64,000 nucleotides of DNA from an uncultured cyanobacterium (GTDB taxonomy: Bacteria > Cyanobacteriota > Cyanobacteriia > Cyanobacteriales > CAWUOF01), in contig CAVUSO010000001.1 in the NCBI GenBank assembly GCA_963744145.1, positions 192,001 through 256,000 of the forward strand, read 5' to 3'. The notes under the pieces are model-generated. The model worked only from the letters and a program-made list of their open reading frames with translations, ran no database searches and was not told the origin of the DNA. Of this stretch, positions 1-64,000 are shown one piece after another; position 1 is the first letter of the stretch, and each line of letters opens with the position of its first letter. The position numbers were made by a program, and so were the translations under genes.

Positions 1-420
1 TGTTACCACAGTACCAAACAAAAATACTGCGGTAGCGACTGGACGACGGAAAGGATTTTGGAACTTGTTAACGCTTTCGATAAAAGGAATCACCAGTAAC
101 CCAATGGGTACGGCACTCATCAGCAACACACCTAAAAGTTTATTCGGCACAGAACGCAACAGTTGAAAAACTGGGTAAAGATACCACTCTGGCAAAATTT
201 CTAAGGGAGTTGCAAAAGGATTAGCTGGTTCACCCACCATGGCTGGATCTAGCACTGCTAAACCCACACATAAAGCAATCGTGCCGATAATAACTACTGG
301 GAAGACATAGAGAAGATCATTGGGCCAAGCTGGTTCACCATAGTAGTTGTGACCCATACCCTTAGCCAATTTAGCCCGTAGAGCCGGATCGCTTAGATCC
401 GGTTTTTTCTGTGTTGACAT
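1..420 (-). CDS. petD: Cytochrome b6f subunit IV (3' end runs off the window)
   Basis: Reverse strand from 420 reads [41 protein letters not shown]...PLEILPEWY; lies directly downstream of petB. Confidence 0.97.
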
Positions 421-490
421 AGTTAATTATTGTTTTCCTGAATCAGGTTAGTTGGAGCGTGAGGAAGTAATAGCAGTTGCATTTTTAATT

Positions 491-1138
491 TTACAATGGA
501 CCGGAAATGCCTTGTTTGCGAATCATCAAGAAGTGCATCAGCATAAATACAGCAATCAGCCAAGGCAGAACGAAAGTGTGGGCGCTATAATAACGAGTTA
601 GGGTAGCTTGACCAACACTGGAACCACCACGTAATAAGTCAGCAATCAGAGTCCCTACCACAGGAATTGCTTCCGGAACCCCAGAAACTATTTTTACCGC
701 CCAATAACCAATTTGATCCCAAGGCAGAGAGTAACCAGTAACACCAAAGGATACTGTAATTACAGCTAAAATTACACCTGTCACCCAGGTTAGTTCCCGA
801 GGTTTTTTAAATCCACCAGTCAGGTAAACTCGAAAAACGTGGAGAATCATCATCAACACCATCATGCTAGCAGACCAGCGGTGAACGGAGCGAATGAGCC
901 AACCAAAGCTAACTTCCGTCATAATGTATTGGATGGAGGTAAATGCTTCGGTGACAGTTGGCTTGTAATAAAATGTCATCGCAAATCCAGTGGCAAACTG
1001 GATTAAAAAGCAAACTAGGGTGACACCACCTAAACAATAGAAGATGTTGACATGGGGAGGTACGTATTTACTGGTTACATCTTCAGCGAGTGCTTGGATT
1101 TCTAAGCGTTCCTCAAACCAGTCTAAGACTTTGGACAT
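491..1138 (-). CDS. petB: Cytochrome b6
   Basis: 215 aa; [29 protein letters not shown]. Confidence 0.99.
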
Positions 1139-1321
1139 GTATTAATGGTTCCTAAAAAGTTATTGCGGTTCATGATTAAAACTGTACCATAGTCGAAAGA
1201 TTTCACAAAAACCGAACAAGTTCAAGCGAGATTGCTTGACCAGTGATTGCATAATTAGGCTGTCGCTCGGATTTTTGGCCATTTTTTTGGCTGTGTTGAC
1301 CGGAAATAAGATATCTAAGAT

Positions 1322-2572
1322 ATGAAAAAAATAGTTGCTACTGTTGGCTTGTTAATTATCGTGTCAATCGTGATGGTCTTGGGTTGTTGGACCAGACCAG
1401 CTTTGGCTTTGACGGAAAATCAAAAACTGGTAAATGAAGTGTGGCGCATTGTCAATCGTACTTATGTGGATGGTACGTTTAATCACCAGAATTGGTTAAA
1501 AGTCCGCACCCAGACTTTGCAGCAAAACCTGGAAACTCGTGAAGAAACTTATCGTGCGATCGCCAATATGTTAAGCACTTTGGATGATCCATTTACCCGT
1601 TTATTACAGCCAAATCAGTATCGTAGTCTCCAAGTGAATACTTCCGGAGAACTAACTGGGGTGGGATTGCAAATTGCTCTGGATCAAAATGGTAAATTAG
1701 TGGTAGTTGCACCAATCACTGGTTCACCAGCGGCTAAAGCTGGATTACAAGCTCGCGATCGGATTGTAGCAATTGATGGTTTAGCTACCGATCAGTTGTC
1801 TCTTGATCAAGCAGCCGAAAAAATGCGTGGTCTTCCAGGAAGTCAAGTGATTTTAACGATCGAGCGTGCAGGAAGTGCCCCTATGCAATTTTCCCTGATT
1901 CGCGATCGCATTGCTCTGAATCCAGTAGTGGCACAATTCCGTTCTTCCTCAGATAATTTAGCGATCGGCTATATCCGTCTCAATCAATTTAATGCTAATG
2001 CTCCCACCGAATTTGCTCTGGCTTTAACTCAACTCGAACAACAAGGAGCCAATGCTTATATCCTTGATCTCAGAAATAATCCTGGTGGACTTTTGCAAGC
2101 TGGGATTGAGATTGCACGCTTGTGGTTAAATGAAGGCACAATTGTTTATACTGTGAATCGGCAAGGAATTGTCGGTAATTTTGACGCTGATGACCAAGCT
2201 TTAACCAATGATCCACTGGTAGTTTTAGTCAATCAAGGTACTGCTAGTGCTAGTGAGATTTTGGCTGGTGCTTTACAGGATCATGGTCGGGCTCAACTCG
2301 TGGGTGAAAAAACTTTTGGTAAGGGTTTAATTCAATCCTTGTTTGATTTATCCGATGGCTCTGGTTTAGCTGTCACGATCGCTAAATATGAAACTCCTAA
2401 TCATCATGATATTCACAAGTTAGGGATTATACCTGATCAAATAGTATCTCTAGATCCCATTACTAGCCTAGAAATTGCTACCCAAGCCGATCGGCAATAT
2501 CAAGCTGCGGTTGATTTATTGCATGGTTCCTTAACTGTAGCCGAGACGATCACTAAACTCCCTCAAAAATAA
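1322..2572 (+). CDS. ctpA: C-terminal processing protease (S41 family, PDZ domain)
   Basis: Signal peptide, GVGLQI PDZ motif, DLRNNPGG, TASASEI, TFGKG. Confidence 0.9.
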   Translation: MKKIVATVGLLIIVSIVMVLGCWTRPALALTENQKLVNEVWRIVNRTYVDGTFNHQNWLKVRTQTLQQNLETREETYRAIANMLSTLDDPFTRLLQPNQYRSLQVNTSGELTGVGLQIALDQNGKLVVVAPITGSPAAKAGLQARDRIVAIDGLATDQLSLDQAAEKMRGLPGSQVILTIERAGSAPMQFSLIRDRIALNPVVAQFRSSSDNLAIGYIRLNQFNANAPTEFALALTQLEQQGANAYILDLRNNPGGLLQAGIEIARLWLNEGTIVYTVNRQGIVGNFDADDQALTNDPLVVLVNQGTASASEILAGALQDHGRAQLVGEKTFGKGLIQSLFDLSDGSGLAVTIAKYETPNHHDIHKLGIIPDQIVSLDPITSLEIATQADRQYQAAVDLLHGSLTVAETITKLPQK

Positions 2573-2635
2573 AGATTAAGTCAGAAGTTTGTTCTAGTCT
2601 GAATTTATGCCCTAGATTTTGAGCCTCAATTTTTA

Positions 2636-3916
2636 TTAAAATATAAATATCAGTTGAATGTGCCAGGTTTGGGCTTGACGGATGATTTTAATTTGACGAA
2701 TAAATTCGCGAAAGTAAAAGCGTCTCTCTGATTCAGATAAATCTAACCAGAATTGAGGAATAGAAACAGCTTGAGCAATTTCGCGCAAATTGACTGGAGG
2801 TAGTTGCGCTAGTTGAGATTGCATTTGGGAAATTTCAGTCCGAATTTTATAGGTTCGTAACTCAGCTGTTTCTGGGTCGAAAATCCCCTTCAGGGTTAAA
2901 TTGGGAATTTGGGCTAAGATTTCTTCCTTGGTCCCGATCTCCTGGGTGATTTTTGCCTTCATTTGCTCCGGATCAGGTAAATTTATCTTTGCGACTGCAT
3001 TAGGTAAATCTTGGCAAATTCTGTCAATACTTTGTTTTAACACGCTTTGATAAGGAATCGCGCCACATTTAGGCATTCTGCTACAATTAGTTGGACGCAA
3101 ATAAAGATATTCTTGTGATTGACGACGACTGCTCACTTTACTAATTTTCATGAGTGATTCACATTCTCCGCAAATGACTAAACCCGCTAAGGAACGCGGA
3201 GCGCTCGCAGTTCGAGGAGACAATCTTCGATTACGTCGTAAAACCCGATCAATTTGGGCTGCTTCTGCTCGAGAAATAATCGCTGTATGAGTATTGGAAA
3301 TAATTTCATCATTTTTATACTTTAAATCACCTCGATAAACGCAATTTGTGAGCCAACGTCCACCAGTCGAGACAGCGATGATCAGCCCATGTTTTTGCTC
3401 TAAGTAGCGCACTGCACCTCTTAAAGAACCATAAAGCAGGAAATGTTCAAAAAAATCTTTCACGATTGGAGCAGCGTTGCGATCGAGGAGATAACGTTCT
3501 TTACCACGACGATATCCATAGGGAGCTTTACCTGGAGGGGGTAGAAATTTGAGCCGATTTCTGGTATGTCCTTTGCGAATATTGCGACTATGGTGATGAC
3601 GTTTAATTTCTCTCAACAGATTAATTAAATCTGCTTTTTGTTCTGCTTGATTGGTTGCTAGGCCGATCACTTTTATGCCCATTAATTCTAGTTTTTTCAA
3701 GTGCAAACTTACTGCTAATACAGAATCTCCTAGTTCGGCTAAATTATGAACTAGCAGATAATCAACTGATTCTGTTTGTAAATCTTGAAATAGCTGGTCT
3801 AAAGCTTGGCGATCGCCTAAATCTTGATAAATATGATCGATTTTTTGATCCCATCCCTCCCAATTGGGTGTAGACTCAGACCCAGGATCACTATAGCAGT
3901 AAGCAATTATTTTCAT
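2636..3916 (-). CDS. Large serine recombinase-family protein with degenerate catalytic N-terminus
   Basis: PPPGKAPYGY recombinase domain, LAGLVICGEC Zn ribbon, coiled coil; probable start MKIIAY. Confidence 0.8.
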   Translation of the reverse strand: MKIIAYCYSDPGSESTPNWEGWDQKIDHIYQDLGDRQALDQLFQDLQTESVDYLLVHNLAELGDSVLAVSLHLKKLELMGIKVIGLATNQAEQKADLINLLREIKRHHHSRNIRKGHTRNRLKFLPPPGKAPYGYRRGKERYLLDRNAAPIVKDFFEHFLLYGSLRGAVRYLEQKHGLIIAVSTGGRWLTNCVYRGDLKYKNDEIISNTHTAIISRAEAAQIDRVLRRNRRLSPRTASAPRSLAGLVICGECESLMKISKVSSRRQSQEYLYLRPTNCSRMPKCGAIPYQSVLKQSIDRICQDLPNAVAKINLPDPEQMKAKITQEIGTKEEILAQIPNLTLKGIFDPETAELRTYKIRTEISQMQSQLAQLPPVNLREIAQAVSIPQFWLDLSESERRFYFREFIRQIKIIRQAQTWHIQLIFIF

Positions 3917-4064
3917 GGCGAAACTAACCAGAGCAAAATTAGTATCAATTCTCACATTTTTGATCAGAAAAGCTAGCTAGCAGAGAAACAAGAACAATTT
4001 TTAGCTATAGCTGTTCTACTGATCATTTACATTGTCTAAAATTATGATAAAATGAAATGTCTCC

Positions 4065-5828
4065 TTGAACAGAAGCTATTTCATTGGGTCGGTGTCTATG
4101 TTAGATATGGTCGAGTGTATGAACAATGTCACTCAAGTAAGATCAGAGTCAAAAACTGCCATAAATTTATTAATTGTTGAAAATCAAAACGCCGAACTGG
4201 AGCTAATTATTAAAACTCTTTTAAACGCAGATATTATTTTTACCTACGATCTAGCTGATACTTACACAAACTGTCAGCAACTGTTACAAAAAACCAGATA
4301 TGATGCAGTTTTATCAACTTACTGTTGGTCGGAATTTAGTTCAATTCAGCTCTTAAATTTACTCAAAGAATTTCACCAAAATATCCCTTTAATTTTAATT
4401 AGTGAGCGGATCGGTGAAGAAGCTACAGTCGAATGTATTAAAGCCGGGATAACTGACTATGTATTGAAAGATAGATTATTTCGCTTACCTACAGTTTTAC
4501 AGCGATCGCTAGCTGAATTTGAACGACGTTGTGAACAACAAGAACAACAAGCTAAACTTGAACAACAAGCAGAGCGAGAAAGATTACTAAATCAAATTAG
4601 TCATTCTTTAAATTCTAGTCTTGACCCTGAATATATCTTAACAGAAATAGTTAAGCGAATTGGTGAATGTTTTCGGGTTGATCGCGTGGCAATTTTTGCG
4701 ATCCATGAAACCGAAATTCAGGTAATTAATGAATGGAAATATCACGACCAGATTGATTCACTCTTAGATTTTAAAACTCCGAAAGACCCCTGTTATAGGA
4801 TGATCCATAATGAGAGTGAATCGATTCGTCAGGGATGTTTATATTTAACCATTAATCAACCAGAACAAGAGCAACACCAGCAAAAAAATCAGGCAATTTA
4901 TTTTTTGAGTGTCCCCATTTTTATTCGCGATCGCTTATTTGGTTGTTTAACTTTACACACACTTAAGGAAAAACGGATTTTCCCCCCAGAAGAAATTGCT
5001 TTATTAAGAGGAATTGCGGATCAAGCTGCGATCGCGCTTTACAATGCTCAAAACTATGAACGTTTAGAGGAATTAGTCAGACAACGCACCCAAGAATTAG
5101 AAAAGGAGAAAATTTTTTCCGAATCTGCTAACCGATCTAAAAGTGAATTTTTGGGTAATATGAGTCATGAATTACGGACACCCCTGACAGGAATTTTAGG
5201 ATTTTCTCATGTGCTATTACAAGAAGTTTTTGGTTCATTAAACGAAAAACAAAAACAATATATAGCTGGAATTAACTCCTGTGGAAAACATTTGCTAGAT
5301 TTGATTAACGATTTATTAGATTTATCAAAACTAGAAGCTGGTAAAGAATCTTTAAATCTGGAAACTATAGTAATCGCAGAAATTTGTGAAGCTAGTATAT
5401 TTTTAATTCGCGAACGGGTGGCTGACCGAGGGTTAGAAATATCAACAGTTATTACGACTAATCTAACTACTTTTATCGCTGACCAACGTCGAGTGAAACA
5501 AATTTTATTTAATCTGTTATCTAATGCTGTTAAATTTACTCCGACCGGATCAGTGACCTTAAAAGTAGAACAAATCCAGGATATAATTCAGTTTTCTGTG
5601 ATTGATACGGGTATTGGGATTGCCGAATCAGATAAAGTTAAATTATTCCAACCTTTTCAACAACTAGATAGTAGTTTATCTCGCAAATATGAAGGTAGTG
5701 GTTTAGGGTTAGCATTATCACGGAATTTAGCGCGTTTACATGGTGGAGATATTACCTTTACCTCAGAACTTGGACTGGGAAGTTGTTTTACTCTTTCTTT
5801 ACCCATCATTCCCATAATTGATGAGTAA
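4065..5828 (+). CDS. Hybrid sensor histidine kinase (REC-GAF-HisKA-HATPase)
   Basis: SHELRTPL H-box, NLLSNAVKFT, DTGIGI, GSGLGL; N-terminal receiver-like domain; true start may lie further downstream. Confidence 0.92.
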   Translation: MNRSYFIGSVSMLDMVECMNNVTQVRSESKTAINLLIVENQNAELELIIKTLLNADIIFTYDLADTYTNCQQLLQKTRYDAVLSTYCWSEFSSIQLLNLLKEFHQNIPLILISERIGEEATVECIKAGITDYVLKDRLFRLPTVLQRSLAEFERRCEQQEQQAKLEQQAERERLLNQISHSLNSSLDPEYILTEIVKRIGECFRVDRVAIFAIHETEIQVINEWKYHDQIDSLLDFKTPKDPCYRMIHNESESIRQGCLYLTINQPEQEQHQQKNQAIYFLSVPIFIRDRLFGCLTLHTLKEKRIFPPEEIALLRGIADQAAIALYNAQNYERLEELVRQRTQELEKEKIFSESANRSKSEFLGNMSHELRTPLTGILGFSHVLLQEVFGSLNEKQKQYIAGINSCGKHLLDLINDLLDLSKLEAGKESLNLETIVIAEICEASIFLIRERVADRGLEISTVITTNLTTFIADQRRVKQILFNLLSNAVKFTPTGSVTLKVEQIQDIIQFSVIDTGIGIAESDKVKLFQPFQQLDSSLSRKYEGSGLGLALSRNLARLHGGDITFTSELGLGSCFTLSLPIIPIIDE

Positions 5829-6065
5829 TTCTGCCAACATCGGGTCAACTTTTGGCAGTAATTCTGAGATGATCGGTATGGATGACTAAAACTTGTTTCC
5901 ATAATTGTAACCACCTTCTGCCAGCTTAATGGCAGATGTAAAAATAATTTAACTGCTAATTTAAAGGTTCTTTGCGCCCGCTTTGTAAACTTTTGTTGCA
6001 GTTAACCTGTTCATTTCCTGATCCTCTTTAAATTGAGGAGAAGATATTTTTTTGAGTAAGAGCTT

Positions 6066-6947
6066 ATGTTGTTTAAAGACGCTCGAGACTATCAAATATT
6101 ATTTCTATCTCTGTTTTTGATTTTAGGGATTGGTACAAGAGATTGGACCCTGAAACCGGAGTTGATTGTCATCGCGATCGCTACTTGTCTCATCACTCAA
6201 TGGGTTGCGATCTTATTAAAACCTCTGGTTGAGGAAAAAATTCATAAATTCCTCTTTAAAGAAAAAAAGACTCTCATAACTCCTCCCCCATCTTTTTCCT
6301 TTCGGAGTGCTGCAATTACTGGTTTAGGTCTTTGTTTATTATTGCGTTCTGACTCCTATCTCACCATGATGATAGCTGCTTCCTGTGCAATTTTAAGTAA
6401 ATTTATCTTCCAGATTGAGGGTAAGCATTTTTTCAACCCTGCTAATTTTGGCATTATTTTTGTCTTAACTTTTACCTCTGATGCTTGGGTTTCACCGGGA
6501 CAGTGGGGAGAGGATTGGTGGTTTGGTATGTTATTTTTCGGAACGGGTGGTTTGGTATTAAAAAAAGTTGGACGTTGGGATACAACTGCGGCTTTTTTAG
6601 GTTTTTACACCTTACTCGAAACCATAAGAAATTTCTGGTTAGGGTGGACTTTTGATGTGCTAGTGCATCGGTTAACCAGTGGTTCTTTATTGCTGTTTGC
6701 TTTATTTATGATTACCGATCCTCGGTCAATTCCCAATGCAAAAATTAGTCGTTTAATCTGGGCAATTGCGCTGGCAAGTTTAACCTTTATTTTCCGGAAT
6801 TACTTTTTCCTTTCGACCGCAATGTTTTGGGCTTTATTTGCACTTTCACCAGCAATTGTATGGTTAGATTACCTTTGGTCAGCGCCAAGATTTTCCTGGT
6901 TCAATCCCAGAAATATTATGCCTAATCTGACTAAGAATACAGCCTAA
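6066..6947 (+). CDS. RnfD/NqrB-family membrane protein (stand-alone)
   Basis: Hydrophobic; KHFFNPANFG and LFMITDPRS motifs. Confidence 0.8.
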   Translation: MLFKDARDYQILFLSLFLILGIGTRDWTLKPELIVIAIATCLITQWVAILLKPLVEEKIHKFLFKEKKTLITPPPSFSFRSAAITGLGLCLLLRSDSYLTMMIAASCAILSKFIFQIEGKHFFNPANFGIIFVLTFTSDAWVSPGQWGEDWWFGMLFFGTGGLVLKKVGRWDTTAAFLGFYTLLETIRNFWLGWTFDVLVHRLTSGSLLLFALFMITDPRSIPNAKISRLIWAIALASLTFIFRNYFFLSTAMFWALFALSPAIVWLDYLWSAPRFSWFNPRNIMPNLTKNTA

Positions 6948-6961
6948 TCAAGGAGTAATGT

Positions 6962-8272
6962 ATGAAAATCTGGCAAATTTTAGTCAGCTTGATTATAGCG
7001 ATCGCGATCACCTTGTTTTTAGCTCCAAATGCGTGGGGATTTTGTGGATTTTATGTAGCTAAAGCTGATACTAAGCTTTATAATCAAGCATCTCAGGTAG
7101 TAATTGCGCGGAATGGCGATCGCACCATTTTAACTATGGCAAATGATTTTCAAGGAGATGTGAAAGACTTTGCGATTGTTGTACCAGTTCCTGTAGTTTT
7201 ACAACAAGATCAAGTTCGGGTGGGAGATCCGAAAATTATTGCGAGATTAGATGCGTTTAGTGCGCCGCGCTTAGTAGAATATTTTGATCCTGATCCTTGT
7301 GCAGTTCAGGAAAGAGCTGTCGATCAGGTTACCCAAACAGTAACATCGGAAAGTAAGGTGAACGCGAATTTAAAAAAACAGGATCTTGGTGTGACAGTAG
7401 AAGCTAAATTTACAGTGGGAGAGTATGATATTGTCATTCTCAGCGCCACAGAATCAGATGGATTGGAAACCTGGTTAAACCAAAATAATTATCAAATTCC
7501 CCAGGGAGCAAGTCAGTTACTCCAACCTTATATTCGGCAAAATATGAAATTCTTTGTTGCCAAGGTAAACTTAACTGAATTAGCGAAAACTGGCACGCAA
7601 TTTCTGCGTCCGATTCAAATGGCATTTGCTTCACCAAAATTCATGTTACCAATTCGGTTAGGCATGATCAATGCCACGAAGGAGCAAGATTTAGTGGTAT
7701 ATGTATTATCACCCCAAGGACAAGCAGAAATTACCAATTATCGCACGGTCAATATTCCCTCAAATGTGAATATTCCCTTATTTGTCAAAGATAAATTTGG
7801 GCAGTTCTATCAAGCGATGTTCCAAAATATTTATCAACAGGAAAGGAAAAAGATCGCATTTCTGGAATATGCTTGGAATATGAGTAGCTGTGACCCTTGT
7901 TCTGCTGATCCTTTAAATCCAGAAGAATTGAAAAAAGCTGGAGTATTTTGGTTGAGTCCAGATGGGAATAATAATGTTTTTATTACCAGGTTACATATTC
8001 GTTATACTCGCAACACATTTCCCGAAGACTTAATGTTTCAGCAAACTGGTAATAGTGAATCTTTTCAAGGTCGATATATTATCACTCATCCGTTTACTGG
8101 AGAAATGAAGTGTACCGGAGCGAAACAATATCAACAATCGGTGCAGGAGCGGATGGAACAAGAATCTCAGACTTTAAGTCATTTGACTACTTGGGATATC
8201 CAAACAATTCGTCAACAAAATAAATATGTGCCACCTCAGCCCCGTCGTTGGTGGCACAATTCTTTTGAATAA
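6962..8272 (+). CDS. DUF2330-family exported protein, paralog 1
   Basis: Signal peptide then FCGFYV; SAPRLVEYFD; CDPC; ITRLHIRY. Confidence 0.78.
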   Translation: MKIWQILVSLIIAIAITLFLAPNAWGFCGFYVAKADTKLYNQASQVVIARNGDRTILTMANDFQGDVKDFAIVVPVPVVLQQDQVRVGDPKIIARLDAFSAPRLVEYFDPDPCAVQERAVDQVTQTVTSESKVNANLKKQDLGVTVEAKFTVGEYDIVILSATESDGLETWLNQNNYQIPQGASQLLQPYIRQNMKFFVAKVNLTELAKTGTQFLRPIQMAFASPKFMLPIRLGMINATKEQDLVVYVLSPQGQAEITNYRTVNIPSNVNIPLFVKDKFGQFYQAMFQNIYQQERKKIAFLEYAWNMSSCDPCSADPLNPEELKKAGVFWLSPDGNNNVFITRLHIRYTRNTFPEDLMFQQTGNSESFQGRYIITHPFTGEMKCTGAKQYQQSVQERMEQESQTLSHLTTWDIQTIRQQNKYVPPQPRRWWHNSFE

Positions 8273-8291
8273 TAACCACAAGGAGTTAGTG

Positions 8292-9608
8292 ATGAGAAGT
8301 ATCCGAATTTTGCTGGGAGTAATCATTACCTTAGTCGCGACAATTTGGTTGACTCCCAATGCTTGGGGATTTTGTGGATTTTATGTGGCTAAAGCTGATA
8401 CTAAGCTGTATAATCAAGCATCTCAGGTAGTAATTGCTCGAAATGGCGATCGCACCATTTTAACTATGGCAAATGATTTTCGAGGAGATGTAAAAGATTT
8501 TGCCATTGTTGTACCAGTTCCTGTCGTTTTACAACAAGAGCAAGTTCGAGTAGGAGATCCAACAATTATTGCGAGATTAGATGCGTTTAGTGCTCCGCGC
8601 TTAGTGGAATATTTTGATCCTGATCCCTGTACCGTATACGCACCTCCAGCATCAATTCCTGCTCCCAGTGGAGCAGTGGGAGGAAATCAACCATATAGAG
8701 CAAGAGACAAAGATGGTACAGGTGTAACCATCGAAGCTCGTTTTACGGTGGGAGAATATGATATTTTGATTTTAAGCGCCAAAGAATCTAATGGTTTAGA
8801 AACTTGGCTTAACCGCAATGGTTATAAGATTCCCAGAGGTGCTAAACAAATACTTCAGCCCTACATTAAACAAAATATGAAGTTTTTTGTTGCCAAAGTT
8901 AATTTAGGAGAATTAGCTAAATCTGGTAATCAATTTTTGCGACCAATTCAGATGGCGTTTGAGTCTCCCAAGTTTATGTTACCAATTCGTCTGGGCATGA
9001 TTAATGCAGATCAGGAACAAGACTTAATTGTCTATATTTTATCCCCCAAAGGTCAAGCCGAAGTTACTAATTATCGGACTGTGAACGTTCCTTCTGACGC
9101 GGAAATTCCTGTTTTTGTGAAAGATAAGTTTGCCGATTTCTATAAAGCGATGTTCCAAACATCCTATATTCAGCAAGCCAAAAAAGTAGCATTTCGTGAA
9201 TATGCTTGGAATATGAGTAGCTGCGATCCTTGTTCTGCTGATCCTTTAAATCCAGAAGAATTGAAAAAAGCCGGAGTATTTTGGTTAGATCAGAATGGGA
9301 ATAATAACGTCTTTATTACCCGTTTCCATGTTCGCTATACAAGGGATAAGTTTCCCGAAGATTTAATGTTTCAAGAAACTGGTAATGACCAATTTTTTCA
9401 AGGGAGATATATCCTACGTCACCCATTTACTGGAGATCTGCAATGTGAAGCAGGAAAACAATATCAAAACTCTTTACCGCCAAGATTTGAACAAGAAGCG
9501 CAAACTTTATCTAGTCTAACTGGATGGAACATTGACGAGATTCGCAAACAAACAAATATTCCTCTAAGTCAAACACCCAATCCTTGGTGGAAAAAAGCGT
9601 TTGAATAG
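8292..9608 (+). CDS. DUF2330-family exported protein, paralog 2
   Basis: Highly similar to 6962..8272; AGGAG RBS at 8281 supports a start at ~8292. Confidence 0.78.
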   Translation: MRSIRILLGVIITLVATIWLTPNAWGFCGFYVAKADTKLYNQASQVVIARNGDRTILTMANDFRGDVKDFAIVVPVPVVLQQEQVRVGDPTIIARLDAFSAPRLVEYFDPDPCTVYAPPASIPAPSGAVGGNQPYRARDKDGTGVTIEARFTVGEYDILILSAKESNGLETWLNRNGYKIPRGAKQILQPYIKQNMKFFVAKVNLGELAKSGNQFLRPIQMAFESPKFMLPIRLGMINADQEQDLIVYILSPKGQAEVTNYRTVNVPSDAEIPVFVKDKFADFYKAMFQTSYIQQAKKVAFREYAWNMSSCDPCSADPLNPEELKKAGVFWLDQNGNNNVFITRFHVRYTRDKFPEDLMFQETGNDQFFQGRYILRHPFTGDLQCEAGKQYQNSLPPRFEQEAQTLSSLTGWNIDEIRKQTNIPLSQTPNPWWKKAFE

Positions 9609-9714
9609 GGAATAAGTCAGAAAAAAAAGAGCGATTAGGACTGAAACTAACACCAAATTTTTAACCTTGTGCTAAAATATAGGTGGGAGTAAAAAACAGT
9701 CCTAATTCTTTTTT

Positions 9715-10089
9715 TTGCTAGTGCAATTAATGGCAAAAATTTTATCGCAACAGGAGATAAAAATAATGCTAGAAAATCAAACTTCCATCCGGACCAATTG
9801 GCTCGGGTATAAAGACTATAACTTCAATCATTTTAGCCCAAGGGTCGCAACCCTATCCAGTAGCTCTAACCCAAATAACTGGAAATATGGTTTTCTGACT
9901 TATATCGCTTATCCTAATAAAAACGTCGCTACAAACGCAATGAAATATCTCCTCAAATCGGGTTTAGTTGATGACGTTGATTTGCGTCAAGCTGACCGAA
10001 TGAAAGTTAAGGGTATGAGGTGGGAATTAAAAATTAGGGGAATGTCTCTTGCACAAGTAATGACCTTAGCCCATCGCGATCGCACATAA
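9715..10089 (+). CDS. Hypothetical protein
   Basis: ORF only; no recognised motif. Confidence 0.45.
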   Translation: MLVQLMAKILSQQEIKIMLENQTSIRTNWLGYKDYNFNHFSPRVATLSSSSNPNNWKYGFLTYIAYPNKNVATNAMKYLLKSGLVDDVDLRQADRMKVKGMRWELKIRGMSLAQVMTLAHRDRT

Positions 10090-10125
10090 ATCAACCTAAC
10101 CCCCCAGCCCCCTTCCCTACCAGGG

Positions 10126-10724
10126 CTACGGTGTACACACAACCATACCTAGAGCGAGTTTCCAGCCATAAAAAAAGGATTGAAATTGGCTCGCGTCCGC
10201 GCACTAAGGTAGTAATTCCCGACGGTTTTTGAGACCGATAGCCAGACCAACCACCCAGTCGAGCAATAATCGGTAGGGGCGTATTGCAATACGCCCCTAC
10301 TGACACTTTCAGGATAATCGGTGGCAGATAAATGGGCGGAACGCCGAATCATAAATAGGGCACAACGTACTAACAGTAATGCTTCTCTGTATGTGACTGC
10401 AAGTTAATTTCACCACTATCACGCTATTGCTAATACGTGTTTTTGTCCCTCTACCTGCAAGGCACAATGCTCTCTTAAACTTACGACTAATTCTCCAATT
10501 TGCACATTTTCATTCGCTAAAAATCTGTAATATCCAACTTGCTCGGCTCGATTTCTACTGATATTCCGAATATTTACTGATTGATGTTGTGCCATTGCTG
10601 TATACAATGAAGCCCCTCTTTTTCCCAGTCTTGGATCTCCGAATGCTGTTCCCTGACATTGTTGCACATGAATTAAAATTGGATTTTCCACTACTTTTTT
10701 CTCCTTACTTCCCTTCCCTATCAA
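10126..10724 (-). mobile_element. IS4-family (IS50/Tn5-like) transposase relic, internally deleted and frameshifted
   Basis: N-terminal FGDPRLGKRG (10419..10724), C-terminal IARLGGWSGYRSQKPSG (~10200..10270), terminal-repeat-like CTACGGTGTACACACAA at 10126. Confidence 0.8.
10273..10300. repeat. GTAG-type REP-like perfect palindrome
   Basis: GTAGGGGCGTATTGCAATACGCCCCTAC equals its own reverse complement. Confidence 0.85.
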
Positions 10725-10739
10725 AATGCCAAAACATCT

Positions 10740-10987
10740 TATACCAATTCACCATGAAGATACATTGATGTATATTGATCTGTGGGTGAGGGTGGGTTTT
10801 GATGATTAGTGGGCAAATCTCAAACATCTCGGTGAACCCACCCCTACAAAAACCCGCAAATAGAGGATAAACTTGGTAGGGGCAGGTTCACCAGTCAATT
10901 CTGTCGCCAACAGATCACTATTATAAACCTGCCCATAGCTAACAGATCAAACTCAGATTAAGTGCAATTTCATGGGTTATTGGTATT
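10740..10987. mobile_element. MITE, copy 1
   Basis: Ends ATACCAAT...ATTGGTAT; inverted, highly similar copy at 17240..17541. Confidence 0.8.
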
Positions 10988-11054
10988 AGCTTCATAAAGT
11001 GGTACTAAATCCTGATCAGGTTCACTTTTAAACAATCCACTATCATTTGCCATA

Positions 11055-12031
11055 TCAAACATTCGCATAAGCTTCCTTAATTTTAATCTCCTGGGGATTA
11101 ATTTCTGGTATATCTTCCAACAGTCTCGATTTCTCTACATATTCACTCCGTTCCGTCTCCAAATCTACACCTAAATTTAAAGAAAACTGACCATCATCGA
11201 TCGCTTTCCGTTCCTTCTTATTCCGATTCTTAAACTGAGTCGCTAACTTCTTATCATCTCCAGTCACAGCTTTAAACGCTTCATCAGGAATTACTTCATT
11301 TAAACAGGAAATATCTAACACTCCCACCAAAGAATTACCGCACTTAATCCGATGATCTAAAAAATTCAATGGTAATCCTTTACAAAACCCTTCAATCCAT
11401 AACGCAACCTTACATAAATCTACAGCCAAAGGGTTTAAATCTACCCCATATATACAGTTTTGAATTACATCTCTAATTGCTTGTCGCAAAGATGCTAAAC
11501 TCGGTTGAGACTCTCCGGTTCTCGCGATCGCTAACTCTTTCCCAATTCGACGAGCAGCAGCTAACAAAAAATGACCAGAACCACAAGCAGGATCGCAGAC
11601 TTTCAACGATAAAATAGCCTTTTCCTTCTCAGCTTTAACCTGAGCATCCCAACTACTAACTCTTTCCCCAATCACCGGATCTAAAGCACTCTTAATCAAC
11701 TGAGCAACTAAAGCAGGAGGAGTATAATAAATTCAGAAGTGGATTTTGCTACTGGTTGATATCCCAATAATTTTAACAGCGGAATCGCCCAAAATTCTCC
11801 AGTAGTTGCAATAGCTGTACTAGTTTGATCTCTAGTTAAACGACGTTGAAAAATCTGCCATAAATCTTTAGCTTCACCCCAAGCAAAAGCTATTTCATCC
11901 GCTAACTTATTACGATCAACCAGAGCAAAACTTTCTGGAGATTGTCCCTTTAATTCTCCAGAATTAATTTCACCGATTAAATCAGGCGTAATTAAGTTTC
12001 CTTGGATAGAAATACCTGTTAAACTTGTCAT
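11055..12031 (-). pseudogene. Eco57I-like / DISARM DrmMI-like N6-adenine methyltransferase remnant (internal deletion plus truncation)
   Basis: N-terminal ~100 aa fused out of frame to YYTPPALVAQLIKSAL...DPACGSGHFL...YGVDLNP...KCGNSL; ends before any NPPY/W motif. Confidence 0.8.
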
Positions 12032-12053
12032 GGGTTAGATTTAGGCGAAAGTA

Positions 12054-12063
12054 TGGTATAATT
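12054..12063 (+). promoter_or_regulatory. Putative extended -10 promoter of the ATPase operon
   Basis: TGGTATAAT ~30 nt upstream of ATG 12094. Confidence 0.4.
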
Positions 12064-12093
12064 GCACATATATCTATATTACTAAATTTTTCC

Positions 12094-13152
12094 ATGAAAG
12101 TCCAATCGATCGAGTTAAAATATTTTAAAAGATTTAAGGAGCAAAAATTTGACTTCACTGATGCAGAAACTGGATTAGCGCAAGATTTGATCATTCTGGT
12201 GGGGATGAATGGTGCCGGAAAAACCACTCTTCTCCAAGCGATCGCTGCAACATTAGGGGTCGCGACAGGAAGATTAAAAAAAATTTCTGCTCTAGAATGG
12301 AGTGGATTTAACTATGAATTATTAAGTATTAATTGGAGAACGATAGAACCAAAAGTAAGAATGGATGTACAGTTTTCAAACCAAGAATTAGAAGCAAATA
12401 GTAATATTTATCGTGAATTAATAAAAACAAACTCAAATTTACCAATAATTCCTAGTCAAAACAATGTTATATCTCTACAATGGCAAAAAGAAAAAGTTTA
12501 CGCAAGTTCTCCAAATGAGTTATTCCAATTTAGAGGAAGAGAATATGCTAAACAATTAGTTCGCTCAGAAGGATTTCAAATATTTGAACAGGTTGGGACA
12601 GTTCTTTGGTACACAGAACAAAGAACATCAACTAGTTTAACTAGCGAAAATCCCCATAAAAAAATAGAAATTACTGATGATATTCTACGCGATCGCTTGT
12701 CAAAATGGCGACAAGTTCATCAAGATCTAAAAACTAGGAACATGGAACTACGTCTGGGACAAAAGGATCTATATGCAGAAATTGAAAATAATTACAAAAT
12801 TGTTTTTCCAGAGCGAGAATTTAAAGGTCCAGTATTAAGAGAATCAATTAATGATATTTTAAGTGAACCTTGGTTTTATCTTAACGATGGTAAAAATCAG
12901 TATGAAATTTCAGAGATGTCAGGAGGAGAACGTGCTATATTTCCAATCTTAATGGATTTTGCTAGTTGGAATATCCATAATTCAGTAATTTTAATTGATG
13001 AAATCGAACTGCATTTACATCCACCAGCTCAACAAGCATTATTAAGAGCATTACCTAAATTGGGTAAAAATAATCAATTTATAATTACTACCCATTCTGA
13101 TTATATAGCCCAATTAGTACCAGAAGAATATATTCATATAATTAAAATATGA
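12094..13152 (+). CDS. ABC-type (AAA_15/AAA_21) ATPase, defence-associated
   Basis: Walker A GMNGAGKT, signature MSGGE, Walker B ILIDE, HLHP, TTHS. Confidence 0.88.
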   Translation: MKVQSIELKYFKRFKEQKFDFTDAETGLAQDLIILVGMNGAGKTTLLQAIAATLGVATGRLKKISALEWSGFNYELLSINWRTIEPKVRMDVQFSNQELEANSNIYRELIKTNSNLPIIPSQNNVISLQWQKEKVYASSPNELFQFRGREYAKQLVRSEGFQIFEQVGTVLWYTEQRTSTSLTSENPHKKIEITDDILRDRLSKWRQVHQDLKTRNMELRLGQKDLYAEIENNYKIVFPEREFKGPVLRESINDILSEPWFYLNDGKNQYEISEMSGGERAIFPILMDFASWNIHNSVILIDEIELHLHPPAQQALLRALPKLGKNNQFIITTHSDYIAQLVPEEYIHIIKI

Positions 13153-13768
13153 TTGCTAGTATTATTAATAGAAAAATCATCTTTTGTGAAGGTAAAGAAG
13201 CTAGTTTAGACTATCTGTTACTTAACCAACTAATTCAAAATATGCCTGGTAATAAATATACAATTATTCCAGCAGGAAGTAAATTTACATTCTCTACATT
13301 TGCCGAAGGATATTTTTATCGTAATCAACCAGATGAACAAAAATATATTATCTTTCGCGATCGAGATTTTGATGTTGAACCAGCTCTTGATTGTCAATTA
13401 CTTAAACTAAAAAATCAAGCAAATAATACAAATATCTTTTTAAGTTATCGTAGCTGTATTGAAAACTATCTTTTAGATTCTAATTTAATTCATAATTATT
13501 GGGAAGAGAAGTATCAAGAAAAACAAGCAAATCCTACTTCTAAATGGGGACACGGAAATTCACCGGGAGTTGCAGTCATTTCAACATGGATTGAAACTAG
13601 CTGTAAGAAGTTAAAAGATTATCAATCTATCCGTTGGGCATTAGGTGAATTATTGAATAATAATATGCTCAGAAAGCAACTAAAAACAACATGGACTGGT
13701 AGTAGTGGTAATCTTCCTGAATCATTAAAATTAGAAGATTGTAGAATAGAAGCATTGAAAATCATAGA

Positions 13769-15659
13769 AATAACTCGGTAAGTGGGAAACTCAGTTCTTT
13801 AGAACTGGGAGGGAAACGGCTCGTGCGGTTTTAACCGCCAGTAAATATTTCTTCAATTAGCGGAGTGGTGTGGGTCTTCTATGTATTTCTTAACCACTTC
13901 ACTACTAATATTACCTGCTGTGCTTACAAAATAACTGCTTGTCCAAAGACTAGGTAATTTTAATAATTGTGGAAACTCTTTTCTTAGATAATTACTTGAC
14001 CTTCCTTTAAATGCTTTAACCACCAGTGCGGGGGTGTCTGTCGGTTTAACTGCCACAAATAGATGTACATGATCTGGGGCAACTTCTAAGGCTAAAATAT
14101 CCCAACCTTTCTCTATTGCCAAAGCTAAAAATATCTGACGGATTCTAGTTGCTATATCGCCGACTAGAACTGGACGGCGACGCTTAGGGATAAATACAAA
14201 ATGGTAGTTAAGCAGGAACTTGACGTGATTGTGGGTTTTGTATTCCGGTAAATTTAGCATAAAAAGATTGTAGATATAAGTTGACAAATCAACTATACTA
14301 CGTTATGCTGTTAATAACAAGATAGAAAAGGAAAGAAAGTGGCTAAAGCTAGAAGTAAGACGCCAAAAAAAACCAAAGTACCGTTAGGTGTTCAGCAAAA
14401 TTTGATCAATGCTGAACCAGAGTTAAAAGCAATTCTTGAATTTATTTGCTCGGAGTCGAACAAACTCCACAATTGTGCTACCTACTATGCGCGTCAAATG
14501 TGGTTTAAAGCTCACCAATACGTCACCAAGTTTGACATAGTAAGGAATCTTACGGAAAATGTGCATTTCTCTGCACTACCCTCAGATGCAGCAGTGCAAA
14601 CTTGTATCTCAGTGGGAGAGTCAATTAGCTCTTTTGCCAAGTTACGGGGGTTGTGGCTAAGTGGTCAACTTGAAACTAGACCCAAACTACCCAATTATCG
14701 AAAACCGGGGTATCAATTAGTTGCCTATCCTAAACGGTCACTAAGGTTAATTGATGGAAAGATTAGATTCCCTTTAGGATTACAGGTCAATGCTTGGTTT
14801 GGCATCAAAGAATTTTTCCTACCAATGCCAACTAACCTAGATTTTGAGTCTCTTAGAGAGGTCAGGATACTCCCTAGAAACGGTTGCTTTTATGCTGAGT
14901 TTATCTACCCAGTTCTAGTCGAAAAACCTGTCCTAGACCCAGCTAAATGTTTGGGGATAGACCACGGTTTGAATAACTGGTTGACAGCCGTTAGTAATGT
15001 AGGGACAAGTTTTATTATTGATGGCAAACACCTAAAGTCAGTCAATCAATGGTACAACAAACAGGTCGCCAAACTTAAAGCTAATAAACCCGAAGGTTTT
15101 TGGTCTAATCGTTTAGCTGCAATGACGGAGAAACGTAATAGACAAATGAGGGACGCTATCAACAAAGCGGCTCGGATAGTGATAAACCATTGTTTAAATA
15201 ATGGGATAGGAACTTTAGTTTTTGGTTGGAATAAAAGTCAAAAAGATGGGATAGAGTTAGGCAAAAAGAACAATCAAAACTTTGTCCAAATCCCTACGGC
15301 TAGGCTTAAAGCAAGAATTCAAGAACTTTGTGAGTTGTTTGGCATTAAGTTTGCCGAAACTGAAGAAAGTTATACCAGCAAGGCTAGTTTTTTAGATGCT
15401 GATCCCATCCCAACTTACGGTGAAAAACCCGCAGGATGGACAGCATCAGGAAAAAGAGTTAGCCGTGGTTCCTATCTCAGTTCCAAAGGCACTAAGATAA
15501 ATGCCGATTGCAATGGTGCAGCCAACATTTTAAGAAAAGTAGCGGTGGAGCTTGGGCTAGTCCTAAGTGAAATCAGTAGAGGTGTCTTGTACGCGCACTT
15601 TGAAGTTCAGGATCTGGACTCTTCAAGAATCTCAGTGTCTTTAGACCTGAGAGTATCAA
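13769..15659. mobile_element. IS200/IS605-family element (divergent tnpA and tnpB)
   Basis: Left-end hairpin CAGTTCTTTAGAACTG; right end CAAGAATC-hairpin-TCAA; no target duplication. Confidence 0.92.
13853..14287 (-). CDS. tnpA: IS200 Y1 HUH transposase
   Basis: YHFVFIPKRR, PDHVHL, LWTSSYF, KKYI. Confidence 0.95.
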   Translation of the reverse strand: MSTYIYNLFMLNLPEYKTHNHVKFLLNYHFVFIPKRRRPVLVGDIATRIRQIFLALAIEKGWDILALEVAPDHVHLFVAVKPTDTPALVVKAFKGRSSNYLRKEFPQLLKLPSLWTSSYFVSTAGNISSEVVKKYIEDPHHSAN

Positions 15660-15775
15660 AAATGAATTTAGACAATCTATTGAAATGCTTACACAAGAAA
15701 AATTTGAACAAAATATTACTATATACCAAAGCAAATTTAATCAAGAGGAGTTTTGGTCAAAAAAACAGTATTTAA
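14339..15775 (+). CDS. tnpB: TnpB RNA-guided nuclease family; C-terminus frameshifted and reading past the element end
   Basis: LGIDHG, EESYTSK, NADCNGAANIL. Confidence 0.92.
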   Translation: MAKARSKTPKKTKVPLGVQQNLINAEPELKAILEFICSESNKLHNCATYYARQMWFKAHQYVTKFDIVRNLTENVHFSALPSDAAVQTCISVGESISSFAKLRGLWLSGQLETRPKLPNYRKPGYQLVAYPKRSLRLIDGKIRFPLGLQVNAWFGIKEFFLPMPTNLDFESLREVRILPRNGCFYAEFIYPVLVEKPVLDPAKCLGIDHGLNNWLTAVSNVGTSFIIDGKHLKSVNQWYNKQVAKLKANKPEGFWSNRLAAMTEKRNRQMRDAINKAARIVINHCLNNGIGTLVFGWNKSQKDGIELGKKNNQNFVQIPTARLKARIQELCELFGIKFAETEESYTSKASFLDADPIPTYGEKPAGWTASGKRVSRGSYLSSKGTKINADCNGAANILRKVAVELGLVLSEISRGVLYAHFEVQDLDSSRISVSLDLRVSKMNLDNLLKCLHKKNLNKILLYTKANLIKRSFGQKNSI

Positions 15776-16023
15776 TCTGGTTTAATGGCAAAGATATTAT
15801 CAAAGAAATGCAAAAACAAAACCCTAGATATATTTCTCTTAAAAAATTTTCTGAGTGGGCAATTACTAGACTTGAAATTAATCAACATCAGGATTTGATA
15901 GAATTAAAAGAAAAAATTGCCCAATTATAAATGTATCTCAAAGAAAATTTCATCTCGGTTAATCAATTATATCTCCGCTATTAAAAAGCTTACAACTTTG
16001 TTTGGATGATATTTTACCTCGGA

Positions 16024-17802
16024 CTATTTAGGAATTAAAATATAAATCCCTAAAATATCCACAGGTAACTTAGGTTTAACTTGAACTTTTCCTTCCTTAG
16101 TAATATTCCTAACCCGTTGATGAGATGCGGCTAAAATTTTTCCTCTTTCTGCTGCGATCGCCCCCAAATCAAACTCTAAATCACCCAACCGATTTAAAAT
16201 CTGATTAATCCGATTACGCTTATTTTCTAAAGAAAAATCTCCGCTTGGTTCACAGCGATCGAGCGAATTTAAAGACTCTTGAGCTGATAACCAATTAGCA
16301 TGAGTAGGATTCCCCGTAAAACCTCTAACTAAAGCTTCTTCTGCAAGTAAATTTTCACCTTTAGAACTAACCAATAAATAACCTATCCTCAATAATAAAA
16401 TATAAGTAGGTTTATCTACTCCTGAAGTCAGGGTCACACCACAGCGAGATGCGATCGGATTTTCGGTATTTTCATTTAAACTCTCTTCAACAATATGAAG
16501 AGCTAATCCAGCTACCAAAGGATGATTTCTCCCAATATATTCTACTCCTTCTGGTGGTGGAGAAGTAAAAATAACTAAGCGATCGGTTAAACCAGATTGT
16601 AAAAAGGTAGGAATACTAGGTAATTTCCAAACATTTTTCTGTTTAATTAAGGAACAACCCAACTTTCCACAAGCATTAATCACAAACCTTTTTACATCAT
16701 CTTCACTCCCTAAAATTTCATCAGATTCAATTAATTCCTTCTCTACCTCCTCCGGTTTAATTGAACGTTGAGCAAAACGAGTCCGATTTAATTTCTCCCG
16801 TTCTACTGCACGATCCCAACTTTGATGAACTTCTACTAAAGGAGAATTTTGATCTTCTAATAGATCAAAAATACTTAATTGTTTTGCTTCTGCTGCTTGA
16901 GCAAATAAAGACTTAAAGACTGCATCTTGTACCGTACTACTATCCATCGGAACTGGAACCGTTACCCCCAAAGAACGATGAATTTCGACAGCTTTACGAA
17001 TTAAAACTTGTAAAACTGCTCCATCGATCGGGTTATCTTGACCATAAAATAAATAACATTTCACTTGGGGTGCTACTTGTCCATAACGATCAATTCTTCC
17101 TTCTCGTTGTTCTAAACGATTAGGATTCCAGGGTAAATCATAATGAATTGCAGCAGTAAAGTGTTCTTGTAAATTAATTCCTTCACTCAAACAATCCGTA
17201 GCAACTAAAATCCGTTGGGGTGAGTTTTTCAATTCATCTAATACCAATTAACTATGAAATTGCACTTAATCTGAGGTTGATCTGTTAGAGTCAGGGCAGG
17301 TTTATAATGGTGATCTGTTGGTGGCAAAATTGACTGGTGAACCTGCCCCTACCAATTTTATCCTCAATTTGCGGATTTCTGTAGTAGGGGCGGGTTCGCC
17401 CAGATTTTTGAAATTTACCAATTAATTAGAAAAACCCGCCCGGGTTCACCGAGATGTTTGACATTTACCTACTAATCATCAAAACCCACCCTCACCCACA
17501 GATCAATATACATCAATGTATCTTCATAGTGAATTGGTAGTAGCAGCTAATTCTTCATCTAAATCTTCCTCAACTTCTGCAAGAGAACTATATTTTTGTG
17601 TTTGACGACTCAGAGTTGCGATCGCAGCAGCAGGAGAAGACATTACACATCGTAAAATTGCCAAAGCAGACCAATAACGACCTCTTCTTTGAGCATAACT
17701 AAGAGATGTTTCCGTCGCAGTTTTGACTAACTTCCAAGCAAAATCATATACCCCATTCAATAATTCCCGATATTCCTTAGAAAGCAAATAGGGTTCTTCC
17801 AC
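16024..17802 (-). pseudogene. SNF2-type helicase (DISARM DrmD-like) remnant split by a MITE
   Basis: VATDCLSEGINLQ, YDLPWNPNRLEQREGRIDRYGQ; upstream fragment 17524..17802; N-terminal ATPase motifs absent. Confidence 0.8.
17240..17541. mobile_element. MITE, copy 2 (inverted, with an extra REP-like insert)
   Basis: Reverse-complement match to 10740..10987; extra GTAGGGGCGGGTT...AAACCCGCCC segment near 17385..17440. Confidence 0.8.
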
Positions 17803-17858
17803 AGAAACTGACTTCTCAATAACTTGAAAGAACGTGGATTGTGAAACTTAAAAAGCGA

Positions 17859-18434
17859 TCAGGGTAAAATATCCTCTATAAGTATCACCAGATCAGGAAA
17901 AGCTAAGGGTGAGACACTTTCACCAGGTTTAAATATTTGTTGGTGTTGATAACCTTCAGGTGTAGGATTACGATAGACTTCAATTTCATTGGATTTGAGA
18001 TTAATTAACCAATATTCCCTAATCCCAGCTTGAGCATAAACTACTCCTTTTTCTCGATCGTGTCTAATTGTGCTGTCTGAAACTTCAATCACTAAAGCTA
18101 TATCTTTGGGTTCTGGATGTTTCAGGAGTTTTCTATAGGTATCTAAGTCTAATTGGATGAGTGCCAAGTCTGGTTGAGGCAAATTATAGTTATTTATACT
18201 GATGGGATTTTGGCTTAATGGTAAAGCACGTTTGTTTAAACGCTCCGAAAAAATAACCGTTAAGGTCAGCACACAAATAGCATGACGACTTCCAATTGGT
18301 GCCATATAAAAAATATCTCCTTCAATTAACTCAACTCGATCGTCTTCACCCAGAATCCCGACTTCACCTAATCGGTAGAATTCCTCGACGGTAAAAGCTT
18401 TCTTGAGAGTTTTTTCCTCGGAAATTAAAACCAT
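17859..18434 (-). CDS. Uma2-family endonuclease
   Basis: RVELIEG, PQPDLA, LVIEVSDST, YAQAGIREYW. Confidence 0.92.
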   Translation of the reverse strand: MVLISEEKTLKKAFTVEEFYRLGEVGILGEDDRVELIEGDIFYMAPIGSRHAICVLTLTVIFSERLNKRALPLSQNPISINNYNLPQPDLALIQLDLDTYRKLLKHPEPKDIALVIEVSDSTIRHDREKGVVYAQAGIREYWLINLKSNEIEVYRNPTPEGYQHQQIFKPGESVSPLAFPDLVILIEDILP

Positions 18435-18682
18435 AACATCACCAACAATCCCAGACTCGCGCTAATCATAAGTAGGGCCAATTTATGAATTTGGTATAAC
18501 TAAGCGAAGAACATGGCCATCAGGATCACGTACAAGCAAAGCTTTGTTAAAACCTAATAGCCTAATAGATCTCGATAAAATTTCAGACTTTGCTAGATGT
18601 TAACAACTAATATTATACCCGAATGCTTCACCCTTCTTCACCGATATCTCCCAAAATATCCTTAACTGAACCGGATTGTTTT

Positions 18683-21600
18683 TTATTGCCCCTGTAGGTT
18701 CAGATTTGCCTTGAGTGGTATGCTAATAACAAACTCTGTACCTTGACCTAATGTTGAATTTACCTCTAGCGTCCCGGCGTGTTTTTCAACAACAATTTGA
18801 CGAGCGATCGCTAATCCCAAACCTGTTCCTTTTCCTACTTCCTTAGTCGTAAATAAATGATCAAAAATTTTCGATTTTACCTCCTCTGTCATCCCGATGC
18901 CATTATCGCAAATTCGGATAATTGCAAATTGGCGATCGCTTGATAATTCGGTTTTAATCCTAATTTGATTAGGATTAGTCTGTATCTCGGTAAAACTGCG
19001 TCCAATATTGGATTCATCCAGAGCATCAATCGCATTAGTTAACAGATTCATAAATACCTGATTAAGCTGTCCTGCATAGCACTCTACCTGTGGTAAATCC
19101 CCATATTCCTTGATTATTTGAATCGCTGGACGAGTATTTGAACCTTTAAGACGATGTTTAAGGATCATAATGGTAGTATTAATCCCATCGTGGATCTGAG
19201 CAGGAATGGGGCGATCGCTATCCGCACGGGAAAAAGTTCGCAGACTAATGCTGATGTCTTTAATCCGCTTCACCCCTTCGTTCATTGAATCAATTAACTT
19301 GGGTAAATCTTCCCGGATATAGTCAAGATCAATAGCTTCAATTTCCGCTTGAATCGCTGGATCTAGTTGGGGAGATTTTTGAACTAGATCGAGCAAACCA
19401 AACAAATCATTAATATAATCTAAAGCCGGATTAATGTTACCAGCAAGGAAAGCAACGGGGTTGTTAATTTCGTGGGCTACACTAGCTACTAAATTACCCA
19501 ATGCGGACATTTTTTCACTTTGGACTATCTTGATTTGGGCTTGTTTTAGATCAATTAATGCTTGTTGAGATACTTGATAAAGACGGGCATTTTCTAAGGA
19601 AATAGCAGCTTGAGAACAAATCAGATTCAGCACCTCAACACGATCCTTAGTAAACGCTCCAATCGTCAAATTATTTTCCAAATATAAAATTCCAATTAAC
19701 TTACCTTGATGAATAATTGGAGTACAAAGAATACTTTTTGGTTGATGTTGTTCCCAATAGCGATCGCTGGCAAACTGGGAATTTATCCTCGCATCAACCA
19801 GTACCAAAGGTTCTAAACGAGTCTTGACAGTATTTACTAAACTAATGGCCACCTCTTGACTTAATTCTAGAGGAATCGGTGGTAATAGTTGCGGTGCTTG
19901 TCCCTCTTCAATCCTAGCTACTACTTGTAACGAACTATCCTGTTTGAGCAATAATACACACTTATCTGCCCCAGCATTAGTAATAACTATTTTGAGGAGA
20001 GTAGTCAGGAGTTGATTTAGCTCAATCTCCCCAGAAATAGCTTGAGAGGATTTAAGAATAGCAGCTAAATCTAGAACTTCAGAGATGTTAGTAGCAGAAT
20101 AGCTAGAAGAAACTGTTCCCTGAAAGATAGTTTCCTGCCAGGAGATAGAGGAACGAGATTGGTTAATGATGGGAGTGAGGAGTTGGGGATAACGTTGTTC
20201 TAAATCTTGTACTTTAGCTGTAGCTCCCCATCGGGCATAACAGTAATAGGCATCAAGAGCATAAATTTGAGCAATTTTTTCCTTGTCCCAGTTGAGATAA
20301 AATTTTGCGGTCAATTCTGACGCGAGTGCTTCTTCATGAAGGAATTGATTTTCTTTAGCCAGGGAAATAGCGCGATCATAATGTTCAACTGCTGCGGCTT
20401 TATGGCCTAAAACCCGATTTTTTTCTGCTTCAACTAAATGCCATTTATGCAGATAATTCATGGGCGCACTTTTTGCCCACTGTTGCAAAGTAGTTTGGTG
20501 GGTTTCTACCTGGAGCATCAGGTTGGATTGCTCAATTTCTGACCGCGTAGGAAAGAGCGCTAAATGGGTCAGGGCTGCATAGAAATGGAAAATAGGAACT
20601 TGAATCAACCCCGATAATGACATCAAATACTGCTGGGCTTGGGTAATGTAGTCTAGCGCAGCCCTGTAGTTACCCCATAAGTAAGCCAGCAGCAATTTGT
20701 AAACATAGGCTTTGGTAATTGCAGTGAGTTCATTATTTTGACGATGTTTAGCTAGCATTACCTTTTCATTATATGCAGTACCAATTAAGCAATCCGAACA
20801 ACTCATCACTTTCCTCAAGTTATTCACCATCTGTTGCTGCATATCCAAATAAGCTTGAGCCGAATATTGTTTTGTCTGTGCCATCACAGCACTGTAGTCT
20901 GCTATTTCCGACTCCCAAGAATCCAGTTCCATCCCACCAAAAAAGTTAGATTCAAGGTAATTGAGTATGCTATAGCCAGATTGGAGAAAATCTCCGGTTT
21001 CCATTGCAGCCCGATAGCTATCTTTTAACGTCGGTATTGTTGCCCTGATCGCTTCTTGGCGATGCTGAATAAAGCTCCCAAAAAAACCTAGAATTGTAGA
21101 CTTGCGTTCCCTGATATTGAACCGCTCCAGCAAATTCATCGCCAATTTACCAAAGCTATAGCCTGTTTCCACTTCTCCCAAGAAAGCACACAATACCATA
21201 CCATGAATCGCATATCCCACCGTTGATGCAGGTCCATTTCCAAACTGAAGCGATAAACTCACCATCATTGCGCTCAGGATTGGTAGCAATTCAGGCATTC
21301 CTAGAAAAATGGGTGGAAATAAGATTGCTAATATTTGCATAGCTGCTTGGATTTTAGCATCAGTCATTACTGGTAGGTTAATCAGTTCTTCAATTTCTTT
21401 GCCATTTTGTTGATTGGTAAGGTTCTGTAGTGCTGTTCTAATCTGGGTGGAGTCGGCTGCGGTGGGTAGTTTAACTCCCAATTGTTCCAGGATATCTCTT
21501 GCGACTGCGATCGCTGCTAGCATTTGACTCTGGGCTGTCTTAGCTGCGATGGAAATTTCATAAATTTTAACTTTATCTAAAATTGTCTTAGCTTCTTGTA

Positions 21601-24092
21601 ACACTACTGCTGCCATCTTTTCCATGCTGTCAATATCAGCATTCAAATAGGCAGCTTCGGTAATAGCAACATAGAGATTCAAGGTCAATTCATACTGATT
21701 AATCCAGCAGTTAGCTGTCAGTAAATCAATCCCTATTTGCAAATAGACTTTTGCCGCATTGTAGGCAGTCGAATTTCTCGCTTTCTGTCCAGCTTTTAGG
21801 TTAAGTCGGGCTAAGGTTTCTCGCTCACTTAGCGGGATTAACTCAATGCCTTGATTGAAATGCCCGACAATATCAAACAGTTTTTCTTCTCGTTCTATTT
21901 CTGAGGAGTTTTGCTGAAGTAACTGTCCAATTTTGAGATGAGTTGATTGCTTTTGATCTTCCAGAATCAGAGAATAAGCCGCTTGTTGAACGCGGTCATG
22001 CAAAAATCTATACCTTGGATTTGCTGATCCTTGGAAAATTTCTTTGTTCTCTGTTTGAGTAAAGAATTTATAGATTTTGCTCGTGGGAATCACTAATCCT
22101 TCCTGCAAGGCTTTCCATAAATTTGTAGCCGTTATTTCCGCAGATTTCTCGCTCACAATTCCTAAAGTATTCAAATCAAATTCGGCTCCAATGCAAGCCG
22201 CTAGTTTGAGGATGTCTTGAGTTTCTGTCGGCAATTTCTGCAACTGCAAAGCCATAAACTCCATTACATCATCAGTAATTGCTAAAGCTTGAATTTGAGC
22301 AATATCACACTGCCAAGATCGGAGATTCCCATCAAAGCTAATTAGTTTGTCATCATATAATGCTTTGAGAAACTGTGTGACAAAAAACGGATTACCTTTG
22401 GTTTTTTGAGCGACCAATTTTGTCAAGGGTTGGGCAAGAGATAACTCACAATGCAGTGTATCTGCTACTAATCTATTGATATCTGTTTCGCTTAATGGTA
22501 GCAAGGTAATTGTATTTACGGTAGCCCCAGTTTTCCCAATTTCATTCACTGTCAAGATCAATGGATGCACAGGGGAAACTTCATTATCCCGATAGGCACC
22601 TAATATCAATAGGTGTTCTGTATCTTTTATTAATAATTGTAGTAAATTTAAGGAAGCTGAGTCTGCCCATTGCAAGTCATCTAAAAACATCACTAATGGA
22701 TGCTCTTTACTGGTGAAAACTTGCACAAATTTTTGAATGAGCAAATGGAAGCGATTTTGAGCAGCAGTACCTGATAATTCTGTTGCTGGGGGCTGTTTAC
22801 CGATGATGTTTTCTAACTCAGGAATCACGTCAATTAGGACTTGTCCGTTGTCTCCTACTGCTGCTAAAACTTTAGTTTTCCATGTTTGTAGTTGAAGATT
22901 CTGATTCTGCTTGTAATTGCCCGATTAAGTCTCGGAATGCTTGCAGAAAGGCACTGAAGGGGATATTCCGCTGAAATTGATCATATTTACCTTTAATAAA
23001 ATAACCGCGCTGTCGTACAATTGGTTTATGTACTTCGTTGATCACTGCGGTTTTTCCAATCCCAGAAAACCCTGCTACTAGCATCATCTCTGTTACACCT
23101 GTACTGACTCTCTCAAAGACTTGGAGGAGGGTTTCTACTTCAGTTTCTCTTCCATAAAGTTTGTCGGGGATGATAAAGCGATCGCTCACATCTCTTTGAG
23201 CGATGGGGAAACTCTTAATTTCTCCATTTTCCTGAAGTTGAGTTAAACAATTTTCTAAATCAAATTTCACTCCTAGGGCACTTTGATAGCGATCTTCAGC
23301 ATTTTTTGCCATCAATTTACGGACAATCTCACTTATTACTAAAGGAATTTGAGGTTTTATTTTATGGATTTGGGGTGGTTGTTTGGCAAGATGACAATGT
23401 ACTAACTCCATTGGTTCATTTGATTGAAATGGTAATTCCCCCGTCAGTAACTCATAGAATGTTACACCGAGGGAATATAAGTCAGTTCGATAGTCAATCC
23501 CCCGATTCATTCGACCAGTTTGTTCTGGAGAAATATAAGCAAGTGTTCCTTCTAATATATTGGGACTAATTAGGGTTTGTGTTTCTCGTGGTAATAGGGA
23601 AGCGATGCTAAAATCAATTAATTTAACTTGCTTGGTTTGGGGATTGATTAAAATATTTGTGGGCTTAATGTCTTTATGAATAATCCGCTCACGATAGAGG
23701 ATATCTAAGGCGTCACAGATCGCGATCGCAATTTCTAAAAATTCCCTCAATGATAGTAAGTATCTCCCTTTCTTTGTCCATTCCTGAAGAGAAATCCCAC
23801 CGAAGTCTTCCATGACTAACCCATAGCCATTTTGATAGGGTTCCAGGCTATAGGTTTGGATGATTAGAGGAGATTTGAGATTTTTAGCAATGGTGTATTG
23901 ATTGCGGAATTGTACCAATTCACTAAAATTAGGGTATTTATTTCGTAATAATTTAATTATTACAGTTTTTCGATTTTCCCACGGATAGCCTGCACCAATG
24001 CTTTCTCTCACACCACGATATACTATTGTGCGAGTACCTGCATAGATTTGTTCTGTGATCTGATATCCTGACCAACTGGCGATCGCATCCAT
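18683..24092 (-). pseudogene. Ser/Thr kinase-AAA ATPase-GAF-histidine kinase multidomain protein with a +1 frameshift
   Basis: HKDIKP, GFSGIGKT, LDDLQWAD, VAHEINNP, GTGLGL; deleting one A at 22895/22896 restores ESESQLQTWKTKVLAAVGDNGQVLIDVIPEL. Confidence 0.85.
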
Positions 24093-24359
24093 AACCTTAT
24101 TTTATTTTTTTTAAAACCATAGTTAAATCAGCATAGCGACAATTCCTGGAATCAGCAGTGATGTAGATCAGAAATCCCTAAAAACCCTGCTACTAGAATC
24201 ATCTCTGTTACACCTTTTGTTACATCGAGGGAATATAGAACCCATTTGACATCTTATGAAGTTTTAAATTAAGGTACTTACTCCTGACGATCAATATCCA
24301 ATCCTTATGATCGATTCCAGCGACCTCACCGATCAGTGAGTGGGAAATTTTTGAACAAT

Positions 24360-25457
24360 TTATGAATTTGGGATAACTAAGCGGAGGGCATGGCCATCAG
24401 GATCACGTATAAGCAAAGCCTTGTTAAAACCTAATTGCCCATCAGGTAGATTTACTATACCAGGGGAAATAAAAAAAGCCTTCCTTTCACGCAAACGTTG
24501 TTCTAGGATATCCAAGTCCTTCGTTACTATTGTTGTCTGCCAATAAACAATATCATTAGTATGTATATCGCGAGGAGCAGGTCTACCACCAGGAGGAGAC
24601 AGATACTCTAGAAACTCAATACCCGGTCCTTGTTGGGATCTTAAGCCTGTAATATGTAATCTGGCTCCAAACACATTATTAAGGTGTTCTTGCTCATTCC
24701 CGAAGTTTTCGCTTTCTCCTGCTACTTTTAATCCTAATAGATCTCGATAAAATTTCAGACTTTGCTCGGTGTTAGCAACTGCGATCGCTGTGTGGTCAAT
24801 TCCTAAAAATAGTTCGTTGCTGGGATTTTGCCATCGGGGATTACCCTTACCCGGAGGGAAGTAAATAACCTCTAAATTGTGACCATCTGGATCACGAAAA
24901 TAGAAAGCTTTGATCCCAGCAGCAGCAGGAATACTCGGTGGCAGAGTTTGTGGTCCACTAGAAACATACTGCACCTGATTCTGACGGAGAATTGCATAGG
25001 CTTTGTCCATATCGTTCACCACGATCGCAATATGCTGAAACCAGAGGTCATTGCTGTGGGAATCGATCGGAATAGGTCGCCCTTTGGGCGTTAAATATGC
25101 AGTTAGTTCAAGAATCTCTTGTCCCAGTTTCATCTGGACAACTCGCTCGCGCAAACCAACTACACCTTGCAACTGTTCATAAGGTTTACCTGATATTTCC
25201 ACATCAGAAATCTTTTGAAAATGCAATACTTTGCTATAGAAGTCGATCGCACGATTCATATCAGAAACTGTCATTCCCACATTGGCAATGGATTGGACAA
25301 ATGAATCTGTGGGAGTTGCGATCGCTGGTGTTTGCGCTTGTACGATACTTATAAAACCCAGATGAAGATCACGGGCCAGAAAAGTCGATAGGCAAACAAC
25401 AACAATAAAAGAAAACCAGTTTCGGATACGCATATTCATTCCTGATGGGGACAACAA
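24360..25457 (-). CDS. VOC/glyoxalase-family protein with probable signal peptide
   Basis: HIAIVV, FRDPDGHNLE, IDHTAIAV, RDPDGH. Confidence 0.85.
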   Translation of the reverse strand: MLSPSGMNMRIRNWFSFIVVVCLSTFLARDLHLGFISIVQAQTPAIATPTDSFVQSIANVGMTVSDMNRAIDFYSKVLHFQKISDVEISGKPYEQLQGVVGLRERVVQMKLGQEILELTAYLTPKGRPIPIDSHSNDLWFQHIAIVVNDMDKAYAILRQNQVQYVSSGPQTLPPSIPAAAGIKAFYFRDPDGHNLEVIYFPPGKGNPRWQNPSNELFLGIDHTAIAVANTEQSLKFYRDLLGLKVAGESENFGNEQEHLNNVFGARLHITGLRSQQGPGIEFLEYLSPPGGRPAPRDIHTNDIVYWQTTIVTKDLDILEQRLRERKAFFISPGIVNLPDGQLGFNKALLIRDPDGHALRLVIPNS

Positions 25458-26239
25458 GCATCACAAGGGTTTTGACACAGACAAGGCATTTCTCCATTAG
25501 GACAAAGCTTGCCACAGAGTTTCCTGGTCTGATTTTTTGATAAGAAAATATATAGTTCGGCGGCGATTAACATTGCCAAAGGAGGAGTAAAATAGTAAAT
25601 CCAAAAGAACTGCCAGGAGTGGGCAAAGACAGCCGAGGCAAAAGAACGGGCTGGATTGATACTCATGCCAGAAATAGGCGATGCTACTATAATAAAAATT
25701 GCTACTAGACAACCTGCAAATACTCCCGTCAAATGCGCCCATCGCGGTTTATTACTGACTGTCAGCACCATTGACATCATCACCATTGACATGATTGCTT
25801 CGGCAGCGATCGCGCCAACCCAACCCGCATAACCTGGTTCGGTCACAATATAATTCAACCCATTGGGAGGCTTTGCTGTAAAAGGATTACCTACGATCAC
25901 CGCCACTAAAGCAACGCCCAAACTACCCCCAATAAATTGCGAGATTACATAACCTAACGCATCAATGCGTGTTAATTTTCCCAATCGAAAAAAGGTAAGT
26001 GTTACCGCAGGATTGAGATGTGCGCCGGAACGCTTACCCCAAGGAGAATAGATAATCCCAATTGCTGTCAACCCCATCGCCATTCCCATCAGGATATCTC
26101 GCACCAGTGGCACAGGAATCCAGATGGGAACTGGAGAAATAGAAGCATAGAGCAGAGTAGCAAATATGCCAGCAGAAACCATAAAGGTTCCCAGTCCCCA
26201 TGCTTCGATCGCGTATTCGGGCCAATGCTCTTTCCACAT
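25436..26239 (-). CDS. Aquaporin (MIP family) with Cys-rich C-terminal tail
   Basis: SGAHLNPAVT and SINPARS NPA motifs. Confidence 0.92.
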   Translation of the reverse strand: MWKEHWPEYAIEAWGLGTFMVSAGIFATLLYASISPVPIWIPVPLVRDILMGMAMGLTAIGIIYSPWGKRSGAHLNPAVTLTFFRLGKLTRIDALGYVISQFIGGSLGVALVAVIVGNPFTAKPPNGLNYIVTEPGYAGWVGAIAAEAIMSMVMMSMVLTVSNKPRWAHLTGVFAGCLVAIFIIVASPISGMSINPARSFASAVFAHSWQFFWIYYFTPPLAMLIAAELYIFLSKNQTRKLCGKLCPNGEMPCLCQNPCDACCPHQE

Positions 26240-26267
26240 AAAATCTACTTTGGTTTAATAGACTTTT

Positions 26268-27821
26268 TTAATTAGATAATAGGCGATCGCCTACTCGCAA
26301 AGCATTAGCAATGATCGTCAAGGTCGGATTAACTGCTGAACTAGATGGGAAAAAGCTACTATCTACCACATAGAGATTATCGATGTCATGGGTACGACAA
26401 TCCCGATCCAGAACTGAAGTATTAGGATCGTCACCAAAACGACAGGTTCCACATTGATGTCCTACCGCTTGTAAGGGAATGAAGTTGCGCGGATAAATAC
26501 TGAAAGGAATCGTATGTTCAGCCCGATCAACCTGTTTTAAAACTTCAATCCATCGTTTTACTAAGCGATCGGCAGCTACAAGATTATTAGGTTGATATGC
26601 CAAAATTAGCTTTTCTCCATCTACCAATACCCGATTATCAGGATCAGGTAAATCTTCAGTTTGCAGCCACCAACCAACAGTGCGATCGGCAAAAACTTTC
26701 AATTCTGCTTCTGGACGTAGTTTCAGCAGAGGTGCTAAAAGTTTAGGTGCTTCTGCTGGGAGCATATCCGCTAGCACATTACCTGTGTTTTGGATCAGAC
26801 CCATCGGATAGGGAAATTCCGGTTCCCCCCAATAAAAATCACTGATCGCGATCGTTTTCTGGTAAACATCTTGATTGGGAGTTGTATTGAGCTGTACCAA
26901 AGCTGTGTTGATGTGTTTCATCAAATTTCGCCCTACCTGATCAGAGCGATTAGCTAGACCATTGGGATGGCGATCGTTGGCAGAACGAAGGAGTAGCGCC
27001 GCAGAGTTAATAGCACCGCAGGCAACTATTACAATATCTGCTGTAAATGTTTGATGTTCACCTTGGATCTCAACTTCCACGCGATCGACCTGAGTTCCAG
27101 TAGCATTAGTCAGAAGTCTTGTTACCTTAGCCTGGGTTAGTAAGGTAATATTAGTTTGATGGCGAATCGGTTGAATACAATTAACCTCACCATCAGCTTT
27201 TCCCTGGGTTAGACAAGGGAAACCATCGCAGGTGTTGCAGCGAATACAATTTCCTAGAGTTTTATCAACCTCATTCAATTTCAGACCCAGTGGCAAATGG
27301 AATGGACGAAGTCCGATCTGGGTCAGACCATTCGCCAAATTCTGCATCCGGGGTTCATAGCTAATCGCAGGAAAGGGATAGGGGGCACTGCGTGGTGGTT
27401 CTGTTGGATCAGTACCAGCTTCTCCATGAACATCAAATAGTGCTTCTGCTTGTTGATAGTAGGGTTCAAAATCTGTGTAGTTTAATACCCACCCAGGGGA
27501 GATTCCATCCTGGTGGGTTACTTCTGCAAAATCCCGATCCCTCAACCTCAGTAATGCAGCGCCGTAGACTTTGGTATTTCCACCAACACAGTAGCTGGTA
27601 GCAGGGCGAAAAGATCGGTTTTGAGCATCAAACCAATTTTCATCTGTATGGTATCGTTCTTTCTGATAAACCTCTAAAGCACTCCAGTTTTCCTTTTCGC
27701 GAGGTAAAAAATCTCCACGCTCCAGGATCAATATGCGTTTACCACTAGGAGCTAATCGATGAGCGATCGTACTTCCCCCTGCCCCTGTACCAATAATGAT
27801 GATATCATAATCTACGGCCAT
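26268..27821 (-). CDS. GMC-family flavin oxidoreductase
   Basis: GTGAGG, VGGNT, HQCGTCRFG, NPTLT; probable start MAVDYD. Confidence 0.9.
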   Translation of the reverse strand: MAVDYDIIIIGTGAGGSTIAHRLAPSGKRILILERGDFLPREKENWSALEVYQKERYHTDENWFDAQNRSFRPATSYCVGGNTKVYGAALLRLRDRDFAEVTHQDGISPGWVLNYTDFEPYYQQAEALFDVHGEAGTDPTEPPRSAPYPFPAISYEPRMQNLANGLTQIGLRPFHLPLGLKLNEVDKTLGNCIRCNTCDGFPCLTQGKADGEVNCIQPIRHQTNITLLTQAKVTRLLTNATGTQVDRVEVEIQGEHQTFTADIVIVACGAINSAALLLRSANDRHPNGLANRSDQVGRNLMKHINTALVQLNTTPNQDVYQKTIAISDFYWGEPEFPYPMGLIQNTGNVLADMLPAEAPKLLAPLLKLRPEAELKVFADRTVGWWLQTEDLPDPDNRVLVDGEKLILAYQPNNLVAADRLVKRWIEVLKQVDRAEHTIPFSIYPRNFIPLQAVGHQCGTCRFGDDPNTSVLDRDCRTHDIDNLYVVDSSFFPSSSAVNPTLTIIANALRVGDRLLSN

Positions 27822-27882
27822 AGATTTTTCTGTTCCAATGGTAGGTTGGCTGTAACAGTCAGGTTGAATTTTTTTAAATAAG

Positions 27883-28689
27883 CTATTGCTCTTGATAATT
27901 CCAGAGCAATCCACCATCTACGAAGAAGGTAGTACCAGTTACATAAGCTGCGTCATCAGAAGCGAGAAATGCAACTAACCCAGATACATCTTCGGGTTTA
28001 CCTAATCGACCCAAGGGAATGTTTTGCAGGAGGGAGTTGAGCTTAACAGGATCATTTAATAACTTCGTATTGATCGGGGTTTCGATCGCACCAGGAGCAA
28101 CATTATTGATCGTAATTCCGTATGGTCCAAGTTCCACCGCTAAGTTGCGAGTCATCATTTTCATTGCACCTTTACTCGCACAATAAGCAGTGAAGTGGGG
28201 AAAAGGTAATTCTTCATGGACCGAGCTAATATTAATAATTCTACCTGTTCTTTTAGTCGCTAAGAGATGCTGTACAAACGATTGACAGGCAAAGAATACC
28301 CCTTTAAAATTCACATTCATTACCGCTTCAAAATCTTTTTCGGTAACTTCCCAGAAATCAGCGTGTTTCTCAATTCCTGCATTATTTACCAGGATATCTA
28401 ACTGACCAAAATGTTCAATACTTTCTTTAATTAACCTTTGGACATCTTCGACCATACCCAAATCAGCACCAATGCTATATCCGCGCTCATTATCACAGTA
28501 TCCATCAGCCTTGAAACATTCTCCTCCTTGTGTCTTAATTTTTTCTAGGGTTTCTTCCGCTCCTTGAGGATTAGAACGATAGTTAACAACAACTTTTGCC
28601 CCTTCTGCTGCTAAACGAACAGCTATACCTTGACCAATACCTCCACTACTACCTGTAACCAGAGCTACTTTACCTTCTAATCGGCGCAT
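27883..28689 (-). CDS. SDR oxidoreductase (glucose 1-dehydrogenase-like)
   Basis: TGSSGGIG, NNAG, SSVHE, YCASK, PGAIETPIN. Confidence 0.9.
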   Translation of the reverse strand: MRRLEGKVALVTGSSGGIGQGIAVRLAAEGAKVVVNYRSNPQGAEETLEKIKTQGGECFKADGYCDNERGYSIGADLGMVEDVQRLIKESIEHFGQLDILVNNAGIEKHADFWEVTEKDFEAVMNVNFKGVFFACQSFVQHLLATKRTGRIINISSVHEELPFPHFTAYCASKGAMKMMTRNLAVELGPYGITINNVAPGAIETPINTKLLNDPVKLNSLLQNIPLGRLGKPEDVSGLVAFLASDDAAYVTGTTFFVDGGLLWNYQEQ

Positions 28690-29021
28690 ATATAATTCTC
28701 CTGCAAGAATGTGTTGGGACAAGTGGTTGTAGAGCGAAATTATTTAGGTCAGAACCCCAAATTGACATAACTAGCATACTACATTAGGAAAAATATTTGG
28801 AAATTTCTAGCAAGTTCCTAGAAAAGAGGTGGCGATCGCCCATTAATTCCCCAATTAAAAATTCCCCATATCTCCAAAAAAAAGCCCCACCATTATAGTG
28901 AGGTAAAAGTTTAAAAATTTTGTAGTAATAGTCTAGAAAGTAATGACTTGCAGTAGGAGGATAGTTACTGGCTCGACCATGACTACTTCTGTTGGTTACT
29001 GAACTTTAACTGACAAATTTC

Positions 29022-29555
29022 TTAGCGGATTACTAGGGTATCGTTAGCTAGGAAATGGGATAAATGATAAGCTCTTTCTTCTGTTTCTAACAAAATTTTC
29101 TCGTATAAATAACGAGTAGCGCGATCGCCCAAACTTTCCGCTTGACTTGCTTGTTTTCTTAGGACTGTAATGATGTTTTGTTCCGCATTCAGATCATTTT
29201 CAACCATTTGACGACAGCTATAAACTCCATCTTCTTCTGGTTCAAAAGAACACAATTGAGCTAATTTACTAAAACTAGCTGCTGGAATACCACCTAATCC
29301 ATTCAACCGTTCCGCTAAATCATGCACATGACCTTGTGCTGCTTTATAGCTATCCTCAAAAAATTGATGCAATGAATAAAATTCCGCACCTTCAACCACA
29401 AAATGATGCTTTTGGTATTGCAAATATAGCCCTTGAAAAGTAGCTAAAGTTACATTTAGTCCGTCACAGATGGGAACTGTAACACTACGATCTAATAAGA
29501 TTGGATTATCGACTAGATCGCCAAAGGAACGCACTAAGGTAGTGTTTGATGACAT
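29022..29555 (-). CDS. dps: Dps-family protein
   Basis: [23 protein letters not shown]. Confidence 0.9.
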
Positions 29556-29721
29556 AACTTTCCTGTGTAGATAAAATAGCTTGTCGGTGATGCTAACACA
29601 CTTTATTAAATTTGACATAATCAAAACTTAGTCTTTTTTCCTCAATTTTGACTGATTTTTTCCATCAACCTCTTATTGGTAGGGACGTTACACTAATTTA
29701 ATGTGAAGTTGCAGAGATATC

Positions 29722-29796
29722 AGATCCCCCTCGCATCCCCCTGAACCAGGGGGACTTTAAATTCATGCTCCCCCTTTTTAAGGGGGCTGGGGGATC
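29722..29796. repeat. Cyanobacterial CCCCC/GGGGG hairpin-rich dispersed repeat
   Basis: GATCCCCC...CCCCCTTTTTAAGGGGG...GGGGGATC nested inverted repeats. Confidence 0.6.
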
Positions 29797-29878
29797 AATT
29801 CTCTGCAAAAAAGGGTGTCTTTAGCAGCGATTGGGCCTTTGATCAACATATGAAGTTTTGTTAACTCTTTTTCCAGGT

Positions 29879-29898
29879 ATTGACAGCTATTCTCAATT
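29879..29898. promoter_or_regulatory. Possible Fur/PerR-type box between dps and the ferredoxin operon
   Basis: ATTGACAGCTATTCTCAATT imperfect dyad in iron-related gene context. Confidence 0.3.
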
Positions 29899-30005
29899 AG
29901 TTTAGAGTAAAAACCAGGTGAAAACCTTGGAACAACTTACCAGTAGGTAAATTTATCCATCCAGCAAAGTTTATTTAATGCTAAATCTTAGCAGGTAGGT
30001 TAAAA

Positions 30006-30269
30006 ATGAATCCTTTACACTTAGACCAACAGACTAGCGACATTGTGGACGTAAACCGGTTGGATCGTTGGCACATTTATCAACGATTACAGGAATTGGA
30101 TATTGCTTGTTCCTGTAATACTCAAGAACCATTAAGAGTGGCAATTAATGGTGCAACTACTGCAATTCAACTCTGGAGTATTTTGCAACAAACTAGAGGT
30201 TCACGTCAAGATTTGGTGACATGGTTAGAGCGTTGTTGGGAACTAGATGATCATTTAGATCATAATTAA
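30006..30269 (+). CDS. Asr1405/Asl0597-family small protein
   Basis: DRWHIYQRLQELDIAC...IQLWS...WLERCW. Confidence 0.75.
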   Translation: MNPLHLDQQTSDIVDVNRLDRWHIYQRLQELDIACSCNTQEPLRVAINGATTAIQLWSILQQTRGSRQDLVTWLERCWELDDHLDHN

Positions 30270-30307
30270 AAATATCAATAATTTGGCCAAGGATATGAGA
30301 TAACTGT

Positions 30308-30865
30308 ATGTCTAAATCTGAACAATTTAATTTGGAAGGTCGTTTTCTGGAATTTGTCCTTGAATCTGGCTATAAAATTAAGTATTTACGAATTAATACT
30401 GCGACTGAAGAGTTGTGTATTAAAATTGGGAAGGAATGTTGGGGAAATATGCCTCGTCCTTTAACACCAGGAGATTGGTTGCAAATTGCTGGTGAGAAAA
30501 AAGTCGATCGGGAAAAGGAGAGAATTAAGTATAAAGCATACCAAATTATCCGCTCTGTTCCCAGTTCTCCTCAGACGATCGAGATTAAACCAGAAAATTG
30601 TGCCAGAAAATTATCTGTGTTAATTTGTGAGAAGTCAGATTGCTGGAAACGAGGTAGTGGAGCAGTTAGTGACGCTTTAGTGAAAAATTTACGCGATCGC
30701 GGTTTAGATGAGCAAGTGACCATTAAAAAAGTTGGTTGTCTCAAACAATGTAAAACTGGACCAAATCTAGTGGTCATGCCCAGTAAAGCGCGTTACAGTC
30801 AAATTAAACCTAGTGAAGTAAATGATATTATTGACAAGCATTTGGTCACTACCAGACTATCTTAA
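30308..30865 (+). CDS. Thioredoxin-like (2Fe-2S) ferredoxin domain protein
   Basis: ICEKSDC...GCLKQCKTGPN. Confidence 0.8.
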   Translation: MSKSEQFNLEGRFLEFVLESGYKIKYLRINTATEELCIKIGKECWGNMPRPLTPGDWLQIAGEKKVDREKERIKYKAYQIIRSVPSSPQTIEIKPENCARKLSVLICEKSDCWKRGSGAVSDALVKNLRDRGLDEQVTIKKVGCLKQCKTGPNLVVMPSKARYSQIKPSEVNDIIDKHLVTTRLS

Positions 30866-30879
30866 ATTTAACCCATTCC

Positions 30880-30908
30880 TGCGGGTAGTTTTACCCGCAT
30901 TTTTTTTT
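30880..30908 (+). terminator. Intrinsic terminator
   Basis: TGCGGGTA-GTTT-TACCCGCA followed by a T run, between convergent genes. Confidence 0.7.
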
Positions 30909-31296
30909 AGATCACAGCAATACACTCAATTTCGACTAAGACATCTTTAGGTAAACGAGAGACCTCAACTGTAGCGCGAGCTGGAGCAGTATCAGCATCA
31001 AAAGATTGAGCATAAACTGCATTCATCGCAGCAAAATTATTCATATTAGAGAGAAAAACAGTAGTTTTTACCACATTAGCAAAAGTCGCACCACCTGCTT
31101 GGAGAATAGCAGCTAGATTTGCCATTACTTGTTTGGTCTGTTGAGTAATATCCTGGGGAGCGACAATTTCATTACTACTTGGATCAAGGGGAATTTGACC
31201 CGACACAAAAATCATTGTCCCGGTAGTAGCGATCGCTTGACTATAGGGTCCAACTGGTGCTGGTGCTTGTTCGGTATGAATTACGGTTCTGGTCAT
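30907..31296 (-). CDS. ridA: RidA-family deaminase
   Basis: GPYSQA, SGQIP, PARATV, VEIECIA. Confidence 0.92.
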   Translation of the reverse strand: MTRTVIHTEQAPAPVGPYSQAIATTGTMIFVSGQIPLDPSSNEIVAPQDITQQTKQVMANLAAILQAGGATFANVVKTTVFLSNMNNFAAMNAVYAQSFDADTAPARATVEVSRLPKDVLVEIECIAVI

Positions 31297-31343
31297 TTTA
31301 GTGAAACCTGGTTTGGGAACGATCTGATCATAGAAAACATCGA

Positions 31344-31775
31344 TTAAAACAAACGGGGTCGGCTCCCATAATGACGATAATGCCAGTAATCCCGTATAAT
31401 CTGATCATGGTCAAAGCATAAATTTCCTGGGATCTGCCAAGGCTCAAAAATCTCTAATCCTTTAGCATCATCATCTGCATGGGGGTTTCCCTGGGCTGTA
31501 GCAATAAACACAATACTAATAGTATGTTGACGCTGATCGCGATTTGGATCAGAATAAACATGAAATTGCTCAATTAGCGTTACTTCCACCCCAGTTTCTT
31601 CCAGAGCTTCACGTTTTGCTGCTGCTTCCACCGATTCTCCATAATCAACAAAACCACCAGGAATTGCCCAACCTAATGGTTCGTGACGACGCTCGATCAG
31701 GATAATTGGTCGATGAGGTCGATCAATCATTTCAATGATAATATCAACAGTAGGAGCAGGATTACGGTAGGTCAT
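31344..31775 (-). CDS. NUDIX hydrolase
   Basis: [24 protein letters not shown]udix box. Confidence 0.93.
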
Positions 31776-31880
31776 ATTGATCGGAGATATTCAGATAGCA
31801 ACGCTGATATTTTGACAGAATTTAAGTAAAATTTTTCAAATTAATTTCAGCAGGAATAGCTAAAATTAGGTTTAGGAGGT

Positions 31881-32390
31881 ATGGTGATGGGGTTCAAAAA
31901 AATTTTAGTCGCGATCGACAGATCTCAACTAGCACCGATCGTATTTGAACAAGCAATAGAGCAATGTCGAAAAGCCGGATCAAAGTTAATGGTGTTTCAC
32001 TGTTTAAATTTGGAAATATCGGGAAATGCTAGTCCTTTAATGGATACTGGTGTAGGGTTAGATCCAGTTAGAGGAATGAACTTACAACGGATTCAACAAG
32101 ACATGATCCACCAAGAAATTGATAAGGTAACGACTGCTTTAGAAGTTTATCGTCAACTTGGCAAAGAACAGGGAATTAATACAGAATCAGATTATAAGAT
32201 TGGTGAACCAGGAGTGTGGATTTGTGATGTGTCTCGGAATTGGGGGGCAGATTTAATTGTCCTTGGTCGTCGTGGACGTCAGGTTTTAGCAGAAATTTTT
32301 CTGGGTAGTGTTAGTAATTATGTGGTTCATCATGCTCCTTGCTCAGTTTTAGTGGTCCAAGGATTCACCCCACCCATGGAAAATCGATAA
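31881..32390 (+). CDS. Universal stress protein
   Basis: KILVAID, DLIVLGRRG, LGSVSNYVVHHAPCSVLVV. Confidence 0.93.
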   Translation: MVMGFKKILVAIDRSQLAPIVFEQAIEQCRKAGSKLMVFHCLNLEISGNASPLMDTGVGLDPVRGMNLQRIQQDMIHQEIDKVTTALEVYRQLGKEQGINTESDYKIGEPGVWICDVSRNWGADLIVLGRRGRQVLAEIFLGSVSNYVVHHAPCSVLVVQGFTPPMENR

Positions 32391-32415
32391 TTAAGCATAA
32401 TAGAAAGGTAAAATT

Positions 32416-33303
32416 ATGGCTCATCTCAACCAACGTCGTCCCCAAAATATCTCCGGAGATTTTTATGTAGATTCTACTTGTATTGATTGTGATACTTGTC
32501 GTTGGATGTCACCGAACGTATTTGAGCGTCGAGATCAACAATCTGCTGTTTATCACCAACCAACAGACCAGACAGAACGACTAGGAGCTATGCAAGCTTT
32601 ATTATCTTGTCCCACAGCTTCCATTGGGACTGTAGAAAAACCACAGGATATTCGGGATATTCAGCAAAGTTTTCCAATTTTAGTCGCTGAAAATGTTTAT
32701 CACTGTGGTTATCATGCCGAAAATTCCTATGGAGCTGCTAGTTATTTAATTGTGCGATCGTCTGGTAATATTCTGGTGGATTCACCTCGATTTGCACCAC
32801 CATTAGTTAAACGTTTAGAAGCATTGGGTGAGATTCGTTATATGTATCTTACCCATAAAGATGATGTGGCTGATCATGCCAAATTTCACCAACATTTCCA
32901 TTGCGATCGCATTCTGCACCAAGATGACCTTAATGATCAAACTCGCGATGTAGAAATTCAACTTTCTGGTGAAGAGCCAGTCGAGCTAGACCAAGATTTG
33001 TTAATTATCCCTGTTCCCGGTCATACCAAAGGACACACAGTTTTACTGTACCAGAATAAATTTTTATTTACTGGTGATCATCTAGCTTGGTCTGGGGTCA
33101 ACCATCCTGACTTAAAACAGTTAATTGCGTTTCCGCGGGTTTGTTGGTATTCCTGGACAGCACAAATAAAATCAATGCAAAAATTAGCTAGCTACTCCTT
33201 TGAATGGGTATTACCTGGTCATGGTCGTCGTTATCATAGCGATCGAGAAACGATGAAAGCACAAATGGAAAAGTGTATTACTTGGATGGAAAGCATTAGC
33301 TGA
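32416..33303 (+). CDS. Ferredoxin-fused MBL-fold metallohydrolase
   Basis: CIDCDTC...CP, THKDD, PGHTKG, TGDH. Confidence 0.88.
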   Translation: MAHLNQRRPQNISGDFYVDSTCIDCDTCRWMSPNVFERRDQQSAVYHQPTDQTERLGAMQALLSCPTASIGTVEKPQDIRDIQQSFPILVAENVYHCGYHAENSYGAASYLIVRSSGNILVDSPRFAPPLVKRLEALGEIRYMYLTHKDDVADHAKFHQHFHCDRILHQDDLNDQTRDVEIQLSGEEPVELDQDLLIIPVPGHTKGHTVLLYQNKFLFTGDHLAWSGVNHPDLKQLIAFPRVCWYSWTAQIKSMQKLASYSFEWVLPGHGRRYHSDRETMKAQMEKCITWMESIS

Positions 33304-33318
33304 GGCTCATAACTAACA

Positions 33319-33849
33319 TCAAATATTGTTGGCACTCGGTGGACCATCTCTAACTTCCAGAACTTCCGATGCTGGTTTACCCAAAATTCTGGCAATTGGA
33401 TCAATTAAGATATCATCAATTGGCTTGCCTTGATAAATATTTCTTAAGTCTGGCAAAGACAATCGATAGGAATCGCAAAATCTAGCAAATTCTTTATCAC
33501 TGACATCTAATTCTTCTTGTCGATCTCGGAGCAAGTAAGCGATCGCAAAAGATCCGTATTTGGGACGTTGCCCCATGGCCAGATATTTTTTCATCACCTG
33601 CTCGATTTGTTTTGGATCACCCCCTGTTCGTTTAATGACATCAAGACAAGCAACTCTTAATGCTTTGCGTAATTTGTCTTCTTCATTCAGAATGCCTACA
33701 ATTTTTTCGGCATATTCGGCATAGCAAAATCCCACAACCCCGCCATTATAGGTTACAGGAACCAGAGATTTAGTTTGGTTAAACTGCCAAGGTAAAGGCT
33801 GACTTGGTGGTATTGCCATTGCAGCACCTCCTCTAAAACTTATATTCAC
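33319..33849 (-). CDS. Hypothetical protein, possible C-terminal HTH-like region
   Basis: ORF with GAGG RBS before MAIPP; no family recognised. Confidence 0.6.
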   Translation of the reverse strand: MNISFRGGAAMAIPPSQPLPWQFNQTKSLVPVTYNGGVVGFCYAEYAEKIVGILNEEDKLRKALRVACLDVIKRTGGDPKQIEQVMKKYLAMGQRPKYGSFAIAYLLRDRQEELDVSDKEFARFCDSYRLSLPDLRNIYQGKPIDDILIDPIARILGKPASEVLEVRDGPPSANNI

Positions 33850-33927
33850 TACAGGCTTAAATGCTTGTAAGGTATAATAATATCAGTCTGGGGAAACATC
33901 TGAAAAAAGATATTTACGATTATGGGG

Positions 33928-34296
33928 TTAGGGAGTAATTATCCGTCCCCTGGTCAATTCCACCGTGATTTTGCCGCTATATCCGGGAATAGGTGGGGCT
34001 AATTTCGTGAGTCGGACTTGCACTTGATCGATTTGTGCTGATTGCAGGACAAGTTCGGCGATCGCAGTAGCTAGTTTTTCGATTAAGGCAAATTTACTAT
34101 TTTCGATTAAATCGCGCACTATGGTAATTGTCTGACGATAATCAACGGTATCTTCAAGGAGATCGCTGCTTCCAGCTCCAGATAAGTCTAACCATAAAGT
34201 CAAATCCACTTCAAACCACTGACCCAATACTTGCTCTTCTGGTAAATGACCTGTATAACCATAACCACGAATCCCAGTCAGTTGCATTGCATCCAT
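33928..34296 (-). CDS. folB: Dihydroneopterin aldolase
   Basis: GHLPEEQVLGQWFEVD, SDLLEDTVDY, LIEKLA. Confidence 0.93.
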   Translation of the reverse strand: MDAMQLTGIRGYGYTGHLPEEQVLGQWFEVDLTLWLDLSGAGSSDLLEDTVDYRQTITIVRDLIENSKFALIEKLATAIAELVLQSAQIDQVQVRLTKLAPPIPGYSGKITVELTRGRIITP

Positions 34297-34334
34297 AAAT
34301 CACTCCCATTAAACATAAATATATTAATTGGAAA

Positions 34335-35447
34335 ATGTCAGATAAAATGAGTAAAGTTGTAATTATTGGTTGTGGAATTATTGGTGCAGCGATCGCTTAT
34401 GAACTTAGTCAAGTATCAGGACTTGAAATTACAGTGATTGATCAACAACAACCCGGACAAGCTGCTACTGCTGCTGCTCTTGGGGTATTAATGAGTAATC
34501 TGAGTTCTAAAACTAAGGGAAAATCTTGGCAATTACGTCAAATTAGTCTGCAACGTTATGAAACTCTGATTCCAGAATTAGAAAATCTCACCAAGCTGAA
34601 AATTCCTTTTAATCGTCACGGAATTCTGATGTTGGGTTGTCTGGAAGAAGAGTTGGTTTCCTGTGAAAGGTTAGTGCGGATTCGTCATTTCCAAGGGTTG
34701 CAATTAGAATTTTGGGATCAAACCCGAGTTGAGTCTCAATGTCCTCATCTTCATCTTGAACAAGTGATCACTGCTGTTTATTCTCCCCAAGATCGACAAG
34801 TAGAACCTTTAGCTCTTACCCAAGCTTTGATTGCAGCTGCTAAACTTCATGGTGTTAATTTTAAGTTTGGAGTTAAGGTGATCGACGCAGACTATATTAA
34901 TGAAACAGCATCTTCCCGTCGATGTCAATCTATTCATACTACTGAAGGATCGCTCCAGGTTGATTGGTTAGCGATCGCTGCTGGTAATGGTTCAACTCCC
35001 TTAACTGTTGCTCTCAACCAACCAGTAGACATTAGACCAGTTTTAGGTCAAGCTTTGCACTTGCGTTTACCCCAACCTTTAGGACATCCAGATTTCCAAC
35101 CAATTATTACGATTAATGATACTTATATTGTACCCCTAGGTCAAGGTGATTATTGGGTAGGTGCGACCTTAGAGTTTCCCGATGGTAAAGATGATCTTGT
35201 TGCTGTCCCCGCAGCATTAACTACATTAAAAGAACGCGCTATCTCTTTTTGTCCTGGATTAGCTGAAGCTACAGTGATTAGCACTTGGTCTGGTTTACGT
35301 CCACGTCCTGAAGAACGGGGAGCACCAATTATTGAATATTTACCTAATTATAGTAATGTAGTTCTCGCTACAGGTCATTATCGCAATGGGGTATTACTTG
35401 CTCCAGCTACAGCGATCGCGGTCCGACAGATGATTAGCAAAAATTGA
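34335..35447 (+). CDS. FAD-dependent oxidoreductase (DAO/glycine oxidase-like)
   Basis: GCGIIG, WSGLRP, GHYRNGVLLAP. Confidence 0.88.
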   Translation: MSDKMSKVVIIGCGIIGAAIAYELSQVSGLEITVIDQQQPGQAATAAALGVLMSNLSSKTKGKSWQLRQISLQRYETLIPELENLTKLKIPFNRHGILMLGCLEEELVSCERLVRIRHFQGLQLEFWDQTRVESQCPHLHLEQVITAVYSPQDRQVEPLALTQALIAAAKLHGVNFKFGVKVIDADYINETASSRRCQSIHTTEGSLQVDWLAIAAGNGSTPLTVALNQPVDIRPVLGQALHLRLPQPLGHPDFQPIITINDTYIVPLGQGDYWVGATLEFPDGKDDLVAVPAALTTLKERAISFCPGLAEATVISTWSGLRPRPEERGAPIIEYLPNYSNVVLATGHYRNGVLLAPATAIAVRQMISKN

Positions 35448-35463
35448 TGACTATTTCCTTAAG

Positions 35464-37035
35464 TCATTTATGGATGATTTTTTGGTTACCATATATAGCT
35501 ATAGCTTGTCCAGGTGGTACTTCTAGATTACTGAAACCATTTGCTGACACTGTGATCATATTACCAGTACAATTTTGACCATCTTTAGTTAATTCGCCCG
35601 TAATAATATTACAATATAGTCCTGGTGACAATCCAGTTTGTAATCTATGTTTTAAAGCAAAATTCTCTTTATTAAGAGCGACAAAACCTTGATTACCTCG
35701 ACTAAAAGCAATTTGATTATTACCGTTACTCCACCAGTTAGAAATATAAAAATCTGTGGCTGTATAATTGCGAAATTCTACCATATTAGCGATCGCCGTT
35801 TGTCGATGTTCACAAATCCATCTCGAAAAGCAATTCCGACTATTATTTTTGTCCCTTCGACTACGCTCAGGGTAAACGTAAATATCCAGAGTGTTACCAA
35901 AAAAATCCGCCGGAGGTCCTTGATCACGCTCTTTAAAATCATAACTAGACATAATTTGCGGATATCCATAGGGCCAAGCTAACATAAAAATATTAGCTAG
36001 TGTATATAGTTGACCGTCTTTATAAGTAAGCACATGATGACTGACCCGATCTGCACGTTGGTTATCGTGGTTATCAACAAAGACGATCGCTTTTTGGCTA
36101 GGAATAAATCCATTAGTTAAGCCAAATTTCTTTAAAGATGCTAGTTGACTATATCGGAAAATATCGCTTAATTGTACACTATATTTAAATTCAGTTACAC
36201 TACCATTAGGAAAATATTCGGAAGCTTTGATCGGCTCATTACCATGATCAATTACTTCTTGATAAATAAAAGCTGGGTGATGCAGGAGCCGAAAAATAGC
36301 TTGGAGATCATTACTAGCAATATGTTTAGCCGCATCAATCCGAAATCCAGCTACTCCCAAGGTTAATAAATCATTCAGATAATCAGCTAAACGCGATCGC
36401 ACATATTCAGAGCTAGTATCAAGATCGGCTAAATGCACCAATTGACAATTTTGCACTTCCCAACGGTCTTGATAATTTTGGATATCATCATTACCATGAC
36501 GATGACAATGATGGAAATCTTTAAATGAATAAATTCCCGGATATTCATAACGACCAAACCAAGAACCAGCAAAGCCAATCTCAGTTTGTCCAGGTTCTAA
36601 AACTCCCGTAGTATGATTAAGCACCGCATCAACATAAATATCAACTCCTACTGCTTTACAGCGTTTTACCATATCCACAAATTCGGCGCGATTTCCACTA
36701 CGACTTGCAATTTTATAACTTACAGTTTGATAACGTTCATACCAAGGATTACCTATAATAACTCGATGTTCATTTACTGGTGAAACTTGAACTGCGGCAA
36801 ATCCTTTCGGACCAAGAAAATTCTCACATTCCCGGGCGATATCTGTCCATTTCCATTCAAATAAATGCACAAAAACTGTACGGTTTTTTTTAATTACTTG
36901 ATCAGACTTAACAGTTTCAGCAATACTAGATTGATCGGAAGCATGCTGTAAAGTTTGGTTGAAATAATTTTTGTCATAACTAAATATTACCAGTAAAAAA
37001 CTGGCCATAACCATCAAGAATATTTTTTTCCCCAT
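35464..37035 (-). CDS. Secreted GH13 alpha-amylase (actinomycete/animal-like type)
   Basis: Signal peptide; VHLFEW, GFRIDAAKH, YQEVID, FVDNHD, WICEHR. Confidence 0.92.
   Translation of the reverse strand: MGKKIFLMVMASFLLVIFSYDKNYFNQTLQHASDQSSIAETVKSDQVIKKNRTVFVHLFEWKWTDIARECENFLGPKGFAAVQVSPVNEHRVIIGNPWYERYQTVSYKIASRSGNRAEFVDMVKRCKAVGVDIYVDAVLNHTTGVLEPGQTEIGFAGSWFGRYEYPGIYSFKDFHHCHRHGNDDIQNYQDRWEVQNCQLVHLADLDTSSEYVRSRLADYLNDLLTLGVAGFRIDAAKHIASNDLQAIFRLLHHPAFIYQEVIDHGNEPIKASEYFPNGSVTEFKYSVQLSDIFRYSQLASLKKFGLTNGFIPSQKAIVFVDNHDNQRADRVSHHVLTYKDGQLYTLANIFMLAWPYGYPQIMSSYDFKERDQGPPADFFGNTLDIYVYPERSRRDKNNSRNCFSRWICEHRQTAIANMVEFRNYTATDFYISNWWSNGNNQIAFSRGNQGFVALNKENFALKHRLQTGLSPGLYCNIITGELTKDGQNCTGNMITVSANGFSNLEVPPGQAIAIYGNQKIIHK
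35853..35876. repeat. 24-nt short dispersed repeat inside the amylase ORF
   Basis: CCCTTCGACTACGCTCAGGGTAAA, identical to 59695..59718. Confidence 0.9.
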
Positions 37036-37322
37036 ATTTAATCAGCTATTTCTCATGATAGTGTCAAAATTCGATACAACTTAGACCCTTAATTTTCCGG
37101 AATAGCTTTTTAGCCTTGAATATCGGCTCTAAATAATTATGGTTAGCAATAATATATTTTTTTCTCAGTCGAAATAAATAGTATTTTTATCTGAAAATCT
37201 AGTTATGCTTGACTCAAACAGTTAAACAGAATAAATCTTAAGCTTTTTTTCATAAATAATAGCTCAGGTAAAAAGTAACATGGGGATGTTGATCAGTTCT
37301 TGATTATTAGGAGAAAATTAGG

Positions 37323-37742
37323 ATGCCTACGCTGATTACAACAACCTTGCCCGGTTTGGGAATAGGATATGTTTGCAAAGTAGGTTATATGGCTTCCCCA
37401 GGAGCTAATTATGCTTTATTAGAACTGAAAACGGGTAATGATATTGGGTTAAGTGCATCTGCTCGTTTTAGTGAAGGTACTGTTGTCCTTAATTCTTACA
37501 TTAATGGAAATTGGGGCAAAGAAGAAAGACCGACTGGGTTTCCCTTAGTAATCGGACAACAATTATCTGTAATTGTGATTGTTCTACCAACCGAATTTGA
37601 AATTCAAGCGGTTCAGGAAGGTACAGAAAATCAACCCTGGGTATATAAATATCAGCATCGTTTACCAGCCAGCTTTGATGTAGTTAACTTTACTGCTGAA
37701 AATGTTACTATGAAAGATTTTTTTGTAACCAAAGCGTTTTAG
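37323..37742 (+). CDS. Galectin-like carbohydrate-recognition domain protein
   Basis: GND..S.S.RF...VVLNS...GNWGKEER...FP...G...Y.HRLP matches the galectin CRD pattern; GGAG RBS upstream. Confidence 0.8.
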   Translation: MPTLITTTLPGLGIGYVCKVGYMASPGANYALLELKTGNDIGLSASARFSEGTVVLNSYINGNWGKEERPTGFPLVIGQQLSVIVIVLPTEFEIQAVQEGTENQPWVYKYQHRLPASFDVVNFTAENVTMKDFFVTKAF

Positions 37743-37896
37743 TAGATTTAAGCTAAGAGCGCGATTACTATAGTTTCTTATAGCGATCGCGCTGTAAAAA
37801 TGAAAAAGTGAGTTAATTTTATTGGCTGAGAAAATAGCTATTTTAATATAATTAAACGCTTTCAAATTATCTAGAAGCAAATTCAACTTTTTAGGT

Positions 37897-38106
37897 TTAT
37901 AAAAGTTCTTCTAGAAAGAGAACAAGTTGATGAGCTAGACTCTGAGAATCATAGTTAATATCTACGTTGGGTTCTAATTCAGAAACCGGCTTTATCCCTT
38001 CTTCTTTAGCTAATTCACTAACTAAAAATTGGATCACCCGGAGCTTATCAGCATGGGATAATTGGCGCAGTTCGGCAAGTAATTCGTCAATTTGCATAGC
38101 AGGCAA
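37897..38106 (-). CDS. Small hypothetical protein
   Basis: LRQLSHADKLRVIQFLVSELAKEE helical ORF of a type common in cyanobacteria. Confidence 0.6.
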   Translation of the reverse strand: MPAMQIDELLAELRQLSHADKLRVIQFLVSELAKEEGIKPVSELEPNVDINYDSQSLAHQLVLFLEELL

Positions 38107-38229
38107 TTAGATTTAGCATCCCCATTCTAGCACTTGCCAGCTTTTTTGCTATCAAAGCTAAATTACCTGCATCATCCTCAAAAGCATTATCAAAATTGTT
38201 GTCCGATCGCTAAAACACCATCATCAAAC

Positions 38230-38259
38230 AAAAAAAACAGCCATCTGGATGGATGGCTG
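38230..38259 (-). terminator. glnA intrinsic terminator
   Basis: CAGCCATC/GATGGCTG stem followed by a T run on the minus strand. Confidence 0.7.
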
Positions 38260-38287
38260 CTTGAGTTAACTCATTAAATTGTCAAAA

Positions 38288-39706
38288 TTAGACATCATAA
38301 TAGAGAGCAAACTCATAAGGGTGAGGACGAAGCCGCATGGGGTTAACTTCATTATCGAGTTTGTATTTAATCCAAGTATCTAAAAAGTCGTTGGTAAATA
38401 CTCCAGGAGCTATTAAAAACTCATGGTCTTTTTCTAATGCTGCGAGTGCCCCTTCCAGAGAACCAGGAGTTGAAGGAACATTCTTCAATTCTTCTGGGCT
38501 GAGATCATAAATATCCTTATCCAGTGGTTCACCTGGGTCAATTTGATTTTTGATTCCATCAATTCCAGCACATAACATGGCTGCAAAAGCGAGGTAAGGG
38601 TTACAGGTAGCATCAGGACACCGGAACTCTAACCGTTTAGCTTTGGGATTATCACCAGAGAGGGGAATCCGAATTGATGCGGAACGATTACCTTGAGAAT
38701 AGGCTAAGTTTACCGGAGCTTCAAACCCGGGAACTAAGCGTTTGTAAGAATTGGTAGTGGGATTGGTAATTGCTAACAGGGCTGGTGCGTGCTTGAGTAA
38801 ACCACCAATATAGTATAGCGCCATTTGGCTCAGTTTCGCATACTTATCGCCAGCAAACAGAGGTACACCACCTTTCCAGATGGATTGGTGAGTGTGCATC
38901 CCGGAACCATTGTCATTAAACAGTGGTTTTGGCATAAAAGTAACAGTTTTACCGTATTTTTTAGCCACATTTTTAATGACGTATTTATAAGTCATCAAAT
39001 AGTCTGCTGCTTGAACTAAGGGTGCAAACCGAAAACCAAGTTCATTTTGACCACCTGTTGCTACTTCATGGTGATGCTTTTCAATGGGTACTCCACACTC
39101 TGCCATTGTCAGCAACATTTCCGTCCGGATATCTTGCATGGTATCTGTGGGAGCTACAGGGAAGTAACCTTCTTTGTAGCGAGGTTTGTAACCTAGGTTC
39201 GGACCTTCTTCTTTACCAGAGTTCCAACGTCCTTCAACTGTATCGACGTAATAAAAACCTTTATTTTCGCTTTGGTCAAATCGGACATCATCAAATATAA
39301 AAAACTCTGCTTCTGGGCCAATAAATGCCATATCGCCCAGACCAGTGCTAATTAAGTAATCGAGAGCTTTTTTCGCAATTGTCCGAGGGTCACGACTGTA
39401 CCATTCCCCTGTCCTTGGTTCTTTGATGCTACAGATTAGGCTCAAAGTCGGTTCTTTCATAAATGGGTCGATCCAGGCAGTCGTCGGATCGGGCACCATG
39501 GACATATCGGATTCGTTGATCGCTTTCCAACCGCGAATACTAGATCCGTCAAAGGGTACACCCTCAGTAAAGGAACTAGCATCAATTTGATTTTGGTAAA
39601 ATGAACAGTGTTGCCAAATTCCTGGCATATCGATGAATTTGAGATCGACAATCTTGATCCCTTTTTCTTGGATTAGATTTAAAACTTCTTGGGCTGTTTC
39701 AGGCAT
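38288..39706 (-). CDS. glnA: Glutamine synthetase type I
   Basis: [37 protein letters not shown]. Confidence 0.99.
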
Positions 39707-39835
39707 GACTTACTCCTTACTGGTAACATTGTTCCGCCAATGGAACAAAAAATGATTTGCTCATCCTAATTAGCTATGGCAAACCTCGCGATCGCTTGTT
39801 TCCCTCTTTTCAAAGGACAAGTTGACGCCAAAATC

Positions 39836-39877
39836 ATCCTAGATATAGGTCTCTGGATATTTTGTATTATTTGTTAC
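39836..39877 (-). promoter_or_regulatory. NtcA-activated glnA promoter
   Basis: Minus strand GTA-ACAAATAA-TAC (39877..39864), then 22 nt, then TAGGAT -10 box (39841..39836): canonical spacing. Confidence 0.9.
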
Positions 39878-40137
39878 AAATATTTAGAGGATATCTGAGT
39901 AATCCTAGGGAAATCTGAATTCAATCTGACTAGAAAACATCTACCAAAGATGAAAAACTGGATCAAATTTAACTAAATCTGGGACTGATGACCTGATTTT
40001 TTGGCCAATCTTTTGCTTGAAGAATTAATAAGTGTGTTAATTGATCCCAGGCATTAGTGTAGACTATAAGCGGCTATTCATCCCAAAACCCAGGTGGCGG
40101 GACTCAATTTTGCCAAAATTGTTGGGAGAAAAATTCA

Positions 40138-40647
40138 ATGCGGGACGCAGTTACCAGCCTAATTTCAAATTACGATATTACTGGTCGATATCTAGACCGG
40201 GATGCCATTGATTCGTTGAAATCCTATTTTGACACCGGATTAGCCAGAGTCAGCGCTGCTGCGGTGATTAATGCTAGTGCCACCGATATAGTCAAACAAG
40301 CAGGAACACAGTTATTTGCTGATGTCCCAGAATTGATTCGTCCAGGTGGAAATGCTTATACCACTCGGCGCTATGCTGCTTGTTTGCGGGATATGGATTA
40401 TTATTTGCGCTATGCCACTTATGCGTTGGTCGCTGGTAGTACAGATGTACTAGATGAGCGGGTACTTCAAGGTTTACGGGAAACTTACAACTCTTTAAGT
40501 GTGCCAATTGGACCGACGGTAATGGGTATTCAACTCCTCAAGGACATTGTGAAAGGAAAAGTAGCAGCTGCCAATATTCCCACTGGTGAATATTTAGATC
40601 AGCCCTTTGACTATTTAACTCGTGAGTTGAGCGAACAGGATATCTAG
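40138..40647 (+). CDS. apcF: Allophycocyanin beta-18 subunit
   Basis: MRDAVT, RPGGNAYTTRRYAACLRD; divergent from glnA. Confidence 0.95.
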   Translation: MRDAVTSLISNYDITGRYLDRDAIDSLKSYFDTGLARVSAAAVINASATDIVKQAGTQLFADVPELIRPGGNAYTTRRYAACLRDMDYYLRYATYALVAGSTDVLDERVLQGLRETYNSLSVPIGPTVMGIQLLKDIVKGKVAAANIPTGEYLDQPFDYLTRELSEQDI

Positions 40648-40731
40648 TCTCCAGTCTACCTAAACTAATAGCGATCGCGCTCCTTCAAGGTAATCGTGAT
40701 CGCTTTGTGTTTTTTTAGCAAGATTTAACAA

Positions 40732-42177
40732 TTAGGTAGGAATTTCTTCGAGATGACTAATTGTTTCGGTGTTCAGTTCGAGGACAACTTCGACTGAGGA
40801 GTTGGGTTTGGCTGGGCTTGAAGATTTTTGGGCTTGATCATCAATATTGGGCAGAAAATTGGAGTCAGGCAACCAACCAATTAAGCTTAGAGGCAGTAGA
40901 GAACTTAAAGCAGCAATCAGAATTAATAGCCAAAGAGATTCAAAGTTCGTCGGTGTGATGCCAAACCATTCCATCAGCAGAGCGCCCAATTCTGATGATA
41001 CCAATCCACCTAGATTCAAAACCGACATTAATAGGGCAAATAAAGTCGCTTCAACTCCTAATGGACAGAGTCGGGCTGATAGGACTAGGAGGGGCATATA
41101 AGTAATCTGTCCCATCACGGTGAGGATGAGACTGTCACCGATACTAAACCAATGGTCATCGATTCCTAACGATCGGTTAGCATGAGTAACCAGGATTAAC
41201 GGAGTCAACCTGAACAGGATGGAAATAATTGCAGCCCAGGTAAAAATAGTCCGAAAGGGCAGGGATTTCAAAAACCGTTGGAACAACCAAATACCGAATA
41301 AAGTAGCTAAACTGGTAACCAAACGTACTCGTCCTAAAAATTCTGGTTCAAAGCCAAGTTCGTTAGTCGTAAAGAAAAAGAAAGCTGCATCACTTGATGG
41401 GGTAGCTTGCCAAACAAACATAACACCAACAGGTATCCAAATCTTTTTTTGACTAATTACTTGACGCAGTTGGACCAATTGTGTTTTGATGTTTTTCCAG
41501 TCAGTCGGTTGGGCATAAGGTACCTCAGCAATTAACCAAGCTACTCCAGAAACAATTAACGGAAATAAAGCTGTAATCAAAAATATTGTTTTAGAACCGA
41601 AAGTTTGTAAAAGATAACCGCTAAGATAGGCGGTGATAATACCGCCTAAAGCTGATGCGATCTTACAGAGAGATTGCAACGAACCAATATCGCTAACCGA
41701 TTCAGATTTGGCTCGTTCCACGACTAAGGAGTCGATGATCACATCACTAAAGGCGATCGCGAGAGACCCCAAGGTGATCGCACAGGTTGCTTCCCCAGCA
41801 TTATCGACGATGGTTGATAAGGCAATCCAAGAGCAACCTCCCAATATTCCTGATAAAATTAGGTAAGGTCTACGTCGATAGCCAAATACAGGGAATCCAT
41901 CCGACATAAACCCTAATAGGGGTTTGATTACCCAAGGTAGGACACTAATCCCGAAGAGAGCAGATACTTCACTTGGACTTAACCCTAATTCATCTTTCAG
42001 AAAAAAGCTCACTGCTAGACGAGCCAATCCTAAGATGCCTTCGACAAAATAAACCAGTAATATGGCGATTAATTCCGGATTTAGCTCATTGCCAAACAGG
42101 ATTTTTTCTGTTATCGATTTTTTCACTTTGTTCAAAACCACTGCTGAAAATTGCATTGAATATAGATTTTGTAACAA
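40732..42177 (-). CDS. Folate/biopterin (BT1) MFS transporter
   Basis: LPWVIKPLLGFMSD, GYRRRPY, ARLCPLGVEATLFA. Confidence 0.9.
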   Translation of the reverse strand: MLQNLYSMQFSAVVLNKVKKSITEKILFGNELNPELIAILLVYFVEGILGLARLAVSFFLKDELGLSPSEVSALFGISVLPWVIKPLLGFMSDGFPVFGYRRRPYLILSGILGGCSWIALSTIVDNAGEATCAITLGSLAIAFSDVIIDSLVVERAKSESVSDIGSLQSLCKIASALGGIITAYLSGYLLQTFGSKTIFLITALFPLIVSGVAWLIAEVPYAQPTDWKNIKTQLVQLRQVISQKKIWIPVGVMFVWQATPSSDAAFFFFTTNELGFEPEFLGRVRLVTSLATLFGIWLFQRFLKSLPFRTIFTWAAIISILFRLTPLILVTHANRSLGIDDHWFSIGDSLILTVMGQITYMPLLVLSARLCPLGVEATLFALLMSVLNLGGLVSSELGALLMEWFGITPTNFESLWLLILIAALSSLLPLSLIGWLPDSNFLPNIDDQAQKSSSPAKPNSSVEVVLELNTETISHLEEIPT

Positions 42178-42412
42178 TTCTCAATATTTATAACATATTT
42201 TCTGGGATTGGAGTAACATGACCCTCTTGCAATCGATCAGAATCCCAGGATAGTCATTTTGAGTGTCCCACAAGAGTCATTGGTTCTGGTGGGTGGGACA
42301 GAGAGCTGGTCGTAGCATCTCTATCCGATCATAAGACTTTTGCTTTCTTGTCTATTGAGATAGACTTATACAAACTGTTACATTAAAAAAATCTTTATCT
42401 AAATACCAGGTT

Positions 42413-42613
42413 ATGCTCCAGCATTCTTCCTCATCCACTGAGACAAGTGATAGTCCACCACCAGAAACAAACTCAACAGCACCTCAACCAAGTTACGTGA
42501 AACTAGCGATGCGTAATATGGTGCAAAAGCGAGGAACATCAATCTATCATTTTATCATCACAACGATGGGTCTGTTAGCGCTGTTGGTTGGTTTAGCTTA
42601 TTTGACCCGCTAA
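42413..42613 (+). CDS. DUF3285-like small membrane protein
   Basis: PSYVKLAMRNMV...GLAYLTR. Confidence 0.75.
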   Translation: MLQHSSSSTETSDSPPPETNSTAPQPSYVKLAMRNMVQKRGTSIYHFIITTMGLLALLVGLAYLTR

Positions 42614-42632
42614 AACAGCAGGAGTATCAACG

Positions 42633-43157
42633 GTGGAATTAGAATTGACCGTACAGCATGGAGATGATTTACTGAGCGAGTTAGAGTTACCAGAGGTCGA
42701 ATCAGACCTGCCAATTTCTGCTCAAACTTGGTCAGCTTGGTTTGTTAAATGGTTAGAAATACTTGCTTCAGCTCTCCCTCATGCGATCGGTTATGAAATT
42801 ACCTTACGTCTTACTAATGATGTAGAAATTCAAACACTTAACCATCAATATCGTGATCAAAATCAACCCACTGATGTTTTAGCATTTGCCTCCTTAGAGG
42901 TAGATTATCCCCAGTCGGAGGAATTCTTAGAGTCTCAACCCTTACATCTGGGTGATATTGTCATTTCTATAGATACAGCTCAACGACAAGCCCAACAACA
43001 GGGACATTCTTTAAAAATCGAACTAGCTTGGTTAACAACCCACGGACTGTTACATCTCTTAGGTTGGGATCATCCTGATCCAGAAAGTTTGCAGAGTATG
43101 CTTGATCAGCAAGCTATTTTACTAGAGAGCATCGGTTTAATTGACAAAAAAGTTTAA
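42633..43157 (+). CDS. ybeY: rRNA maturation endoribonuclease
   Basis: PTDVLAF, LGDIVIS, HGLLHLLGWDH. Confidence 0.95.
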   Translation: MELELTVQHGDDLLSELELPEVESDLPISAQTWSAWFVKWLEILASALPHAIGYEITLRLTNDVEIQTLNHQYRDQNQPTDVLAFASLEVDYPQSEEFLESQPLHLGDIVISIDTAQRQAQQQGHSLKIELAWLTTHGLLHLLGWDHPDPESLQSMLDQQAILLESIGLIDKKV

Positions 43158-43306
43158 GCAGCTAACTATTTTTGGTGGTTAGTCTACCACATAGATGGGA
43201 TAACACCTGGGTTTTAAATAATTATAGTGGAGGGTGAGATTGAGGTAATTATTATCTTATTTGCGATCGGAATTTTCGAGTTAGCAAAATCAATAAACCG
43301 TTAATA

Positions 43307-43789
43307 TTGTCAGCGACTGTCCCAGCACTTTATATGTCTCAAAATTTTCCCAATCCCACCAAAAGCACTAATAACCAAGTAATGAAGCCAAATCGAGAAT
43401 TGTCCTGGCAAGTAGCCACAAATTTAGTAATTAGTTTCAAATATGCCTGGGATGGAGTTAGTTATGCGTTTTGTACTCAAAGAAATTTTCGGATTCATGT
43501 GGTGATTGGGATTCTGGTCATTAGTTTGAGTGTTTTTTTACATCTAAGTTCGGTAGAAATCTCTGTAATTGGACTGACAATTGGGGCAGTTTTAGGGATG
43601 GAGTTAATCAATACTGCGCTGGAAGCTGTGGTTGACTTAACTGTCAAACAGGCTTACCATGATTTAGCCAGAATTGCTAAAGATTGTGCTGCCGGTGCTG
43701 TCCTGGTTTCATCTTTGGCCGCAATATTGGTCGCTAGTGCCCTATTGTTGCCCCCCCTATTAATTTTACTCCATAGGCTCATTCATTAG
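43307..43789 (+). CDS. dgkA: Diacylglycerol/undecaprenol kinase family
   Basis: QRNFRIH, ELINTALEAVVD, AKDCAAGAV. Confidence 0.9.
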   Translation: MSATVPALYMSQNFPNPTKSTNNQVMKPNRELSWQVATNLVISFKYAWDGVSYAFCTQRNFRIHVVIGILVISLSVFLHLSSVEISVIGLTIGAVLGMELINTALEAVVDLTVKQAYHDLARIAKDCAAGAVLVSSLAAILVASALLLPPLLILLHRLIH

Positions 43790-43861
43790 TAGTTAGTCTG
43801 CGGCATTAGCTTAAAAAAAATCTGCTCAATCAAACCCGATAGGATAATTTTTTGAGCGGCA

Positions 43862-44665
43862 ATGATCGAAACTATAGAAAACCACGTAATCATGATGAAA
43901 CGGCGACAATTGATACGATATTCAGGAGCAAGTTGTTTGGCGGCGATCGCGACCGGGATCGGTTCTCGATTCCAACCATCTTCAGCACAAACCCCAGATG
44001 TACTTTCAGTCCAATGGCTGGGTCATACTTGTTTTTTGTTTACAGGTAGCGGTCGTCGAGTTCTAGTCAATCCTTTTCGGACCATAGGTTGTACTCAGGG
44101 TTATCGTTCTCCTCAAGTTCAAGCTGATTTTGTTTTTATTAGTAGTCGCTTATTGGATGAAGGAGCGAGTGAAAACTTACCAGGAAACCCGCAATTGATC
44201 TACCAAGCAGCCTTATATGATTTTCTTGGTAATCAGTTGAGTGGTATTACTACCGATAAAGATCGGGAAGGAGGAAGAAGTTTGGGCCAAAATGTCGCAT
44301 GGCTCTGGACTCAAGCAGGGATCAAAATTCTACATTTAGGTGCCCTCGCCAGTCCGATTTCGTTAGAGAAGAAAATTCTGATGGGCACTCCTGATCTGCT
44401 ATTCTTGCCAGTTGGTGGGGGAAAAAAATCCTATACTCCTGACGAGGCTAAAAAAGCACTTGCTACCATTAATCCCAAAATTGTCATTCCTACCCATTAT
44501 CGGACACCAGCTGCTGATCATGAATGTGATTTAAGTCCTTTAGAAGATTTCTTAACATTAATGAAAGATCTTCCAATCCAACGTTCTGAAAGTGATACAA
44601 TTAAGATCTCATCGAATAGTTTACCAGCAAAAGGTCCAATTATTCAGGTATTAAATTACAAGTAG
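43862..44665 (+). CDS. MBL-fold metallohydrolase-like exported protein (Tat-like signal)
   Basis: KRRQLI signal, WLGHTCF, LHLG, IPTHY. Confidence 0.8.
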   Translation: MIETIENHVIMMKRRQLIRYSGASCLAAIATGIGSRFQPSSAQTPDVLSVQWLGHTCFLFTGSGRRVLVNPFRTIGCTQGYRSPQVQADFVFISSRLLDEGASENLPGNPQLIYQAALYDFLGNQLSGITTDKDREGGRSLGQNVAWLWTQAGIKILHLGALASPISLEKKILMGTPDLLFLPVGGGKKSYTPDEAKKALATINPKIVIPTHYRTPAADHECDLSPLEDFLTLMKDLPIQRSESDTIKISSNSLPAKGPIIQVLNYK

Positions 44666-44666
44666 T

Positions 44667-45038
44667 CACCGAGAAAGCCCACCCCTTTCAGGGGTCGGGA
44701 TGAATCGGATAGCTGTTGGCTTAGGAGCCGTGAAAATTAATTATTAAATTATATTTTAATCGCGTATTTTCTTTGGAAAATACGCGATATTAGTATCAAT
44801 CGGTGGCAACGCTGAAAATTGTGGCAAGCGTCGCACAGCGTAATTTTAGGATCTAACGATCCGATTGTCCATCAATAATCTACAACTAATCAAATGTTGT
44901 TAAAAAAATACGGCGGGGCACGCCGGAATTTATACGCTCTTCTGAGATTGGGCCTCTGGCTAATTCTAAGCAATTAGGGTTGGTTAAGCACGGTCGTTGA
45001 TTCAAGAATCCCACTGCCTTTAGGCGTGGGAGTGTCAA
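44667..45038 (+). mobile_element. Non-autonomous IS200/IS605 derivative retaining both ends, no ORF
   Basis: Left hairpin AAGCCCACCCCTTTCAGGGGTCGGGATG; right end CAAGAATCCCACTGCCTTTAGGCGTGGGAGTGTCAA, same architecture as the right end at 15623..15659. Confidence 0.75.
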
Positions 45039-45307
45039 AAGTTTTAAAGATGAAAAAGTGGAAAGTAAATCTTTTCACTTTTTTCCGGCCTCAATAAAAT
45101 TATTTGATTAAATTAAATATTACCATCAAAATCAGGACTGACAAGGAGTTTCTTTAAATATCCCTAAATATTTATCGAAAAGTTAATCCTCGTTTAAAGT
45201 TTAGTTAAATTTGCTATAATTACCCGAATTAATTAAGTTGAAACTCTTGAAATAAATAGCTCTTTAGAGCTATGATGGCAGAAAATAGGGAAGTTTATCA
45301 TTGAGAT

Positions 45308-46213
45308 ATGACGATTATTCCTAAGATTCAAGCTAAATTAATTCATTCCTGTATGAATTATCTCAGCATTGAGTATCAACATATTTATGGTGGCAAATAT
45401 CAGGAATATCTGGAATTATTTAATCTGATTGCGACCCAGACTTTAACAGCGATCGCTGGTTGTGACTCGGCTTATCATAATCTGGAACATACAGTCCAAG
45501 TTGTTTTAGTCGGGCAAGAAATTATTCATGGTAAATATGTTTGTGAAGAACCAATTTCTCCCCAGGAGTGGCTTGAATATATTGTCTCATTACTGTGCCA
45601 TGATATTGGATATCGGAAAGGGATTTGTCGTGATGATCGAGTCGAAGAGTATAGATTTGTAACTGGAATTAATTCTGATCATATCACTCTTGATTCTACA
45701 GCAACAGGAGCTAGTTTAACCCCCTACCATGTGGATCGAGGTAAATTATTTGTAGCGGAAAATTTTAGCGACTATAAATTAATTAACTTGGAAACTATTC
45801 AACTAAATATTGAATTAACTCGTTTTCCAGCGCCGAAAGATGAACTACATCAAGACACAATTGATTTTCCAGGATTAACTCGTGGTGCTGACTTGATCGG
45901 TCAGCTATCTGATCCCTATTACCTGGCTAAATTACCAGCTCTATTCTCTGAATTTGAAGAAATTGGTAGTAATAAAGTTCTCGGATATTCCGACTCAAAA
46001 GACTTACGAGCTGGTTATCCTCGATTTTACTGGCACGTTATTTCTTTGTATCTAAAACATAGTATTCGCTATTTAGAAATGACTCAAACTGGACAAGCGA
46101 TTTTGGCAAATTTATATGGTAATAGAACCGTGGTGGAAAAAGAGCTAGATCGTCTTTACAATAGCGACCATAATCTGTGGACTGACCTATTAAATTGGTT
46201 CAAAAAACGTTAA
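45308..46213 (+). CDS. HD-domain metal-dependent phosphohydrolase
   Basis: YHNLEHT, LCHDIG, HVDRG, ADLIGQ. Confidence 0.88.
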   Translation: MTIIPKIQAKLIHSCMNYLSIEYQHIYGGKYQEYLELFNLIATQTLTAIAGCDSAYHNLEHTVQVVLVGQEIIHGKYVCEEPISPQEWLEYIVSLLCHDIGYRKGICRDDRVEEYRFVTGINSDHITLDSTATGASLTPYHVDRGKLFVAENFSDYKLINLETIQLNIELTRFPAPKDELHQDTIDFPGLTRGADLIGQLSDPYYLAKLPALFSEFEEIGSNKVLGYSDSKDLRAGYPRFYWHVISLYLKHSIRYLEMTQTGQAILANLYGNRTVVEKELDRLYNSDHNLWTDLLNWFKKR

Positions 46214-46299
46214 TGCGATCGCGATCAAAATCCAAATTATTGGTGGCAGAGGGTAAAAAAATGCTAATATTTAATAATTAGTGATTAGGTGTTTTCTGT

Positions 46300-48867
46300 T
46301 CATGCTCCCAGAGGAATTTCAATCAAAAATTCAACTCCTTTCCCTTGTTCAGAAAGACACTGTAAAATACCACCATGTTTTTCGACTACAATCTCATAGC
46401 TAATCGCTAAACCCAAGTCTATTGCTCCCATCTCGGGTTTAACACCTAAGAAGGGATTAAAGATCTGCGATCGCTCCGATCCGCTGATTTCTGGTCCATT
46501 GTCGGTTAGTCGAATTATGAGTGATGAGTGTGGGGTGATTGCTGATTGGTCATTATTTACAGATCCTGGTTGATTAGCTATTACTTTTTCTTCCCGATTA
46601 ACTACTTCAGTATAAATCGCGATCGTCGCAGGAGTAGCTTGAATTTCTGCGATTGTGCGCTGTGCATTATACTTATTAAGTCTATCTATCATCTTACTCA
46701 GAATATTCATAAAAACTTGATTCATCAGAGCTGCATAACACTCGATATTAGGCAAATTGCCATAATTTTTGATGATTTTAATTCCTAAATGATTAGATTT
46801 TGTTTTTAATCGATTGCTTAAAATTAGTAAAGTGCTATCCAAACCATTGTGAATATTAACTGATTTCATTTCAGCTTCATCCACGCGAGTGAAATTTCGT
46901 AATGACTGCACTAAATCGCGGATTTTTTCTACTCCTAAATTCATTGATTTAAGCAGTCTAGGTAAATCTTCGATTACAAATTCTAAATCTCTGATCTTAC
47001 TCTCTTTTTGGATCTCTGGTACAGGTTCGGGATAATACTTTGTATAAAGATTGATCAGTGCGATCAAATCTTGAGTATAGTTATCAGCATGAGTGAGATT
47101 TCCATAAATAAAATTAACCGGATTATTAATTTCATAGGCTAATCCAGCAACCATTTGTCCTAAAGAAGACATTTTTTCCTGCTGGATTATTTGATTTTGA
47201 GTGCGCTGAAGTTGATGTAATGTAATTTCTAACTGAGTTGATTTTTCTCTTTCTCTAATTTCAGATTCTTGTAAAGCTATATTCAATAGTGCTAGTTCTT
47301 CTGTTTTCCGTAGCACAATATTAATGATGGCATTTCTTAATTCAATCGCTGCTTCTACTTCACATTTTTGCCAAGGTAAACACTTTAATTTAACAGATTC
47401 TTTCCATAATTCAAATGACTTTCGAGGAGACATCCGTACTTCTCCATCATTGCTGATTTCAAATAATTTTTCTGGATTTCCTGCCCAATTTACCGTTTGC
47501 ATAACTTCTGGTCTAAACCAAATTATATAATTTTTCTGATTTTGAGAAATTGAAATTGCTAATAAACCACTAGCTAGCTCTTTAAACGCTTCAGCTTCTT
47601 GATAGATTTTTGCTAAAGAATCTGTATAAAAAATATTGTCTTGAATATTATTTGTTATCCATTCTACTATTTTTTTTAGATGTTCTTCTTGGGGAGTTTT
47701 TCCTACCACCATCCAATTTCCATTTAAGCAGATCGCAGCTCCCGTAGACTTGGTTAAGTCTAATAAGTTTAGGTCATATTTAATCAAACCTTCGATAAAA
47801 TTTTCTTCCCTTGACATATATTCAATCAATTTTTGATTCACTGATTTCAATTTAATTTGATAATCTAGGTCTTCATGTCCTTCTTTAAAAGATAGTTCTA
47901 AAGACATCACTTGTCCTAAGAATTCGCAAGCTTTTCTGATTTCATAAGCAACATATTTGGGAGACTGATGATGACAAGCAATCAGTCCCCATAGTTTTTG
48001 CTCCTTCATTAAGGAGATAGACATAGAAGCACCAACACCCATATTTTGTAAATATTCTATGTGCATTGGTGAGACACTTCTGAGGACGCTGAAACTAAGA
48101 TCGAGGGGTTGTTTAGTAATCGGGTTATCTTGGGGGATAATTGCTACTGGTTGATAATTGACATCTGCTATTAACCTGAGCATATTTACTGAATAAAGTC
48201 GTCGCGCTTGTTTAGGAATATCTGATTGAGGATAATGCAATCCTAACCAAGAAGGTAAGTATTCCTGTTTATCTTCAGCGATTACTATCCCATTTTTTTC
48301 TAGATCGAATTGATAGACCATGACCCGATCGAAACCACTTAGTTGTCGAATTTCTTTGACAATTATTTCACTCAAATTTTGCAAATTAAAAGCACTTTGA
48401 ATTTTGGATGCAGATAATCTGACTAAATGATAAAAGCTGAGAAATCCGTTAACATGATTAGATATGTTAGGTTCCAATTCTAAAATTAATACTTCGTCCC
48501 TACGATGAATTATGCCATCAAAGATATTAGTTTTATTAGCTAAAGATATTGATAAATTAATTGGATTTATTTTTTGTAAATCTTCGTAAACTAGCGCTCT
48601 TTTTAAATCGTTGATCTGAGTTTTATCTAGGAGTATATCTAGATTTTTGTTAATCAATTCTTCTGGAGGTATTCCGAAAATATTTAAGGTATTTTGACTA
48701 ACTTGTAATATGCTTAGATCAGATTCGTTTAAGACTAGAAGAACGCCATGAGGCTGAATTGAGCCAGGAATATGAATAGGTTCGTCATCACAATTATTAA
48801 AATTAATTTGTTGCAAGTCCATATTATTCTTACTGTTGAATTTCTTTTTTTTATATAGACAAATCAA
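46300..48867 (-). CDS. Bacteriophytochrome-type photoreceptor (PAS-GAF-PHY) with degenerate His-kinase output
   Basis: CDDEPIHIPGSIQPHG, DRVMVY, YPQSDIP, SPMHIEY, SPRKSF; probable start MDLQQ. Confidence 0.92.
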   Translation of the reverse strand: MICLYKKKKFNSKNNMDLQQINFNNCDDEPIHIPGSIQPHGVLLVLNESDLSILQVSQNTLNIFGIPPEELINKNLDILLDKTQINDLKRALVYEDLQKINPINLSISLANKTNIFDGIIHRRDEVLILELEPNISNHVNGFLSFYHLVRLSASKIQSAFNLQNLSEIIVKEIRQLSGFDRVMVYQFDLEKNGIVIAEDKQEYLPSWLGLHYPQSDIPKQARRLYSVNMLRLIADVNYQPVAIIPQDNPITKQPLDLSFSVLRSVSPMHIEYLQNMGVGASMSISLMKEQKLWGLIACHHQSPKYVAYEIRKACEFLGQVMSLELSFKEGHEDLDYQIKLKSVNQKLIEYMSREENFIEGLIKYDLNLLDLTKSTGAAICLNGNWMVVGKTPQEEHLKKIVEWITNNIQDNIFYTDSLAKIYQEAEAFKELASGLLAISISQNQKNYIIWFRPEVMQTVNWAGNPEKLFEISNDGEVRMSPRKSFELWKESVKLKCLPWQKCEVEAAIELRNAIINIVLRKTEELALLNIALQESEIREREKSTQLEITLHQLQRTQNQIIQQEKMSSLGQMVAGLAYEINNPVNFIYGNLTHADNYTQDLIALINLYTKYYPEPVPEIQKESKIRDLEFVIEDLPRLLKSMNLGVEKIRDLVQSLRNFTRVDEAEMKSVNIHNGLDSTLLILSNRLKTKSNHLGIKIIKNYGNLPNIECYAALMNQVFMNILSKMIDRLNKYNAQRTIAEIQATPATIAIYTEVVNREEKVIANQPGSVNNDQSAITPHSSLIIRLTDNGPEISGSERSQIFNPFLGVKPEMGAIDLGLAISYEIVVEKHGGILQCLSEQGKGVEFLIEIPLGA

Positions 48868-49182
48868 AAACTATTGGTTTGTCTATCATCAGGAATTAGA
48901 TTTTCAGTTATCTATTTTGCTCGTATAGTAGCGGATGATTGTACATCTGCAATTAGTAAATTTACTTAAATAAAAGTGAGATTAGGATAGATATACCGTG
49001 AAGATACGCCCAAAATCGAACAGAAAGTAAATAAATGTAAAGAAAATCGCACCTGAAACTAAATTATTGCAATGAATCTGCATAAATATCTGGTCAAAAA
49101 TAAAGATAACTCTGGAAAATAGGGAATGGGGCTACTCCAAACTTAATATTTTGCCCCATCAGTAAAATACCTCCAAGATTGT

Positions 49183-49728
49183 TTATTTTAAATCTAACAA
49201 TCCACTAGCTTTCAGTTTGGGATTGAAGACAATTCCTTCAGTTACTCCACGAGCGGTTAAAGTAGTGATAATTTCTGCTTCAACTCGTCGAGCTACGTTT
49301 TTTAAGATTTTCGATTGCTGTAATTCTTCTCCTTTAGCTTGATCATAACTTGCTTGTTCTGCTGGTGTCATGAGTAATTTGACATTAATTGGTTGAGTCC
49401 ATTGAGCTTCTTCCCGATCATTACCAATGGGAGTAGTACCATTTTCCCCGATCCAAGCATCACGGATATTTTCTAATAAAGTTCGGTGAGGACGATCTAT
49501 AATTTGGACTTTTATCCAATAGCACTGATCCGGTTGACGGACTAAATGTTGTTTCAGACTGAGAAAAATATCCCGGGAATAACCAATAAACTGTAAGATG
49601 CGATCGCGATCGAAAATTCCATAGACTCCGATTTTACCTGACAAATTTTCGGGCAGATGTCCCGCATCAAGGTAGGGGATATATGCTAGACTAGCGAGAG
49701 TGGGAAGTAATGGTTCAGTTGTCATCAA
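49183..49728 (-). CDS. GIY-YIG-like domain protein
   Basis: GVYGIF...FIGYSRD. Confidence 0.75.
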   Translation of the reverse strand: MMTTEPLLPTLASLAYIPYLDAGHLPENLSGKIGVYGIFDRDRILQFIGYSRDIFLSLKQHLVRQPDQCYWIKVQIIDRPHRTLLENIRDAWIGENGTTPIGNDREEAQWTQPINVKLLMTPAEQASYDQAKGEELQQSKILKNVARRVEAEIITTLTARGVTEGIVFNPKLKASGLLDLK

Positions 49729-50119
49729 TACTACTAGGTGGAGCAGGGTTGTTTCATTCTACCTTACTTGTTGTTTTCCACAGAAACCACCATGTATTAA
49801 ATTTCACCTAATCATAATCTAATCACAAAACACAAATGCTAATTTTATAAAAATAATTCTTATTGTGTACAATGTTGCACTAAAGATGGTTGAAAGTTGG
49901 GATAATTGCTTTCATAGGTTTTCCAAAATTGAATTAATCAGTCATGCCCAATCCGTCCCCCAATTTAACGTCCAACAGTTTCAATGTCACTAACAACTCA
50001 CCCATCCGATCGCGATTCACAAATGTGGGAGAAACTGGGATAGCGATCGCTCAAACCTGTTGCGTGAAATAGTAGAGATCGACTAAAGTATCTGCTCCTC
50101 AAGTAGAGCATCATCGATC

Positions 50120-50962
50120 ATGTCCTTTGATAACCTGTGTAAACTCATCGCCGAAAAATATCCAGTTCCTTTTGCCACTTGGATTTTAGGTGAACCGCAG
50201 CCGAGCGTGCAAGTCTTAAAGACCGAACTCAGTATCGAACCAATTCGAGCTGATTCCGTGATATTTCTGCAAACCGCAGACCGGATCTTACATTTAGAAT
50301 TCCAAGTGAGACTCGAATCAGAGCCCCCCTTACCTTTAAGAATGCTAGACTATTGGGTGAGGTTATATCGATTATACCGCAAACCAATCACCCAAGTCAT
50401 AATTTTATTACTACCTCCCACCCCAGGCACCATCATTGAAACCCAATTTGTCTTGGAAACAACTCACCACGAGTATCAAGTCATTCGGTTATGGGAAGAA
50501 GACCCCAACATATTTCTATCTGATCCAGCATTATTACCCCTAGCATCTTTAGCTGCAACCTCCCAACCAGAGGAATTGCTCAACCAGGTGGCACAGCAAT
50601 TAAATAAAATAGAATCAGTCCAGCAAAAACAGGAAGTATCAGCCTACGTCCAAATCTTAGCAGGATTAAAGTTTAGCCAACCAATATTGCATCGATTATT
50701 TCGGGAGAATGCCATGAGAGAATCAGTAATTTATCAGGAGATTGTGCAGGTCGGTCGAGAAGAAGGTCTCCAGGAAGGTCTCCAGAAGGAACGCGCTTTG
50801 ATTCTGCGTCTGCTGACGCGACGGGTTGGGACAATTGATGACAACCTGCGATCGCAAATTTCTGCTCTACCAGTAGCTTTACTCGAAGACTTAGGGGAAG
50901 CACTCTTAGATTTTTCCTCGGTAGCTGATTTATCAGCTTGGTTAGTCACTCATCAACCCTAA
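50120..50962 (+). CDS. Rpn-family (PD-(D/E)XK) nuclease with DUF4351 C-terminus
   Basis: IRADS, LHLEFQ, RMLDY, MRESVIYQEI, EGLQEG, LEDLGEALLDF. Confidence 0.88.
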   Translation: MSFDNLCKLIAEKYPVPFATWILGEPQPSVQVLKTELSIEPIRADSVIFLQTADRILHLEFQVRLESEPPLPLRMLDYWVRLYRLYRKPITQVIILLLPPTPGTIIETQFVLETTHHEYQVIRLWEEDPNIFLSDPALLPLASLAATSQPEELLNQVAQQLNKIESVQQKQEVSAYVQILAGLKFSQPILHRLFRENAMRESVIYQEIVQVGREEGLQEGLQKERALILRLLTRRVGTIDDNLRSQISALPVALLEDLGEALLDFSSVADLSAWLVTHQP

Positions 50963-51104
50963 CTAATTTTTGACGACGATCGCTCCCTGGTACTACAGGA
51001 AAAATTAATCTCACGAGAGCGATCGCATTAAATAGTTACATAAATCAGTTAAAATACCTGCTCCTAAAAATAATGATATCATCTCTTGATTAATCATTTT
51101 ACAA

Positions 51105-51962
51105 TTAGCTGCCATGATCACAAAAATCAGGAATGGTCAAAGCGAGCTGATAAATTTGACGACGAGGAAGAGATATTTGTTCAGCTAATTGTTTACTTGC
51201 TTGACTACGAGATATTCCTTGGTTTAATAAAGCTTGTAATTCAGTTTTAATCGCTGCTTCTGATAAGACTGGTGTGACTAAATCGCTCCCGTTAACTACT
51301 AAAGTAAATTCTCCTTGAGGTTCACGGATAGTATAATTAGCGATCGCATCTCTAATTTGACCGCGCCAAAATTCTTCATGTAATTTAGTTAATTCTCTGG
51401 CAATTACTAATAAACGCTCTTGACCGAAATTTTCCGCAAAATCTTGCAGAGTTTGGCGCAAACGATGGGGTGCTTCATAGAAAATTATTGTCCGTTCTTC
51501 CCTTGATAAAATTGTTAATCGTTGCTGTTTTTCTGAAGCTTTAGTTGGTAAAAATCCTTCAAAAATAAACCGATCTGTTGATAATCCTGAGCCAATCAGA
51601 GCAGCGATCGCCGCCGTTGGTCCAGGAATGGGTACAACAGTAATTTCCGCATCAATACAAGCTTTAATTAATTCATAACCAGGATCAGAAATACCGGGCA
51701 TTCCTGCATCAGTAACGAGGGCGATCGATTGTCCAGATTGGAGTTGATTAATAATCGTGGGAATCCGATTTTTCTGATTATGTTCATGGTAACTAATTTG
51801 GGGAGTTTTAATTTGGAAGTGCTGTAATAATTTGCCCGTATGACGGGTATCTTCAGCTGCGATCGCGTCTACTGTTTGCAAAATTCTTACTGCTCGGAAT
51901 GTGATATCTTCCAAGTTACCAATTGGTGTCCCGACTAGATAAAGAATCCCGAACTTATCCAT
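51105..51962 (-). CDS. rsmI: 16S rRNA C1402 2'-O-methyltransferase
   Basis: TPIGNLEDIT, AEDTR, DAGMPGISDPG, RELTKLHEE. Confidence 0.96.
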   Translation of the reverse strand: MDKFGILYLVGTPIGNLEDITFRAVRILQTVDAIAAEDTRHTGKLLQHFQIKTPQISYHEHNQKNRIPTIINQLQSGQSIALVTDAGMPGISDPGYELIKACIDAEITVVPIPGPTAAIAALIGSGLSTDRFIFEGFLPTKASEKQQRLTILSREERTIIFYEAPHRLRQTLQDFAENFGQERLLVIARELTKLHEEFWRGQIRDAIANYTIREPQGEFTLVVNGSDLVTPVLSEAAIKTELQALLNQGISRSQASKQLAEQISLPRRQIYQLALTIPDFCDHGS

Positions 51963-52740
51963 TTGTGCTAAATAATAGAGAACGTATTCCCCAAAATATT
52001 AAATAGGAATCACTTTTAATTTTATCAGTTATCCCGGGAAATAAAACCTGTAAATAATTGCAGATCAATTGATGATCACCACCAGTGACAACGATCGCAC
52101 TCCCTGGAAACTTTTGCTCCCAATCAGTAATAAAATCTCTAATCCCCGCCAAAATAGTATAGATCACTCCACTGTGAATTGCTGTAGCTGTATTTAAAGC
52201 CCACCGATCTGGTAAATATTCAGGTAATTTGAGGGCTGGAAGTAATGCGGTTTCTTGATGGAGTGATTTTAATTGCAAACTTAATCCTGGTAAAATTGCC
52301 CCACCAATCAAACAGCGGTTGTGATCAGCACCAGTAAAAGTTAACGCAGTCCCCGCGTCCAGGACTAAGGTGGGCCATCCCCATTGTTGACCCGCACCCC
52401 AAACTGCGATCGCGCGATCAATTCCCAAAGTAGAATAAACTCCCAATAAAGGAATTTGTTCTAGGGTAATGACGGTAATATGGGGATAATTTTGCCAAAG
52501 TTGGGTTTGAGCGGGAATAACCGAGACTAAATATAAGGGAGTTGAACAGGGAAAAGTTCCCAACTCATGGGAGAATGCTGGTATGCCTGAGTGACAAATA
52601 TTTTGGACTATTTCCTGGTCAAAGTGGGGGGTATCCCAAGCTTGGTGTAGATTAGTACCAGTAAAAGCAGCCCAGTGTAAACGAGAATTGCCAATTATTA
52701 ACGCTAACCAGTGGTGAGGAGGCTTAAACACTAACTTCAC
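51955..52740 (-). CDS. coaX: Type III pantothenate kinase
   Basis: IGNSR, LGIDR, DAGTALT, GGAILPG, TGGD. Confidence 0.92.
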   Translation of the reverse strand: MKLVFKPPHHWLALIIGNSRLHWAAFTGTNLHQAWDTPHFDQEIVQNICHSGIPAFSHELGTFPCSTPLYLVSVIPAQTQLWQNYPHITVITLEQIPLLGVYSTLGIDRAIAVWGAGQQWGWPTLVLDAGTALTFTGADHNRCLIGGAILPGLSLQLKSLHQETALLPALKLPEYLPDRWALNTATAIHSGVIYTILAGIRDFITDWEQKFPGSAIVVTGGDHQLICNYLQVLFPGITDKIKSDSYLIFWGIRSLLFSTNG

Positions 52741-52842
52741 TTATTATAATGATAAAAAAGTATAACTTTACTTAATTACGTTTAGTCAGGCAAGATAGTA
52801 AAGAGAAGAGAAAAACCAACGAGTTGCTCAAAAGGAGACAGA

Positions 52843-54573
52843 ATGATGATAGCGATGACAGAACGAGTTCAACGTAGACTCACAACACAGACTGAGGAAA
52901 TCGCGACCGACACTACAGCAATTCGTACACTAGATTGGGATCGCGATCGCTTTGACATCGAATTTGGGTTGCAAAATGGCACTACCTATAATTCTTTTTT
53001 GATTCGAGGTGAGAAAACTGCATTAGTTGATACCTCCCATGAAAAATTTCGTCAACTCTATCTAGATATTCTCACTGGTTTAATTAACCCAACGGACATC
53101 GATTACATCATTATCAGTCATACCGAACCAGATCATAGTGGTTTGGTGAAAGATGTCCTCCAATTAGCACCTGAAGCAACTGTAGTTGGGTCTAAAATAG
53201 CGATTCAATTTTTAGAAAATTTAACCCATCACGAATTTAAACGTCAGCTCGTTAAAAGTGGTGACCAATTAGATTTGGGTAATGGTCACTTATTAGAATT
53301 TGTATCTGCTCCTAATCTCCATTGGCCTGATACAATTTTTACTTATGATCCCAAAACCCAAACCCTATTTACTTGTGATGCGTTTGGAATGCACTACTGT
53401 GGAGACGATATCTATGATGAAGACTTAGGAGCGATCGAGGAAGATTATCATTTTTATTATGAGTGCTTAATGGCTCCCAATGCTCGGTCTGTCTTAAGTG
53501 CAATGAAACGGATGGAAGAATTGGGAGAAATTACGACGATCGCTACGGGTCATGGTCCGCTGCTGCGTCACAATCTGCTCGAACTAACCGGACGCTATAA
53601 AAAATGGAGTCAAGCCCAAACTAAAGCCGAAACTACAGTAGCAGTATTTTATGTGTCTGATTATGGCTATAGCGATCGCCTGAGTCAAGCGATCGCTCAT
53701 GGGGTGACGAAAACTGGTGTAGCAGTAGAAATGATGGATTTACGCACTGCTGAACCCCAAGAAGCAAGAGAATTAGTCCAAATGGCTGCTGGTTTAGTAA
53801 TTTGTGTCCCACCCATTACCGGGACTATCGGTGCTAGTTCTGAAGCAGCAATCAACACAATTTTAGCAACAGTTAATAGTAAACAAACCATCGGTTTGTG
53901 TGAATCTGGAGGTGGTGATGACTTATCTGTGTATCCACTACGCAACAAATTTAAAGAATTAGGATTAAAAGAAGCATTCCCAGCTATTTTGCTGAAAGAA
54001 CCTCCTACAGAAATCACCTATCAATTATGTGATGAAGCTGGGACTGACCTCGGTCAATGGTTGACCAAAGAGAAAACTGTTAAGCAAATGAAATCCCTAG
54101 ACAGTGAACTCGATAAAGCTTTAGGACGGGTGAGCGGTGGATTATATATTATCACTGCTAAAAAAGGGGATGTGAGTAGTGCTATGTTAGCTTCTTGGGT
54201 AGTCCAAGCCAGTTTTCAACCTTTAGGATTAACGATCGCTGTAGCGAAAGACCGTGCGATTGAATCGTTAATGCACATAGAAGATAAGTTTGTTTTAAAT
54301 GTCCTATCTGATAATAATTATCAAGCTCTGATGAAGCACTTCTTAAAGCGGTTTCCTCCCGGAGCCGATCGATTTGCGGATATCAAGACTCAACCAGCTA
54401 GCAATGGTTGTCCGATTTTAACTGATGCTTTAGCTTATTTAGAATGTGAAGTAGTGAGTCGGATGGAATTGACAGACCATCATATTGTTTACGCTCAAGT
54501 TGACACTGGACGAGTCAGCGATCCCAATGGAACACCCGCAGTTCACCATCGGAAAGTTGGTAATCACTACTAA
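52843..54573 (+). CDS. flv3: Flavodiiron protein, Flv3-type
   Basis: SHTEPDH canonical di-iron ligands, HWPD, flavodoxin and flavin reductase domains. Confidence 0.85.
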   Translation: MMIAMTERVQRRLTTQTEEIATDTTAIRTLDWDRDRFDIEFGLQNGTTYNSFLIRGEKTALVDTSHEKFRQLYLDILTGLINPTDIDYIIISHTEPDHSGLVKDVLQLAPEATVVGSKIAIQFLENLTHHEFKRQLVKSGDQLDLGNGHLLEFVSAPNLHWPDTIFTYDPKTQTLFTCDAFGMHYCGDDIYDEDLGAIEEDYHFYYECLMAPNARSVLSAMKRMEELGEITTIATGHGPLLRHNLLELTGRYKKWSQAQTKAETTVAVFYVSDYGYSDRLSQAIAHGVTKTGVAVEMMDLRTAEPQEARELVQMAAGLVICVPPITGTIGASSEAAINTILATVNSKQTIGLCESGGGDDLSVYPLRNKFKELGLKEAFPAILLKEPPTEITYQLCDEAGTDLGQWLTKEKTVKQMKSLDSELDKALGRVSGGLYIITAKKGDVSSAMLASWVVQASFQPLGLTIAVAKDRAIESLMHIEDKFVLNVLSDNNYQALMKHFLKRFPPGADRFADIKTQPASNGCPILTDALAYLECEVVSRMELTDHHIVYAQVDTGRVSDPNGTPAVHHRKVGNHY

Positions 54574-54589
54574 ATTAGGTACTTAACCA

Positions 54590-56317
54590 ATGTTAGAAAC
54601 TCAACAGAAACGGGATGTCCAAGTATTGAGGGTTGGTGCTGATACCACAGTCTTGCGATCGCGTACTTGGGATCGGCTCAAATTCGAGGTGGAATATTCA
54701 CTCCAAAAGGGCACTACAGCTAACAGTTATCTCATTACAGCAGATAAAATTGCCATCATCGATCCTCCTGGTGAATCTTTTACCGAGAATTATCTCACCA
54801 CCCTCAAAGAGCGGATTGATTTACACCAGATCAATTATCTGATTTTGGGACATTTTAATGCTAATCGCGGAGTCACCTTAAAAACGCTCTTAGAGTTAGC
54901 ACCCCAACTGAATTTTATTTGCTCAAAACCTGCTGAAATCTCTTTAAGAGCAGCGTTTCCTGACTACAATTTGTCAATTAATGTGATTCGAGGTGAAGAA
55001 ATTCTGGATTTAGGTAGGGGTCATCTATTACAATTTATCACTACCCCAACTCCTCGCTGGCCCGATGGTCTTTGTACTTATGACCCAGCTACAGGGATTA
55101 TCTATAGTGATAAATTTTATGGAGCTCATGTTTGTGGTGATCAAATATTTGATGAAGGTTGGGAAACCTACAGCGAAGACCGACGCTTTTATTATGATTG
55201 CTTACACGCATCCCAAACTAAACAAGTGCTAGCAGCATTGGACAAATTAGCCAATTTATCTCCAGCTAAGTTTTATGCTCCTGGTCATGGACCAATAGTC
55301 CGATATGGATTCACGGAACTGACCCATCTTTATCGTCACTGGAGTCAACAGCAAAATACTAAGGACTTGACAGTAGCGCTAGTTTATGCTTCAGCCTATG
55401 GGAATACCGCGACAATTGCTCAAGCTTTAGCGAAAGGGATTACCAAAGCAGGAGTAGCAGTAGAATTAATTAACTGTGAATCTGCTGAACCTGCGGAGAT
55501 TCAAACTGCGATCGAAAAATGTGATGGTTTTATTATTGGTTCTCCGACTCTAGCAGGACATACTCCGACCCAAGTTAATACAGCACTAGGAATTATTTTA
55601 TCTACTGCGGCTAAAAACAAACTAGCTGGAGTATTTGGATCTTATGGTTGGAGTGGAGAAGCAGTTGATTTCATTGAAAGTAAATTGCTTGATGCTGGTT
55701 ACAAAATGGGTTTTGAACCGATTCGGGTGAAATTTAAACCCAATGATCTCATCTTACAAGAGTGCAAAGAAATTGGTACGGACTTCGCCCAATCTTTGCG
55801 AAAGTCCCAAAAACTCCGCACACCTCGCTCTTCAGTTAATTCTACACAAGCCGATCGCACGGAACAAGCAGCAGGACGAATTGTCGGTCCTCTTTGTGTT
55901 GTCTCTGGGAAACGGGGAGATGTAACTAGTGCGATGTTAGCTTCTTGGGTATCCCAAGCGACTTTTAATCCCCCAGGAATTACCGTAGCAGTTGCTAAGG
56001 AGCGCAGTATTGAAGCACTGATGCACAAAGGGGATCAATTCGTTTTAAACATTTTGGCAGAAGGTAAACAGCTCCGCAAGCATTTTATGAAGACATTTAA
56101 TCCTGGGGAAGATCGTTTTGTTGGGTTAAACACCCAGGAATCTCAAAATGGTTGTCCAATTTTAATGGATGCTCTAGCTTATTTAGAATGTCAGGTAGAA
56201 ACCAGGATGGAATGTGGTGATCACTGGATAGTTTATGCGATCGTCAAGAATGGTCATTTGCTCCAATCAACTGGAGTAACAGCAGTTCACTATCGCAAAT
56301 CTGGTAGTCATTATTAA
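54590..56317 (+). CDS. flv1: Flavodiiron protein, Flv1-type
   Basis: RSRTWDRLKFE, non-canonical GHFNANR/RWPD/SDKF ligands. Confidence 0.85.
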   Translation: MLETQQKRDVQVLRVGADTTVLRSRTWDRLKFEVEYSLQKGTTANSYLITADKIAIIDPPGESFTENYLTTLKERIDLHQINYLILGHFNANRGVTLKTLLELAPQLNFICSKPAEISLRAAFPDYNLSINVIRGEEILDLGRGHLLQFITTPTPRWPDGLCTYDPATGIIYSDKFYGAHVCGDQIFDEGWETYSEDRRFYYDCLHASQTKQVLAALDKLANLSPAKFYAPGHGPIVRYGFTELTHLYRHWSQQQNTKDLTVALVYASAYGNTATIAQALAKGITKAGVAVELINCESAEPAEIQTAIEKCDGFIIGSPTLAGHTPTQVNTALGIILSTAAKNKLAGVFGSYGWSGEAVDFIESKLLDAGYKMGFEPIRVKFKPNDLILQECKEIGTDFAQSLRKSQKLRTPRSSVNSTQADRTEQAAGRIVGPLCVVSGKRGDVTSAMLASWVSQATFNPPGITVAVAKERSIEALMHKGDQFVLNILAEGKQLRKHFMKTFNPGEDRFVGLNTQESQNGCPILMDALAYLECQVETRMECGDHWIVYAIVKNGHLLQSTGVTAVHYRKSGSHY

Positions 56318-56370
56318 CTAGATTAGGGGCGAATCTTGCGCCCCTAAATTAACACTATATTTTAATACAG

Positions 56371-56492
56371 TAGACTTCTTGCAAAAATAACTAGGACAGG
56401 CAAGATGCCTGTCCCACAACAAAAAAACTCTTGTGGGACAGGCATCTTGCCTGTCCAGTAAATTGATCACCACGACTTTTGCAAGAGGTCTA
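56371..56492. mobile_element. ~120 bp MITE with long internal hairpin
   Basis: TIRs TAGACTTCTTGCAAAA / TTTTGCAAGAGGTCTA; internal GGACAGGCAAGATGCCTGTCCCACAA inverted pair. Confidence 0.8.
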
Positions 56493-56776
56493 GTTTAGTT
56501 AACTGAACGGAATTGGATTATAATATAATTAATACCAAATTATTTTCAAAATATTCCAGAGGTAGTAGATTATATTCAGATTAAGAAGTTTAGACCTACA
56601 TGACTTAATTATTTAAGTAATGATTGTGATTAGTCTATGATTAGTCTATGCTCTGATTGGCTGAATATAGCGATTAGCGATCGCTGTCCCAATCCGGTTG
56701 GAACATTTAATTTTTGTCCACGTCTAACTAATCACAGCCCAATCAATTTGTTATCCTGTACAATCTACCCTTTTTT

Positions 56777-58030
56777 ATGATGTTTAAAAATTACTGGCGC
56801 ACTGGAACTGCTACTTTTGCAGCTTTGGGAATCATTGCTGGGGCTGCGACACCTATTATTGCACCTGCACCTGCTTTTGCTCAAACCTCTTTTTCTGATG
56901 TTTCCTCTGGCTATTGGGCCCAAGGATTTATTCAAGCTCTAGCAGCACGTAACATTATTGCTGGTTTTCCCGATGGTACTTTTAAACCTGATGCTCCGGT
57001 AACTAGGGCCCAGTTTGCCGCGATCGTTAATAAAGCTTTTCAACAATCCCAAATTCGTAGTGCGATCAACTTTAATGATGTAGCAAGTAGCTATTGGGCT
57101 TATAGCGCCATTAATAATGCTTATCAAATGGCATTTATGAGCGGATATCCGAATAATCTGTTTCAACCGGATCAAAATATTACTCGCGCTCAAGCTTTAG
57201 TAGCTTTGGCTAGTGGTTTAAATTATACCACTTCCACTCCAACTTCAAGTCTTTTACAGACTTACACTGATGCGGCTAATATTCCTAGTTATGCGACAGA
57301 TAAAATCGCTGCTGCTACTCAGAAACAGATTGTCGTTAACTATCCTAGTGTTAATAATCTAAATCCCACTCAAAATGCTACTCGTGCGGATGTAGCAGCT
57401 TTTGTTTACCAAGCATTGGTCAATAATGGCACTGTTCAAGCTATTTCTTCCCCCTATATTGTCGTCGCTCAAGGTACTCAATCCTTACCCCAACCTCAAC
57501 AAAACATAATTCCCGCTGGAACCACAATTCCTGTTAGCTATAGTAAGAGTCAAATTCTGGTTGCTCCCAATGAACCTAACCCCGTACCTGTAACTTTGAC
57601 AGTTGCTCAAAATCTGGTTTCTTCTCAAGGAACGGTACTAGTTCCATCGGGTTCTCAGGTAGTTGGTGAAATCCGTACAACATCCAACGGTGCTCAGTTT
57701 TTTGCGAAACAATTAGTGCTAGCTAATGGTCAACAACTAGCAATTAATGCTACTTCTGGTGTAGTTACCACCACTCAACAAGTTAACAAAGGTCTTGATG
57801 TGCTAGCACTGGTTAGAAATGCGGCAATTGGTGCAGGAGCAGCAGCGGTAATTGCTGGTGTGACTGGTAATAAATCTATTGCTACGGAAAAAGTCCTGCT
57901 TGGTGCTGGTGTGACTACCGTATTAAGTCTGCTTGGTGTTTTACCCGCTCAGGATAAAGCTACTTTAATCTCGATTAATCCTAATAATGATTTGACTCTG
58001 AAATTAAATTCTGATTTGGTGTTGAATTAG
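56777..58030 (+). CDS. S-layer homology (SLH) domain protein
   Basis: Signal peptide; FSDV..YWA, GFPDGTFKPDAPVTRAQFA, TRAQ, TRAD. Confidence 0.92.
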   Translation: MMFKNYWRTGTATFAALGIIAGAATPIIAPAPAFAQTSFSDVSSGYWAQGFIQALAARNIIAGFPDGTFKPDAPVTRAQFAAIVNKAFQQSQIRSAINFNDVASSYWAYSAINNAYQMAFMSGYPNNLFQPDQNITRAQALVALASGLNYTTSTPTSSLLQTYTDAANIPSYATDKIAAATQKQIVVNYPSVNNLNPTQNATRADVAAFVYQALVNNGTVQAISSPYIVVAQGTQSLPQPQQNIIPAGTTIPVSYSKSQILVAPNEPNPVPVTLTVAQNLVSSQGTVLVPSGSQVVGEIRTTSNGAQFFAKQLVLANGQQLAINATSGVVTTTQQVNKGLDVLALVRNAAIGAGAAAVIAGVTGNKSIATEKVLLGAGVTTVLSLLGVLPAQDKATLISINPNNDLTLKLNSDLVLN

Positions 58031-58108
58031 TCGATCGCGACCTGGTTTAGTTAAGTAGTGCATAGTTCATGGATGATTTCCCATCTTGCCATGAACTATA
58101 GCATCCTC

Positions 58109-60082
58109 GTAGGGGCAAAGCATTTCGGCGCATAAATGATTGCTGGAGCGAAAAATAATATTACCGAAATGCTTTGCCCTCGGTATCTATGCAACCAACA
58201 GATCAACTAGATATTACAATCCATTCAGTTAAGAATTTTTGGGGAGCGATCGGCACAGAATAAGAAGAAGGGCGAAGCATTCGGATCTAATATTGCTGGT
58301 TTGATTGCTCAATTATCGCCCGAATGCTTCGCTCCTACAGCCTATTGATCGGCAAGCGATCGCTGATTAAATACCAATCCAGTTCAGTTTCTTGTAGGGG
58401 CAAAGCATTTCGGCACATAAATGATGGCTGAAGCGAAGGATAATATTACCGAAATGCTTTGCCCTCACCATCTATGCAACCAACAGATCAACTAGATATT
58501 ACAATCCATTCAGTTAAGAATTTTTTGGGAACTCGGCGCAGAAGAAGGGCGAAGCATTCGGATCTAATATTGCGGCTTGATTGTTCAATTATCGCCCGAA
58601 TGCTTCGCCCCTACAACCTATTGATCGGCAAGCGATCGCTGATTAAATACCAATCCAGTTCAGTTCCTCGTAGGGGCAAAGCATTTCGGCGCATAAATGA
58701 TTGCTGAAGCGAAAAATAATATTACCGAAATGCTTTGCCCTCGGTATCTATGCAACCAACAGATCAACTAGATATTACAATCCATTCAGTTAAGAATTTT
58801 TGGGGAGCTCGGCGCAGAATAAGAAGAAGGGCGAAGCATTCGGATCTAATATTGCTGGTTTGATTGTTCAATTATCGCCCGAATGCTTCGCCCCTACAAC
58901 CTATTGATCGGCAAGCGATCGCTGATTAAATACCAATCCAGTTCAGTTACTTGTAGGGGCAAAGCATTTCGGCGCATAAATAATTGCTGAAGCGAAGAAT
59001 AATATTACCGAAATGCTTTGCCCTCACCATCTATGCAACCAACAGATTAACTGAATATTACAATACATTCAGTTAAGAATTTTTTGGGAAGCTGGCGCAG
59101 AAGAAGGGCGAAGCATTCGGATCTAATATTGCTGGTTTGATTGTTCAATTATCGCCCGAATGCTTCGCCCCTACAACCTATTGATCGGTAAGCGATCGCT
59201 GATTAAATACCAATCCAGTTCAGTTACTTGTAGGGGCAAAGCATTTCGGCGCATAAATAATTGCTGAAGCGAAGGATAATATTACCGAAATGCTTTGCCC
59301 TCACCATCTATGCAACCAACAGATCAACTAGATATTACAATCCATTCAGTTAAGAATTTTTGGGGAGCTCGGCGCAGAATAAGAAGAAGGGCGAAGCATT
59401 CGGATCTAATATTGCTGGTTTGATTGTTCAATTATCGCCCGAATGCTTCGCCCCTACAACCTATTGATCGGCAAGCGATCGCTGATTAAATACCAATCCA
59501 GTTCAGTTACTTGTAGGGGCAAAGCATTTGGGCGCATAAATGATGGCTGAAGCGAAGGATAATATTACCGAAATGCTTTGCCCTCACCATCTATGCAACC
59601 AACAGATTAACTGAATATTACAATACATTCAGTTAAGAATTTTTTGGGAGCTCGGCGCAGAAGAAGGGCGAAGCATTCGGATCTAATATTGCTGCCCTTC
59701 GACTACGCTCAGGGTAAAGTTTGATTGTTCAATTATCGCCCGAATGCTTCGCCCCTACAACCTATTGATCGGTAAGCGATCGCTGATTAAATACCAATCC
59801 AGTTCAGTTACTTGTAGGGGCAAAGCATTTCGGCGCATAAATGATGGCTGAAGCGAAGGATAATATTACCGAAATGCTTTGCCCTCACCATCTATGCAAC
59901 CAACAGATCAACTAGATATTACAATCCATTCAGTTAAGAATTTTTGGGGAGCTCGGCGCAGAAGAAGGGCGAAGCATTCGGATCTAATATTGCGGCTTGA
60001 TTGCTCAATTATCGCCCGAATGCTATGCCTCCGGCACGCTGTCGCGAACGCCCCTACACCCTATTGATCGGCAAGCGATCGC
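58109..60082. repeat. Tandem array of seven ~280 bp double-hairpin units
   Basis: GTAGGGGCAAAGCATT unit starts at 58109, 58394, 58670, 58953, 59230, 59513, 59814. Confidence 0.97.
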
Positions 60083-60210
60083 ACCGGAAGAGATAACAGT
60101 TAAATGCGATCGCTAATATACTATTTATTAAATTGGATTAATTTTGTGAATGGCGATCGCTGCGGACAATTAGGGACAAAGAATTATCTTTTATAATATA
60201 CTATTATTCT

Positions 60211-61347
60211 ATGAGTTTTGTTCCCCGCTTCTCATACAACCACAGTCTGGTTAGACATTTAGGACTCATCAAGGGTGCGCGGGCTGTCATTGAGGTGTTA
60301 CCGCTACCACCTGATACGACTCTGCGTCTGCGCCATGATGCTTTGCAAAGAAGTACGCGCAGCTCGACTCAAATTGAGGGTAATCCCTTAGATGAAGCGG
60401 CGGTGCGACGTGCGATCGCCAGGAGTGATCGCACGGGAAGTGATGCTGAACAGGAAGTACGCAATTATTGGCGGGCGCTTGACTACGTTGAGGAATTTGC
60501 CGAAGCCCAAACCCCGATTACAGAAGCATTTATCAAAGAACTGCACCGGATTGTCATCGTGCGCGGTCGCGGACGACGGGGTAGCAAAAGCGAATATCGC
60601 ATAACTGAATGTCCAGTGGTGGATACAGTCACGCGGGCGATCGATTACGCTCCACCTGAACCAGGGGATGTACCCGTTCTGATGCGGGAATTAGTCGATT
60701 GGCTATCTTCAACAACGGTAGGAGAATTGTCAGCCCCGATCCGTGCTGCTATCCTTACCCACCGCTTTCTCAGCATTCACCCATTTAATGATGGAAACGG
60801 TCGCACAGGGAGACTGATAGCTACTGCTGAACTCTGGCGTTCTGGCTACCGAATGCGAGGGTTTTTCTCGTTTGATGAGTATTTTAATGCCGATCGCGAT
60901 CGCTATTATCGCTCTTTGCAAATGGGACTACCAGTGAATTTCTATGAAGGTCGTCACGATCCTGACCACACACCCTGGCTGCTTTATTTTGTGGAGACGA
61001 TGGCCCGTGCAGCGGATGAACTACAAGCTCAAGCTAAGTCCCTTTATCAAGGCACTGCTCCTGATGCCCTACCCTGGGAAGAATTGCCACGTCGTTCTCA
61101 GCAACTCCTCACCAGACTGTTGGCAAGAGTTCTAGATCAAGTTGAAAATCCTTTTGTGATTGACGTTTCAGATGTTGCATCCTGGTTTGGTATTTCGGAC
61201 AAGACGGCTCGTGAATGGCTGCAAGAATGGACTGCTGGTGGTTTGATCGCTCCGGTTTTGGTGGGTTCTGGGGCAAGAGTCCGCAATTACACACTGGTGG
61301 AGGAGTGGATCTCGGCTTGTTTCAAAATAAGGGAATCAGTTTCGTAA
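60211..61347 (+). CDS. Fic-family protein (class II, autoinhibitory motif) with probable C-terminal HTH
   Basis: HPFNDGNGRTGR Fic motif; STQIEGN inhibitory motif. Confidence 0.92.
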   Translation: MSFVPRFSYNHSLVRHLGLIKGARAVIEVLPLPPDTTLRLRHDALQRSTRSSTQIEGNPLDEAAVRRAIARSDRTGSDAEQEVRNYWRALDYVEEFAEAQTPITEAFIKELHRIVIVRGRGRRGSKSEYRITECPVVDTVTRAIDYAPPEPGDVPVLMRELVDWLSSTTVGELSAPIRAAILTHRFLSIHPFNDGNGRTGRLIATAELWRSGYRMRGFFSFDEYFNADRDRYYRSLQMGLPVNFYEGRHDPDHTPWLLYFVETMARAADELQAQAKSLYQGTAPDALPWEELPRRSQQLLTRLLARVLDQVENPFVIDVSDVASWFGISDKTAREWLQEWTAGGLIAPVLVGSGARVRNYTLVEEWISACFKIRESVS

Positions 61348-61638
61348 AATAGCGGAAGTGAATTTGGGGAAATTACCCCTTATTTTAGGGGGACGTTACG
61401 AATTTACAAGGGTTTCAGCTATTATGACTCCAAAAATAACGGAAGTAGGTGTGGAAAAATAACGCCTATTTAGTCGGTGGTTAGCAGTGCGATCGCCAAA
61501 TAAAATCGGCTCTCACAACCTAGCAAAAACTCAAGGGATTTAATCACTATATGTGATGGCTAAATTTCTATAACATAGGTATTATAAACATTAACCTACC
61601 AATTAACTACTTAATGAAAATTATGGGAAAAGCAGATT

Positions 61639-62346
61639 ATGGTTTCAACTCAAAATCTCCCACCATCAGATCGAGTCGATATTTCAGTGTTGTCTCAAAT
61701 TTTTGAGAATACTACCAACTCTTATAAATACCTTTTTTTCATGTCCCTGTTAGACATTATGAAAAGAAGACACTTTGAGCCTTTATTACCTATTCTTTTT
61801 AAAGAAATTATTGTAGAGATGCTGATCAATGCTTGGTATCCTCATAATTATTTTAATCTTTGTTTTGGGACACAAGATCAGATTGCTAATCAATTAGATG
61901 CTCTGAATTTAGTTATTAATGAGCCAATTTTAAGATTTAGAGATCCAGATAAAACAATTTTAAGAAAAATTATTCAAACTCAAAACCTTGACGATATAAT
62001 TACTGTTATAAGTAGGTACGTTCCTTTTCGTCTTATTCGTCCTTTTTTTGCTCAAGAAACTAAGAGATTGCTGGATGCTAAAGTTAATCAAACTGTCCTC
62101 GAACTTGCCAATTCTAAATTTGAAGTAACAAAACCCATCTATCGCTTTGATTCAGAATATCTAAAAGACTGTACAGCGATTATTTTACATGAAGATTGGG
62201 TAGAATATATGGCTCAAAATTATTCGATTCTCAGGTCGTGGACATCTTGGGAATGGCTTAAATATATGCAGCGTCGTAATCCAAATACTCCAGCGATCGC
62301 TGATAAGTTGTTTCCTCCAGCAAACAGAAACTCAGAAAATCATTAG
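61639..62346 (+). CDS. N-terminal part of an HNH restriction-type endonuclease family protein, probably truncated
   Basis: FENTTNSYKYLFF...AWYPH...YVPFRLIRPF...YMQRRNPN; no HNH motif before the stop. Confidence 0.55.
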   Translation: MVSTQNLPPSDRVDISVLSQIFENTTNSYKYLFFMSLLDIMKRRHFEPLLPILFKEIIVEMLINAWYPHNYFNLCFGTQDQIANQLDALNLVINEPILRFRDPDKTILRKIIQTQNLDDIITVISRYVPFRLIRPFFAQETKRLLDAKVNQTVLELANSKFEVTKPIYRFDSEYLKDCTAIILHEDWVEYMAQNYSILRSWTSWEWLKYMQRRNPNTPAIADKLFPPANRNSENH

Positions 62347-62499
62347 CAAATCGGAGGTTCCTGGTATTGTTGGATGAGAAGCAGCTTGTCGCTTACGTCA
62401 GTTAGAAATGCTTTAAGATGAGACAGCGATCGGATCGCTTAAACTACCTCAACCAATTAAAATAAAGTTAGGTGAAGTTTTTTCCTTAGATAAAGTTTA

Positions 62500-64000
62500 A
62501 TGAACATATCACAAAATTTATCAGATGTCAAGCCCACAACCTTACCTCAACCAGAGAAAGAATTTTTGTCCAACCCAACTCCAGCAAGAGTAACTTGGTC
62601 AATCTTTCCTAGGATAGTCAGAGCTTTTCCGATCTATAATCGCGGCAATAGATTATATCGAGTCGGTCGATATGAAGCAGCGATCGCCTATTACGACAGG
62701 GCACTATCCCAAAAACCAGACTGGTGTGCAGCATGGTTAAAACGTGGTTTAGCTTTGGAAAAATTACAGCATTATCCAGAAGCGATCGCAGCTTATGACC
62801 AAATAATTGCCATTAGACCAAGACACTATTGGGCTTGGACATTTCGGGGTCGAGTATTATATTATTTGCACAAGTATGAAGACGCTTTAGCCTGTTATGA
62901 GAAAGTAATTGCTATTAAACCAAATCAACCTGATATTTGGTATGATCGAGGGATAGTTTTAGAAAATTTACATCGATATCAAGAAGCGATCGCCTCCTAT
63001 AACCAAGCTCTAAAAAATCAATTAGCTGGGTATGAAGTTTGGTATCGTCGCGGTAATATACTGAGAAAATTAAATCAATATCAAGAAGCAGTCACATCTT
63101 ATGATCAAGCACTATTATTAAAACCAGAAGCGATCGAAGTCTGGTTAAATCGAGGTGTTACGCTTGATCATGCCCAAAGGTATGCAGCAGCAATTGAATC
63201 TTACGATCAGGTCATTCAATTGAAATCAGATGAGATCAAAGCTTGGTTAAATCGAGGGATTGCTTTAGAAAAAATGCAACGTTACACAGAAGCAGTCGCT
63301 ACTTATGATCAGGTAATTGCGATGCAACCAGATGCTTATGAAGCTTGGTTTAATAAAGGAATGGCACTGAAACATCAATGGCACGAAGCAGCGATCGCAT
63401 CCTTTGACAAAGCAATTACTATTAAGCCAGAATTTCCCTTAGCATGGTGGGGAAAAGGAATAACTTTATCAGAATCTGGACAACATGAAGCAGCGATCGT
63501 TTGTTTTGATAAAGCGATTGAAATTAATCCAGAATTTCCTAGTGCTTGGTTAGGAAGAGGTGCGGCACTTTATCAACTACGTCGATATGAAAAAGCGATT
63601 CTGGCTTTTAGTAACGCAATTCAACTTAAACCAGAGTTTCCTGAAGCTTGGAATAACCGGGGAGAATGCTTAGAACAATTAAAGCGGTATAACGAAGCAC
63701 TTACTGCTTATGAAAAAATAATTTTCATCTGTCAGAATGATGAATTTTGGAATTATCGGGCTTGGTTAAAATGCGGCAATGTGCTAGAAAAAATGCACGA
63801 ATATGAAAAAGCCATCAACGCTTATAATATCGCGATCGAACTCCAACCCCAAAATCCTGATCCTTGGTTAAGACGTGGTCATGCGTTAGAAAAATTAGAA
63901 CAACACCAACAAACAGTTACTCTTGATGCTCAAAACCCAACAGTTAAACCAGAATCAATTTCAACTTGGTTAAAACGTACTGAAGCACCAGAAAAACATC
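62500..64000 (+). CDS. TPR-repeat protein (runs off the window)
   Basis: ATG at 62500; YNRGNRLYRVGRYEAAIAYYDRAL, AWLKRGLALEKLQHYPEAIAAYDQ and many further 34-aa repeats. Confidence 0.92.
   Translation, partial: MNISQNLSDVKPTTLPQPEKEFLSNPTPARVTWSIFPRIVRAFPIYNRGNRLYRVGRYEAAIAYYDRALSQKPDWCAAWLKRGLALEKLQHYPEAIAAYDQIIAIRPRHYWAWTFRGRVLYYLHKYEDALACYEKVIAIKPNQPDIWYDRGIVLENLHRYQEAIASYNQALKNQLAGYEVWYRRGNILRKLNQYQEAVTSYDQALLLKPEAIEVWLNRGVTLDHAQRYAAAIESYDQVIQLKSDEIKAWLNRGIALEKMQRYTEAVATYDQVIAMQPDAYEAWFNKGMALKHQWHEAAIASFDKAITIKPEFPLAWWGKGITLSESGQHEAAIVCFDKAIEINPEFPSAWLGRGAALYQLRRYEKAILAFSNAIQLKPEFPEAWNNRGECLEQLKRYNEALTAYEKIIFICQNDEFWNYRAWLKCGNVLEKMHEYEKAINAYNIAIELQPQNPDPWLRRGHALEKLEQHQQTVTLDAQNPTVKPESISTWLKRTEAPEKH

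Follow-up and report, generated by a model that had tools for sequence, protein, structure and literature searches.

Genomic context of the galectin gene

The window, i.e. the whole stretch of 64,000 nt that was analysed, originates from the genome of an uncultured cyanobacterium and harbors a short ORF for a protein with one galectin-type CRD, designated window copy in the following (Table 1). The gene is divergent from that of an alpha-amylase with a hydrophobic N-terminus, and glnA adjoins the locus. The best PDB matches of the amylase are 1aqh/1jd9 (~1e-146), with alpha-amylases from pancreas and saliva next in rank (~1e-124), which agrees with the animal-like neighbour described in a previous inspection of the same DNA (hereafter the sequence-only reading). 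The host is cyanobacterial: a phycobilisome protein is encoded at 40138..40647, and HetR lies in the vicinity of a second galectin gene elsewhere in the genome.

Table 1. Features of the galectin locus, given as positions within the window.
Feature	Position	Strand	Remarks
Chloride-dependent "animal-type" alpha-amylase, 523 aa	35464..37035	-	Pfam Alpha-amylase + Alpha-amylase_C
AT-rich intergenic region between amylase and galectin genes, 287 bp	37036..37322	.	GC 0.31-0.32
AGGAG, Shine-Dalgarno-like	37309-37313	+	9 nt 5' of the galectin ATG; direct sequence reading; putative function
Galectin ORF (window copy)	37323..37742	+	ATG start, 139 aa + stop, one galectin-type CRD
E34 codon, private change on the strand beside S4	37422..37424	+	Asn in 13/14 aligned sequences, animal CRDs included
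S44-A45-S46-A47-R48 codons, remodelled strand-S4 motif (canonical H-x-N-P-R)	37452..37466	+	Alignments, codon comparison
N57-R69 codons (VLNS...NWGKEER), conserved half of the sugar site	37491..37529	+	Alignment

The alignment places the start codon of the window copy at the same position as in its clade homologs. Inspection by eye revealed neither the charged n-region nor the cleavage motif of a signal peptide; residues 2-13 form a beta strand in the AlphaFold2 model, and the N-terminus is common to the homologs. The AT-rich flanks that had been noticed before are confirmed (GC 0.31-0.34 around the gene versus 0.394 genome-wide) and represent ordinary intergenic DNA. A scan for promoter-like sites was uninformative, with four sites and a shuffled mean of 5.6, and three terminator-like sites were detected (0.9 expected), none of them directly downstream of the galectin ORF. 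The Rfam scan of the whole window at gathering thresholds gave no match. Two direct copies of a 23-nt repeat (37052-37074 and 38270-38292, 83% identical) might have marked the boundaries of an insertion, but were rejected as probably a chance occurrence: the terminator-like hairpin of glnA lies within the repeat, and its 10-nt core is present 85 times in the genome compared with about 42 expected according to our own rough estimate. A search for the adjacent FAD oxidoreductase succeeded in 13 of 13 genomes, including that of the window. However, tblastn searches with ten window proteins against eight oxidoreductase flanks (3-20 kb) recovered only the oxidoreductase itself, so that gene order is not conserved in these eight relatives and synteny is therefore uninformative with respect to an insertion.

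Domain assignment and predicted fold

Galectins are classically defined by the sequence similarity of their CRD and by beta-galactoside affinity, and the prototype members possess a single CRD and form non-covalent dimers. The window copy matches the Pfam profile PF00337 (Gal-bind_lectin) with 58.2 bits (E 7.9e-16), 36 bits above the gathering cut-off of 22.1, and the match connects residues 26-117 with positions 24-114 of the 132 profile positions. A PDB sequence search yielded 174 distinct chains at E<=1, the best 60 of which are all galectins; the top match is 4hl0_A (2.8e-17), 4hl0/5glt align in two stretches (~3e-17), and galectin-9 and galectin-3 follow at ~3e-10. An AlphaFold2 model calculated from a 14-row alignment is an all-beta sandwich of ten strands with a mean pLDDT of 93.0 and a pTM of 0.86. 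Foldseek retrieved 377 matches to this model at E<=0.001, and the best ones in the PDB are the CRDs of human galectin-7 and galectin-3 (TMq 0.78-0.83, E ~1e-9, identity 19-26%). The predicted architecture is hence the two-sheet beta-sandwich CRD fold of the galectin family. One 139-aa domain makes up the chain as in prototype galectins, and a second domain has no space because the open frame comprises 143 aa. The homodimer prediction gave no verdict (score 0.29, mark 0.42) and speaks neither for nor against a dimer, and a scan against NCBIfam returned no family for either of the two galectin copies of the genome.

As judged from its sequence and its modelled fold, the window copy is a genuine stand-alone galectin-fold protein with a single CRD. 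A chance open frame or a spurious resemblance might be suspected from the shortness of the ORF, but this explanation is refuted by the large margin of the Pfam score, a confidently predicted fold that matches galectins, and homologs whose conservation extends over the full length, with dN/dS values below 1. The sequence-only reading, which had proposed a stand-alone galectin domain in this 139-aa ORF, thus withstood the HMMER comparison with the Pfam model as well as the structure prediction with subsequent Foldseek search.

A clade of bacterial galectin-type domains

The genome contains a paralog of the window copy (G000:C1:6238907-6239323, minus strand), a protein of 138 aa with 64% identity, the motif LHINPR and all seven canonical contact residues. 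Among 5.8 billion clusters, a word-based search recovered only the window copy itself and protein P0002 (61% identical), and the sole match in a search for longer relatives was a fused protein of 282 aa encoded by a Cyanobacteriota MAG. When a 3-row profile was compared exhaustively with 1.84 billion representatives by HMMER, 880 hits at E<=1e-3 resulted, the best 150 of which were listed. Proteins with up to 24 repeats had inflated the top ranks of this list, and the hits were therefore re-scored per domain. In the domain-level phmmer comparison the paralog, three genes of a MAG locus (L009), P0002 and P0010 obtained 166-193 bits and P0018 117 bits, followed by a second tier of P0068, P0049, P0079, P0145 and P0139 with 46-61 bits; among the matches listed, all remaining hits including animal-type CRDs scored at most 39 bits. 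The second tier is probably under-sampled, because single-domain proteins below ~63 bits rank behind the best 150 of 880.

A profile built from the clade separated its members (215-271 bits) from the next protein (99.7 bits) and from animal-type domains (at most 60.4 bits); the window copy scored 248.6 bits, its own sequence being part of the profile. P0156, P0157 and P0158 joined the clade in a later profile search, which also showed that the P0145-like group is located on contigs of at most 308 kb with one member in a prokaryotic MAG catalogue. In total, the tight clade comprises 12 distinct recovered proteins, namely the window copy and 11 others, and the named sources, i.e. the genome of the window and a Cyanobacteriota MAG, are both cyanobacterial. 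The window copy aligns end to end with nine other members at 48-65% identity and shares the clade signature LPxLGxGY...VLNS...WGxEER...GxPL...KYxHR...KDxxVxxAF.

In a quick tree of 73 domains the 12 rows of the clade are located on one side of a branch with an SH-aLRT support of 94. Another split (SH-aLRT 95) unites the tight clade and the second tier with P0168, P0048 and P0091, and P0168 and P0048 have signal peptides, two CRDs and transcript-sized contigs. Cyanobacterial domains of the WGR type form a long branch amid animal-type sequences in the same tree. Cyanobacteria accordingly possess the domain in two or more lineages, because the WGR-type domains and the tight clade fall on opposite sides of the split. 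As to a recent duplication within the genome, the window copy and its paralog are sisters in the quick tree with an SH-aLRT of only 83, and a more careful tree of 17 rows did not resolve them as sisters.

Several members of the clade are fused to a fascin/FRG1-like module (FRG1/Fascin above the Pfam cut-offs), which these Pfam hits suggest to be a C-terminal beta-trefoil; a structure model of the fused protein P0152 from a 5-row alignment was unusable (mean pLDDT 29.4). Other loci of the clade encode a LamG lectin (Laminin_G_3), additional galectins and a GT1 glycosyltransferase. The fusions and these neighbours place the clade in a carbohydrate context.

Remodelling of one half of the sugar-binding site

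The canonical galectin site consists of seven contacts, namely H, N and R on strand S4, N on S5 and W, E and R on S6, and the axial O4 of galactose is recognized by its His and Asn. Five of them are present in the window copy (R48, N57, W64, E67, R69), whereas the paralog has all seven. The His and Asn are replaced by S44 and S46, and the Pro of the motif by A47, in accordance with the S-x-S replacement and the retained R, N, W, E and R positions that the sequence-only reading had recognized. The respective codons are AGT GCA TCT GCT CGT in the window copy versus CAT ATC AAT CCC CGT in the paralog; according to our own count this corresponds to at least eight base changes over four codons, and S-x-S is therefore no sequencing slip. 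By homology with solved galectins we expect W64 to stack on the sugar ring, and R48, N57, E67 and R69 presumably hold hydroxyls of galactose and of the adjoining sugar; how S44 and S46 are placed with respect to W64 is deduced from the alignment.

In the alignment of 14 sequences R48, V55, N57, W64, E67 and E68 are invariant, R69 is nearly so, and the nearly invariant N34 is replaced in the window copy (N34E). In the comparison of private departures, P0154 was found to carry N34D. All seven contacts are present in 13 of 18 tabulated bacterial-type domains, and among these the double Ser is confined to the window copy. P0156, P0157 and P0158 likewise have the motif LH.NPR, so that the full set of contacts is retained by the majority of the clade; no S-x-S ortholog was found among the matches listed in the cluster, representative-protein and clade-profile searches. 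Two other stand-alone proteins deviate differently, P0002 with H->L and P0154 with N->R and R->Y, whereas the canonical motif is retained in five of five fused members; this comparison is based on small numbers, and L028 and L029 are identical in sequence over the region read.

Among 74 columns that are conserved in the rest of the clade the window copy shows 13 private departures, compared with 0-9 in ten other members and 19 in P0018. Most of them are conservative. The radical ones, N34E, H44S, N46S and P47A, cluster on the face formed by S3 and S4, whereas the stretch of residues 48-80, which spans S5-S6 and includes N57, W64, E67 and R69, is free of private departures.

The CRDs of human galectin-7 and galectin-3 share with the window copy the PF00337 domain and the beta-sandwich, a length of ~135-140 aa, the single CRD, five sugar-site residues (R, N, W, E and R) and, as far as inspection by eye suggests, the lack of an evident leader peptide. 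The differences are the low sequence identity given above, the Ser residues in place of His and Asn, and the cyanobacterial host. Moreover, VLN in the window copy corresponds to VCN in animal CRDs, and EERPxGFP and the C-terminal KDF[FY]VxKAF are signatures of the clade itself.

Origin of the gene and its association with the amylase

The composition of the galectin gene is inconspicuous within its genome. Its GC content of 0.379 corresponds to the 31st percentile of 2132 long ORFs and its GC3 of 0.245 to the 14th; in codon usage (index 0.757) it ranks in the 97th percentile of similarity to the long ORFs of the host. This bears on the idea that the gene was recently acquired by horizontal transfer, with an animal or some other eukaryote as donor, and that the galectin would form a glycan-interaction islet with the adjacent animal-type amylase. 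Several observations could be accommodated by such a transfer: the solved relatives among the best PDB matches are all animal galectins, GC drops to 0.31-0.38 over positions 35400-38200 compared with 0.40-0.44 in the flanks, and few genomes of the phylum carry the galectin domain (3 of 401) or the amylase (4 of 401). The galectin clusters returned by the ESM Atlas, including the nearest ones, are all eukaryotic, an output that according to the tool itself is no evidence of transfer. In addition, two of the three proteins that the SH-aLRT 95 split joins with the bacterial-type domains (P0168, P0048, P0091) look eukaryotic, and some deep inter-domain transfer is therefore plausible.

A recent event of this kind is nevertheless highly improbable. 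The identity of the window copy amounts to 19-26% with animal CRDs but to 48-65% with members of its clade, another copy in this genome lies among housekeeping genes unrelated to the locus, and GC, GC3 and codon usage are within the genomic distribution. The ORFs flanking the galectin gene include no visible mobile-element gene, and viral contigs contained no relatives among 41 pattern matches. A direct animal origin, as implied by the label "animal-type" in the sequence-only reading, is also opposed by the domain scores, with 166-193 bits for the closest relatives versus at most 39 for animal-type CRDs, and by the cyanobacterial provenance of those relatives whose source is known. The phylogeny of the nearest homologs, for its part, supports the separate clade (SH-aLRT 94). 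A recent import from an animal is contradicted by the comparisons above.

The suggested islet is not supported either. The amylase is present in 4 of 401 genomes of the phylum, and one of its carriers (G005) has no PF00337 hit. The paralog is surrounded by the housekeeping genes gltX, hetR and aminotransferase genes, and the other loci of the clade, which carry the LamG lectin and GT1 genes, are devoid of the amylase. The two genes are thus not co-distributed and are adjacent in no other locus of the clade, and no functional link between galectin and amylase was found.

Selection and proposed function

The reading frame of the window copy is intact, and pairwise NG86 comparisons with six relatives resulted in dN/dS values of 0.29-0.54, which average over both lineages and are compatible with a recent relaxation on the branch of the window copy. 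Measured against L009_282 and L009_140, the window copy has a dN of 0.25 and the paralog one of 0.15-0.17 (~1.5-1.7x). With dN/dS below 1 and a higher dN than in the paralog, the gene is therefore constrained yet evolving faster, and the raised dN fits relaxation as well as adaptation. In the 17-row tree the terminal branch of the window copy measures 0.40, compared with 0.03-0.29 in seven other members and 0.86 in P0018, and with the exception of the latter it is the most divergent and fastest-evolving member of the clade.

We propose, with a probability of about 0.5, that the window copy is a soluble lectin lacking a leader whose specificity has been shifted or weakened. It has kept the half of the site that is expected to hold the sugar and stack on it, and has rebuilt the other half (H44S, N46S, P47A, N34E). 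Carbohydrate would still be bound on the Trp64 platform, but the axial O4 of galactose would no longer be read via His and Asn, and the specificity would therefore turn away from, or become weaker for, ligands of the lactose/LacNAc type. The canonical activity would be supplied by the paralog. Candidate ligands are the sheath or exopolysaccharide of the cyanobacterium itself and glycans from other organisms.

The main rival of this proposal is an inactive "galectin-related" paralog of the GRIFIN/LGALSL kind that has lost carbohydrate binding and either acts by protein-protein contacts or drifts towards loss, leaving the canonical paralog as the lectin. We regard it as possible but rather doubtful. 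Mammalian galectin-1 reportedly requires both its His and its Asn to bind lactose, as judged by mutagenesis, and vertebrate galectin-related proteins without such contact residues are not known to bind lactose. Two of seven contacts and the motif Pro are replaced in the window copy together with the nearly invariant N34, and a loss of binding would also be in line with the long terminal branch, the raised dN and the singleton status of the variant among the matches listed. The damaged motifs of P0002 and P0154 furthermore suggest that stand-alone copies tolerate loss. These arguments are countered by the intact frame with its dN/dS of 0.29-0.54, by the S5-S6 half including W64 without any private change, and by a well-adapted codon usage. 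Vertebrate galectin-related proteins resemble the window copy in the galectin fold and in missing some beta-galactoside contacts, an LGALSL2-type protein being described as lacking the residues needed for beta-galactoside binding in the accessible text of PMC13696195, but they belong to another lineage and have lost another set of residues.

A further argument against inactivity, and in favor of the altered lectin, comes from sponge galectins. According to the accessible sections of a review on these proteins, Arg is the sole residue of the LHFNPRF heptapeptide that is conserved in all sequences, VCN is changed to VLN or ILN, Trp and Glu are largely preserved, and what the great majority of galectins retain is Arg, Trp and Glu (PMC13084444). 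The window copy keeps exactly this core. Because sponge galectins, as far as covered there, conserve only the Arg of the heptapeptide (PMC13084444), we regard the loss of His and Asn as compatible with lectin activity. The same sections quote the motif EQNVLVLNS for CchG of Cinachyrella (PDB 4AGR), and the likeness to the window copy comprises the variable heptapeptide with its conserved Arg, VLN/ILN, Trp and Glu (PMC13084444). However, sponge galectins are lectins purified from animals, whereas the window copy is known from its sequence alone, and they are not especially close to it, because they are absent from the best 60 of 174 PDB sequence hits.

The putatively leaderless galectins of cyanobacteria, alone or fused to another lectin-like module, may by analogy also be imagined as defence lectins directed against grazers. 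In the fungus Coprinopsis cinerea, CGL1 and CGL2 are leaderless cytoplasmic galectins with a single CRD that serve as defence lectins against grazers; their likeness to the cyanobacterial proteins is a purely functional analogy. A grazer feeding on a filament would set the cyanobacterial proteins free, and these would then attach to its beta-galactoside glycans, which would explain why an "animal-type" sugar site is kept in a bacterium. The remodelling of the O4 half in the window copy, P0154 and P0002 would then represent target-driven diversification and not decay, and the grouping with two-CRD, signal-peptide and probably eukaryotic proteins would mark an old inter-domain exchange. We consider this scenario improbable.

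Galectin domains on record for cyanobacteria

To our knowledge, galectins have been studied almost wholly as animal and fungal proteins, and our literature search found no biochemically characterised prokaryotic galectin; the phrase "prokaryotic galectin" was absent from the 25 papers listed out of 202 matches. The window copy and its canonical paralog provide a natural matched pair in one genome, in which one partner has the complete site and the other a rebuilt His/Asn half next to an unchanged Trp/Arg/Glu half, and this pair could show whether bacterial galectins bind beta-galactosides and which share His and Asn have in specificity. The lectin-like fusions of the clade and the neighbouring glycosyltransferase could point to an unexplored glycan-recognition system of filamentous cyanobacteria.

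The value of these observations is moderate, because the domain is already annotated in cyanobacteria and we infer its function. P0153 is recorded at NCBI as "MAG: galectin 4 [Cyanobacteriota bacterium]" and P0154 at JGI as "Galactoside-binding lectin", and members of the clade are already precomputed as PF00337 in databases. Table 1 of a 2023 survey, in the accessible part of the source, contains "Galactoside" (PF00337) hits in six cyanobacterial orders (4+1+18+8+2+6; PMC10655256), a total of 39 according to our own summation. PF00337 in cyanobacteria is hence on record, and the novelty is lower than the sequence-only reading had assumed. The S-x-S variant, the clade structure and the fusions are absent from the NCBI and JGI records and from the accessible part of the survey, all of which are in silico.

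The rarity of the domain that had been expected for bacteria was also apparent in our own sampling, as PF00337 exceeded its cut-off in 3 of 401 genomes from across the phylum and in none of 14 control genomes. In the two positive genomes other than that of the window the domain is part of long WGR-fused proteins, and a third WGR-fused protein with a galectin domain was found with a protein query.

Lectin gene cluster and an apparent fusion ORF

A cluster of lectin genes occupies positions 3440 to 9529 of locus L009, a Cyanobacteriota MAG contig (JBEDKD010000102.1), and its composition is listed in gene order in the table. In an ORF of L028 and L029, two loci with galectin-domain relatives that share the same sequence over the region read, the N-terminus of the LamG gene runs straight into the final residues of a galectin domain with its fascin-like module. 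Its resemblance to a deletion fusion suggests a turnover of genes within the lectin cluster.

Table. Location of lectin-related genes and of features neighbouring the window galectin gene.
Feature	Location	Strand	Remark
Laminin_G_3 protein, 412 aa	L009 cluster, first gene
Galectin + FRG1/Fascin-like module, 282 aa	L009 cluster, second gene
Galectin, stand-alone, 140 aa	L009 cluster, third gene
Galectin + FRG1/Fascin-like module, 304 aa	L009 cluster, fourth gene		Lys/His-rich linker
GT1-type glycosyltransferase, 428 aa	L009 cluster, fifth gene
ORF resembling a deletion fusion, 202 aa	L028/L029 4243-4851	+	Compared with L009 3440-4678 and 4865-5713
WGR + galectin CRD protein, 503 aa	L005 1462-2973	-
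WGR + galectin CRD protein, 621 aa	L006 574-2439	-
WGR + galectin CRD protein, 360 aa	L002 838-1920	+
Chloride-dependent "animal-type" alpha-amylase, 523 aa	window 35464-37035	-	PDB sequence matches
23-nt direct repeat	window 37052-37074 and 38270-38292		Copies 83% identical
GCGATCGC-type palindromes (AGAGCGCGATT...AGCGATCGCGCT)	window 37743-37800		Immediately 3' of the galectin stop codon; read from the sequence
ORF (putative gene), 69 aa	window 37897-38106	-	Between the galectin gene and glnA

Other galectin architectures

The contigs that encode the database proteins P0168 and P0048 are transcript-sized; each protein has two CRDs and a signal peptide. The N-terminal CRD shows the signature of the bacterial clade (VLNS...WGxEERPxGFPF), the C-terminal one is animal-like (HFNPRF), and in the domain tree both proteins cluster with the bacterial-type galectin domains (SH-aLRT 95).

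In a second and unrelated architecture from cyanobacteria, a WGR domain precedes a canonical galectin CRD; this type forms a separate long branch in the domain tree. Among the second-tier relatives, P0079 combines a galectin domain with an OAA-family lectin domain and WGR, and P0049 a galectin with a pentaxin/LamG domain.

Neighbourhood of the window galectin gene

The best PDB sequence matches of the neighbouring amylase are 1aqh/1jd9 (~1e-146), followed by pancreatic and salivary amylases (~1e-124), and an amylase of this type is present in only four of the 401 genomes sampled across the phylum. Its N-terminus is hydrophobic and signal-like. Amylase transfer between bacteria and animals is the subject of published papers (PMC7003070, PMC3584928).

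The direct repeat, which flanks the galectin gene together with the 69-aa ORF on both sides, probably reflects chance. The genome contains 85 copies of the repeat's 10-nt core, and the terminator-like hairpin of glnA (38262-38235, minus strand) lies inside the bracket formed by the two copies. The enclosed 69-aa ORF has no match in Pfam or NCBIfam. One of the palindromes downstream of the galectin gene belongs to the inverted-repeat pair I4.
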